Positions 1 through 64,000 of a DNA stretch of 64,000 bases are shown one piece after another. Each line of letters starts with the position of its first letter. Within the stretch, counting starts at the first letter, position 1. Location: positions 31,310,001 through 31,374,000 of the forward strand of contig NW_025963780.1 of the NCBI RefSeq assembly GCF_023055435.1, read 5' to 3'. Source of the DNA: Haliotis rufescens. Lineage: Eukaryota. Both the position numbers and the translations under genes were made by a program. Under the pieces are notes generated by a model. The model worked only from the letters and a program-made list of their open reading frames with translations, had not been told where the DNA came from and searched no databases.

Positions 1-88
1 ATAACACATTGTACCCATTGAGGAATCGAACCCGGGTCTTCAGCGTGATGAGCGAACGCTTTAACCACCAGGCTACCCCACCGCCCCC
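1..88 (-). mobile_element. SINE family 1 (tRNA-Asp-like head), partial
   Basis: Matches the head of the 48794-48964 copy. Confidence 0.8.
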
Positions 89-338
89 AGCTATACTGAA
101 CAAAACAAAGTTAGGGATCATGAAATATGTTTACCGTTCAACATAATCAAATATGGTACATAGTTTCTTGAGAAGTAGGAAAACTGTGGCAACAACCGAT
201 ACTCGTGATTTTTAAACATGAACATGATGAATCAGGTTGTTAAAATCAATTCTGTATGTAAAGAGTTTAAGAACAAGAGATTTTTAATGTTAAAAATAGC
301 CAAAACTTGAGCAGATTGTCATTTCTTTATGTGGAAAC

Positions 339-759
339 TAGGGTTGGGACGAGTCCAAATTTACTACCCCTGTACCAATCCTCCTATTACCCGACCCTAT
401 CAGAGTACCCGCTGTAGGTCTCAAGGGATAGGTACAAAATGTATGATTGGGAAACGTTTGACCATAGCCCTGGCAAAATGTTTTGAGATACACATATAAA
501 ACGATCTGGTCATGCATACACTGAAATTGACTGAAGCTTTATTTTTATTCAAACATATATATGTCAGAAGGAAAGTGTGCATCGTCAGAAAGAAACTCGA
601 ACATTAGTGACCTGTAGTGTAACTATAGAGTTTTAGATAGTTTTTGTCATTAAACTATATATCACATGACTAACCACAGGTCCAGGTAGTCCTATGGGTA
701 CCCTGGTCCTACTCAGTACCCACCCAACCCGGGTCCCTGAGTTACCCAGCCCAGCCCTT
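339..759. mobile_element. hAT-type MITE
   Basis: Termini tagggttggg / cccagccctt with 8-bp TSD gtggaaac (331-338, 760-767). Confidence 0.7.
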
Positions 760-1157
760 GTGGAAACAACAGCGTATTGAATGAATAACATGCTACATGT
801 ACCCCCACTTACCCTCAAGCACTTACAAACATCAGTAACAATCTTGTACGTTACATCAATACAACCTAACAAGTTAACGACCATTTACTATGTGTGAACA
901 AAGCCTCCATCCTGTCCAGTGGGATACCTTTATGCATGCCTCATGTGAGATGTCTATCTGCACCTTTTTCTCAAGCACACATAAATGTTGGAATCTGATT
1001 GGGTGAGGCCCATTCTATTATTTTCAATACACCCTGCTAACATGTAAGGTACATTTCTTGTGTTTCCCTCTTGAATTACAGAACTATTGGCATTACATTT
1101 GCAACAAGCCAACCGCAGTTACGAATTAATGATGTATGACGTTATTTTCCAAGTGAA

Positions 1158-1417
1158 GTGTGAGTGAGTGAGTTGGATTTAACGCCACTTTTAACAGAAT
1201 TCCAGTTATATCATGGCGTGGCAGCTTAATGTGGGAGGAAAGCCTGAAGTGATGCAGGTCTCAGACGTTTACCACTTTGGTGAAACCCACGAGCACGGGT
1301 ATGGTGCTGACAAACCTAGAAACCAAATCGGGGCGAACCTGGATTCGAACCCACAATCATAGGTTTGTGGCGTGCCCAAAGGACGCAACTCTGCACAGCG
1401 GATTGAGGAGCCTTAGA
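1158..1417 (-). mobile_element. SINE family 2 (tRNA-Leu/Ser-like head, V-domain-like body)
   Basis: Matches the 27659-27941 copy. Confidence 0.82.
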
Positions 1418-1705
1418 TGAAATAGATCCATGGGCGATTATCTGTTTTCTTAAATGCCTAACTGTGGTACTCTATCAAATTTGGACCAGAGCATGCATGC
1501 ATGAGACATACCTGCAATATCATTGGGTGTGCGGTAAGATAAATTTGTTGTCCACCGGTCATCAACTGGTAGCATCGATCCATGCCATTGGGATACGATG
1601 ACATGCATCAACCAAGTCATTGAGTCTCACCACCCGATCCCGTTAGTCGCCTCTTACAACGAGCATAGTCAACTCTCATGGAAAGGTGATCTTCATGGGG
1701 CACAT

Positions 1706-4523
1706 ATGAAGTAACACACTTTACGTGAAGGCATTACAGACCAAGTGAAGTGACGCCCTTTACGTGAAGGCATTACAGATGAAGAGAAGTAACTCTTTAC
1801 GTGAAGGCATTAGAGACCAAGGGAAATAACACCCTTTAAGTGAAGGCATTACAGACCAAGTGAAGTGAAGCCCTTCAAGTGAAGGCATTACAGACCAAGT
1901 GAAGTGAAGCCCTTCAAGTGAAGGCATTACAGACCAAGTGAAGTGAAGCCCTTGATGTGAAGGCAATGCAGACAAAGTGACGTGAAGCCTTTGATGTTAA
2001 GGCAATACAGACCAAGTGAAGTAACACCCTTTACGTGAAGGCATTACAGACCAAGTGAAGTGATGCCCTTGATGTGAAGGCAATACAGACCAAGTGAAGT
2101 GATGCCCTTGCTGTGAAGGCATTACAGACCAAGTGAAGTGACGCCCTTGATGTGAAGCCAATACAGACCAAGTGAAGTGATGTCCTTGGTGTGAAGGCAT
2201 TACAGATGAAGAGAAGTAACTCTTTACGTGAAGGCATTACAGACCAAGTGAAGTGATGCCCTTGATGTGAAGGCAATACAGACCAAGTGAAGTGAAGCCC
2301 TTCAAGTGAAGGCATTACAGACCAAGTGAAGTGAAGCCCTTGATGTGAAGGCAATACAGACCAAGTGAAGTGAAGCCCTTCATGTGAAGGAAATACAGAC
2401 CAAGTGAAGTGACACCCTTGATGTGAAGGCAATACAGACCAAGTGAAGTGATGCCCTTGATGTGAAGGCATTACAGACCAAGTGAAGTGATGTCTTTGAT
2501 GTGAAGGCAATACAGACCAAGTAAAGTGATGCCCTTGATGTGAAGGCAATACAATACAGACCAAGTGAAGTGATGCCCTTCAAGTGAAGGCAATACAGAC
2601 CAAGTGAAGTAACACCCTTGATGTGAAGGCAATACAGACAAAGTGAAGTGAAGCCCTTGATGTTAAGGCAATACAGACCAAGTGAAGTAACACCCTTGAT
2701 GTGAAGGCAATACAGACAAAGTGAAGTGAAGCCCTTGATGTTAAGGCAATACAGACCAAGTGAAGTAACACCCTTTACGTGAAGGCATTACAGACCAAGT
2801 GAAGTAACACCCTTGATGTGAAGGCAATACAGACCAAGTGAGGTGATGCCCTTTCCATGAAGGCATTACAGACCAAGTGAAGTAATGCCCTTGATGTGAA
2901 GGCAATACAGACCAAGTGAAGTGATGCCCTTGATGTGAAGGCATCACAGACCAGGTGAAGTGATGTCCTTGATGTGAAGGCAATACAGACAAAAGTTAAG
3001 TAACACCCTTGATGTGAAGGCAATACAGACCACGTGAAGTGACGCCCTTCATGTGAAGGCAATACAGACCAAGTGAAGTGATGCCCTTGGTGTGAAGGCA
3101 ATACAGACCAAGTGAAGTGATGCCCTTGATGTGAAGGCAATACAGACCAAGTGAAGTGACGCCCTTGATGTGAATACAATACAGACCAAGTGAGGTGAAG
3201 CCCTTGATGTGAAGGCAATACAGACCAAGTGAAGTGACGCCCTTGATGTGAAGGCATTACAGATGAAGAGAAGTAACTCTTTACGTGAAGGCAATACAGA
3301 CCAAGTGAAGTGATGCCCTTGATGTGAAGGCAATACAGACCATGTGAAGTGATGCCCTAGATGTGAAGGCAATACAGACCAAGTGAAGTGACGCCCTTGA
3401 TGTGAAGGCATTACAGATGAAGAGAAGTAACTCTTTACGTGAAGGCAATACAGACCAAGTGAAGTGATGCCCTTGATGTGAAGGCAATACAGACCAAGTG
3501 AAGTGATGCCCTTGGTGTGAAGACAATACAGAGCAAGTGAAGTGAACCCTTGATGTGAAGGCAATACAGACCAAGTGAAGTGACGCCCTTGATGTGAAGG
3601 CATTACAGATGAAGAGAAGTAACTCTTTACGTGAAGGCAATACAGACCAAGTGAAGTGATGCCCTTGATGTGAAGGCAATACAGACCATGTGAAGTGATG
3701 CCCTAGATGTGAAGGCAATACAGACCAAGTGAAGTGACGCCCTTGATGTGAAGGCATTACAGATGAAGAGAAGTAACTCTTTACGTGAAGGCAATACAGA
3801 CCAAGTGAAGTGATGCCCTTGATGTGAAGGCAATACAGACCATGTGAAGTGATGCCCTAGATGTGAAGGCAATACAGACCAAGTGAAGTGATGCCCTTGA
3901 TGTGAAGGCATTACAGACCAAGTGAAGTGATGCCCTTGATGTGAAGGCAATACAGACCAAGTGAAGTGATGCCCTTGATGTGAAGGCAATACAGACCAAG
4001 TGAAGTGATGCCCTTGATGTGAAGGCAATACAGACCAAGTGAAGTGATGCCCTTGATGTGAAGGCATTACAGACCAAGTGAAGTGATGCCCTTGATGTGA
4101 AGGCATTACAGACCAAGTGAAGTGATGCCCTTGATGTGAAGGCAATACAGACCAAGTGAAGTGACACCCTTGATGTGAAGGCAATACAGACCAAGTGAAG
4201 TGAAGCCCTTGATGTGAAGGCAATACAGACCAAGTGAAGTAACATCCTTGATGTGAAGGCAATGCAGACAAAGTGACGTGAAGCCTTTGATGTTAAGGCA
4301 ATACAGACCAAGTGAAGTAACACCCTTTACGTGAAGGCATTACAGACCAAGTGAAGTGACGCCCTTGATGTGAATACAATACAGACCAAGTGAGGTGAAG
4401 CCCTTGATGTGAAGGCAATACAGACCAAGTGAAGTGACGCCCTTGATGTGAAGGAAATACAGACCAAGTGAGGTGAAGCCCTTGATGTGAAGGAAATACA
4501 GACCAAGTGAAGTGAGCCCTTGA
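1706..4523. repeat. 39-bp minisatellite (about 70 copies)
   Basis: Unit tgtgaaggcaatacagaccaagtgaagtgatgcccttga with recurring variant units. Confidence 0.95.
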
Positions 4524-4638
4524 TCTGATGCCAGATGTGAAGTTCTTGGATTAAAAGCCAATAATGACAAAGTAGTCACGTCAAAAACGACTAATATTGC
4601 AATACTGATTCACAAACACTTGTTAATAACAAAAGAAG

Positions 4639-4644
4639 TTTATT
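4639..4644 (-). terminator. Candidate polyadenylation signal for progranulin
   Basis: AATAAA on the minus strand about 2.5 kb past the stop, just before the 39-bp array; no transcript evidence. Confidence 0.3.
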
Positions 4645-5335
4645 TTCACACATCTCATACAAGACATTTAAAATATGGATATATTTACAAAAACATCCAC
4701 AAGCAGCAGGCCTCTGTATGTGGCTACCTGTCTATTTATCTAAATATGTATCAATGCACTATGACAATTACAGGAAGAAGATACTTACAGATTATGAATG
4801 GATTTGTATAAAACACCTCGTGTTGTTCTATCCTATTAAACAACTGGCATGTTACCAAAGAACAGAGCTGGAGGAGGAATGCCAAAACAGCACTTAAAGT
4901 AACATGTACATATGACTAAAATACAACAATAATATCATTTGCAAAAATGTATTCAATGTTTGCAATGCACGTAAAAGCCAGTCCCAGAAGTATCTTTGCT
5001 GAGTGGTACGATACATGGAGGTTCAAGGTGTACCTCAAGGTGTACCTCAAGGTGTACCATCATGCACCTCATTTATCCTGCACATCCTATCATAACACAT
5101 GAAAAAGAATCATCATTGTGAATTACATATATTTCTCATTGCTGACTATTTCTATGTGGGCCTTTGATGTAGCTTGTGTCAGTCAGGGAAAAGAATGTCT
5201 TACAGTTTGCGAAAACTTTGAAAATTGTGAAGATGCTAGTAAAAATAAATAAGTAATGCAAGCGAACAACCATCCTGGATATCTGACGAAACAGTTTCCA
5301 TTGGGTGCAAAAGGCAAAGGACCACTGAAAGTAAG

Positions 5336-5494
5336 GGAGTGAGTATGGTTTTACGCCGCTTTTAGCAATACTCCAGCAATATCACGGCGGGGACACCAGA
5401 AATGGGCTTCACACATTGTACCCATGTTGGGAATCGAACCCGGGTCTTTGGCGTGATGAGCGAACGCTTTAACCACTTGGCTACCCGACCGCCC
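5336..5494 (-). mobile_element. SINE family 1
   Basis: A/B boxes (tagccaagtggtt / ggttcgattccc), (ACTC)n tail, TSD ctgaaagtaag. Confidence 0.9.
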
Positions 5495-5629
5495 CTGAAA
5501 GTAAGTGATGACACTAGATGTTCGTGAAAAGGGTAAGCACGTCCTGCCCTTCCAGTGATGTCATGCAGTCTGTACAGGACTACAAGCCAACTTGTGTAGG
5601 TTTATAGATAACGGCATCTGGCCATTGTA

Positions 5630-5797
5630 GTGAGTGAGTGAGCGAGCTTGGTTTTACGCCGCTTTTAGCAATACTCCAGCAATATCACAGCGGGGAGACC
5701 AGAAATGGGCTTCACACATTGTACCCATGTTGGGAATCGAACCCCGGTCTTTGGCGTGACGAGCAAACGCTTTATCCACTAGGCTACCCGACCGCCC
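5630..5797 (-). mobile_element. SINE family 1
   Basis: TSD tctggccattgta. Confidence 0.9.
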
Positions 5798-5820
5798 TCT
5801 GGCCATTGTAATCATAATGA

Positions 5821-5982
5821 GTCAGTGAGTATGGTTTTACGCCACTTTTTGCAATATTCCAGCAATATCACGGTGGGGGACACCAGAAATGGGCTTTACA
5901 CATTGTACCCATGTGGGGAATCGAACCCGGGTCTTCAGCGTGACGAGCGAAAGTTTTAACCACTTGGCTACCCCACCGCCCA
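5821..5982 (-). mobile_element. SINE family 1
   Basis: TSD taatcataatga. Confidence 0.9.
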
Positions 5983-6059
5983 TAATCATAATGAAATTGC
6001 TTACATTACAAACACTACACATGATATTCTGATCACATGATGTATCACAGATGGGGAAG

Positions 6060-6212
6060 AGTGAGTGAGTGAGTGAGGTTTTGATCTGCTCTTAATATTT
6101 GGGCAATATCACGGCAGAGGGCACAATAAATGGTCTTCACACAGTGTACCAATTTTGGGAATAGAACCAAGGCCTGGCCAAATCTTGGCAACAAGGCTAC
6201 GCCTCTACCCTT
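6060..6212 (-). mobile_element. SINE family 1, old degenerate copy
   Basis: (GAGT)n followed by a diverged body gcaatatcacggc...cttcacacagtgtacc. Confidence 0.6.
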
Positions 6213-7145
6213 TGGGGAAAAAAGACTTGACATATATACTGACAATACAAACTACCAGTACTATCATTAAATTAGGTTTTTACTTGTGTGGTTTAAAGTT
6301 TGAGGTATGTCATTGATGTGAGAACCCCGCGACACAGAAATGTGCTTCCCATCCGCAAAAATGTATAGAATGGACAATTAACAATAAATATTGTGTCCCG
6401 GGGGATGCACAAAAATATTCAATGTACTAAAACATAAAAATCCTGTAACTGAAGTCATCAATAAATCTTACAGTACAGTATGCTACACCATTTCATTACT
6501 TTACAGGACTTTCATATTTCCCGTAAGGACTAGGGATGGTATTGGAGGTTTAAAGTGCATCACAATATTTTGCAATGCACAAGGCCGTATTGCGATACGT
6601 ATCACGATATATTGTATAATTCAAAATTTTTAATTCAGAAGCAATCTGATACATTAAGGTATGAACTGAAGATTATAAATGGAGCAAAACAAGATGCTGG
6701 TACAACATAAAGTTTACTCATTCAAAAAATATGCAGATATACCGGTAATACCTCACACCCTTAGAGAACCCTTGTAGTTAGTAACTGTGGGTCCTCTGGA
6801 CCACTAGTTTTGTAGGTCAAGGTAAAACCCTGAAAAAATATTTAACAAATCTTCTAATCTACAGTAAAATCAAATGAAATATAGTGAGGTCAACAATATC
6901 TGGTTGCTGGGCAACAGCCAATCACATCATGTGACATAGAGCCTTGAATTGACACAAATCAGCAAGGGTGAGTGAACTCTGACCCTTCGCTATCATTTTC
7001 AACATATGCATTGTTAAAAGACAAATAATATGTGATGAATGAACCTCATTTGGTTACAAAATGAATCTTACATAGTTATGGACAACCAGTCAAAGTGACC
7101 TATAGCTGGAATCCAAATCGCCAGTCATTTGGAAATTTTGTCCAT

Positions 7146-7313
7146 CTATGGTTGATGTCCAATGCTCATCTGAATGACTGTCATCTTCTGACTAGCTGGA
7201 CGTTTGTTGAGCCAGGGAACAGACACACCCCCTGCTTTATTACATTTGCCATGTGGCATGTCACATGTGGTCCCATTTGGACAGCAGTGGGCGCCATCGG
7301 AGCAGCACACAGC
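7146..7313 (-). CDS. GRN: Progranulin terminal coding exon
   Basis: cag|AVCCSDGAHCCPNGTTCDMPHGKC...PASQKMTVIQMSIGHQP*; TAG at 7146-7148. Confidence 0.88.
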   Translation of the reverse strand, partial: AVCCSDGAHCCPNGTTCDMPHGKCNKAGGVSVPWLNKRPASQKMTVIQMSIGHQP

Positions 7314-10300
7314 CTGGGGAAGGGAAGCATTCAATTAGGACTCGCTTGTCTCAGGTTGATTTGATACCAGATGACTGGCGAGTGAGTGAGTGAGTGAATC
7401 ATAATGATAAATTTAACGCAAGCAATTATGCAGCTATTCAAAAGCCAACATTTGTAATGAACTGAGTTCACTGTGTGCTTGATGTGAGTTAAGCATTCAA
7501 ATCTGGAAATGGACATACACATGTACAGACAAGTACATAGAGCAAAACGTCAAGCTGAAGTATAATCATCCAAATGTCTTTTTTAGCCTGCATCCAGTTT
7601 ACATCATGAGAACCGGCCCCAAATCTATGGTTACATATACAGTACTGTACAAGTAGATTTCTAGTAATATTCCTTTCCTTAAATGAAATATGCATGCATA
7701 TCAATTTCCTGCAAGATATGTCCATGCTCAGATGAAGTGAGATACATCTCAATATGTCTGCAGCCTCCAGTGAGAGGCATCCATGCTCAGACCAAGTGAG
7801 AGGCATCCATGCTCAGGTCAAGTGAGAGACATCCATGCTCAGGTCAAGTGAGAGACATCTCAATATGTCTGTGGCTTCCAGTGAGAGGCATCCTTGCTCG
7901 GGTCAAGTGAGATACATCTCAATATGTCTGTAGCTTCAAGTGAGAGGCATTCATGCTGAGATCAAGTGAGAGGCATCCATGCTCAGACCAAGTGAGAGGC
8001 ATCCATGCTCAGACCAAGTGAGAGGCATCCATGCTCAGACCAAGTGAGAGACATCTCAATATGTCTGTGGCTTCCAGTGAGAGGCATCCTTGCTCGGGTC
8101 AAGTGAGATACATCTCAATATGTCTGTAGCTTCAAGTGAGAGGCATTCATGCTGAGATCAAGTGAGAGGCATCCATGCTCAGACCAAGTGAGAGGCATTC
8201 ATGCTCAGACCAAGTGAGAGGCATCCATGCTCAGACCAAGTGAGAGGCATTCATGCTCAGACCAAGTGAGAGGCATCCATGCTCAGACCAAGTGAGAGGC
8301 ATCCATGCTCAGGTCAAGTGAGATATATCTCAATATGTCTGTAGCTTCAAGTGAGAGGCATTCATGCTGAGATCAAGTGAGAGGCATTCATGCTCAGACC
8401 AAGTGAGAGGCATCTCAATATGTCTGTAGCCTCCAGTGAGAGGCATCCATGCTCAGGTCAAGTGAGATATATCTCAATATGTCTGTAGCCTCTAGTGAGA
8501 GGCATCCATGCTCAGGTCAAGTGAGATACATCTCAATATGTCTGTAGCCTCCAGTGAGAGGCATCCATGCTCAGGTTAAGTGAGATACATCTTAATATGT
8601 CTGTAGCCTTCAGTGAGAGGCATCCATGCTCAGGTCAAGTGAGATACATCTCGATATATCTGTAGCCTCCAGTGAGAGGCATCCATGCTCAGGTCAAGTG
8701 AGATACATCTCAATATGACTGTAGCCTCCAGTGAGAGGCATCCATGCTCAGGTCAAGTGAGATACATCTCAATATGACTGTAGCCTCCAGTGAGAGGCAT
8801 CCATGCTCAGGTCAAGTGAGAGGCATCTCTATATATCTGTAGCCTCCAGTGAGAGGCATCCATGCTCAGGTCAAGTGAGAGACATCTCAATATGTCTGTA
8901 GCCTCCAGTGAGAGGCATCCATGCTCAGATTAAGTGAGATATATCTCAATATGTCTGTAGCCTCCAGTGAGAGGCATCCATGCTCAGGTCAAGTGAGATA
9001 CATCGATAGATTTAAAGTCACTGATGTCCATCCATTTTCTAAGGTTTACCATGAGATGTGTACATACACAGACTTTGCATGCAATATGTCCATGCTCACT
9101 TATAACCTCCACTCTGTCAATATGAAATATATAACTCAACCCTAAGACTACAGTAAACTTGTAAATTAGGACCGAGTGGTCAAACAACATGCAAGGTGTG
9201 ACTGGCTTGTAATTCCATGCAGTAATCACCTGAGGGAGGGGGCAACACGCCCACTCTCCATTCACTCGTTTACAACAGGTGTTGTTTCCAGGACAGAAAT
9301 GGCTGGGGTCACACATCACATCCTTCACTTTCCTTACAGCTGGACGTTTGTTGAGCCAGGGAACAGACACACCCCCTGCTTTATTACATTTGCCATGTGG
9401 CATGTCACATGTGGTCCCATTGGGACAGCAGTGGGCGCCATCGGAGCAGCACACAGCCTGGGAAAGGGAAGAATTTACTTAGGACTCTCTTTTCTCTGGT
9501 GGATTTGATACCAGAGGACTGGCTTGAAGTGAATAATGCTGCATTTTGCATAACAGTAGCATGTGGTGTCTCCTAGAAATTGTGCACATTCTTCATAAAA
9601 AAACCAATCTCAATTCAAATTAGGCAATATTAAGCTGATTAAAAGTAATCAAGTAAAGGCAGTCAGCTCAAGACAGATCCACCATACATCAGAGTAACAT
9701 CAGAGTGAGACAACAGTCTCAAAGTGGTCGGCCATCGTACAACAGGTGCTTCTGTCAGGGTAGAAGTTCACACTGGCAGTGGTACTGCCAACACATGACA
9801 TGCTAGACACAGACACAGCCGTCAGACTAAACTGAGGCATAGGACAGCATCCCCACTGGTGGTTGGCCATCATACAGCAGGTGTCCCCGTTCACACACTC
9901 ATGTGTGGCATCACACTGGATGTCACCAACGTCCTTCCTAATGGCTGAAGTCTTCTCCATCCACGCTGTAACTACGCCCCCCTTACAACATGTTTTAGTG
10001 ACCAAGTCACAGGTATTACCCTCAGGACATCAATGGGAGTGGTCAGAACAGCATACGGCCTACCAGATAATATACATAAACATGACTTTATGTGTACATA
10101 TTTCATATTTAAATATTCCATAGCATCATGTTCATGCATATTCGCAGCCTTTTCTGTGAAATATATTTATTCATGTATTAATGCTACAAAGTGATGTGTG
10201 CATATATCTTTGGCCTCCTGTGAGATTTGATCATGCAGATACATTGCCTCCATTGGTATGTGGTCTTGGACATTCATAGCCTCTAGTGAAATATGGTAAT

Positions 10301-13300
10301 ACATGCATATGTTGGGCCTCTTGTGAAACATGTCCAATCAATACAGTTGAGTCTTCCAAATTCGAAGTGAGATATGTCCACACAAGGACAACTGTGACAT
10401 GTGCTCAGTCACAGATAAAAAGTAAGATGGGAGATATTGCCAGTGAGATATGTTTAATCCATACAGAACAGTGGGATCTTCTTACCCAATACATAGTGAG
10501 ATATGTCCACACAAGGACAACTGTGAGATGGATCATCACTAGGCATTCAGTGAGATGTGGCCATCCATAGATTTACAGTGAGATGTGTCCATACACGGAC
10601 TTTGCATGCAACATGTCCATGCTCACTTATAACCTCCACTCTGTCAATATGAAATATATAACTCAACCCTAAGACTACAGTAAACTTGTAAATTAGGACC
10701 GAGTGGTCAAACAACATGCAAGGTGTGACTGGCTTGTAATTCCATGCAGTAATCACCTGAGGGAGGGGGCAACACGCCCACTCTCCATTCACTCGTTTAC
10801 AACAGGTGTTGTTTCCAGGACAGAAATGGCTGGGGTCACACATCACATCCTTCACTTTCCTTACAGCTGGACGTTTGTTGAGCCAGGGAACAGACACACC
10901 CCCTGCTTTATTACATTTGCCATGTGGCATGTCACATGTGGTCCCATTGGGACAGCAGTGGGCGCCATCGGAGCAGCACACAGCCTGGGGAAGGGAAGCA
11001 TTCAATTAGGACTCTCTTGTCTCGGGTTGATTTGATACCAGATGACTGGCGAGTGAGTGAGTGAATCATAATGATAAATTTAACGCAAGCAATTATGCAG
11101 CTATTCAAAAGCCAACATTTGTAATGAACAGAGTTCACTGTGTGCTTGATGTGAGTTAAGCATTCAAATCTGGAAATGGACATACACATGTACAGACAAG
11201 TACATGGAGCAAAACGTCAAGCTGAAGTAAAATCATCCAAATGTCTTTTTTAGCCTGCATCCAGTTTACATCATGAGAACAGGCGCAAAATCTATGGTTA
11301 CATATACAGTACTGTACAAGTAGATTTCTAGTAATATTCCTTTCCTTAAATTTAATATGCATGCATATCAATTTCCTGCAAGATATGTCCATGCTCAGAT
11401 AAAGTGAGATACATCTCGATATGTCTGTAGCCTCCAGTGAGAGGCATCCATGCTCAGGTCAAGTGAGATACATCTCAATATGTCTGTAGCCTCCAGTGAG
11501 AGGCATCCATGCTCGGATCAAGTGAGATACATCTCAATATGTCTGTAGCCTCCAGTGAGAGGCATCCATGCTCAGGTCAAGTGAGATACATCTCAATATG
11601 TCTGTAGCCTCCAGTGAGAGGCATCCATGCTCGGATCAAATGAGAGACATTCAAATGTGTCTGTAGCCTCCAGTGAGAGGCATATATGCTCAGATCAAGT
11701 GAGATACATCTCGATATATCTGTAGCCTCCAGTGAGAGGCATCCATGCTCAGATCAAGTGAGATACATCTCAATATGTCTGTAGCCTCCAGTGAGAGGCA
11801 TCCATGCTCGGATCAAATGAGAGACATTGAAATATGACTGTAGCCTCCAGTGAGAGGCATCTATGCTCAGATCAAGTGAGATACATCTCAATATGTCTGT
11901 AGCCTCCAGTGAGAGGCATCCATGCTCGGATCAAATGAGAGACATTGAAATATGTCTGTAGCCTCCAGTGAGAGTCATCCATGCTCGGATCTAGTGAGAT
12001 ACATCGATAGATTTACAGTCACTGATGTCCATCCATTTTCTAAGGTTTACCATGAGATGTGTACATACACGGACTTTGCATGCAACATGTCCATGCTCAC
12101 TTATAACCTTCAATCTGTCAATATGAAATATATAACTCAACCCTAAGACTACACTAAACTTGTAAATTAGGACCGAGTGGTCAAACAACATGCAAGGTGT
12201 GACTGGCTTGTAATTCCATGCAGTAATCACCTGAGGGAGGGGGCAACACGCCCACTCTCCATTCACTCGTTTACAACAGGTGTTGTTTCCAGGACAGAAA
12301 TGGCTGGGGTCACACATCACATCCTTCACTTTCCTTACAGCTGGACGTTTGTTGAGCCAGGGAACAGACACACCCCCTGCTTTATTACATTTGCCATGTG
12401 GCATGTCACATGTGGTCCCATTGGGACAGCAGTGGGCGCCATCGGAGCAGCACACAGCCTGGGAAAGGGAAGCATTTACTTAGGACTCTCTTTTCTCTGG
12501 TGGATTTGATACCAGAGGACTGGCTTGAAGTGAATAATGCTGCATTTTGCATAACAGTAGCATGTGGTGTCTCCTAGAAATTGTGCACATTCTTCATAAA
12601 AAATCATCTCAATTCAAATTAGGCAATATTAAGCTGATTGAAAGTAATCAAGTAAAGGCAGTCAGCTCCAGACAGATCCACCAAACATCAGAGTAACATC
12701 AGAGTGAGACAATAGTCTCAAAGTGGTCGGCCATCGTACAACAGGTGCTTCTGTCAGGGTAGAAGTTCACACTGGCAGTGGTACTGCCAACACATGACAT
12801 GCTAGACACAGACACAGCCGTCAGACTAACCTGAGGCATAGGACAGCATCCCCACTGGTGGTTTGCCATCATACAGCAGGTGTCCCCGTTCACACACTCA
12901 TGTGTGGCATCACACTGGATGTCACCAACGTCCTTCCTAATGGCTGATGTCTTCTCCATCCACGCTGTAGCCACGCCCCCCTTATCACATGTTTTAGTGA
13001 CCAAGTCACAGGTATTACCCTCAGGACAACAATGGGAGTGGTCAGAACAGCATACGGCCTACCAGATAATATACATAAACATGACTTTATATGTACATAT
13101 TTCATATTTAAATATTCCATAGCATCATGTTCATGCATATTTGCAGCCTTTTCTGTGAAATATATTTATTCATGTATTAATGCTACAAAGTGATGTGTGC
13201 ATATATCTTTGGCCTCCTGTGAGATTTGATCATGCAGATACATTGCCTCCATTGGTATGTTGTCTTGGACATTCATAGCCTCCAGTGAAATAAGGTAATA

Positions 13301-16300
13301 CATGCACATGTTGGGCCTCTTGTGAGACATGTCCAATCAATAAAGTTGAGTCATTCAAATTCGAAGTGAGATATGTCCACACAAGGACAACTGTGACATG
13401 TGCTCAGTCACAGATTTACACTGAGATGGGAGACATTGCCAGTGAGACATGTCCAATCCATACAGAACAGAGGGATCTTCTTACCCAATACATAGTGAGA
13501 TATGTCCACACAAGGACAACTGTGAGATGGTTCCCTCACTAGGCATTCAGTGAGATGTGTCCATCCTTAGACTTACAGTGAGATGTGTCCATACATAGAT
13601 TTACAGTGAGATATGTACATTTATTGATTTACAGTGAGATGTGTACCTCCCTAGACTTACAGTGAGATGTATCCATAAACAGACTTTGCATGCAATATGT
13701 CCATGCTCACTTATAACCTCCAATCTGTCAATGTGAAATATATAACTCAACCCTTAGACTACAGTAAACTTGTAAATTTGGACCGAGTGGCCAAACAACA
13801 AGCAAGGTGTGACTGACTTGTAATTCCATGCAGTAATCACCTGAGGGAGGGGGCAACACGCCCACTCTCCATTCACTCGTTTACAACAGGTGTTGTTTCC
13901 AGGACAGAAATGGTTGGGGTCACACATCACATCCTTCACTTTCCTTACTGCTGGACGTTTGTTGAGCCAGGGAACAGACACACCCCCTGCTTTATTACAT
14001 TTGCCATGTGGCATGTCACATGTGGTCCCATTGGGACAGCAGTGGGCGCCATCGGAGCAGCACACAGCCTGGGAAAGGGAAGCATTCAATTAGGACTCTC
14101 TTGTCTCGGGTTGATTTGATACCAGAGGACTGGCTTGGAGTGAATAATGCTCAATATTGCATCAGTAATTTGGCTGCAAATAGCAGCATGTGCTGTCTCT
14201 AGGAATTGTGCACATTCTTCATAAAATCAAACATCTCAATTCAAATAAGGCAATATTAAGCTGCTTCAAAGTAATCAAGTAAAGGCAGTCAGCTCAAGAC
14301 AGATCCACCAAACATCAGAGTAACATCAGAGTGAGACAACAGTCTCAAAGTGGTCGGCCATCGTATAGCAGGTGCTTCTGTCAGGGTAGAAGTTCACACT
14401 GGCAGTGATACTGTCAACACATGACATGCTAGACACAGACACAGCCGTCAGACTAACCTGAGGCATAGGACAGCATCCCCACTGGTGGTTGGCCATCATA
14501 CAGCAGGTGTCCCCGTTCACACACTCATGTGTGGCATCACACTGGATGTCACCAATGTCCTTCCTAATGGCTGATGTCTTCTCCATCCATGCTGTAACCA
14601 CGTCCCCCTTACGACATGTTTTAGTGACCAAGTCACAGGTATTACCCTCAGGACAACAGTGGGTGTGGTCAGAACAGCATACGGCCTACCAGATAATATA
14701 CATGAACATCACTTTTTACGTACATATGTCATATTTAAATATTCCATAGCATCATGTTCATGCATATTTGCAGCCTTTTCTGTGACATACATCTATTCAT
14801 GTATTAACGCTACAGAGTGATGTGTGCAGAAATCTTTGGCCTACTCACATATTTTGATCATGCAGATACATTGCCTCCATTGGTATGTGGTCTTGGACAT
14901 TCCTGGCCTCCATTGAAATAAGGTAATGCATGCATATGTTAGGCCTCTAGTGAGACATGTCCAATCCATGGTGAACAGTGGTATCTTCTTCCAAAATCAG
15001 AGTGAGATATGTCCACACAAGGACAACCGTGAGAAGCATTCATCACAAGACATTCAGTGAGATTTGTTTGTCCATAGATTTACAGTGAGATGTGTCCATC
15101 CATAGAATTACAGTGATATGTGTCCATCCATAGATTTACAGTGAGATGTGTCCATCCATAGATTTACAGAGAGATGTGTCCATCCATAGATTTACAGAGA
15201 GATGTGTCCATCCATAGATTTTCAGTGATATGTGTCCATCCATAGATTTACAGAGAGATGAGTCCATCCATAGATTTACAGTGAGATGTGTCCATCCATA
15301 GATTTACAGTGAGATGTGTCCATCCATAGATTTACAGTGAGATGGGTCCATACACAGACTTTGCATGCAATATGTCCGTGCTCTCTTATAACCTCCACTC
15401 TGTCAATATGAAATATATAACTAAATCCTATGACTACAGTAAAAATGTAAATTAGGACCGAGTGGCCAAACAACAAGCAAGGTGTGACTGGCTTGTAATT
15501 CCATGCAGTAATCACCTGAGGGAAGGGGCAACAGCCCCACTCTCCATTCACTCGTTTACAACAGGTGTTGTTTCCAGGACAGAAATGGTTGGGGTCACAC
15601 ATCACATCCTTCACTTTCCTTACAGCTGGACGTTTGTTGAGCCAGGGAACAGACACACCCCCTGCTTTATTACATTTGCCATGTGGCATGTCACATGTGG
15701 TCCCATTGGGACAGCAGTGGGCGCCATCGGAGCAGCACACAGCCTGGGAAAGGGAAGCATTTAATTACGACTCTCTTTTCTCTGGTGGATTTGATACCAG
15801 AGGACTGGCATCAAGTGAATAATGCTCAATATTGCATCAGTAATCTGGCAGCAAATAGCAGCATGTGCTGTCTCCTAGAAACTGTGCACATTCTTCATAA
15901 AATTAAACATCTCAATTCAAATTAGGCAATATTAAGCTGCTTCAAAGTAATCAAGTAAAGGCAGTCAGCTCAAGACAGATCCACCAAACATCAGAGTAAC
16001 ATCAGAGTGAGACAACAGTCTCAAAGTGGTCGGCCATTGTATAGCATGTGCTTCTGTTAGGGTAGAAGTTCATACTGGCAGTGGTGCTGCCAACACACGA
16101 CATGCTAGACACAGACACAGCCGTGAGACCAACCTGAGGCATAGGACAGCATCCCCACTGGTGGTTGGCCATCATACAGCAGGTGTCCCCGTTCACACAC
16201 TCATGTGTGGCATCACACTGGATGTCACCAACGTCCTTCCTAATGGCTGATGTCTTCTCCATCCACGCTGTAACCATGCCCCCCTTATCACATGTTTTAG

Positions 16301-19300
16301 TGACCAAGTCACAGGTATTACCCTCAGGACAACAGTGGACGTGGTCAGAACAGCATACGGCCTACCAGATAATATACATAAACATGACCTTATATGTACA
16401 TATTTCATATTTAAATATTCCATAGCATCATGTTCATGCATATTTGCAGCCTTTTCTGTGACGTATATCTATTCATGTATTAATGCTACAAAGTGATGTG
16501 TGCATATATCTTTGGCCTCCTGTGAGATTTGATCATGCAGAGACATTGCCTCCATCGGTATGTGGTCTTGGACATTCATGGCTTCCATTGAAATAAGGTA
16601 ATGCATGCATATGTTAGGCCTCTAGTGAGACATGTCGTATCCATACAGAACAGTGGGATCCTCTTCCAAAATCAGAGTGATATAAGTCCATACAAGGACA
16701 ACTGTGAGAAGCGTTCATCACTCGACATTCATGGAGATTTGTTTGTCCATCCATAGACTTACAGTGAGATGTGTCCATCCATAGATTTACAGTGAGAGGT
16801 GTACATACATGGACCTTGCATGCAATATGTCCATGCTCACTTATTACCTCCACTCTGTTAATATGAAATATATAACTCAAACCTAAGACTACAGTTAACT
16901 TGTAAATTAGGACCGAGCAGTCAAACAACATGCAAGGTGTGACTGACTTGTAATTCCATGCAGTAATCACCTGAGGGAGGGGGCAACACGCCCACTCTCC
17001 ATTCACTCGTTTACAACAGGTGTTGTTTCCAGGACAGAAGTGGCTGGGGTCACACATCACATCCTTCACTTTCCTTACAGCTGGACGTTTGTTGAGCCAG
17101 GGAACAGACACACCCCCTGCTTTATTACATTTGCCATGTGGCATGTCACATGTGGTCCCATTTGGACAGCAGTGGGCGCCATCGGAGCAGCACACAGCCT
17201 GGGAAAGGGAAGCATTCAATTAGGACTCTCTTGTCTTAGGTTGATTTGATACCAGAGGACTGGCATCGAGTGAATAATGCTCAATATTGCATCAGTAATT
17301 TGGCAGCAAATAGCAGCATGTGCTTTCTCCTAGGAACTGTGCACATTCTTCATAAAATTAAACATCTCAATTCAAATTAGGCAATATTAAGCTGATTGAA
17401 AGTAATCAAGTAAAGGCAGTCAACTCAAGACAGATCCACCAAACATCAGAGTAACATCAGAGTGAGACAACAGTCTCAAAGTGGTCTGCCATCATATAGC
17501 AGGTGCTTCTGTCAGGGTAGAAGTTCACACTGGCAGTGGTACTGCCAACACAAGACATGCTAGACACAGACACAGCCGTCAGACTAACCTGAGGCATAGG
17601 ACAGCATCCCCACTGGTGGTTGGCCATCATACAGCAGGTGTCCCCGTTCACACACTCATGTGTGGCATCACACTGGATGTCACCAACGTCCTTCCTAATG
17701 GCTGATGTCTTCTCCATCCACGCTGTAACCATGCCCCCCTTACGACATGTTTTAGAGACCAAGTCACAGGTATTACCCTCAGGACAACAGTGGGTGTGGT
17801 CAGAACAGCATACGGCCTACCAGATAATATACATAAACATGATTTTATATGTACATATTTCATACTTAAATATCCATAGCATCATGTTCATGCATATTCG
17901 CAGCCTTTTCTGTGATGTATATCTATTCATGTATTAATGCTACAGAGTGATGTGTGCATATATCTTTAGGCTCCTTTGAGATTTGATCATGCAGATACAT
18001 TGCCTCCATCAGTATGTTGTCTTTGAACATTCATGGCCTCCGGTGAAATAAGGTAATACATGCATATGTTAGGCCTCTAGTGAGACATGTCCAATCTATA
18101 CAGAACAGTGGGGTCTTCTTCCAGAATCAGAGTGAGATATGTCCACACAAGGACAACCGTGAGAAGCGTTCATCACAAGACATTCAGAGGGATTTGTTTG
18201 TCCATAGACTTACAGTGACATGTGTCCATCCATAGATTTACAGTGAGATGTGTCCATCCATAGACTTTGCATGCAATATGTCCATGCTCACTTATAACCT
18301 CCAATCTGTCAATATGAAATATATCTCAACCCTTAGGCTACAGTAAACTTGTAAATTAGGACCGAGTGGTCAAACAACATGCAAGGTGTGACTGGCTTGT
18401 AATTCCATGCAGTAATCACCTGAGGGAAGGGGCAACAGCCCCACTCTCCATTCACTCGTTTACAACAGGTGTTGTTTCCAGGACAGAAATGATTGGGGTC
18501 ACACATCACATCCTTCACTTTCCTTACAGCTGGACGTTTGTTGAGCCAGGGAACAGACACACCCCCTGGTTTATTACATTTGCCATGTGGCATGTCACAT
18601 GTGGTCCCATTGGGACAGCAGTGGGCGCCATCGGAGCAGCACACAGCCTGGGAAAGGGAAGCATTTACTTAGGACTCTCTTTTCTCTGGTGGATTTGATA
18701 CCAGAGGACTGGCTTGAAGTGAATAATGCTGCATTTTGCATAACAGTAGCATGTGCTGTCTCCTAGAAATTGTGCACATTCTTCATAAAAAATCATCTCA
18801 ATTCAAATTAGGCAATATTAAGCTGATTGAAAGTAATCAAGTAAAGGCAGTCAGCTCCAGACAGATCCACCAAACATCAGAGTAACATCAGAGTGAGACA
18901 ATAGTCTCAAAGTGGTCGGCCATCGTACAACAGGTGCTTCTGTCAGGGTAGAAGTTCACACTGGCAGTGGTACTGCCAACACATGACATGCTAGACACAG
19001 ACACAGCCGTCAGACTAACCTGAGGCATAGGACAGCATCCCCACTGCTGGTTGGCCATCATACAGCAGGTGTCCCCGTTCACACACTCATGTGTGGCATC
19101 ACACTGGATGTCACCAACGTCCTTCCTAATGGCTGATATCTTCTCCATCCATGCTGTAACCACGCCCCCCTTACGACATGTTTTAGTGACCAAGTCACAG
19201 GTATTACCCTCAGGACAACAGTGGGCGTGGTCAGAACAGCATATGGCCTACCAAATAATATACATAAACATCACTTTTTACGTACATATGTCATATTTAA

Positions 19301-22300
19301 ATATTCCATAGGACCATGTCCATGCATATTTGCAGCCTTTTCTGTGACATACATCTATTCATATATTAACATTACAGAGTGATGTGTGCAGAAATCTTTG
19401 GCCTACTCACATATTTTGATCATGCAGATACATTGCCTCCATTGGTATGTGGTCTTGGACATTCCTGGCCTCCATTGAAATAAGGTAATACATGCATATG
19501 TTAGGCCTCTAGTGAGACATGTCCAATCCATGCTGAACAGTGGTATATTCTTCCAAAATTCGAGTGAGATATGTCCACACAAGGACAACCGTGAGAAGCG
19601 TTCATCACAAGACATTCAGTGAGATTTGTTTGTCCATAGATTTACAGTGAGATGTGTCCATCCATAGAATTACAGTGATATGTGTCCATCCATAGATTTA
19701 CAGTGAGATGTGTCCATCCATAGATTTACAGAGAGATGTGTCAATCCATAGATTTACAGTGATATGTGTCCATCCATAGATTTACAGTGATATGTGTCCA
19801 TCCATAGATTTACAGTGAGATGTGTCCATCCATAGATTTACAGTGAGATGAGTCCATCCATAGATTTACAGTGAGATGTGTCCATCCATAGATTTACAGT
19901 GAGATGTGTCTATCCATAGACTTTGCATGCAATATGTCCATGCTCACTTATAACCTCCAATCTGTCAATATGAAATATATAACTCAACCCTAAGACTACA
20001 GTAAACTTGTAAATTAGGACCGAGTGGCCAAACAACATGCAAGGTGTGACTGGCTTGTAATTCCATGCAGTAATCACCTGAGGGAAGGGGCAACAGCCCC
20101 ACTCTCCATTCACTCGTTTACAACAGGTGTTGTTTCCAGGACAGAAATGGCTGGGGTCACACATCACATCCTTCACTTTCCTTACAGCTGGACGTTTGTT
20201 GAGCCAGGGAACAGACACACCCCCTGCTTTATTACATTTGCCATGTGGCATGTCACATGTGGTCCCATTGGGACAGCAGTGGGCGCCATCGGAGCAGCAC
20301 ACAGCCTGGGAAAGGGAAGCATTTACTTAGGACTCTCTTTTCTCTGGTGGATTTGATACGAGAGGACTGGCTTGAAGTGAATAATGCTGCATTTTGCATA
20401 ACAGAAGCATGTGGTGTCTCCTAGAAATTGTGCACATTCTTCATAAAAAATAATCTCAATTCAAATTAGGCAATATTAAGCTGCTTGAAAGTAATCAAGT
20501 AAAGGCAGTCAGCTCAAGACAGATCCACCAAACATCAGAGTAACATCAGAGTGAGACAATAGTCTCAAAGTGGTCGGCAATCGTACAACAGGTGCTTCTG
20601 TCAGGGTAGAAGTTCATACTGGCAGTGGTACTGCCAACACATGACATGCTAGACACAGACACAGCCGTCAGACTAACCTGAGGCATAGGACAGCATCCCC
20701 ACTGGTGGTTGGCCATCATACAGCAGGTGTCCCCGTTCACACACTCATGTGTGGCATCACACTGGATGTCACCAACGTCCTTCCTAATGGCTGATGTCTT
20801 CTCCATCCACGCTGTAACCATGCCCCCCTTACGACATGTTTTAGTGACCAAGTCACAGGTATTACCCTCAGGACAACAGTGGGTGTGGTCAGAACAGCAT
20901 ACGGCCTACCAGATAATATACATAAACATGATTTTATATGTACATATTTCATATTTAAATATTCCATAGCATCATGTTCATGCATATTCGCAGCCTTTTC
21001 TGTGACGTATATCTATTCATGTATTAATGCTACAGAGTGATGTGTGCATATATCTTTGGGCTCCTGTGAAATTTGATCATGCAGATACATTGCCTCCATC
21101 GGTATGTGGTCTTGGACATTCATGGCCTCCAGTGATTAGGTAATACATGCATATGTTAGGCCTCTAGTGAGACATGTCCAATCCATACAGTTGAGTCTTT
21201 TTCCAATTTCGAAGTGAGATATGTCCACACAAGGACAACCGTGAGAAGCGTTCATCACAAGACATTCAGAGAGATTTGGTTGTCCATAGACTTACAGTGA
21301 CATGTGTCCATCCATAGATTTACAGTGAAACAGTAGATTTACAGTGAGATGTTTCCATCCATAGACTTTGCATGCAATATGTCCATGCTCACTTATAACC
21401 TCCAATCTGTCAATGTGAAATATATAACTCAACCCTAAGACTACAGTAAACTTGTAAATTTGGACCGAGTGGCCAAACAACATGCAAGGTGTGACTGGCT
21501 TGTAATTCCATGCAGTAATCACCTGAGGGAGGGGGCAACACGCCCACTCTCCATTCACTCGTTTACAACAGGTGTTGTTTCCAGGACAGAAATGGTTGGG
21601 GTCACACATCACATCCTTCACTTTCCTTACAGCTGGACGTTTGTTGAGCCAGGGAACAGACACACCCCCTGCTTTATTACATTTGCCATGTGGCATGTCA
21701 CATGTGGTCCCATTGGGACAGCAGTGGGCGCCATCGGAGCAGCACACAGCCTGGGAAAGGGAAGCATTCAATTAGGACTCTCTTGTCTTGGGTTGATCTG
21801 ATACCAGAGGACTGGCATCGAGTGAATTATGCTCAATATAGCATCAGTAATTTGGCAGCAAACAGAAGCATGTGCTGTCTCCTAGGAATTGTGCACATTC
21901 TTCATAAAATCAAACATCTCAATTCAAATTAGGCAATATTAAGCTGCTTGAAAGTAATCAAGTAAAGGCAGTCAGCTCAAGACAGATCCACCAAACATCA
22001 GAGTAACATCAGAGTGAGACAATAGTCTCAAAGTGGTCGGCCATCGTATAGCAGGTGGTTCTGTTAGGGTAGAAGTTCATACTGGCAGTGGTGCTGCCAA
22101 CACACGACATGCTAGACACAGACACAGCCATCAGACTAACCTGAGGCATAGGACAGCATCCCCACTGGTGGTTGGCCATCATACAGCAGGTGTCCCCGTT
22201 CACACACTCATGTGTGGCATCACACTGGATGTCACCAACGTCCTTCCTAATGGCTGATGTCTTCTCCATCCATGCTGTAAGCACGTCCCCCATACGACAT

Positions 22301-25300
22301 GTTTTAGTGACCAAGTCACAGGTATTACCCTCAGGACAACAGTGGGTGTGGTCAGAACAGCATACGGCCTACCAGATAATGTACATAAAGATAACTACAT
22401 CTTTGGTACAATGAGACATGTCAAAGCATAACCCTCAATGACATACATCCATTAACCCTGTACCCTACATTGTGATATGCTCATTCAGTTCCACAGCAAG
22501 ACAGTAACTGGAACAAAAATTTGAAGACTGTAAATGGAAGTCTCCAAGCAAACTGTAATCCATCTTCCCGAGGAAAGAGAGTTAACTGACTTTAAAAGTC
22601 CAGTTTCCACCCTTGCCGAACTAGGCTGGAATTACTGGTCTCCACCAGTGGCTATTACCTGCTATGTCCCTTCTAAGCCTCTCATATGGACCAATCAGAT
22701 TTCATCTCTTGTATCACTTGCGTTTGCTTCACACAAAATGGTGCCGCCTGGTCAGGACGATCTGATCGCTAATCAAGATCTATATTGTGATAAAACGGGT
22801 CTTACATCGCGAAATGCATCAAATCACGTGAGCACCTTGATTAAAAACATGAAAAGATTTGGATAATATCTGCTGACAATGAGTTGGCGGTGCACATGCT
22901 TTGCAAATCTTGCAATCGACCGAAATATGCACGACATTTAACGAACTGGATTTCGATTTCGGTGCGCGATTTTGATTGGGCTATGCATAGACTCGTTAGT
23001 CCAGCCAAAATGTAACTCAATAATACCAGCCTAGTTCGGCAGGGGTTTGAAACTGGACTTTTATAGTCAGTTAACTCACTTGCCTCAGGAAGATGACTGT
23101 AATCTGTAGCATGCTGTAGCCTTGTTTGAGATATGCAAGGACATGTACAGTGAGATAAGTTCAGTTGTAACCACAGTGAGACATGTCCATAAATCTTGGT
23201 AGGAATTTGAATTCATAAGGAACAAATGCAGTGAATCCAAATACTGTAAATCTTGATATTAACGCGAGTGTGAATTAAATGCGAAAAATGTGAGTGGTCG
23301 CATTATTAAACATCACATTTATATCAACAATAAGACATTTTGGATGGCAGAAATACCAATTTAGACATATGCTGAAAACAAACAAATTTGTATTCCACAT
23401 CACTGTTTATTGAGCAGCACTTGTTACAAGTATATAAACAATGTCATTCAAACACTAATTACATCCTGGGAATTGTCACTGCTGGGGTCAAGACAAGAGT
23501 TCTACTCACTTATGTCATCACTAATCACACCTGCAAGTCCAGACAGACGCCACCCACGCAACACGGTGTCTTTGATCTTTGCGACTGCATCAAAGGCTGA
23601 CACGAGCCAGCACGCATCTATTGTTTAAGCGGAATTACTCGACTCAGCGCTAATAAGCGGTGCTGATTTGTGTGTGATTGGATTAATGTAAGGTTGGATT
23701 AAGGTGAGGATTCTCCTGTAAACCTGACAGAGGACATTTGCTTTAAATATAAATCCACTGATGCTTGAGAGGAGGGGGGTGTCACATTCATATTGAGTCA
23801 CATTTTTGGCAAGCGGGCAGCGGTCGCATTCTTTTGGAGACACATTAATTTCATGATTTACAATTACAGTATACAAGCAAACTGCAGCCAAGTTCAATCT
23901 GTAGCCTTATGTTGGATATGCCCAAGACAATCTGTACAGCCTAATAGATGATCAAAGCATAGATACTGCCCTCCAGTGAGACATGATCATTCATTACTAC
24001 AGTGAGACCATAAATACATGTATTGTTAGCCCTGAGTGACATTTAAATTCAAATCTGTCGCTTGCAGTGCACATCTGGCACAATTCAATCTGCAGCTTGT
24101 GAGAGATATGTCCATGCAAATCTATAACCTATAGTGAAATAGTTACTAGCATATTGGAAGTCTACGGTATTATGTGTAGCAGTGAGTGAGTGAGTTGGGT
24201 TTAATGCCGCTTTTAACATTATTACAGTTATATCGCGGCGTGTCAGCTTAATGTGGGAGGAAAGCCTGAAGTGATGCAGGTCTCAGACGTTTACCACTTC
24301 GGTGAAACCACGAGCACGGGTATGGCGCTGACAAATCTAGAAACATAAATGGGGCGAACCAGGATTCGAACCTATAATCATAGGTTTCTGGCGTGCCCAA
24401 GGGACGCAACTCTGCACAGCGAATCGCAGAGCCTTAGACAGCTGGGCCACCCGTGCCCTCCATAAGATGTAGCAGGATCACAAGGGTGACATGGGGTTTT
24501 ATACCATGAGCCATGTACTCCCTCGTGATCCTGCTACAACTAATTAATCTTGCCCACATGTTTTAATCTGACATTGTAAAAGAATAAACACAAATTCAAA
24601 ATTGACACAAAACACCTGTTCTTTTGAGCTGAGGTTAACTTGTGCTATGTCATGTGACTTCCATTGACTCTGAAAAAGAGTGTAGCTTTTTGCTTTGAAG
24701 GGGGTATAAGGGATTTATTCTGCCTCTCAGAAATCCAAGTGGAGCATTTATTGCTCATGGCGGGATATAAGAGATTTATTCTCCCGCTGAGAAATTACCC
24801 TCCAAGGTGTGTCATAGTATTTTATCAAAATAATGTGGACCAATCAGATCATCTCATTTTGACATAGAGGTATGATAATGAGATGTGTACCCATGTTATT
24901 GAGCCTCAGTAACAGTAATTGACCTGTGCGAGAAACGTCCACTCTTATGTGTAATCTACAGTGAGATATGTCCATGCATGTCTGTAAAATAGTTAAGATA
25001 ATCAAACTACAACTTCTTGCTTTAAAAGCTGAACTTCCTGCTTTTCCTTGACATGATTCAACTATCGAAGATATAATTTCTTGTTTGCCCACCACAGAGC
25101 TTCAGAGTGTTTAAAAGGTACAAGTAGAATGTATTATTTGTTAACAACAGGCCTTCATGACAACACTGAAAATACTATATCTATATTTTTGGCATGTAAC
25201 ATCAACAGCAGGACAAGTGACTTCAAACATAGGGAGGACTGTTTGACTATAGGAAACAAAGGATGCAAAAATACCATGCTGGACTCTATAACAAGGGTAT

Positions 25301-28300
25301 TTTGATATATACATTTTGATATATACATTTTGATATATATATATTCAACGTAATAAGCGCCCCGTTCTAATAAGCGCCCACGGCGATATTTGCTATTGGC
25401 TAGTGAACAATCCCAATTAGCACCCCATTGATCAATGTACACAGGACTTATTTATTTGTGTATAATACGCAGTCGTGTGTTATGTGCACCCTTAATTATG
25501 GGCAATTAAATTCTGGAAAATAATCTGTCATGTATGTTACGCACATACTTTTCTTTTGTATCATTTCAGGGTGTCAGCCTAAACCACGAAACTTACAATC
25601 TTTCAACTCAGGTATATTTCACGCCAAAATTATATTCTAATATGAGTCCCATATTGCTAATTTTTATAGCGCCCCGGGCGCTTATTACGCCGAAAATGGT
25701 ATGTGGCATACAAACATATTATGGAATTCTGTAACTCAGAATTTCAGTTTGGATTTTGTTATTGGACAAATGATATATTTTTAATATCTTTCTGCCGCCA
25801 AAAAGTATTGAAAAAAAACCATCATTACAATAACATTTTGAAATTATGAATTTCATGAATTTCATAAAATGTTTTTATTCCAAATATATATATCAAAATA
25901 CCCTTGTCATATAACTCACATAAGCACACGATAGAGCATCGCGTCAAGTAATCCATTGCCAGAACCTTGCAAAACCATAAGCCAGGTCGCCCATCTAAAT
26001 AATATTCAGCTATGTTTTACCAATCTCAAAACTGAACTGTGTGACTCTGGAAACAAGTGTGCAGTACAGGAGACATATCAGCCATATAACTGCAGCATGG
26101 GAACCTACCTCAGCGAAAGGACAGCACGCGTATTCCTGGTTTGTTCCCTGACAGCAGGTTTTCCCTTTGGGACACATGACCTCCTTGTCTGGACACCACT
26201 CTGTCCCGAAGACCTCGAGGTCCCCCTTCACCGTGTCCGTCCTGATGGGTTGAGGGGTGTGCTCCTCCACCTGCTGATGGACACACCCCCTCCCGCTGGG
26301 GTGACAGCTGGCCCCTTTCTGACAGCAGTGGACACCGTCCGAACAACACACCGCCTGCCGAAAAACATTTATTTCAGTAATTTTAACCAAGAAATGAACT
26401 AAGGCCGTTAGGAGTCAAATGTGTCCGACTCCAACTTGAATTTTGTATGAGCCCTGCCACTGACTGATATTGTAGCAGTGTGGGGAATCAGGGACTTATC
26501 CAAGGTTCTATACTAGGTGCCACTGGTTGGAAAAGTGGGGAATAATTTACAATAACAAGTAGTGATTATTAAAAATTAGTTTGTTGTTTAACACCGCACT
26601 CAGCAATATTCAAACTATATGACTGCGGTCTGTAAAACATCAAGCCTGGACAAGACAATCCAGTGATTGACATCATGAGCATCGATCTAAACTTGGATAC
26701 GATGACATGCATCAACCAAGTCAGCGAGCCTGACCACCCGATCCCGTTAGTCGCCTCTTACCACAAGCATGGGTTGCTGAAGGCCTATTCTACCCCGGGT
26801 CTTCACAGGTCGAGTTTTTAAAAAATATAGTAGGTACCGTACTTATTTTCATAAATGCAGAGGTATTTTATCATTTTCATTTGAGACTTTGAGAAATTTG
26901 GAATAAGCATTAAAATCTTTTATTATTTATTGTCCAGTTATTTGTGACATACTGGTTATCCTTCTAAGCCATAAAAGCAGTTATTGGGTACATAAATCAA
27001 AATGATTTTGGAATTTTTTAATGATATTTGCTGCAGACTTAGGGCCGAAAAAGTCTTGGTAAATGCCTGAGAGTAGATGAGGTGAGGAGAGGTGAAATGG
27101 GGTTTAATGTCGCGTCCAAGATTATTGCACTTATATAGCGACGTGCATGTACGTGAGTGTGTGTGGCTGCTTGTAATAGTCCGGACTGATGCCGATCTTA
27201 CAGTGCTGGCCCACTGAGATACCATGCCGCAGTTTAACATGAATACCCACTCAGACACGGTATACTGACTCCAAGCCGACCAGTCCTTGTTTTGTCCCCT
27301 TAATGTTAATGCTGAGCCCCAGGCAGGGTAACAACAAGAACTATCTATTATAGTCTTTTGGTGTGATACAGGCAGGGATCGTACCCCAACCTTCCATTCT
27401 TCAGGCAGATACTCTACTGAGAGTAGATGACTTGTGTTACCATTGGTGTTGGGGTTGGTTTGTCATGTTTGTAGACGGCCACAAGGTTATAGCACATGTT
27501 GCATGAGAAGTATTGCTGTGATTTGTGATGTGGTCTAAGTATTTAGGGTTTTACCTTGACCTACAAAAGTGATGTGAATAAATATATTTAAGGGTCCTTG
27601 CAGGCAATATGGGGGTCCTGTAAAGTAATGTAATTGTGTAGTGTCTGTATATTAAGATGGGGGTACGGGTGGCCCAGTCATCTAAGGCGCCGCGATTTGC
27701 TGTGCAGAGTTGCGTCCCTTGGGCATGCCAGAAACCTATGATTGTGGTTTCGAATCCCGGTTCACCCTGATTATGTTTCTAGGTTTGTTAGCACCATACC
27801 CATCCTCGTGGGTTTCACCGAAGAGGTAAATGTCTGAGACCTGCATCACTTCGGGCTTTCCTCCCACATTAAGCAGACACACCACGATATAACTGTAATA
27901 CTGTTAAAAGCAGTGTTAAACCCAACTCACTCACTCACTCACTACATTTAGATCATTTTTTTAAAGCCTGGAATGAATCAATGATCAGGTGGACAGTGGT
28001 CATGATTGATTGATGAAATAACAAACACCAAAAATTGTTCTTTATATGCTGCAGGTACAATGAATACTAAATATTGTGTGTCCTTCTGGAAGCAGTATTT
28101 TTTTCTCTGCATTCATTCTCTACATTTGTGCGTAATGACTAGATATGTTGGTGATCAATAGTAAATTCACTGAAAGCAGCCGTATGTATTACTGATGTTA
28201 CACTATGCATGGGCGGCCATTCAGTGAAAAATAGACCAGTTAAAATAAACGTCAAAAGAATGCAAAAATAGTCAAATGTTACAAAGTATTAAATGTTACT

Positions 28301-29726
28301 AATAAAAGTCAAAACACAAAACACATTAGACGTCATAATATGAAAGAAAGAACATTATCTTACTTCCTCGTCAGAATGATGAGATCAACATTCTCAAGTT
28401 AATCTCAGCTCAATCAAACAGCTGTTTTCTATCAGTTTTCAAATTGTTTTAATTCCTTTGGCACATTGAAACATGTCAGTAGGCTTAAGTTGTAGAAGCA
28501 GGAACACGAGGGGTTCATGTGGTTTTATGCATCCCTTGTAGGGTGTCATACCACTTGCCTCCGGCTCCTACAAAACCACTTATCATACATCCATGTCAGA
28601 GTGATGAGATCTGATTGGTCAACATGATCTTGATCAAATACTGTGTAACCCGCCTTGGGAATAACTTTCTCAGATGGGGAATAAATCCCTTATACCCCGC
28701 CACGAGCAATACAGGCTGCACGTAGATTTATAAGAAACAGAATAAATCCCTTATACCCTTCTTCAAAGCAAAAAGCCGAACACTTTCTCTGAGCCAATGT
28801 ATGTCACATAGGGCAACTAACCTCAGCTCAATCAAGCAGCTGTTTTCTATCAATGTGGAATTTATTTGAATTTTTATTTTACAATGTCATATTAAACATG
28901 TTGGTAAGATAAATTCATTGTAGCAGGATCACTCGGGGTACATGGGGTTTTATGCTTCCGGCTCCTGGTATAAAACCTAACGCGGGACTCATAAAACCCC
29001 ATGTACTTGTCATGACACGGCTATTACTTATAATATATACAAGAGAATGTCAGTGTGCACAAAAGGACACCAAATGCTAAAGGACTATGTTGACAATAAA
29101 GTTTTTTGTTTGTTTGTTTGTTTGTTGTTTAACTCCGCACTCAGCAATATTCCAGTAATATGACGGCGGTCTGTAAATAATCGAGTCTGGACCAGACAAT
29201 CCAGTGATTGATATCATGAGCATCGATCCACGCAATTGGGATCGATGACATGCATCAACCAAGTCAGCGAGCCTGACCACCCGATCCCGTTACTCGACTT
29301 TTACGACAAGCATAGTCACCTTTTACGGCAAGCATGGGTTGCTGAAGACCTATTCTACCCCGGACCTTCACGGGTCTGACAACAAAGAACACCAGATTTT
29401 AATGGCTCATTCCACTGTGTGTATGATAAATGCATGCAATAGGCAACACGACAGTGAGGTGCACAATGTATGACGTCATTCCTCGTGTGCGGACCAAATG
29501 TCGGCCTCGGAAGTGAAGATAAATCCCTGAACCAGCTTACATTTTTATAGGGGCAGCATCCAAACTTGTTCTGTGTGGTCTGGCAGCACGTGTTTCCTAC
29601 TGGACACTGGGTTTGGTCTGGACAAGTGAAGTTTTTCAGTACGGGTGCACTGTGTGGTTCAAAGTATAGCGTATCCCCAGCCACCCAGGGTACAGCACAA
29701 CACATCAAGGCCAGCTGTAGTATCAT
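7146..29726 (-). CDS. GRN: Progranulin (granulin precursor), multi-exon; about 1415 aa and 18 granulin domains if all 19 intact coding exons are joined
   Basis: Signal peptide MILQLALMCCAVPWVAG followed by repeated granulin motifs (C..C..CC..CC..CC..CC..C..C). All intact exons have AG/GT boundaries in phase 0. Coding exons: 29541-29726, 26109-26354, 22141-22368, 21523-21750, 20678-20905, 20078-20305, 19020-19247, 18420-18647, 17589-17816, 16971-17198, 16134-16361, 15516-15743, 14458-14685, 13841-14068, 12831-13058, 12231-12458, 10757-10984, 9230-9457, 7146-7313. Confidence 0.93.
7720..9003. repeat. 59-bp (26+33) intronic minisatellite
   Basis: atccatgctcaggtcaagtgagatacatctcaatatgtctgtagcctccagtgagaggc, with local runs of the 26-bp subunit. 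Confidence 0.92.
9230..9457 (-). CDS. GRN: Progranulin repeat exon B9
   Basis: Paralog of B1 with intact AG/GT. Confidence 0.85.
9832..10059 (-). pseudogene. Progranulin pseudo-exon A8
   Basis: In-frame TGT->TGA at 10030-10032 (DHSH*CPE) and donor GT->TT at 9831. Confidence 0.85.
10757..10984 (-). CDS. GRN: Progranulin repeat exon B8 (terminal-exon/B chimera)
   Basis: B-type coding sequence, but its upstream intron (10985-11400) matches the intron upstream of the terminal exon (7314-7740). Confidence 0.85.
11385..12005. repeat. 59-bp intronic minisatellite, second (shorter) array
   Basis: Same unit as 7720-9003, inside the duplicated intron. Confidence 0.92.
12231..12458 (-). CDS. GRN: Progranulin repeat exon B7
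   Basis: Paralog of B1 with intact AG/GT. Confidence 0.88.
12831..13058 (-). CDS. GRN: Progranulin repeat exon A7
   Basis: Paralog of A1 with intact AG/GT. Confidence 0.88.
13841..14068 (-). CDS. GRN: Progranulin repeat exon B6
   Basis: Paralog of B1 with intact AG/GT. Confidence 0.88.
14458..14685 (-). CDS. GRN: Progranulin repeat exon A6
   Basis: Paralog of A1 with intact AG/GT. Confidence 0.88.
15057..15352. repeat. 28-bp intronic minisatellite
   Basis: catagatttacagtgagatgtgtccatc, about 10 copies; 1-5 copies in other repeat introns. Confidence 0.9.
15516..15743 (-). CDS. GRN: Progranulin repeat exon B5
   Basis: Paralog of B1 with intact AG/GT. Confidence 0.88.
16134..16361 (-). CDS. 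GRN: Progranulin repeat exon A5
   Basis: Paralog of A1; donor gttggt. Confidence 0.88.
16971..17198 (-). CDS. GRN: Progranulin repeat exon B4
   Basis: Paralog of B1 with intact AG/GT. Confidence 0.88.
17589..17816 (-). CDS. GRN: Progranulin repeat exon A4
   Basis: Paralog of A1 with intact AG/GT. Confidence 0.88.
18420..18647 (-). CDS. GRN: Progranulin repeat exon B3
   Basis: Paralog of B1 with intact AG/GT. Confidence 0.88.
19020..19247 (-). CDS. GRN: Progranulin repeat exon A3
   Basis: Paralog of A1 with intact AG/GT. Confidence 0.88.
19617..19920. repeat. 28-bp intronic minisatellite
   Basis: Same unit as 15057-15352. Confidence 0.9.
20078..20305 (-). CDS. GRN: Progranulin repeat exon B2
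   Basis: Paralog of B1 with intact AG/GT. Confidence 0.88.
20678..20905 (-). CDS. GRN: Progranulin repeat exon A2
   Basis: Paralog of A1 with intact AG/GT. Confidence 0.88.
21523..21750 (-). CDS. GRN: Progranulin repeat exon B1
   Basis: cag|AVCCSDGAHCCPNGTTCDMPHGKC...MCDPNHFCPGNNTCCKRVNGEWACCPLPQ|gtgat; 228 nt. Confidence 0.9.
22141..22368 (-). CDS. GRN: Progranulin repeat exon A1
   Basis: tag|AVCCSDHTHCCPEGNTCDLVTKTCRMGDVL...[30 protein letters not shown]|gttagt; 228 nt. Confidence 0.9.
22561..23095. mobile_element. Mutator-like MITE, copy 1
   Basis: About 70-bp terminal inverted repeats (catcttcccgagg...cctcaggaagatg) and a perfect 9-bp TSD actgtaatc. Confidence 0.85.
24183..24460 (-). 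mobile_element. SINE family 2
   Basis: Full-length; flanked by tgtagcag. Confidence 0.85.
24468..24860 (+). repeat. Dispersed repeat, inverted partner of 28590-28960
   Basis: Reverse complement aligns along about 350 bp (e.g. gaataaatcccttatacc, aacctcagctcaa, tgtagcaggatcac). Confidence 0.75.
25345..25701. mobile_element. Tc1/mariner-pogo-like MITE remnant nested in an older inverted-repeat element (25291-25907)
   Basis: cgtaataagcgccc / gggcgcttattacg inverted ends; outer acaagggtattttgatatata / tatatatcaaaatacccttgt. Confidence 0.5.
26109..26354 (-). CDS. GRN: Progranulin coding exon 2 (unique C-half/linker/N-half exon)
   Basis: cag|AVCCSDGVHCCQKGASC...WCPDKEVMCPKGKTCCQGTNQEYACCPFAE|gtagg; 246 nt, phase 0-0. 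Confidence 0.92.
26578..26812 (-). mobile_element. SINE family 3 (Meta-domain-like)
   Basis: catgcttgtggtaagaggcgactaacgggatcggg motif; (AAAC)n tail. Confidence 0.78.
27659..27941 (+). mobile_element. SINE family 2
   Basis: gtggcccagtcatctaaggcgc...ttcgaatccc...gctttcctcccaca...(ACTC)n. Confidence 0.88.
28590..28960 (-). repeat. Dispersed repeat, inverted partner of 24468-24860
   Basis: See partner; a partial tandem copy lies at about 28400-28580. Confidence 0.75.
29106..29375 (-). mobile_element. SINE family 3
   Basis: Matches the 55693-55965 copy. Confidence 0.8.
29541..29726 (-). CDS. GRN: Progranulin coding exon 1 (signal peptide + first granulin N-half)
   Basis: ttttcag|ATG acceptor directly before the start codon; ...CPDQTQCPVGNTCCQTTQNKFGCCPYKN|gtaag. 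Confidence 0.92.
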
Positions 29727-30024
29727 CTGAAAACAAAACGTATCATTGTATCACAAAAGAAAAAGATTCCATCATTCTTGTAGTGTTCCTAATATGACTG
29801 GCACTGGCAGTGTTGCACTGAGGCTGTGAGATTGCAGGAATTTACAGTTCTTTCTCAAACGATCCCCAGGAAACAGTTCAAGCTATTACAAGTCAAATTT
29901 CAAAACTCCTTGCATGACAGGACCAATAATATGTTAAAGTTCTAAAAGACAAAAGAAGTTGCTGTTGTATAAAAGTCACTCCAGGGATCGAAATAACCGT
30001 AGACCGACAGCCCGTGGCTAGTGA

Positions 30025-30196
30025 GTGGGTGAGTGAGTGAGTATGGTTTTACGCCGCTTTTAGCAATATTCCAGCAATATCACGGCGTGGAACACCAGGA
30101 ATGGGCTTCACACATTGTACCCATGTCGGGAATCGAACCCGGGTCTTTGGCGTGACGAGCGAACGCTTTAACCACTAGGCTCCCCGACCACCCCCT
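30025..30196 (-). mobile_element. SINE family 1
   Basis: TSD gtggctagtga. Confidence 0.88.
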
Positions 30197-30326
30197 GTGG
30201 CTAGTGAAATTTATGTCGGGCTAATAGAGGCTAGCTGAATTTCTCCCCTTATAACGACACAACAACTGCTCACTTACATCATTTGTTTCATTTTTACATA
30301 GGCGCATTATATTTAAGTCTACTGGT

Positions 30327-30606
30327 GGGAGCAGGGAAGGCCCAGTTGTCTAAGGCACTGCGATTCGCTGTACAGAGTTGCGTCCACTGGACACGCCAGA
30401 AACCTATGATTGTGGGTTTGAATCCTGGTTCACCCTGATTATGTTTCTAGGTTTGTCGGCACCATACCCTAGCTCGTGGGTTTCACTGAAGTGGTAAACG
30501 TCTGAGACCTGCATCACTTTGGGCTTTCCTCCCACATTAAGCTGCCACGCCGTGATATAACTGGAATACTGTTAAAAGCGACGTTAAACCCAACTCACTC
30601 ACTCAC
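30327..30606 (+). mobile_element. SINE family 2
   Basis: TSD taagtctactggt. Confidence 0.9.
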
Positions 30607-30834
30607 TAAGTCTACTGGTACGTCTCATCTTAATTTTCGATAATAAAACGTCTTATGTCTACAGTGAAGACAAGTATTCTGACTGGATGACATGAATCCC
30701 GGATATCATACAGCTATTCAGCAGTGGTGCTTCATAACTTGACCTGGTTATGGCTGCACCTATGTAGGGTAATATAGATTGGTTTTTCTCCTAAATTCAA
30801 GCCACAGGAGGCAAAGAACACCAAAGCTATACAG

Positions 30835-31026
30835 TGAGTGAGTGAGTGAGTGAGTGAGTGAGTGAGTGAGTGAGTGAGTGAGTATGGTTTTATGCCACTT
30901 TTAGCAATATTCCAGCAATATCACAGTGGGGGAAACCATAAATGGGCTTCACACATTGTACCCATCTAACCCGGGTCTTCGGCGTGACGAGCTAACGCTT
31001 TAACCACTAGGCTACCAAACCAGCCC
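30835..31026 (-). mobile_element. SINE family 1 with expanded (GAGT)n tail
   Basis: TSD ccaaagctatacag. Confidence 0.88.
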
Positions 31027-33814
31027 CCAAAGCTATACAGAAAAGTTATACAAAAAGTTAAACGAGAAAGAAAGTGGGGTATAGAGTTTTTTTGGGTGGC
31101 ATTTAGTGAGAAAAATAGGGTATAATAGGAAAATCTGATGGGCAAAATGAAACAGATGATCTGCATAAGATGTGCCGATGTAACAGAGGTTCTAGGCTGT
31201 CTGCAAGGAACTCTGGGTTGGAGAGTGATTCGCTTCATACGACCGAGGAACATTCATACTGTAATCTAGGCTTTGATAAACACTGGCTTTTAATCTAATC
31301 AATTAGTATTTTGTGACTCATCTGTAATAAAGCACACAACTTTTCTCTTCCATGTGTCTCTAGTAAATACCACAACTGTAGCCAGAGTATTCTGCGCAGT
31401 GCTTGCATTGTTGGCTTCACTGTGCGGAGCTCTATTGTATGGTTTAAGAATTGAATCGGGCATGAGCTAAAGGTGTGACTCCACTCTCAGAAATGATTAC
31501 ACACAGAACCGTCGACATACTGTCCCTTTAATCTACCATTAACATAACACCAGGAACTTTGGAGTCATCTACAGTACATTGTCCTTGAACATATTGAAAC
31601 TATGACTGGCATACTCACTCTTTTCTACTCTAGTTGTAATCCAGTACCAGTCATGATAAGGATAATGGCCATAAAAAGATCATTTTAACACTTATTGTCA
31701 AAATGAAATGCAACAAATGTGATGGACAATGTGCTTCTGGAGTTGGGTCCAGACAAAAGGACTTCAACTCTTTATAATCATGATAATTTTTTAATGTGAA
31801 CTTTACATGTCATAGTACTAAAACAGCTTTCCTTTGCACAAATGTTGGTCTCATGACCTTGAAACTGACCTTCAGAAGTGCATGAACAAAAACATTTTGA
31901 CGTTCATCGATTTTTCACGAGTCTCTATTCTTGAACGACATCACCACTGATGGACTACTTCCACATTCCTTGCGAAAACCGGGGAATTTGCTTGCACAAA
32001 TAAATGGAGAAGCGTTGTTTCTAATCATTTAGACTGTTTTATCTTGAGTTCTGCGTTTGCGTATACATTGAGAAACGTCAGAGAGTTTGACTGCATGATA
32101 GTACATGAATATCCTCAATAAGATCCAAACTAGTGAACAAAATGAAGAAATGCACATCTAAACTGTCAATGTATCGAATTAATCCGTATCTAGAGTGACA
32201 ACTGGCCCTTGTCACAATCAGGGGTCATATTTTTTAGACAAGCTTGTTATTAGGACCTATTTGCATACTTACAGGACGAAAAGAAGGTCATATGTATACT
32301 TTTGCATTTTGCAGTTGTACTGTCTTGACATGACATTAAGTACTTTCATCTTTCCATTTCGTTTTAGATTTTTTAGCCACGGCAATGGCCGCATAACGTG
32401 AATTTTCAATGTTATATTTTGCAGTCTAAATTTTCACTAACTTTGATTGCCAGGATTCAAACATGCTACTACATTAGCAGAAAAGAGTAGCATTCTCTCC
32501 TCAACTAAAGGCATATCTCGATGTTTTATCTGAAAATTTGGCAAGTTGACACTTACTCACAAAAAAATATGCTTGTTATCATGGTTATATCTTCTTGAAC
32601 TTTACGTACGGTTTTGTACTACTCATGTGTCAACAAATTGTGCTTAAGTATTGCTGTTGGTGGGGGGGGGGGGCGGGGCGGGGGGGGTTTAAACATTCGG
32701 AATACCAACTTTGTAAAAAGTGGCATGCTTAAACATGAAGACAAGCATACAAAATAGAACTGTCTATATTACTGTATATTGAAGGTATAAAAGAGTGTTA
32801 TGAAAATTATAAGAATTGACTTTCACTTTCACCTCTATGACAGTTCATACCCCAAAACTCACACAAAGTGAACGTCAGTTTTTAAAGATGCAAAGACCAA
32901 AATATCTGAAACAAGAACTGCATGCCCCTTGGCCCGAGCCTAGCGCCTCCCAAGTGCTTTATTTCCCGATACACGTATCTGCCCACAGCCATTTTCCAAG
33001 AACAGCTAAAGTTGTATTAATCACCATGATCATGTTGGGTTGAGTCTCCAGACTCGCTCAACTTCCTGTGGCGTGTGTGGGATCGGCAGTCACTAAGGTC
33101 ACATGGATTTATATTGGTACTACATATATAGTAACATGATATTGCTTGGTGACATGACAATTCACAGAAAGGTATACATCGAGAATTCCAGGAATTATCA
33201 ACTTAATCCAGTCAGCATCACATGTTCAGTGTAAAAAAAACCCCAATAAAATCATCTACGTTAGGTATTCCAATGAGGAAATTAAAGTACAGATATTCTG
33301 AATAACAGAAACAATAAAAAACATCATACTGAGTAACCTGAAATTTTAAGTTATGTAACCTTATGTGAATTAATCTGTTGCTAATCTCCTAATACACGAA
33401 TCCTTTTAAAACGAAACTAGACGTGAAACAAGGAAGTGTTTCTGCGTAAACAAATACACCTGGTGTTCTTGGGGGATACCCGGAGAAACATTACCCTGAA
33501 TGTCATGTGATAATGAAAATACGTGAAATTGAGAAAATATATATAATATTATCATAAGTACTTTTTCCAAATGCACAATGGAAACAAATCTATGAAAATG
33601 TCTTAAGAAACTCAAGCCCACTAAGATTAGTTGGCCAAAACGTTTTGCCCAAATTCGAAATGTCTGAGTGCTGAAACGCGGTTGTCTGGTTTTATAACCA
33701 GCTTGACGCTAGACAAGATTATTATTTACCCTATCAGAGGACTCGCAGGTTTACATGCACCCCTGAAATAAGCGTTATCTATTGTTACCGCACGGGGTGA
33801 TGCTTCAGAGCGTC

Positions 33815-33850
33815 CTTACCTTGCTGCTGTTCAGCTTGTATCACCAGCAT
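33815..33850 (-). other. Putative non-coding first exon / splice donor of progranulin
   Basis: The ATG exon starts at an acceptor, so an upstream exon is required. A strong donor (CAAG|gtaag) lies at 33820/33819 next to the promoter motifs. Confidence 0.5.
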
Positions 33851-34092
33851 TCATGTGACACTAATCACATGACTTGCTAAAAATAGATCGTCATGTGACT
33901 TCTCCATTTCGCTTGCAGCATACATATTTAGTTCAAGCTTTGTTTTACAGAAATCAACCAAATCATTTTATAACATTAAGTATGATCTTTGATATTCTTT
34001 TTTTTAAAAAGATGTGTTTTAATAGTTTAATTGTGTCTATATAACTTTATTTTGGTTATATAGGGCTTGACCTATGACCTTCTAAAGATGGC
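33851..34092. promoter_or_regulatory. Putative bidirectional GRN/TMEM19 promoter
   Basis: TCATGTGAC 33851, TCACATGAC 33865, GTCATGTGAC 33890 (M-box/CLEAR-like); CTAAAAATAG 33877 (MEF2); TGACCTATGACCT 34068 (DR1); AAGATGGC 34085 (YY1-like). Confidence 0.55.
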
Positions 34093-34133
34093 TGACTTAT
34101 GTTGTTGACGGTTGACTTGAGAAGTATAATGTC

Positions 34134-34221
34134 ATGTTCCTGTCGTTATCACTGGCTGTTGTTATTCCCGCTAGCCTAATGTTTTGGTTAATCAGTCTGT
34201 TTTATCAGACAATCAACAGAG
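34134..34221 (+). CDS. TMEM19: TMEM19 exon 1
   Basis: MFLSLSLAVVIPASLMFWLISLFYQTINR then G|gttggt; hydrophobic and in frame with exon 2. Confidence 0.75.
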
Positions 34222-37200
34222 GTTGGTTGATGTTGTTATTAATCGAGTTCAATCGGAGTTCATGCCATGTCACCCCGTAGGCCTAGGCATAGTTCATGCA
34301 GAACTAACGCTCGTTTTAATTTATAGTTGTCATGTACACAGACGTACTGAACCATTCGAAAATGTGCTCATCCATTGCAAACTACACAATATAACAGAAA
34401 GGACAGAAGACGCATTCAAACAATACCTAAAGTTGGCTGAAGGAGTCGTTGTCGGCACGGGTACGCCTGAGTTTCGGTTCGCCAGATTACGAGTGCATAC
34501 AGGATGTAATGATGTGCATCGCAGCATATCAAAGTATGTCATGTAATCACTGTGTATGATGTTTTTTGTATATTGTACACTGGAATGCATCTCATACAAC
34601 AGGATGACAGTTTCGTTCTAGGAACTGAACAAAATCTGAAATGTTCCGTGTAGTATTTGTAAAGTAGACACCATTCATAACGCACCAACACCACTGCCAG
34701 TCACTGATGTTCGCAGTTTTCTGTGACCTGTGATGATCCAGGTTAGAATAGGTCTTCGGCAACCCATGTTTGTCATAAGAGGCGACTAACGGGATCGGGT
34801 GGTCAGGCTCGCTGACTTGGTTGATGCAATTTGCAAAAATCGATGCTTGTGATGTCAATCACTCGATTGTCTGGTCCAGACTTGATTATTTACAGACCGC
34901 CGTCATATAGCTGGAATATTGCTGGGTGCAGCGTTAAGCAAACAAACAAACAGTATTATGGGAAATTCATTCCAAATCTCTAAACACTGGTTCATCCGCT
35001 TCACTATCTGCAGGGTTCGAAATACCTGCCTGCCCGACCGTCTGAGACGGGTTGATTTCAACTCGGGCTGCCAGATTTTCAAATCCACCTGCCCGACGGT
35101 CAGGTTATATTTCATATGTAAAAATATTCTAAATATTTCCCGATGATAAGCATTATTTACATGATGTATTCTAGGATATTAAATACAAATCTGACCTAAA
35201 AAGTGTTTGCTATTTCTTTTCTTGCATTACTTCATGTTCAATGAATTCGATTTAAAGTTTTAATTAAATTATCCTGAGAAACATATGATTATAGTGGGCA
35301 GGCAGGTTTTGGTCAGGGCTGGCAAGTAATTCAGCTAGCCAGTCCTGTGGTCTGGCTGAAAATTTTGGGTGTTTCATACCCTGCTATCTGTTACAAGCAG
35401 ACAAGGTCTGGAAGTGGAGTGCACAGTGAGGAGACGTGTTTAAACGTGCTAAATATGAGCTTACATCAACTTATGTACTTACTCAGTGCAATGGGAAATT
35501 GCCGATTCGCTTAGCTTGTGGTGCATCATCATTTGAAATATATGACATTCAGAGAACCGAGGCTCTCTGTATTCTGATTTTGGAGATCGTGCATTTCTGT
35601 ATGTGTAGGAAACATACCTGGGGTCAATATCTGTAGTACTTGTGCCGACAACGACCCCTTCAGCCTAAGTTTGCCTGTCCAGTGTACTGTTTATATACAC
35701 TTAACCATTTGACGGTTCTAGGACTATATTACCATGATTAACACAAGGTAACATATCTTAGGCTGTCTGTATGTAAAGAGGCAGGTGTTGATTCAAGGGT
35801 GAGTGAGTTAGTTGGGTTTCACACCACTTTTAACAGTATTACAGTTATAGCGCGGCGTGTCAGCTTAATGTGGGAGGAAAGCCCGAAGTAATGCAGGCCT
35901 CAGACGTTTACCACCTTGGTGAAACCCACGAGCACGGGTATGGTGCCGACAAACCTAGAAACATAACTGGGGCAAACCGGGATTCGAACCCACAATCATA
36001 GGTTTCTGGCACGCCCAAGGGACGCAACTCTGCACAGCGAATTGCGGCGCCCTAGACGACTGGGCCACCCATGCCCCCTGTTTGATTCATGAATAAAGAT
36101 AAGCTGTGTGTAAAGTACATGTTCATGACATGCTAATTTTCAAAAAAAAAAATTAAAGAACTCATCATGGTTTTTGTGGCTTCCATTTCATTAATTTTCT
36201 AAAAGTTGCTAATAATAATAACAACAATAATAACTATAACAACAACAGCAACAATGATAACAACAACAATAATATTAATAATAATATTAATAATAATATA
36301 TACAAATTATCAAAAGAAACAACATCAACAATAATGATAATAATAATAATAATAATATATACAAATTATCAAAAGAAAAAAAATAGTCTTCAAATGAAAT
36401 GTTTTTGAATAAACTATGAAATCTTGCACAGCACATATGAAATCCTATTTGCTGGTATTGTTCCATATTTGACTCTGTAGAGCAATGTATTATGGTTGAA
36501 ACCTTTAAATGTAGAATGTAAAAGTAAAATGAAATGGTCCCAAGTGCTCCCCCCGCACCCCTTAGTGGTCCCTGCTACTTAACTGTTACCATGGTTACAG
36601 ACCAGGGGTCCGGAAACCGTCATATGCGCCGGACATGTCCGATTGGGAATCTCAAATGTCCGTTTTAAAATATTGCTTACCGGACATTTTAAAAAGTATT
36701 GTCCGGACATTCTTAAATTTTGACCGGACATGATCAACAGTTAGGACTGAGCAGTTTCTGTCTGCAGTTGCCACACAATGAAGATTAACTACACTGACAA
36801 GCTTTGTTTGTTTTGATTGCTGTAAATACATCGTACCTGCATGATAGTCCAATCGGTCAATCACTGTAATAGGCAATAAACTGAGTTGACACTGATTAAT
36901 CGAGGATTAATTACTGAGAACATCTTGTTAATTTGAGTGAAAGGTGTTTACAACTGTACATTAATACCTTGCATCATCGATGTACCTCATTATAATGCAG
37001 ACTATGCGGCCCCTGCCCCCTGGAGGTGGTTAGTGGCAGCCATTGCTCCGGTTCTCATTGCACTGTATGGGTTGAGGAAGAGGAGCCTGGATGTGGCCGG
37101 TGCTGTGGCAGGTACCGTCCCTTTCTTGGAACATACAAATGTTTAAAGACTGCAACATTAGGCTTAAAAAAATAAAAGAATTGGTTCTCAGGCAATGGCT

Positions 37201-40200
37201 TTTGAAAATATAGTGTGGGCGGTGTGGTTTTTTTTGGTTTTTTTTGTGGGGGATTGTTCAAACTAGTATGTAACCAAATAAACAGTTGTGTACAATCAAT
37301 TTGGGAAAAGGCCTCCCTTCAAGAATGTATTCGTTGATGAGGAAAATACTGGAATACAGTATTTGACTACCGTTTGACTTGGAATATTTAAGGATTTTGT
37401 TGTTTGGGTTTTTTTAACATTGAAAAACAAACGAAACGTGTGTCACACTCTATGATGATGCAGGCGGTACCTGAGAACCAAGACTATTATTTTTTTAAGC
37501 CTTAGTCTATAGAATCATTTTAAAGAAATTAATACGAGGGGGGCTGAAAAGTTTTGCGCCTAACTGGGAAGACATTCCAGCATCTGTGGCAAAAGTGTGT
37601 GGACCTTGGAGGGGATTATGTTGAAAAATATTCAGCAACCAACGCCATCAAAGCTGTCCATCATAGTTTGACTCAGAACTTTTCAGCCACCCCTCAACGT
37701 TTTCCATGTTTGATGACCTGTTACCCTGGTAACCTCTGTAATTCCAGGGTTGTTAGTTGGATTCATCCTGACACTCAGCAGTCTGTGTTTCTTCTCTGCC
37801 CTGCTGGTTTTCTTCCTGGCAGGGTCAAAGGTTACCAAACTCAGAGCTCACCAGAAAAAGAAATTTGAGGAAGATTACAAGGAAGGTATGACATGTATGA
37901 GACATTGAGTCAAGTGTACTGTGTTGAGACATTGAGACAAGTGTCCTGTGTTGAGACACTGAGACAAGTGTCCTGTGTTGACACAGGTGTCCTGTCTTGA
38001 GTCATTGAGACAAGTGTCCTGTGTTGAGACATTGAGACAAGTGTGCTGTGTTGAGACATTGAGACAAGTGTCCTGTGTTAGGGCAAGTGTCCAGTGTTGA
38101 GTCATTGAGACAAGTGTGCTGTGTTGAGACATTGAGACAAGTGTCCTGTGTTGAGACATTGAGACAAGTGTCCTGTGTTGAGACATTGAGACAAGTGTCC
38201 TGTGTTGAGGCAAGTGTCCTGTGTTGAGACATTAAGACAAGTGTCCCGTGTTGAGTCATTGAGACAAGTGTCCTGTGTTGAGACATTGAGACAAGTGTCC
38301 TGTATTGAGACATTGAGACAAGTGTTCCGTGTTGAGACATTGAGACAAGTGTCCTGTATTGAGACATTGAGACCAGTGTCCTGTGTTGAGTCATTGAGAC
38401 AAGTGTCCTGTATTGAGACATTGAGAAAAGTGTCCTGTGTTGACACAAGTGTCCTGTCTTGAGACATTGAGGCAAGTGTCCTGTGTTGAGACATTAAGAC
38501 AAGTGTCCCGTGTTGAGTCATTGAGACAAGTGTCCTGTGTTGAGACATTGAGAAAAGTGTCCTGTGTTGACACAAGTGTCCTATCTTGAGTCATTGAGAC
38601 AAGTGTCCTGTATTGAGACATTGAGACAAGTGTCCTATCTTGAGTCATTGAGACAAGTGTCCTGTGTTGAGTCATTGACACAAATGTCCTGTCTTGAGTC
38701 ATTGAAACAAGTGTCCTGTATCGAGACATTGAGACAAGTGTCCTATATTGAGACATTGAGACAAGTGTTCCGTGTTGAGACATTGAGACAAGTGTCCTGT
38801 GTTGAGTCATTGAGACAAGTGTCCTGTATTGAGACATTGAGACAAGTGTCCTGTATTGAGACATTGAGACAAGTGTCCCGTGTTGAGACATTGAGACAAG
38901 TGTCCTGTATTGAGACATTGAGACCAGTGTCCTGTGTTGAGTCATTGAGACAAGTGTCCTGTATTGAGACATTGAGAAAAGTGTCCTGTCTTGAGACATT
39001 GAGGCAAGTGTCCTGTGTTGAGACATTAAGACAAGTGTCCCGTGTTGAGTCATTGAGACAAGTTTCCTGTGTTGAGACATTGAGGAAAGTGTCCTGTGTT
39101 GACACAAGTGTCCTATCTTGAGTCATTGAGACAAGTGTCCTGTATTGAGACATTGAGACAAGTGTCCTATCTTGAGTCATTGAGACAAGTGTCCTGTGTT
39201 GAGTCATTGACACAAATGTCCTGTCTTGAGTCATTGAGACAAGTGTCCTGTATTGAGACATTGAGACAAGTGTCCTGTATTGAGACATTGAGACAAGTGT
39301 TCCGTGTTGAGACATTGAGACAAGTGTCCTGTGTTGAGTCATTGAGACAAGTGTCCTGTATTGAGACATTGAGATAAGTGTTCTGTGTTGAGACATTGAG
39401 ACAAGTGTCCTGTGTTGAGACATTGAGACAAGTGTCCTGTGTTGAGACATTGAGACAAGTGTCCTGTGTTAGGGCAAGTGTCCAGTGTTGAGACATTGAG
39501 GCAAGTGTCCTGTGTTGAGACATTAAGACAAGTGTCCCTTGTTGAGTCATTGAGACAAGTGTCCTGTGTTGAGACATTGAGACAAGTGTCCTGTGTTGAG
39601 ACATTGAGAAAACTGTCCTGTGTTGACACAAGTGTCCTGTGTTGAGACATTGAGACAAGTGTCCTGTATCGAGACATCGAGACAAGTGTCCTGTGTTGAG
39701 ACATTGAGACAAGTGTCCTGTGTTGAGACATTGAGAAAAATGTCCTGTGTTGACACAAGTGTCCTGTGTTGAGTCATTGAGACAAGTGTCCTGTATTGAG
39801 ACATTGAGACAAGTGTCCTGTGTTGACACAAGTGTCCTGTCTTGAGTCATTGAGACAAGTGTCCTGTGTTGAGTCATTGACACAAATGTCCTATCTTGAG
39901 TCATTGAGACAAGTGTCCTGTATTGAGACATTGAGACAAGTGTTCCGTGTTGAGACATTGAGACAAGTGTCCTGTGTTGAGTCATTGAGACAAGTGTCCT
40001 GTATTGAGACATTGAGACAAGTGTCCTGTATTGAGACATTGAGACAAGTGTCCTGTGTTGAGACATTGAGACAAGTGTCCTGTGTTGAGTCATTGAGACA
40101 AGTGTCCTGTGTTGAGTCATTGAGACAAGTGTCCTGTATTGAGACATTGAGACAAGTGTCCTGTGTTGAGTCATTGAGATAAGTGTCCTGTGTTGAGATA

Positions 40201-43200
40201 AGTGTCCTGTGTTGAGATAAGTGTCCTGTGTTGAGTCATTGAGATAAGTGTCCTGTCTTGAGACATATGTTCTGTGTTGAGATAAGTGTCCTGTATTGAG
40301 ATAAGTGTCCTGTCTTGAGACATATGTTCTGTGTTGAGATAAGTGTCCTGTGTTGAGATAAGTGTCCTGTCTTGAGATAAGTGTCCTGTCTTGAGACATA
40401 TGTTCTGTGTTGAGATAAGTGTCCTGTGTTGAGATAAGTGTCCTGTGTTGAGATAAGTGTCCTGTGTTGAGATAAGTGTCCTGTCTTGAGACATATGTTC
40501 TGTGTTGAGATAAGTGTCCTGTGTTGAGATAAGTGTCCTGTATTGAGACATATGTTCTGTGTTGAGATAAGTGTCCTGTCTTGAGACATATGTTCTGTGT
40601 TGAGATAAGTGTCCTGTGTTGAGATAAGTGTCCTGTGTTGAGACATGTGTCATGTGTTACAGGTGGTCAGCGGAACTGGCTGCAGGTGATGTGTAACGGT
40701 GGTGTAGCCTCACTGTTTGCTATCCTGTACCTGCTCGAGGTTGGCTGTGCGGAGAAGACATTTGACTTCTCCAGAAGATACTCCTCAACGTGGTGGGCTG
40801 CCAGTGTACTAGGATCACTGGCTTGTTGTTGTGGGGACACATTTGCTTCTGAAGTCGGAACAGTGTTTGGTCATTCAAAACCATGGCTTGTGACCAACTT
40901 CCAGAGGGTGCCAAGAGGTAAGTGGTAAGGACATATGGTTTCCATGGTTACAGGAGGCTTTAGAAGGCATGTGTCCATTGTGATTTCAGATTTTCAGTCT
41001 TGCAGAGTGTTTCAAAATTAAGCTGCTTTTTGATAGTTTGGGTACTGTACATTCAAATTAATGCGAGTACTGACCACTAACTTCAAATTTCATAATGAAT
41101 CATCAGCTAGTTTAAGATCTAATCAGCGAAGGACAACTTTAAGACTGTAGACTTAGAATTCCATGATAACGTAAAGGGTCATAGCAATTCGATTGAATAA
41201 TACTGTAACCGTGAAGATCCATGCTTGCCGTAAGAGGTGACTATGCATGTCGTAAGAGGCAACTAACGGGATCAGGTTGTCAGTCTTGTGGTTTATGCAT
41301 GACATCCTATCCCTACTGCGTGGATTGATGCTCATGATATCAATCACTAGATTGTCTGGTCCAGACTTGATTATGTACAGACCCCAATCTTGTAGCTGGA
41401 ATATTGTCGAGTATGATGTTAAACAACAAACAAACAAACAAACAAACAAACAAACAAAGAATAATACTGAATGCCTTTTGCCACTGAAGTGATGTCTCCA
41501 AGTGTGATCTAACTTGAAGGACATCAAGAATAGGAAATTCAATGTAAGCTGTTTATGCAAATGAGATAAGTCAGGTCAACCAACAGATGATTGTGCATGG
41601 GTCCAAGTTTTGTCACGTACATGAGCATGTTGATCGATTCATCATGACAACTGTACATTACATTTCACCATGCGGGTGAGCAGTGTTTTCCTTGTAATTT
41701 GAGATTATCTGATATGGTTTCCAAGGACAAAGATACTGTCCTATTAGTAGAAAACCAACCTGTAGGTCCCATGACCAAATCATTGAAACAAAGGTTTGAA
41801 AGTGTTTTTGAGTTTCCTGATGTATACTGAACAATTTTGACTTGGGCTGCCTGGTTGAAAATCCCGGGCATTTTGGGGAAGGGTCAACAAAGGTCAAACA
41901 GGGGTCAAAATTCAAAATTGTGTCGATATGCATATCAAATGACTCGTCCAGTCATAAGGAACAACTGCCTATATACATGTGTTAAACTGACATAACTGCC
42001 CCATCAACTTGTTTTAAACTGACACAACTGCCTATGAACTTGTGTTAAACTGACATAACTGCCTCATGAACTTGTGTTAAGCTGACATAACTGCCTCATC
42101 AAATTGTGTTAAACTGACATAACTGCCTCATTAACTTGTGTTGAACTGACATAACGTCCTCATCAACTTGTGTTAAACTGACACAACTGCCTATGAACTT
42201 GTGTTAAACTGACATAACTGCCTCATCACCTTGTGTTAAACTGACATAACGTCCTCATCAACTTGTGTTAAACTGACATAACTGCCTCATGAACTTGTGT
42301 TAAACTGACACAACTGCCTATGAACTTGTGTTAAACTGTCATAACTGCCTCATCAACGTGTGTTAAACTGACACAACTGCCTATGAACTTGTGTTAAACT
42401 GACATAACTGCCTCATCAACATGTGTTAAACTGACATAACTGCCCCATCAACTTGTGTTAAACTGACACAACTGCCTATGAACTTGTGTTAAACTGTCAT
42501 AACTGCCCCATCAACTTGTGTTAATCTGACACAACTGCCAATGAACTTGTGTTAAACTGTCATAACTGCCTCATGAACTTGTGTTAAGCTGACATAACTG
42601 CCTCATCAAATTGTGTTCAACTGACATAACTGCCTCATTAACTTGTGTTGAACTGACATAACGTCCTCATCAACTTGTGTTAACCTGACATAACTGCCTC
42701 ATCAACATGTGTTAAACTGACATAACTGCCTCATCAAATTGTGTTAATCTGACACAACTGCCAATGAACTTGTGTTAAACTGTCATAACTGCCTCATGAA
42801 CTTGTGTTAAGCTGACATAACTGCCTCATCAAATTGTGTTCAACTGACATAACTGCCTCATTAACTTGTGTAGAACTGACATAACGTCCTCATCAACTTG
42901 TGTTAACCTGACATAACTGCCTCATCAACTTGTGTTGAACTGACATAACTGCCCCATGAACTTGTGTTAAACTGACATAACTGCTGCATGAACATGTGTT
43001 GAACTGACACCTGACACAATGCTCGGTGAGAAGCACTCAGTCCAGAACTCAACTGCTTTGTTTATTTGGATACTTGTTGTTTATGTAATTATGTCCGGCA
43101 TGTCTACTGTCCCTAACGTGACAATAAACAGCAATATGTCCGGATAATCATGATAATAATGCTCTATTTTTTTAATGAAAGCAGTAATTTGATGTTACTT

Positions 43201-44967
43201 CTTTGAGAGACATTTAGAAGTTTCAATACTAGGTAAGGTTAAGACATATGGATGAACAACTTCTTTATTACAATGAAGAGTGATGTTCAGTGTTGGTTCC
43301 AACAAGTATACCTGATCTATAACAGTGTTATAACCTACACTGAAACATCGCTCCTAATTGTAATAAGTATACCTGATCTATAACAGTGTTAGAACCTACA
43401 CTGAAAAATCGCTCCTAATTGTAATAAGGAAGTTGTTCATCCATATATCTTTTCCTTAATTAATTTCATGATTTACACTATCAGTCCTTGTGATGTTTTG
43501 TTATTTTGATTTGTGTTGAAGGCACTAATGGCGGTGTGACATTTACTGGAACCCTGAGCAGCATTTTCGGAGGGTTTATTGTTGGAGTAGCCTACTATGT
43601 GGCCTTGCTGCTGTGTACTACAGAGCTGTCCTTGAGTGACAGTCCCCCCCAGTGGCCCATCCTCCTCCTCGCCACATCTGCAGGCTTCGTGGGGTCCATC
43701 ATAGACTCCTACCTGGGTGCTCTGCTTCAGTTCTCAGGTAAAATATCAATACCTGGGGTCCGGGGATGATGGGAGGGATGTTGGGAGAAGAAAAATATCA
43801 TCAGGAATTATGAAGTGCCTAACATGAATCAGTCCTTATGCAAAACATGTACAGATGTATCACCACTCTATGCCCATAATCAGACTATGTTTCAGGGACC
43901 CTGTTTCAGGGACCCTGTTTTAGTGACCCTGTTTCAGGGACCCTGTTTCAGGGATCATGTTTCCGGGGCCATGTTTCAGGTACCCTGTTTTAGGGACACT
44001 GTTTCAGGGACCATGTGTCAGGGACCTTGTTTCAGGAACCGTGTTTCAGGGATCATGTTTCAGGGATCGTGTTTCAGGGACCGTGTTTCAGGGACCGTAT
44101 TTCAGGGATCGTGTTTCAGGGACCGTGTTTCAGGGACTATGTGTTTTCCCCCAGTTGACCTTTCTTTGTTCATAATCCCGGGTTCTATGCCAGTGGTATA
44201 GGCAACTAAGTGGATCGGGTGATCAGACTCAGTGATGGCATGGATGATTGCTCATAATGTCAATCACTGGATTGTAATAAACTTTAACAAAGAAAACCAC
44301 AAGAACAAATTTAAAACAGTTTTAAATGAAGAGATGGTGACTGAATGTAACAGTTAGTTGGCGCATCCTCAGCCACCACGTTCCCTTAATCTGCCATGCT
44401 TACTGGTGGCGCTATGCTACTTCTGCAATTATGGGAAGTAACTCTTTTGGTTTCTGTTCTATTTATAGAGTATCGCAATGTCACAAACTGAAGAATCAAG
44501 TATCATGTGTACCTAAGTATCGATGATATTGTAGGAATCGGTGAATTGTTTCAGACCTACAGGATTGTCTGGTCCAGATTTGATTGTTTACAGGCCACGG
44601 TCATATGTGTGGATTATTGCTGAATGCAGCGTTAAAAAACAAACAAACAAATACAATCGCATGAAAAATCCCAGAAAATGTGATGAATTCTAAATATTGT
44701 ATGATTGATCAGGCTATACACGTTTCCTGATTATACACATGCCGTGTAACATATATACATGTAGAAGTAAACAGAGCTGTATTGTACTCTTACTCCCCAG
44801 GGTACGACCGGCGGCGTGCTTGTATCGTGGAACACCCGGGGCCCCATGTGGAACACATTAGCGGCTACGCAGTCCTTGACAACCATGGTGTCAACCTCCT
44901 TTCTTCACTCCTCACGGGAATTATCTCCCCTTACATTGCCTGGCAACTGTGGCTGCATGTCACATGA
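34134..44967 (+). CDS. TMEM19: Transmembrane protein 19 (DUF92 family), 6 coding exons, 324 aa
   Basis: Exons 34134-34221, 37001-37111, 37748-37885, 40663-40917, 43522-43737, 44801-44967. All introns are phase 1 GT-AG, total 975 nt. Motifs PWRWL, YKEGGQRNWLQVMCNG, GDTFASEVG, VPRGTNGGVT, GSIIDSYLGA, LDNHGVNLLSS match TMEM19. Confidence 0.95.
34727..34951 (+). mobile_element. SINE family 3
   Basis: ttgtcataagaggcgactaacgggatcggg...ctggaatattgctg...caaacaaac. Confidence 0.8.
35011..35383. mobile_element. hAT-like MITE
   Basis: CAGGG...CCCTG termini; ctatctg duplicated at the flanks. Confidence 0.6.
35798..36078 (-). mobile_element. SINE family 2
   Basis: Full-length; flanked by ttgattca. Confidence 0.86.
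36210..36360. repeat. (AAT/AAC)n low-complexity microsatellite
   Basis: Direct reading. Confidence 0.85.
37001..37111 (+). CDS. TMEM19: TMEM19 exon 2
   Basis: cag|..YAAPAPWRWLVAAIAPVLIALYGLRKRSLDVAGAVA|gtacc. Confidence 0.92.
37748..37885 (+). CDS. TMEM19: TMEM19 exon 3
   Basis: cag|GLLVGFILTLSSLCFFSALLVFFLAGSKVTKLRAHQKKKFEEDYKE|gtatg. Confidence 0.92.
37893..40650. repeat. 27-bp/19-bp minisatellite filling TMEM19 intron 3
   Basis: gagacattgagacaagtgtcctgtgtt, switching to gagataagtgtcctgtgtt near 40180. Confidence 0.95.
40663..40917 (+). CDS. TMEM19: TMEM19 exon 4
   Basis: cag|GGQRNWLQVMCNGG...GDTFASEVG...FQRVPR|gtaagt. Confidence 0.94.
41208..41457 (+). mobile_element. SINE family 3
   Basis: Same family; long (AAAC)n tail. 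Confidence 0.78.
41975..43010. repeat. 31/32-bp minisatellite
   Basis: aacttgtgttaaactgacataactgcctcatc. Confidence 0.93.
43234..43458. mobile_element. Fold-back/MITE-like palindrome with an internal about 60-bp direct duplication
   Basis: atatggatgaacaacttctttattacaat / attgtaataaggaagttgttcatccatat. Confidence 0.6.
43522..43737 (+). CDS. TMEM19: TMEM19 exon 5
   Basis: aag|GTNGGVTFTG...PQWP...GSIIDSYLGALLQFS|gtaaa. Confidence 0.93.
43886..44145. repeat. 14-bp minisatellite
   Basis: gtgtttcagggacc. Confidence 0.9.
44801..44967 (+). CDS. TMEM19: TMEM19 exon 6 (terminal)
   Basis: cag|GYDRRRACIVEHPG...LDNHGVNLLSS...WLHVT*. Confidence 0.92.
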
Positions 44968-45091
44968 CGTGATATATCATCACCAAACAGAAATCATTGA
45001 AACAAAAGTGATGAGGATCTCCCTGAATATGTGACCTAAGATTGACCTTGAAAGTCACATGATCACAATATACGTCTTGGTACATCTAATT

Positions 45092-45618
45092 CATCTTCCC
45101 GAAGCAAGGGAGTTAACTGACTATAAAAGTTCAGTTTCCACCCTTGCCGGACTAGGCTGGAATTTCTGGGCTCGCTAGTACCACCACCACCAGTGGCTAG
45201 TATGAGTGATGTCCCTTCTGTGTCCCTCCTATTGACCAATCAGATTCCACCTCTCATATCACTTGCATTTGCTTCAAGCAAAATGATCTGACAGATAATT
45301 AAGATCTTTATTGTAATAAAATGAGTCCTACCTCGCGAAGTGCATCAGATCACTTCAGCACCTTGATTAAAAACATAAAATGATCAGGAAAATATCTGTT
45401 GACGCAGAGTTGGCCATACAGATGCTTTGCAAATACAGCATCCACCGAAACCTGCCCCACAGTTACGAACCAGATGTTGATTTTGTTAAGCGATTTTGAT
45501 TGGTCTATGCATAGACTCGTAATTCCAGCCAAAATATAACTCCATACATCCAGCCTAGTACGGCAAGGGTGGAAACTGGACTTTCATAGTCAGTTAACTT
45601 CCTTGCCTGGGGAAGATG
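45092..45618. mobile_element. Mutator-like MITE, copy 2
   Basis: Same family as 22561-23095; flanks catctaatt / tacctaatt (7/9 match). Confidence 0.82.
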
Positions 45619-45964
45619 TACCTAATTGTGCTCAGAAGGTTTACAAAAGGATTTTAGACGTGTTCATTTCATAAATCATGTCATTGATTTGATTTTATGA
45701 AAAAGAGTTTTAGGTGTCTTATCTTTGATCTACTATTTACACAGAACAAGTATATGGTTCGACTTGTGCAATTCTGTTTAATTTGTTCTATCATGCCATG
45801 CACTTATAAACACTACTGCACGCCTCATTCACCTTATCTACAGCCTTAGAAATTCATCTTGTTTTCATGTTCCAGATGACTATGTAAGCCTTATTTCACT
45901 AGTCCTCTGTGTTTGTAGCTGGTCCTGCTTGAATCAGGCACAAAACTTGTATTCATTTCCAGAT

Positions 45965-46154
45965 GGGGGGCGGGGTGGTCGGGTAGCCTAGTGGTTAAAG
46001 CGTTCGCTCCTCACGCCGAAGACCCGGGTTCGATTCCCGACATGGGTACAATGTGTGAAGCCCATTTCTGGTGTCCCCTGCCATGATATTGCTGGAATAT
46101 TGCTGGAATATTGCTATTCCACTCACTCACTCACTCACTCACTCACTCACTCAC
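45965..46154 (+). mobile_element. SINE family 1
   Basis: tRNA-like head, (ACTC)n tail, flanked by tccagat. Confidence 0.88.
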
Positions 46155-46163
46155 TCCAGATAT

Positions 46164-46446
46164 GGGGGGGGCCATGTGTGGCCCAGTCGTCTAAGGCACC
46201 ACAATTCGCTGTGCAGAGTTGCATCCCTTGGGCATGCCAAAAACCTATGATTGTAGGGTCGAATCCCGGTTCACCCCAATTATATTTCTAGGTTTGTCAG
46301 CACCATACCGGTCCTTGTAGGTGTCACCGAAGTGGTAAATGTCTGTCACCTGAATCACTTCGGGCTTTCCTCCCACATTAAGCTGACACCCTGCGATATA
46401 ACTGGAATACTGTTAAAAGCAGCGTTAAACCCAACTCATTCACTCA
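46164..46446 (+). mobile_element. SINE family 2
   Basis: Directly follows the family-1 copy; ends at ttccagatg. Confidence 0.86.
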
Positions 46447-48793
46447 GTTCCAGATGTAGCAAATTGAAGCATTGAGATCTGGTTCAGAATTTCAGCCATC
46501 AAATGCATCAATGGTAGTCAGTGGGAACTGCCATCATTGGATTTTTACTTGTCCTCAGCACAATTTAGTGGTCTCGGGCTCGGGCTCGGACAAGCATGAA
46601 TTTTGAAGGCTGTATCGATCTGATTCAAAGAATCTCCATTTTAATGCCACACAGGGTTTCTCAAAAGTCTGACCACACAGACAGCTGCAAGGAGGAGATG
46701 TTACTACACTTTATGTGTAAAACATTCTCAGAGAAATCTTACATGCCAGACAGACTTGGAAGAGCCCAGTATGTGGCGTTTACCATGTCTAGAATAGGGT
46801 GTACATGTTCCTTACCATGACATCCCAGCACAAACAGTTTGAAAATAAACACCATGTCTTTGACAACTGGACCTGTGGATCGGCATTAACCATGCGTCAT
46901 TATCAACAGCAGGGGTGGAGGGAGTGCTGGTCGTCCAGTGAGCTGTGTATGCTTGACAGTCTCTGTGGGACAAAGAATCTGTGATTAATGTGTCAGCAGT
47001 CGAAGACAGATAACCGTATACAATCAATTCACTACTGGGAACCGCTACAGTGTATGTGGAGAGGATGTATGGATTCCAACTTCTTCATGAACTGTAAAGG
47101 CAACATTTCGGTAAAGTGTAACCTTAGGTTCCGGGTACTTTACCCTTCTACCTTTGGTCACTGACATCAATCACTGGATTGTCTGGTCCAGATTCGATTA
47201 TTTACAGGCACTGTCATATTGCTGGAGTAGTGCTGAGTGCTGCATTAAACAACAAACAAACAAAACGAGTCAATACACCAGCTGACACCGGCAGTTAATA
47301 ACACCATCCATAAGGCTGTTTCGGTGTAAGTATACAACTGTTTAGATAATTGAGTCGCACCTACTTGTTGTAAGCTTGTTTACAGTATTTTTAATTCTCT
47401 TATTACATATGCTGAATTTTTCATCAAAAGAAGTATCCTTTCAACTCCCTTCATCCATATTTTTAACTGAGGTGTATGTGAAATCTGTTTCAATGTTTAT
47501 TTTTAACATATTGATGATGACGGTCTTGAATGTGATATGCACTGTACATTATGAACACTCTGATTTTGATGCTATATTTTTCTAATTGAATAAATGAGAG
47601 AAAAAACTATATTGTTTGTGTATGGTTTTATTGTTCAGCCAAACTGTGACTGTCCTGTGATTGTGAGCAAGTTGGTGTTGATGATGTTTTACACTGCAGT
47701 CAGCAATTTTCCACCAGCCACATGACACAGGCTGCAGTCTTAACAATAGACAGATATTTAGTCCCAGAAATAAAGTTATCTTATTTAAAAATATGTATCT
47801 ACAAAATTTTAAAAATATTCCAAATGGAGCCCTAAACAATTCTTCCTACAGAAAATTACAAGATAATAGTAAATAGCATAGTGATTTTTTTTTTCATCGC
47901 ATTGTGCTCAGTTACTAGGAAAAATCCCTAAAGATGGTTATGATCATTTCTAGAACTACTAATAAAGATGTGTTACTGTTGCTGGGCAACCTGCAAGACA
48001 ACACTTGCAGTCAATTCTGGAACATTAAGAAGTCTTACCTCTATACTAAAGGCCAGATTATATCAAATGCCTTCCATCACGAGAATTTGGAATGACTCTA
48101 ATGTTAACCTTAAATGATAAGGCTTGTCAGTGATACCATAATATCATTAGGGTTGGACATTGTTTCCTTTTTAAAATTAAATTGATTTAACATAGTTCAG
48201 TCATAATCATAGTACGACCGACCCAGTGACTGAGTGATCAGAGCTCGCCAGTGAGTGCTGTTCAGTGGAAACAGACTTCAGTCACCTCACCACTAATCCG
48301 TGACTAAAACAACATTCAGTCGAGTGGGAACAAACCGTCGTCAGTCAGTCAGAGGATTTTATGACGCTTCTGTGACTATGAATAAAACCTTTTGACAACG
48401 TCAGTGCTCCAGACAACCCTCTGGTTCACTGCTCCGAAGCTGAGCACTGGAAGACACACCTGTCAGAAACACCATGCACCCAGGCAGCGTGAATGAAGTA
48501 AAGAGGTACTTCATAGCATAACATACACGTGTCCTGGTGTTCTATTTCGTTTCTCTATCCCTTCTGGCTGTCGATTATTAATGTTGTAACTATTATACAG
48601 ATAATGGTCCAAATTGGACTTGTACCAACTCCGTTTCACTATTGTGAACGAATTTTGTGTAAAACAAATAATGTAAAGATATTTTTTGTCCACCAATGTA
48701 AAAACAGGTATTATATATAATTAAGTTAATCTAACAGTATACTCGCATGAGTCAAAGTTGCTGACACTTCACCAGTATTAGTCAAAGCAGAGA

Positions 48794-48964
48794 GTGAGTG
48801 AGTGAGTGAGTATGGTTTTACGCCGCTTTTAGCAATATTCCAGCAATATCACGGCGGGGGACACCAGAAATGGGCTTCACACATTGTACCCATGTCGGGA
48901 ATCGAACCCGGGTCTTCGGCGTGACGAGCGAACGCTTTAACCACTAGGCTACCCGACCGCCCCC
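48794..48964 (-). mobile_element. SINE family 1, near-consensus young copy
   Basis: TSD aaagcagaga. Confidence 0.92.
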
Positions 48965-49767
48965 AAAGCAGAGACTATGACATATTTTATGGTCTCTGGT
49001 AAAAGTAGCTATCATCATCATCATCATCATCATCTATATCATCATCGTCTTCGTCGTCGTTGTTGTTGCTGTATACACTTATATACCGTAGGTATCCAGG
49101 TACTAGTATCTGTTCAAATGCGGTTTTATTTGTTTCCCAATCAGTGGTTCCGTTTGCATTTCAGTTATCATTCTCAACTCCCTGGGGAGTATACAAGCAA
49201 GCTGCGTACGGGCGCTAGAGGGTTTTTGAATCCACCTGACATATCGGGTACCCATTCCCTGCTGGAAAGCCACGTTCCCTCCATTGTGTTTCGTATCGAA
49301 ACACCGATCAAGTCAGTTGAAATATCCAACAGCTTCAATCACACAACCAACACTGTCTTACATGTAGCCGCCCGAAGTGTTCTGATAGATCAAGCCTGAA
49401 CCAGTGCACATTATCTGTTCCGATCGTTTTTTAAAAGAAATGCATTATCATTTTACTCTGATACTGGCATTAACATATTTGCCCATCCATTACATTGTAT
49501 TGCTTTCTGCTGTGTCGACATGAAGCACACAACGCTGTAGACATTGAGAGCCAGTGTTAAATTAACGGACGTCATCTATCCAGCTAAAGGCATGACGAGT
49601 CTCCACAATAACGTATCGACTGTCGAAGGGTGTCAATTATGTCGCTATAATCAGAGCAAGTGTAATTACACGTGTAGCGACAGATAATAAGATCTATTGA
49701 CGGACAGAGTATGCACTGATATGAGACCCGACCGGATCAGCAGTCAGGCTGCGTCGTCGTACCCGTG

Positions 49768-50022
49768 ATGCGATTCGCTGTGCAGAGTTGCGTCCCCTGG
49801 ACACGCCAGAAACCTATCAGTGTGGGTTCGAATCCCGGTTCGCCCCGATTATGTTTCTAGGTTTGTCAGCACCATACCCGTACTCGTGGGTTTCACCGAA
49901 GTGGTAAACGTCTCATACCTGCATCACTTCGGGTTTTCCTTCCACATTAAGCTGACATGCCGTGATATAACTGGAATACTGTTAAAAGCGGCGTTAAACC
50001 CAACTCACTCACTGACTCACTC
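49768..50022 (+). mobile_element. SINE family 2, 5'-truncated
   Basis: Present in duplication unit 1 only. Confidence 0.85.
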
Positions 50023-51277
50023 AAAGACATTGACATTCTTATGAGATCCACCCATGGCCATCTGCATGACCTGCTAACCACACCAACTATCCTATCAACT
50101 TCTACTCGTATCAACCTATAGGTACCATCCAGGCAGACGCTGTATTCCCTGTACCACGAGGGCGATCAATGTGGCTGAGAGTATGTGAGGGTAATAAATA
50201 TGATAACGCAGGCCATTAAGATTTTGTATCTACACTTATCACGAAGCATCTTAAATTTAGGTCTATTCACAATTTAAAATCAATATGCCCATCCCGCCCA
50301 TTAGCAACGACACCATTGCGTTGATTATGTATGTAATATAATAGATTTGTGACAGAAACAAGCGTTTGCAGAGATAGGATAAGTGTATCGAGTTGTATGG
50401 TCCGGAGTTTCTATTGTGCCGCATGCAATTGTGCAAATAAGTTTGATCAATTAAAAAAAATAGAAAATCTCTTCAGTTATGTGGAAATATTTTATCTTCA
50501 CAGTTGTTGGTTGTGGAGCACATAACGGAGTGTTCGGTATGTTAGCAACGGAAACAACAGATAGAAACAGATCAATCATCTCAGTCCATTAGCAGAGAGG
50601 CGGTTGAGGTATTACCAGTCATTTACAAACTGAGCAGTGTTAATTCATTGATTTAGTTGTAATATATAGTTTAAAAGCAATTGGTCGGCACTTACATGAC
50701 AGAAGAAATGACAGCGCTGGAGCAACTGGGAGAACCTGTGTTAGCCACGGTCTCTTGCAGGTAGAATCTGAGTGTTTTTCTGGTGTGACCTCGGTCAATG
50801 CTGGGGACATTGTATCTCTTCTGAAAGTGTTCCTGGTGTTGGCTTCCGCCTTGGATGAAGACCGAATTTCTCTTGAAGGTGTTGCTTGGCATGAGACTGA
50901 ATATCGTCTTTTGTTGATGGAACTGTTTTGAAGGTCCCTCTGAACCTACTTCTGGTGTGGATCTCCGTCTTTGGGTTGAGAAAAGACTCACCCTACTGTG
51001 TGTATTGCAGATTTACAGTCCACTGTGGACGCCATTGCTCGGAAGGAGACCTCCGCCTGGCTATACTGACGCTGTGGTGGCCAACATCGGCAATAAACAC
51101 CTGTGTTATGTGCTGCATATAGGACTCTCGAACCTTGTAGAATAGACAGCTGTAAAACAAGTACCTGTATCATACGCTTACACATTGCGTTCATATAGGA
51201 CATTGAATCTGGATCATCCACAACAACATATCACGCCCTAATTGTTTAAAAATTCTGATTTCGATTTTGATGAAAAC

Positions 51278-52411
51278 ATGCAGAGTCTTCTATTCAACTA
51301 TGCTGCTTTGATGTTGTCCGTGGTGTTTTTGTTGAGATGTTGCTGCTGTGAACCGGACCCTGAGAGACGGCGACAGCAACGACTGAAGCAGGATCTCCTG
51401 TACAACTACTCCACCACGGTGTCGCCCAAAGGGATGGCAGGTCGGGTCATGGTCTCTGTGTCTTTCGCTCTCATAGCTGTGATAGCCGTGGAAGAAGCCA
51501 ATCAGATATTCCGCGTAAGTGGCGCTCTGACTATGTCTTGGACGGATCTGTGGTTGACATGGGACAGGAGCAACGGTATCGAAGACCTTGAATTTGAACC
51601 TGAGGAGATATGGACCCCAAATTTTGTGATTGCAAACGGTGTAGGTAGCAAGATTTCCTCTTTGTCCGCAAGTATGCCAATCTCCGTTCACCCTTCTGGC
51701 ACGGCAATGATGTTCATGATAAATGAATTTGAGACAATTTGTAATTTGGATGTGGTACGTTATCCCTATGATGAACAGGTGTGTCGCATAACGGTTATCA
51801 GTTTGTTAAACTCCTCAGATTTTGGACTGGGAAATCAAGAATATACCAACATCTTTTCTACATACTTTACTGGTAGCAGTGAATGGGAGTTGGTTAACAA
51901 AACCTTTAGCGTTAAACGAGTCGCTGATCGTATTCCGTACGTTGACCTCGAATTCCGACTACGGCGTCACAGCACCTTCTACACCCTAAGCGTCATCTTT
52001 CCAATGTGTCTTCTCTCCTTCCTCAACGCCTGTGTATTCCTGCTGCCCGCGGCCTCAGGGGAGAAGGTCTCCTTCCTCGTCTCCATCTTCGTGTCCGAAG
52101 CAGTGTTCCTCAACTACATCAATGACGCTATCCCCAAGTCCGGCAATGCCTCTCGCCTCACCATCTATCTGGTTCTGCTTCTGTCACAGAGCGCTCTGGC
52201 TCTGCTCGCCACTCTCCTGGTCATAAACACTCACCATCGACAGGGGGCGTTGCTTTGCCGCCTCCGTAAGAAGATCGCAGTTCAAAGCTCAAGCCCATTT
52301 GAGAGAGGCGATGACATCAAGAACGATGAAGTAGCAGACAGACTCGATAAAATTATGTTTGTCCTGTTTGTGTTGATGGCCGCACTCTCAATACTTGTGT
52401 TTCGTATATAG
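51278..52411 (+). CDS. Intronless Cys-loop ligand-gated ion channel subunit (divergent nAChR-like, non-alpha), copy 1, 377 aa
   Basis: AAAC-ATG start, signal peptide, LLYNY..P, WTD..LTW, IWTPN, Cys-loop CNLDVVRYPYDEQVC, SSEWEL, M1-M4 with GEK before M2, short M3-M4 loop. Confidence 0.93.
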   Translation: MQSLLFNYAALMLSVVFLLRCCCCEPDPERRRQQRLKQDLLYNYSTTVSPKGMAGRVMVSVSFALIAVIAVEEANQIFRVSGALTMSWTDLWLTWDRSNGIEDLEFEPEEIWTPNFVIANGVGSKISSLSASMPISVHPSGTAMMFMINEFETICNLDVVRYPYDEQVCRITVISLLNSSDFGLGNQEYTNIFSTYFTGSSEWELVNKTFSVKRVADRIPYVDLEFRLRRHSTFYTLSVIFPMCLLSFLNACVFLLPAASGEKVSFLVSIFVSEAVFLNYINDAIPKSGNASRLTIYLVLLLSQSALALLATLLVINTHHRQGALLCRLRKKIAVQSSSPFERGDDIKNDEVADRLDKIMFVLFVLMAALSILVFRI

Positions 52412-52502
52412 CATAACATACAAGTCACTGTGGTAACATGATAAACGTTTGGTTTTTAACATTTCATTATACAATTGCTGGTGGCCAGATTTTAATAATA
52501 AT

Positions 52503-52959
52503 ATTTCTGAATTTTTTGTCCCTTTGAACACTAATGTGATTGACAAGATTCAGAAAAAAACATGGCAAATATGCAGACCCCGCTTTCCAAATGTAACGCT
52601 TGCATCTCGAGTATCAAGTTGTCCGACTCCCCATTGTTCTCGGTGCCTTAGATTTGGAACATCCCGATTATTGTACCGACATTGGGAGAGTACACGGGTT
52701 TGCTACCAAGAATACAACCCTTCTAACAATCTGGGTAATGCAGAAGGCTGCAGTGTTTGGGAGTCTTCACATTCTCCGAAAAGTTCTTGGTGGGTTTCTT
52801 TAGGGAGCGCTTCCTGGGAGGAGTCACATTCGCTGTCTGGGCTGCGTGTAGAGGGACAAGGGCCCTGAGCTGGTGATGAGCCTAACCAGTCTCTCTGTGC
52901 CAGGATCACCCTCTTTGCTGCTTTTATTCTTTTAATCTGTAAATGATAATAATAATAAT
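52503..52959 (+). mobile_element. 5'-truncated R4/Dong-type (restriction-like endonuclease, RLE) non-LTR retrotransposon fragment
   Basis: Degenerate translation VP..TNVIDKIQKK.GKYAD.AF.M*RL..YQVVRLPIVLGAL...MQKAAVFGSLHILRKVL resembles the RLE C-terminus; (TAA)n at both ends. Confidence 0.75.
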
Positions 52960-53436
52960 GCCCAAATGACAACTTTTGGTACTTTACGTGATGTAAATAC
53001 TTTGTAAAATATGCTTACATTAATACGATGTTATGACGAAGACCATTGTGAACACGACACTAAAAGCCACGTATGCTTTAAAACTGTTTGAACTCGATTG
53101 CTGCACGTGTTCCAAGTACTCTGAATAACAACGTGTGTTCGTGTGTAGTGTATATGTATTCAGTATCAGATATGTCGTCTCAGTTTGATTGAGTGTCTAG
53201 AAGTTGTTGTTTTTTTAAAATTTTGTAATATTGTGACTTGCTGGCCATCCACTATTGTCAGTATTTTCAACATAGTATATCATTTCACATTACACTTGAA
53301 CAATTTGTAATTTGACATTTCTCTTAAGCAAGGTAGTAAATACTTTCTGTACTGCCTTTTCTTTTAAAGAGGTGTTCTTTTGCCACAAGGAATGGATTTA
53401 TTAGTAAGTATTGCGATAAGCCAAAGAGCAATATTC

Positions 53437-54645
53437 ACACGGTCAGTGCAGAAGTTAGTGTTGTCAGTGGGTACAGAACCTCACGTCACACAATAACTGG
53501 CGAATATAATGTTGTCATAGGTACAGAGCCTCACGTCACACAATGAGTGGAGACGATTGTGTTGTGAGTTGGTATAGAACCTCACGTCACAGAGTCAGTG
53601 CAGAAGATAGACGTGTTGTCAGTGGGTAAAGAACCTCACGTCACACAATCAGTGGCGAAAACAGTGTTGTCGGTGGGTATAGAACCTCACGTCACACAGT
53701 CAGTGGAGAAGATAGTGTTGTCAGTGGGTATAGAACCTCATATCACACAGTCAGTGGAGAATATAGTGTTGTGTGTGGGTATAGAACCTCACGTCACACA
53801 GTCAGTGGAGAAGACAGTGTTGTCAGTGGGTATAGAACCTCATATCACACAGTCAGTGGAGAATATACTGTTGTGAGTGGGTATAGAACCTCACGTCACA
53901 CAGTCAGTGGAGAAGACAGTGTTGTCAGTGGGTATAGAACCTCATATCACACAGTCAGTGGAGAAGATAGTGTTGTGAGTGGGTATAGAACCTCACGTCA
54001 CAGAGTCAGTGCAGAAGATAGTGTTGTGAGTGGGTATAGAACCTCATATCACACAGTCAGTGGAGAAGATAGTGTTGTCAGTGGGTATAGAACCTCACGT
54101 CACACAGTCAGTGCAGAAGATAGTGTTGTCAGTGGGTATAGAACCTCATATCACACAGTCAGTGGAGAAGATAGTGTTGTTCGTGGGTATAGAACCTCAT
54201 ATCACACAGTCAGTGGAGAAGACAGTGTTGTCAGTGGGTATAGAACCTCACGTCACACAGTCAGTGGAGAAGATAGTGTTGTCAGTGGGTATAGAACCTC
54301 ACGTCACACAGTCAGTGGAGAAGACAGTGTTGTCAGTGGGTATGGAAGCTCACGTCACACAGTCAGTGGAGAACATAGTGTTGGCAGTGGGTATAGAACC
54401 TCACGTCACACAGTCCGTGGAGAAGATAATGTTGTCAGTGGGTATAGAACCTCATGCCACACAATCAGTGGAGAAGATAGTGTTGTCATTAGGTATAGAA
54501 CCTCACGTCACACAATCAGTGGAGAGGATAGTGTTGTCATTAGGTAAAGAACCACATGTCACACAGTCAGTGGAGAGGATAATGTTGTCATTAGGTATAG
54601 AACCACATGTCACACAGTGGAGAAGATCGTGTTGTCAGTTGGTAT
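53437..54645. repeat. 51-bp minisatellite
   Basis: agtcagtggagaagatagtgttgtcagtgggtatagaacctcacgtcacac. Confidence 0.95.
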
Positions 54646-54796
54646 AGATACAAAGAACTGTTACAGAAGTACAATCATTTGATCGTCTGTTCTTTAACTA
54701 CTATCTAAGGGCAATCCCGAAGTTAGATTTCTTCTTGATACGTATAAATTCATACAACGATCTTACTGTTAGCAGTTTGGCTTCATATTTAAACAA

Positions 54797-54913
54797 AGTG
54801 GTAAACGTCTGAGACCTGCACCACTTCGGGGTTTTCCTTTACATGAAGCTGACACGTCGTGATATAACTGGAATACTGTTCAGACCGACGTTAAGCCCAA
54901 CTCACTCACTCAT
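54797..54913 (+). mobile_element. SINE family 2, 3' fragment
   Basis: aagtggtaaacgtctgagacctgc...cccaactcactcactc. Confidence 0.78.
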
Positions 54914-55692
54914 TCCATGGCGTATAATGATCCATACACAGGTAATAATGCATGATAAGTTCCATACATACCATGTCGATGACACAGGTGAAGCATCTGT
55001 TTGCTACTGCACCCAAACCATCATGGTGCCACTTTGGTAGCATAATTATTTTTTTACATCGAAATTTATCGTTACATCAATTATTTCTGTACTTTTTCGA
55101 ACTTTCGATTTCTTAAACTTGGTATACTATGAAAATAATCGAAATGAAGAATAAGGAATCGAAATTTAAAAACAACAACTATACCACCAAAAGTGGCAAC
55201 GTAAGGCTTTCGTACAACTGTGCAGACGAGTACGTGACACCGCGAGATTACTTCAGTTGAATAAATTGTAATGCAAACTCCGGAGTTAATGGCACATGGG
55301 TCCAAGTCTCAGACCTATGCAGAGAAATTATCTATGACTTGAGCGTATCGTCTATTAACTTCTCTCTCTAATAGCACACGTCGATCACGCGATCACTTAA
55401 CACAAAAACGTGTTTGCATTACAATCAGATTGATGTAGACATACAGAACCTCTACCGCTAGAGAACAGTGTCTGTTTAATACTTGAATCCCTTTCATTTC
55501 TACCACGTTGTATCAAGATGGAGTTACATATGATAAGCCAATATGCGTACTCGTTATGTATAATTCCGGACTCGTTGCCATGGTTTCTTTGTTGTAAGCG
55601 TAGGTGTTTGGGCCGATACAGCTGTCGTTGTCAGGGAAAGGCTTAGGTGCGTCACTGATGTATCTACACTTTTCACTGACACGTGTCATGAT

Positions 55693-55965
55693 TTGTTTGT
55701 TTATTTGTTTGTTGTTTAACGCCGCACTCAGCAATATTACAGCTATATGACGGCATTCTGTAAATAATCGAGTCTGGACCAGACAATCCAGTGATTGATA
55801 TCATGAGCATCGATCCACGTAATTGGGATACGATGACATGCATCAACCAAGTCAGCGAGCCTGACCACCCGATCCCGTTAGTCGCCTCGTACGACAAGCA
55901 TAGTCGCCTTTTAAGGCAAGCATAGGTTGCTGGAGACCTATTCTACACCGGATCTTCACGGGTCG
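55693..55965 (-). mobile_element. SINE family 3
   Basis: Near full-length; flanks acacgtgtcatga / acatgtgtcatga resemble a TSD. Confidence 0.82.
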
Positions 55966-56589
55966 ACATGTGTCATGAAAGAATGCTATATGCATTTGGG
56001 GGCATTAAACTCACCCTAAAAGTAATGAACAGTCCCTCTTTTCCTTTTTTTAATTAAAGCATAAAGTTTAAATATATGATCCGATAAGAACTTTTCCAAA
56101 AATACACATAAGGGAAACACCGACATCGGATAATGGAGACATAATGAGAATCGGGGCTCGTTGATTCCACTTCAAGAACCCATATGTTCGAGTGTCATGG
56201 CTGATATAATATTTCTCGATAATTTGCATAATGACCTATAGTTGCATCAGTTTCACGTGCATAATATTTGTTAATTCTGTCTAATGTGACCAAACGCTCT
56301 ATAATACACCAGTTACAATATAGTTTTATAATAGCAACAGCACAAGGTTTTCACTGAATATTTGAACGGTTTAGCAGAATGGATATTAATCAGTTTATCG
56401 TACTGGTACGTTAAGCACTGATGTTCCTTTACGTGAAAATATGATACAAACAAAATTGCTCATTGAAAGGACAAGGAATTTTTCATCAGTTTGTTTAAAA
56501 TATTTCAAAATATTATATCGCTTAATAATTAGAAAATACATATTCAGTGTAAAACTAGATAGTGTAGACATTTGAGTGATACGTGACGT

Positions 56590-56727
56590 GTCTTGTTTGT
56601 TGATGTTGTTGTTGCACTTTGTTGATGTTGTTTGTTTCTCTTTGTTGGTGTTGTTGTTGTTGCACTTTGTTGTTGTTGTTTGTTTCTCTTGTTGATGTCG
56701 TTGTTGCACTTTGTTGTTGTTGATGTT
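56590..56727. repeat. (GTT)n-rich compound repeat
   Basis: Direct reading; source of the Q/T/N-rich spurious ORFs. Confidence 0.85.
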
Positions 56728-56835
56728 TCAGCTCCACGACGATGACCTGTAACGAATCGGTTCTGGAACAGACTAAAAAGGTCATTGATAGTGTGATCGA
56801 CGATCCTCGCCGTGGGGATACAATACCAAGCTTTC

Positions 56836-57087
56836 AGACCCGTTAAGATCCGGAGTAGAGTAGGTCCCCAGGAACCCATGCTTGCCGTAAAAAGCGACTG
56901 TCTGTTGTAAGTGGTGACAAGGGTTACGGGTGGTCAGGCTCGCTGTCATCAATCCCAATCCCAATCGATGCTTATGGTGTCAATCACTGGATTGTCTGGT
57001 CCAAACTCGATTATTTACAGACTGCCGTCATATAGCTGTAATATTGCTGAGTGCGGCGTTTAACAACAAATCCAACAAAGAAACAAA
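56836..57087 (+). mobile_element. SINE family 3
   Basis: gacccgttaagatccgg...; flanks aaagctttcag. Confidence 0.78.
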
Positions 57088-58467
57088 GCTTTCAGCCAAG
57101 TCGCGGGGGTAGTTCATACCCGAGCGCGTGAATTTACGCAAGTGATAAACATTGAGGACATGCGTGCTTTGGGCTTTCGTCCAACATAAGCTGACACATC
57201 ATAGCGTAATTATATCACATATTCCACTCTGCTGCACGTGGTAACTGACATCAAATGGCCTCACATTGCTGCCAACGTGTCGCCTACACGTGCTGTATAA
57301 CTCCGAACAATGATGTTTGTCAATTAGAGAAATCTTACATGCCAGACAGACTTGGAAGAGTCCAGTATATGGTGTTAACCCTAGAATAGGGTGTACATGT
57401 TCCTTACCATGACATCCCAGCACAAACAATTGGAAAATAAACACCATGTCTTTGAGGAACATGGAACGATGCTAAACAAACCTGACAATGGACCTGTGGA
57501 TCGGCAGTAACCATGCGTCATTATCAACAGCAGGGGTGGAGGGAGTGCTGGCTGTCCAGTGAGCTGTGTATGCTTGACAGTCTCTGTGGGACAAAGAATC
57601 TGTGATTAATGTGTCAGCAGTCGAAGACAGATAATCGTATACAATCAATTCACTACTGGGAACCGCTACAGTGTATGTGGAGAGGATGTATGGATTCCAA
57701 CTTCTTCATGAACTGTAAAGGCGACATTTCGGGATAGATTCATGACATCAATCACTGGATTGTCTGGTCCAGATTCGATTATTTACAGGCGCTGTCATAT
57801 AGCTGGAATATTGCTGAGTGCTGCATTAAACAACAAACAAACAAAACGAGTCAATACACCAGCTGACACCGACAGTTAATATCACCATCCATAAGGCTGT
57901 TTCGGTGTAAGTATACAACTGTTTAGATAATTGAGTCTCACCTACATGTTGTAGGCTTGTTTACAGTATTTTTAATTCCCTCATTACATATGCTGATTTC
58001 TTCATCAAAAGAAGTATCCTCCCCCCCCCCCCCCTTCATCCATATTTTTATATTGATGGTGATTGTTGCTATATACAGGACGGTATTGGATGTGATATGC
58101 ACTGTACATTATGAACACTCTATTTTTTTCTAATTGAACACTGCTATATTTTTCTAATTGAATAAATGAGAGAAAAAACTTTTTGAGTATGGTTTTATTG
58201 TTCAGCCAAACTGTGACTGCCCTGTCATTGTAAGCAAGTTGGTGTTGATATCGTTTTACGCTGCAGTCAGCAATTTTCCACCAACCACATGACACAGGCT
58301 GCAGTCTTAACAATAGACAGATATTTAGTCCCAGAAATAAACTTATCTTATTTAAAAATATGTTTCTACAAAATTTAAAAAAATAATCCAAATGGAGCCC
58401 AGAACAAGTCTTCTTACAGCTGCGGCAATCTAGACTTGCCAGATCATTCTAGACTTGAGTTTGACTC

Positions 58468-58890
58468 CTTTTTTAGCTCACTGGGTCCGAAGTACCAAGG
58501 TGAGTTTATGCCATACCATGGCGTCCGTCATTCGTCTGTCGTCCGTCCGTTTACAATATATTCAAACGACTTCTTCTTCTGAACCACCAATCGGAAATTA
58601 ACGAAATTTGACTGGAGCCAACCCTAGGTGGTGGGGATTCAAAATTGTACAAATGGGTGGGCTGACCCCCAAGGGGCTGAGGGACAGGGCCAAATTGGGG
58701 TAATTTGGCGATATTGCTTTAAACAACTGGAACAACTCTTATCTGGAACTAAGAAATAGATATCAACAATTTACAGTTGAACTAATGGAAGGGCTGATCA
58801 ACCCTCAAGGGATGGAGTAAAATAGGGGTAATTTGGCGATATTGCTTTGAACGACTTCTTCTCTGGAACTAAGAGACAGATATCAACCTT
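58468..58890 (+). mobile_element. Helentron-associated (HINE/DINE-1-like) non-autonomous element fragment
   Basis: tttttagctcac...gtgagtt hairpin, then a (CGTC/TGTC) microsatellite, then internal repeats ggggtaatttggcgatattgcttt...ctggaactaaga. Confidence 0.6.
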
Positions 58891-60399
58891 TGGTAAACAC
58901 TATCTTGGATGTAGCCGTCCGAAGTGTTCTGATAGATCAAGCCTGAATCAGTGCACATTATCTGTTCCGATCGTTTTTTTTAAAGAAATGCATTATCATT
59001 TTAATCCGATACTAGCATTAAAAATATTTGCCCATCCATTATATTGTATTGCTTTCTGCTGTGTCGACTGGAAGCACACAACGCTGTAGACATTGGGAGC
59101 CAGTGTTAAATTAACGGACGTCATGTATCCAGCTAAAGGCATGACGAGTCTCCACAATAACGTATCGACTGTCGAAGGGTGTCAATTATGTCGCTATAAT
59201 CAGAGCAAGTGTAATTACACGTGTAGCGACAGATAATAAGATCTATTGACGGACAGAGTATGCACTGATATGAGACCCGACCAGATCGGCATTCAGGCTG
59301 CGTCATCGTATGTGAGGGTAATAAATATGATCACGCAGGCCATTAAGATTTTGTATCTACCATTATCACGAAACAATTTAGGTCTATTCACAATTTAAAA
59401 TCAATATGCCCATCCCACCCATTAGCAACGACACCATTGCGTTGATTATGTTTGTAATATAATCGATTTGTGACAGAAACAAGCGTTTGCAGAGATAGGA
59501 TAAGTGTATCGAGTTGTATGGTCCGGAGTTTCTATTGTACCGCATGCAAATTGTGCAAATAAGTTTGATCAATTAAAAAATTTAGAAAATCTCTTCATTT
59601 ATGTGGAAATATTATATCTTCATAGTTGTTGGTTGTGGAGCACATAACGGAGTGTTCGGTATATTAGCAACGGAAACAACAGATAGAAACAGATCAATCA
59701 TCTCAGTCCATTAGGAGATAGGCGGTTGAGGTATTACCAGTCATTTACAAACTGAGCAATGTTAATTCATTGATTTAGTTGTAATATATAGTTTAAAAGC
59801 AATTGGTCGGCACTTACATGACAGAAGTAATGACAGCGCTGGAGCAACTGGGAGAACCTGTGTTAGCCACGGTCTCTTGCAGGTAGAATCTGAGTGTTTT
59901 TCTGGTGTGACCTCGGTCAATGCTGGGGACATAGTATCTCTTCTGAAAGTGTTCCTGGTGTTGGCTTCCGCCTTGGATTAAGACCGAATTTCTCTTGAAG
60001 GTGTTGCTTGGCATGAGACTGAATATCGTCTTTTGTTGATGGAACTGTTTTGAAGGTCCCTCTGAACGTCCTTCCGGTGTGGATCTCCGTCTTTGGGTTG
60101 AGAAAAGACTCACCCTGCTGTGTGAATGGCAGATTTACATTCCACTGTGGACGCCATTGCTCGGAAGGAGACCTCAGCCTGGCTATACTGACGCTGTGGT
60201 GGCCAACATCGGCAATAGACACCTGTGTTATGTACTGCATATAGGACTCTCGAACCTTGAAGAATAGACAACTGTTGAACAAGTACCCGTATCATACGCT
60301 TACACATTGCGTTCATGTAGGGCATTGAATCTGGATCATCCACACCAACATATCACGCCCTAATTGTTTAAAAATTCTGATTTCGATTTTGATGAAAAC

Positions 60400-61530
60400 A
60401 TGCAGAGTGTTCTATTCAACTATGCTGCTTTGATGTTGTCCGTGGTGTTTTTGTTGAGATGTTGCTGCTGTGAACCGGACCCTGAGAGACGGCAACAGCA
60501 ACGACTGAAGCAGGATCTCCTGTACAACTACTCCACCACGGTGTCGCCCCAAGGGACGGCAAGTAGGGTCATGGTCTCTGTGTCATTCGCTGTCATAGCT
60601 GTGATAGCCGTGGAAGAAGCCAATCAGATGTTCCGCTTAAGTGGCGCTCTGACTATGTCTTGGACGGATCCTTGGTTGACATGGGACAGGAGCAATGATA
60701 TCGAAAAGCTTGAATTTGAACCTGAGGAGATATGGACCCCAAATTTCGTGATTGCAAACGGTGTAGGTAGCAAGATTTCCTCTTTGTCCGCAAGTATGCC
60801 AATCTCCGTTTACCCTTCTGGCACGGCAAGGATGTTCATGATAAATGAATTTGAGACAATTTGTAATTTGGATGTGGTACGGTATCCCTATGATGAACAG
60901 GTGTGTCGCATAACGGTTATCAGTTTGTTTAACTTAGATTTTGGACTGGGAAATCAAGAATATACCAACATTTTTTCTACATACTTTACTGGTAGCAGTG
61001 AATGGGAGTTGGTTAACAAAACCATTAGCGTTAAACGAGTCGCTGATCGTATTCCGTACGTTGACCTCGAATTCCGACTACGGCGTCACAGCATCTTCTA
61101 CACCCTAAGCGTCATCTTTCCAATGTGTCTTCTCTCCTTCCTCAACGCCTGTGTATTCCTGCTGCCCGCGGCCTCAGGGGAGAAGGTCTCCTTCCTCGTC
61201 TCCATCTTCGTGTCCGAAGCAGTGTTCCTCAACTACATTAATGACGCTATCCCCAAGTCCGGCAATGCCTCTCGCCTCACTATCTATCTGGTTCTGCTTC
61301 TGTCACAGAGCGCCCTGGCTCTGCTCGCCACTCTCCTGGTCATAAACACTCACCATCGACAGGGGGCGTTGCTTTGTCGCCTCCGTAAGAAGATCGCAGT
61401 TCAAAGCACAAGTCCATTGGAGAGAGGCGATGACATCAAGAACGATGAAGCAGCAGACAGACTCGATAAAATTATGTTTGTCCTGTTTGTGTTGATGGCC
61501 GCACTCTCAATACTTGTGTTTCGTATATAG
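60400..61530 (+). CDS. Intronless Cys-loop ligand-gated ion channel subunit (divergent nAChR-like, non-alpha), copy 2, 376 aa
   Basis: Paralog of copy 1 with about 19 amino-acid substitutions and one codon indel; intact ORF. Confidence 0.93.
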   Translation: MQSVLFNYAALMLSVVFLLRCCCCEPDPERRQQQRLKQDLLYNYSTTVSPQGTASRVMVSVSFAVIAVIAVEEANQMFRLSGALTMSWTDPWLTWDRSNDIEKLEFEPEEIWTPNFVIANGVGSKISSLSASMPISVYPSGTARMFMINEFETICNLDVVRYPYDEQVCRITVISLFNLDFGLGNQEYTNIFSTYFTGSSEWELVNKTISVKRVADRIPYVDLEFRLRRHSIFYTLSVIFPMCLLSFLNACVFLLPAASGEKVSFLVSIFVSEAVFLNYINDAIPKSGNASRLTIYLVLLLSQSALALLATLLVINTHHRQGALLCRLRKKIAVQSTSPLERGDDIKNDEAADRLDKIMFVLFVLMAALSILVFRI

Positions 61531-61605
61531 CATACATACAAGTCACTGTGGTAACGTGATAAACGTTTTGTTTTTAACATTTGGTGGCCAGATTTTAATA
61601 ATAAT

Positions 61606-62068
61606 ATGTCTGAATCTTTTGTCCCTTTGGACACTAATGTGATTGACAAGATTCAGAAAAAACATGGCAAATATGCAGACCCCGCTTTCGAAATGTAACG
61701 CTTGCATCTCGAGTATCAAGTTGTCCGACTCCCCATTGTTCTCGGTGCCTTAGATTTGGAACATCCCGATTATTTTACTGACATTGGGAGAGAACACGGG
61801 TTTGCTACCAGGAATACAACCTTTCTGACAATCTGGGTAATGCAGAAAGCTGCAGTGTTGGGGAGTCTTCACATTCTCCGAAAAGTTCTCGGTGGGTTTC
61901 TTTAGGCAGCGCTTCCTGGGAGGAGTCACATTCGCTGTCTGGGGTGCGTGCAGAGGGGGCAAGGGCCCTGAGCTGGTGATGAGCCTAACAAGTCTGTCTG
62001 TGTCAGGATCACCCAAACCCTCTTTGCTGCATTTTTTATTTTAATCTGTAAATGATAATAATAATAAT
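61606..62068 (+). mobile_element. 5'-truncated R4/Dong-type retrotransposon fragment (duplicate)
   Basis: VPLDTNVIDKIQKKHGKYADPAFEM*RLHLEYQVVRLPIVLGAL...MQKAAVLGSLHILRKVL; (TAA)n flanks. Confidence 0.75.
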
Positions 62069-62534
62069 GCCCAAATGACAACTTTTGGTACTTTACGTGA
62101 TGTAAATACTTTGTAAAATATGCTTACATTAATACGATATTATGACGAAGACCATTGTGAACACGACACTAAAAGCCACGTATGCTTTAAAACTGTTTGA
62201 ACTCGATTGCTGCACGTGTTCCAAGTACTCTGAATAACAACGTGTGTTCGTGTGTAGTGTATATGTATTCAGTATCAGATATGTCGTCTCAGTTTGATTG
62301 AGTGTCTAGAAGTTGTTTTTTGTCATATTGTGACTTGCTGGCCATCCACTATTGTCAGTTTTTTCAAAATAGTATATCATTTCACATTACACTTTAACAA
62401 TTTGTAATTTGACATTTCTCTTAAGCAAGGTAGTAAATACTTTCTGTACTGCCTTTTCTTATAACGAGGTGTTCTTTTGCCACAAGGAATGGATTTATTA
62501 GTAAGTATTGCGATAAGCCAAAGAGGCAATATTC

Positions 62535-64000
62535 ACACGGTCAGCGGAGAAGATAGTGTTGTCATAGGTACAGAACCTCACGTCACACAGTCAGTGGAGA
62601 AGATAGTGTTGTCAGTGGGTAAAGAACATCACGTCACACAATCACTGGCGAATATAGTGTTGTCAGTGGGTATAGAACCTCTTCACACAGTCAGTGCAGA
62701 AGATAGTGTTGTCAGTTGGTATAGAACCTCACGTCACACAGTCAGTGGAGAAGATAGTGTTGTCAGTGGGTAAAGAACCGCACGTCACACAGTCAGTGGA
62801 AAAGATACCTTTGTCAGTGGGTATAGAACCTCATGTCACACAATAAGTGGAGAGGAAACCGTTGTCAGTGGGTATAGAACCTCACGTCACACAGTCAGTG
62901 CAGAAGATAGTGTTGTCAGTGGGTATAGAACCTCACGTCACACACTCAGTGCAGAAGATAGTGTTGTGGGTAGGTATAGAAAATCACGTCACACAGTCAG
63001 TGGAGAAGATAGTGTTGTCAGTAGGTATAGAACCTCACGTCACACAGTCAGTGGAGAAGATAGTGTTGTCAGTGGGTATAGAACCTCACGTCACACAGTC
63101 AGTGGAGAAGATAGTGTTGTCAGTGGGTATAGAACCTCACGTCACACAATCAGTGGAGAAGATATTGTTGTCAGTGGGTATAGAACCTCACGTCACACAA
63201 TCAGTGGAGAAGTTAGTGTTGTCATAGGTACAGAACCTCACGTCACACAGTCAGTGGAGAAGATAGTGTTGTCAGTGGGTAAAGAACATCACGTCACACA
63301 ATCACTGGCGAATATAGTGTTGTCAGTGGGTATAGAACCTCTTCACACAGTCAGTGCAGAAGATAGTGTTGTCAGTTGGTATAGAACCGCACGTCACACA
63401 GTCAGTGGAAAAGATACCTTTGTCAGTTGGTATAGAACCTCATGTCACACAATAAGTGGAGAGGAAACCGTTGTCAGTGGGTATAGAACCTCACGTCACA
63501 CAGTCAGTGCAGATGATAGTGTTGTCAGTTGGTATAGAACCACATGTCACACACTCAGTGCAGAAGATAGTGTTGTGGGTAGGTATAGAAAATCACGTCA
63601 CACAGTCAGTGGAGAAGATAGTGTTGTCAGTAGGTATAGAACCTCACGCCACACAGTCAGTGGAGAAGAGAGTTGTCAGTAGGTATAGAACCTCACGTCA
63701 CAGTCAGTGGAGAAGATAGTGTTGTGAGTTGGTATAGAACCTCACGTCACACAATCAGTGGAGGAGATAGTGATGTCAGTCGGTATACAACCTCACGTCA
63801 CACAGTCAGTGCAGATGAAAGTGTTGTCAGTTGGTATAGAACCTCACGTCACACAATCAGTAGAGAAGATAGAGTTATCAGTGGGTATAGAAGCTCACGT
63901 CACACAATCAGTGGAGAAGATAGTGTTGTCAGTGGGTATAGAACCTCACGTCACGAAGTCAGTGCAGATGATAGTGTTGTCAGTGGGTATAGAACCTCAC
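62535..64000. repeat. 51-bp minisatellite (duplicate, longer)
   Basis: Same unit as 53437-54645; runs off the window. Confidence 0.95.

Follow-up and report, generated by a model that had tools for sequence, protein, structure and literature searches.

What kind of receptor is encoded by two neighbouring single-exon genes that look like nicotinic receptor subunits and lack the residues expected of an acetylcholine (ACh) site? Such a pair lies in the window, a 64,000-nucleotide stretch of a red abalone (Haliotis rufescens) contig. An earlier note, made from the letters alone, had proposed the two genes as candidate gastropod counterparts of the chemotactile receptors (CRs) of cephalopods.

The gene pair and its channel family

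Both genes run from ATG to stop as intact single-exon ORFs at the positions that had been claimed for them, and both proteins are already present in NCBI. The features of the locus are as follows.

51278..52411, + strand: gene 1 (A type), single-exon CDS with stop, 377 aa; exact protein in NCBI/UniRef (P0022)
51740..51784, + strand: Cys-loop of gene 1, C155-x13-C169, with a YPYDEQ core
60400..61530, + strand: gene 2 (A' type), single-exon CDS with stop, 376 aa; protein in NCBI/UniRef (P0023)
50181..54648, + strand: tandem segmental duplication, copy 1 (blastn, 93.3% identity over 4480 nt, offset 9127)
59308..63738, + strand: tandem segmental duplication, copy 2 (blastn against copy 1)
53435..54648, no strand: 51-bp minisatellite downstream of gene 1, 23.8 copies
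62533..64000, no strand: the 51-bp minisatellite again, downstream of gene 2; it has no fewer than 29 copies and continues past the window end

The two genes share 94% amino acid and 97.1% nucleotide identity, and a 3-nt deletion in gene 2 has removed the N178-S-S sequon adjoining loop B. Copy 1 of the duplication comprises about 1.1 kb of upstream sequence, the gene, a 3' repeat and the minisatellite. Two long "ORFs" (53771-54647 and 62966-63682) were rejected as genes, being artefacts of the 51-bp minisatellite. With a dS of about 0.05 between the copies, the pair probably represents recent, functional and intronless duplicates.

Domain searches placed both proteins among the Cys-loop receptors, with PF02931 (Neur_chan_LBD) at E 2e-31 (109 bits versus a cut-off of 26) and PF02932 (Neur_chan_memb) at E 5e-12 (47 bits versus a cut-off of 28.1). 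A sequence search of the PDB matched Torpedo and human nAChR chains at E ~1e-31 over residues 33-371, and therefore the whole protein is contained in one coding exon. The best 60 PDB chains listed were all nAChR or 5-HT3A, the Torpedo beta chain being the best of them. ESM Atlas returned generic nAChR-like clusters only. An AlphaFold model (pLDDT 83.8) comprises an N-terminal helix (2-22), a beta-sandwich and four transmembrane (TM) helices (233-255, 262-284, 293-334 and 345-376), and in structure comparison it resembled nAChRs (VIA Z 28.8-28.9) better than anionic receptors (at most 25.7). The domains of gene 1 are a signal peptide (about aa 1-25), an extracellular domain (26-232), M1-M3 (233-322), a short loop (321-355) and M4 (356-377). 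The signal peptide, the C-x13-C loop and the four TM helices had all been recognised in the letters and are present in both genes; the estimate of about 35 aa for the M3-M4 loop likewise agrees with its extent, about residues 321-355. Alpha7 and the muscle beta, delta and epsilon subunits are the best matches (E ~1e-31; Z 28.8-28.9), with a Cys-loop, a GEK ring and four TM helices in common with the abalone proteins. On balance, the gene products are expected to be orphan subunits of pentameric cation channels of the nicotinic branch.

The window genes are part of a four-gene array and belong to a Haliotis-specific subclade comprising types A, B and C. The first two each form a tandem pair with a period of about 9 kb, the B-type genes lying just outside the window and a C-type gene 3.46 Mb away. 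A count of paralogs beyond the window, suggested earlier as a check, yielded at least 109 single-ORF matches in the genome (327 candidates); the family survey covered 90 of these loci, 85 of which are intact. In the tree, a 10-row Haliotis clade is nested in a 70-row clade (SH-aLRT 100 for both). Word-index protein searches, with a single-protein query and with a 37-sequence family profile, returned 15-16 proteins, none of them from cephalopods; among the proteins returned, relatives of at least 60% identity came from Haliotis only and the best outside the genus reached at most 40%, in line with the proposal of a lineage-specific orphan cluster. Orthologues in a closely related species are 92-95.5% identical, and intact ORFs occur in three Haliotis species. 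RefSeq names the H. cracherodii ortholog and H. rufescens paralogs "unc-29-like" or "non-alpha" and lists the window proteins unnamed.

An intronless, tandemly arrayed expansion of nAChR-like genes with degenerate principal binding residues has been described for molluscs and annelids (Jiao et al. 2019, PMC6896357). The abalone genes resemble it in the architecture of ligand-binding and TM domains, the single coding exon, the tandem arrays and the lineage-specific bursts, and the window genes are vetigastropod members of it. The gastropods covered in that study are Lottia and Aplysia, not Haliotis, and it contains no report of a pore clade with 9' Val or of homogenisation restricted to the pore module. 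The subclade most plausibly lies inside a large intronless family with at least 85 intact copies in the genome, and this abalone family in all probability represents, among gastropods, the expansion published for lophotrochozoans.

The acetylcholine site, the pore and selection

The absence of a canonical ACh site, first judged by eye, was borne out by a HMMER alignment to alpha7. Trp55 and Tyr93 are replaced by Ala and Trp149 by Leu, Tyr188 falls in a gap, the vicinal Cys190/Cys191 correspond to Ala/Asp, and loop E residues are also replaced. The reported loss of the aromatic box stands for four of its five positions and for the Cys-Cys, but not for the fifth: the Tyr of "RIPY", overlooked earlier, aligns with alpha7 Tyr195, so that one of the five residues is retained. 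Among the 85 intact family members, neither the loop-C Cys-Cys nor the loop-A Tyr occurs in a single copy (0/85 for each), whereas the Cys-loop is kept in 83 and the -1' Glu in 81. The pore helix of gene 1 was delimited by alignment to alpha7 M2 and by the family survey.

52046..52135, + strand: M2 pore helix, gene 1

It carries -1' Glu (GEK), 9' Val in place of Leu, 13' Val, 16' Asn, 17' Tyr and 20' Asp, and thus keeps a cation-selective signature (SGEK, -1' Glu, 20' Asp). The abalone proteins differ from canonical nAChR subunits in lacking the aromatic box, the Cys-Cys and CDS introns, and also in 9' Val and a loop of about 35 aa, since 9' Leu is near-universal in those subunits and their intracellular loop spans 80-270 aa. 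The 9' Val might affect gating.

A comparable lophotrochozoan orphan is Alpo4 of Alvinella pompejana (8bx5; PMC10338036), which also lacks the loop-C Cys-Cys and gave no response to ACh in the cited study. It matches the abalone protein structurally (Z 25.3, 21% identity); unlike the latter, which lost four of the five residues, it has kept its aromatic cage (F103, W159, Y199, Y205, W65). For the abalone channels, the residue replacements suggest that ACh gating through a cation-pi cage would be absent and that another ligand, probably uncharged or hydrophobic, may be bound at the remodelled subunit interface.

The genes are under purifying selection. Between gene 1 and gene 2, w is 0.52 overall and 0.12 in M1-M3; for the extracellular domain it is 0.14-0.40 between A and B, and at depth it amounts to 0.04-0.15 in M1-M3 and stays below 0.4 in the extracellular domain. 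In the binding loops, w is 0.69 between the two genes (5 N, 2 S) versus 0.14-0.20 at depth. No diversifying selection was detected in the binding loops, dN/dS being below 1 both in the gene pair and in deeper paralogs. The idea that differences between the two genes are concentrated in binding loops A-F was rejected (6 of 16 extracellular differences, with 37% expected). At loop E positions 138 and 144 (alpha7 N111 and Q117), all three close sequences show differences.

A near-identical pore-module tract

Comparison of the A, B and C types revealed that divergence is distributed very unevenly along the genes. One tract stands out in both window genes.

51953..52237, + strand: pore-module tract, gene 1 (CDS nt ~676-960, aa 226-320)
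61072..61356, + strand: pore-module tract, gene 2

This tract covers about 285 nt, from before M1 to M3, and its nucleotide identity to the B-type and C-type genes is 94-100%. Its dS is 0.05-0.12 versus 0.7-2.2 for the extracellular part, and its borders are sharp. A same-amino-acid codon test on the tract gave p values of 1e-5 to 1e-14, versus a ratio of about 1 in control clusters, and the homology of A units to B and C units is limited to the CDS. These data showed that the genes evolve as mosaics: the pore module stays nearly uniform, whereas divergence is unrestrained in the ligand-binding domain, in the intracellular loop and in M4. Since the tract is near-identical while other parts approach synonymous saturation, the pattern indicates domain-restricted gene conversion among old paralogs, which is a new point. 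A possible alternative to conversion as the cause of the tract's low dS is constraint at the nucleotide level.

A parallel is found in TLR1/TLR6 (PMC2077338), where a module of common function is homogenised between tandem paralogs and the ligand-recognition parts diverge; as this is another protein family, the likeness is an analogy only. In the abalone, the paralogs probably co-assemble on a common pore chassis, which gene conversion and selection for compatible pores would jointly uphold.

Because the tract is near-identical in nucleotide sequence between paralogs and five genes share it, short-read expression or variant calls made there are not paralog-specific. RNA support for the locus is weak, consisting of two short low-depth contigs inside the CDS from one run whose RNA status was guessed; both fit gene 2 variants, and the tissue of the sample is coded or unstated. 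The six best-matching read sets (X7-X12) were rejected as RNA, for they resemble whole-genome DNA from an organism about 2% divergent; in X7 and X10, coverage does not differ between the CDS and its flanks.

Candidate roles and their bearing on the family

The reading that we favour, with somewhat better than even confidence, is that the genes encode orphan cation channel subunits of the nicotinic branch that have lost the ACh site and undergo mosaic evolution on a common pore chassis. Four other roles were weighed against it. The genes could encode receptors for contact chemosensation in the periphery (tentacles, epipodium, lips or larval apical organ), related to cephalopod CRs by analogy or homology and gated by poorly soluble environmental molecules. 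The cephalopod receptors CRT1 (9e6b, from octopus) and CRB1 (8eiz) have the same fold and are likewise nAChR-derived, intronless, devoid of the ACh site and of cation-channel type, and a variable binding domain on a constant pore module would suit such a role. Furthermore, a 2026 preprint (PMC13174522) extends a "CR-like" clade to gastropods and suggests ionotropic chemosensing for divergent clades. However, an intronless, tandem organisation with a degenerate site characterises the mollusc expansion as a whole and is therefore no specific pointer to a CR-like role; in bivalves, expression of its members centres on gill, gonad and embryo (PMC6896357). By pairwise identity and structure, CRT1 (Z 21.6, 25% identity) and CRB1 (Z 21.6, 18% identity) are no closer to the abalone proteins than alpha7 is (Z 28.8, 24% identity), which gives no sign of common descent beyond the nAChR branch, and CR chains fell outside the best 60 PDB chains listed. 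The extracellular w below 1 and the chance share of differences in loops A-F also weigh against it. We consider this role possible and rather doubtful.

A second alternative holds that the products are accessory or structural non-alpha subunits that join ACh-binding alpha subunits in cholinergic receptors. The missing Cys-Cys is a trait of the non-alpha subunits of true ACh receptors, the pore is conserved, and both the Torpedo beta chain as the best solved-structure sequence match listed and the automatic RefSeq names of relatives agree with such a role. The complementary face speaks against it: with Trp55 and loop E residues both replaced, neither face can supply a canonical site. An alpha type is found in 0 of the 85 family members, the intracellular loop is very short, and orthologues in a closely related species have already diverged to the 92-95.5% given above. 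We regard an accessory role as unlikely.

A non-neuronal function as sensors or modulators in epithelial stress, immune or developmental signalling, as proposed for bivalve genes, appears to us about equally improbable. The bivalve genes of the expansion, besides their gill, gonad and embryo expression, respond to stress and infection, and the intron-poor ones do so to temperature, salinity, Vibrio and OsHV-1 (PMC6896357); these data come from other clades, however. That the genes are decaying, functionless retrocopies is very improbable, and the selection data have gone most of the way to refuting it. Although unexpressed genes are commoner among intron-poor copies (Jiao 2019, PMC6896357) and the RNA signal is weak here, reading frames are unbroken in three Haliotis species and at 85 of 90 loci, and at depth w lies at 0.04-0.15 for M1-M3 and under 0.4 for the extracellular domain.

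Orphan nicotinic-branch subunits on a common pore chassis are thus our preferred explanation. The gene pair alone adds little to what was known, since RefSeq has both genes and the mollusc expansion is published. What the genome offers is a case that can be counted, with no fewer than 85 intact single-exon genes that have no alpha-type site, and with it the question of which ligands so large an orphan family detects in H. rufescens, a grazer whose chemical cues for settlement and feeding are classic objects of study. As a speculative extension, which we hold to be rather doubtful, the abalone, and gastropods at large, might possess an ionotropic chemoreceptor system of nAChR-like subunits, convergent with or sister to cephalopod CRs. 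Each cluster would then have one pore chassis, kept uniform by gene conversion to let subunits mix, and rapidly diverging ligand-binding domains would be tuned to food, settlement or conspecific cues. More generally, the near-identical tract suggests a design rule for growing ligand-gated channel families, in which a common chassis carries variable sensors.

Structure and setting of the two genes

The two receptor genes of the window lie in a tandem duplication, in which a 4.5-kb block at 50181-54648 recurs at 59308-63738 with 93.3% identity and an offset of 9127 bp. Within the duplicated block, the gene is preceded by about 1.1 kb of upstream sequence and accompanied by a high-copy repeat and a 51-bp minisatellite.

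Features of the duplicated blocks (window coordinates)
51278-52411, + strand, gene 1 (A type), coding sequence (CDS) counted from ATG, ORF of 377 aa
52508-52963, high-copy repeat about 100 bp past the gene 1 stop codon, word depth 10^4 to >10^5 in DNA contigs
53435-54648, 51-bp minisatellite downstream of gene 1, 24 copies, 87-88% matches
60400-61530, + strand, gene 2 (A' type), CDS counted from ATG, ORF of 376 aa
62533-64000, 51-bp minisatellite downstream of gene 2, at least 29 copies, 87-88% matches

Genes 1 and 2 share 97.1% of coding nucleotides and 94% of the protein sequence. Both proteins matched the Pfam ligand-binding (E 2e-31) and transmembrane (E 5e-12) domains of neurotransmitter-gated channels and aligned over their full length with nicotinic subunits of Torpedo and human (E ~1e-31). 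Therefore, the coding region for the whole protein, signal peptide through M4, contains no intron, which bears out the two intact single-exon ORFs claimed in the earlier note. An AlphaFold model obtained with a 37-sequence family alignment (mean pLDDT 83.8) predicted an N-terminal helix (2-22), a beta-sandwich, and helices at 233-255, 262-284, 293-334, and 345-376, and its best structural matches were muscle nAChR and alpha7 (Z 28.8-28.9). In the gene 1 product, N178-S-S (51809-51817) forms an N-glycosylation sequon immediately behind the loop B position; gene 2 (60931-60936) has lost this sequon via a 3-nt deletion and a Ser-to-Leu change. A candidate splice acceptor, the polypyrimidine-rich '...tgtgtattgcag' motif at 50990-51015, was noticed about 265 bp upstream of the gene 1 ATG, and gene 1 may have a 5'-UTR intron despite its single-exon CDS.

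NCBI and UniRef contain identical copies of both proteins, assigned to the 46.78-Mb contig that also carries named Haliotis rufescens paralogs, and the two genes are already predicted in the red abalone annotation. Automatic names were found on relatives only: "unc-29-like" for the Haliotis cracherodii orthologue, and "non-alpha-3-like" and "beta-3-like" for the H. rufescens B and C paralogs, respectively.

As for transcription, none of the listed runs containing the stretch is recorded as RNA. The half-share runs have the character of whole-genome DNA from an organism about 2% divergent: in the two examined, coverage was the same over flanks and CDS, with a single contig at each place. A run that is presumably RNA yielded two contigs of depth ~3 inside the CDS only (51501-51680 and 52014-52212), both of which fit gene 2 by the number and kind of differences (8/9 and 3/3 expected). 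A second such run gave one contig, matching 51953-52273 only; since this span is the tract shared among paralogs, the contig may derive from any of them. These data are weak evidence for low-level transcription.

The repeat at 52508-52963, flanked by sequence with a word depth of ~14-250 in DNA contigs, is probably a SINE or another transposable-element fragment, and the ORF across it (52449-52868) gave no Pfam match. Long ORFs at 53771-54547, 54030-54647, and 62966-63682 were rejected as genes, being derived from the 51-bp minisatellite. Long ORFs of up to 410 aa also overlap in a cluster on the minus strand at 38000-40650, where GC skew is strong (0.20-0.27); a Pfam search of this cluster returned weak, sub-threshold matches only, and the cluster is probably an array or exon of repetitive, low-complexity sequence.

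Binding site, pore, and family

HMMER alignment to alpha7 revealed the substitutions Trp55 to Ala, Tyr93 to Ala, and Trp149 to Leu, a gap at Tyr188, explained by a loop C two residues shorter than that of alpha7, and Ala-Asp in place of Cys190-Cys191. The loss of the aromatic box and of the vicinal cysteines noted earlier thus stands, except that the Tyr of "RIPY" corresponds to alpha7 Tyr195 and is retained. The M3-M4 stretch is indeed short, at ~35 residues. M2 retains the cation-type ring (GEK, -1' Glu; 20' Asp) and has Val at 9', versus a near-universal Leu, with Asn at 16' and Tyr at 17'.

The closest database proteins are from H. cracherodii (93%, 70%, and 63%) and Haliotis asinina (68-70%), and the best identity outside Haliotis was <=40%. 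When the entire assembly was searched in six frames, 109 of 327 candidates were scored matches. Nearly all of these are open over 360-450 aa without interruption and belong to tandem arrays, which are spread over many contigs, such as the 12 full copies at C594:46.41-46.57 Mb. Paralogs do extend beyond the window, as the earlier note had proposed to check: a tandem pair (B type; C2:31382824 and C2:31391879) lies just outside with 71% identity, and a further paralog (C type; 63%) lies 3.46 Mb away. In an ML tree of 102 sequences, the window genes fell into a 10-member Haliotis-only clade (SH-aLRT 100), and the suggested orphan lineage-specific cluster is supported. This clade is nested in a 70-member clade (SH-aLRT 100) that matches the 9' Val pore motif and also contains a Bulinus protein and ENA sequences.

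We surveyed 90 of the 109 matched loci, and 85 of them were intact genes, on which the following residue counts rest. Neither the loop-C Cys-Cys nor the loop-A Tyr was found in any (0/85 each); the loop-B Trp is kept in 21 and the loop-D Trp in 13. The Cys-loop is kept in 83/85 and the -1' Glu in 81/85, and 9' is Val in 49 and Leu in 32. Otherwise intact arrays also hold 148-aa TM-only fragments and copies with one or two in-frame stops (C594:46474980-46475417 and 46485048-46485485 [L087, L088], C445:47467059 [L029], and C79:31898549 [L022]), indicating some pseudogenization within the family.

Divergence of the paralogs and near-identity of the pore module

Between genes 1 and 2, dS is 0.048 and dN 0.025 (dN/dS 0.52), with a dN/dS of 0.65 in the extracellular domain (16 nonsynonymous and 7 synonymous changes) and 0.12 in M1-M3. 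Between A and B types, the values are 0.14-0.40 and 0.04-0.15, respectively. None of these ratios demonstrated positive selection; they show functional genes that are subject to purifying selection and whose binding domain evolves fast. Extracellular differences between genes 1 and 2 are not enriched in loops A-F (6/16; loops make up 37% of the domain), and positions 138 and 144 of loop E (alpha7 Asn111 and Gln117) differ in gene 1, gene 2, and the H. cracherodii orthologue. Gene 2 is 95.5% and gene 1 93.4% identical to this single orthologue, and private amino acid changes number 13 in gene 1, 6 in gene 2, and 10 in H. cracherodii, an asymmetry that is not significant. Thus, the duplication is about as old as the H. 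rufescens/H. cracherodii split.

Synonymous divergence among types A, B, and C drops to 0.05-0.12 from pre-M1 through M3, against 0.7-2.2 in the extracellular domain and 0.6-1.4 in the loop-M4 part. A window scan placed sharp tract borders at CDS nt ~676 and ~960: 45-nt windows are 91-100% identical inside and mostly 47-84% identical in the flanks. Of the codons that specify the same amino acid, ~90 lie inside the tract, with 5-9 differing, and 130-162 lie outside it, with 53-73 differing (Fisher p 1e-5 to 1e-14). Beyond the CDS, alignment among the A, B, and C units was limited to one 60-nt match. The most extreme case is a foursome on contig C68 (L031, L032, L035, and L041; G000:C68:12776484-12803135), where dS is 0.00 in the tract versus 0.6-1.2 in the extracellular domain; the pattern also occurs in the C594 array. 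In the control clusters L036/L040, L064/L067, and L071/L077, ratios were near 1, so no general artefact of codon use or mutation explains the pattern. The simplest reading of these comparisons is domain-restricted gene conversion, maintaining one pore module per subclade, for which TLR1/TLR6 offers a formal analogue (PMC2077338); the alternative would be constraint at the nucleotide level.

Relation to known receptors

In molluscs, 64-217 nAChR genes have been described (Jiao et al. 2019, PMC6896357); many lack introns, lie in tandem, have a degenerate principal site, and are expressed in diverse non-neuronal settings. The window genes exemplify this expansion in a vetigastropod. A 2026 preprint resolved 15 mollusc nAChR clades, placed the cephalopod chemotactile receptors in a mostly cephalopod clade, with a "CR-like" clade extending to gastropods, and already suggested ionotropic chemosensing by divergent clades as a possibility (PMC13174522). 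Octopus CRT1 (Z 21.6, 25% identity) and squid CRB1 (Z 21.6, 18%) are no closer to our model than alpha7 (24%), and Alpo4, a solved lophotrochozoan orphan, keeps its aromatic cage, unlike the window proteins (PMC10338036). A chemotactile or contact-chemosensory role of the window genes is thus far hypothetical, and the features cited in its favor are shared throughout the known mollusc expansion.

The window genes themselves thus add members to an already known gene kind. Our literature search found no report of pore-module homogenization for mollusc nAChR-like genes, which appears to be the sole unreported point here and merits cross-species attention.
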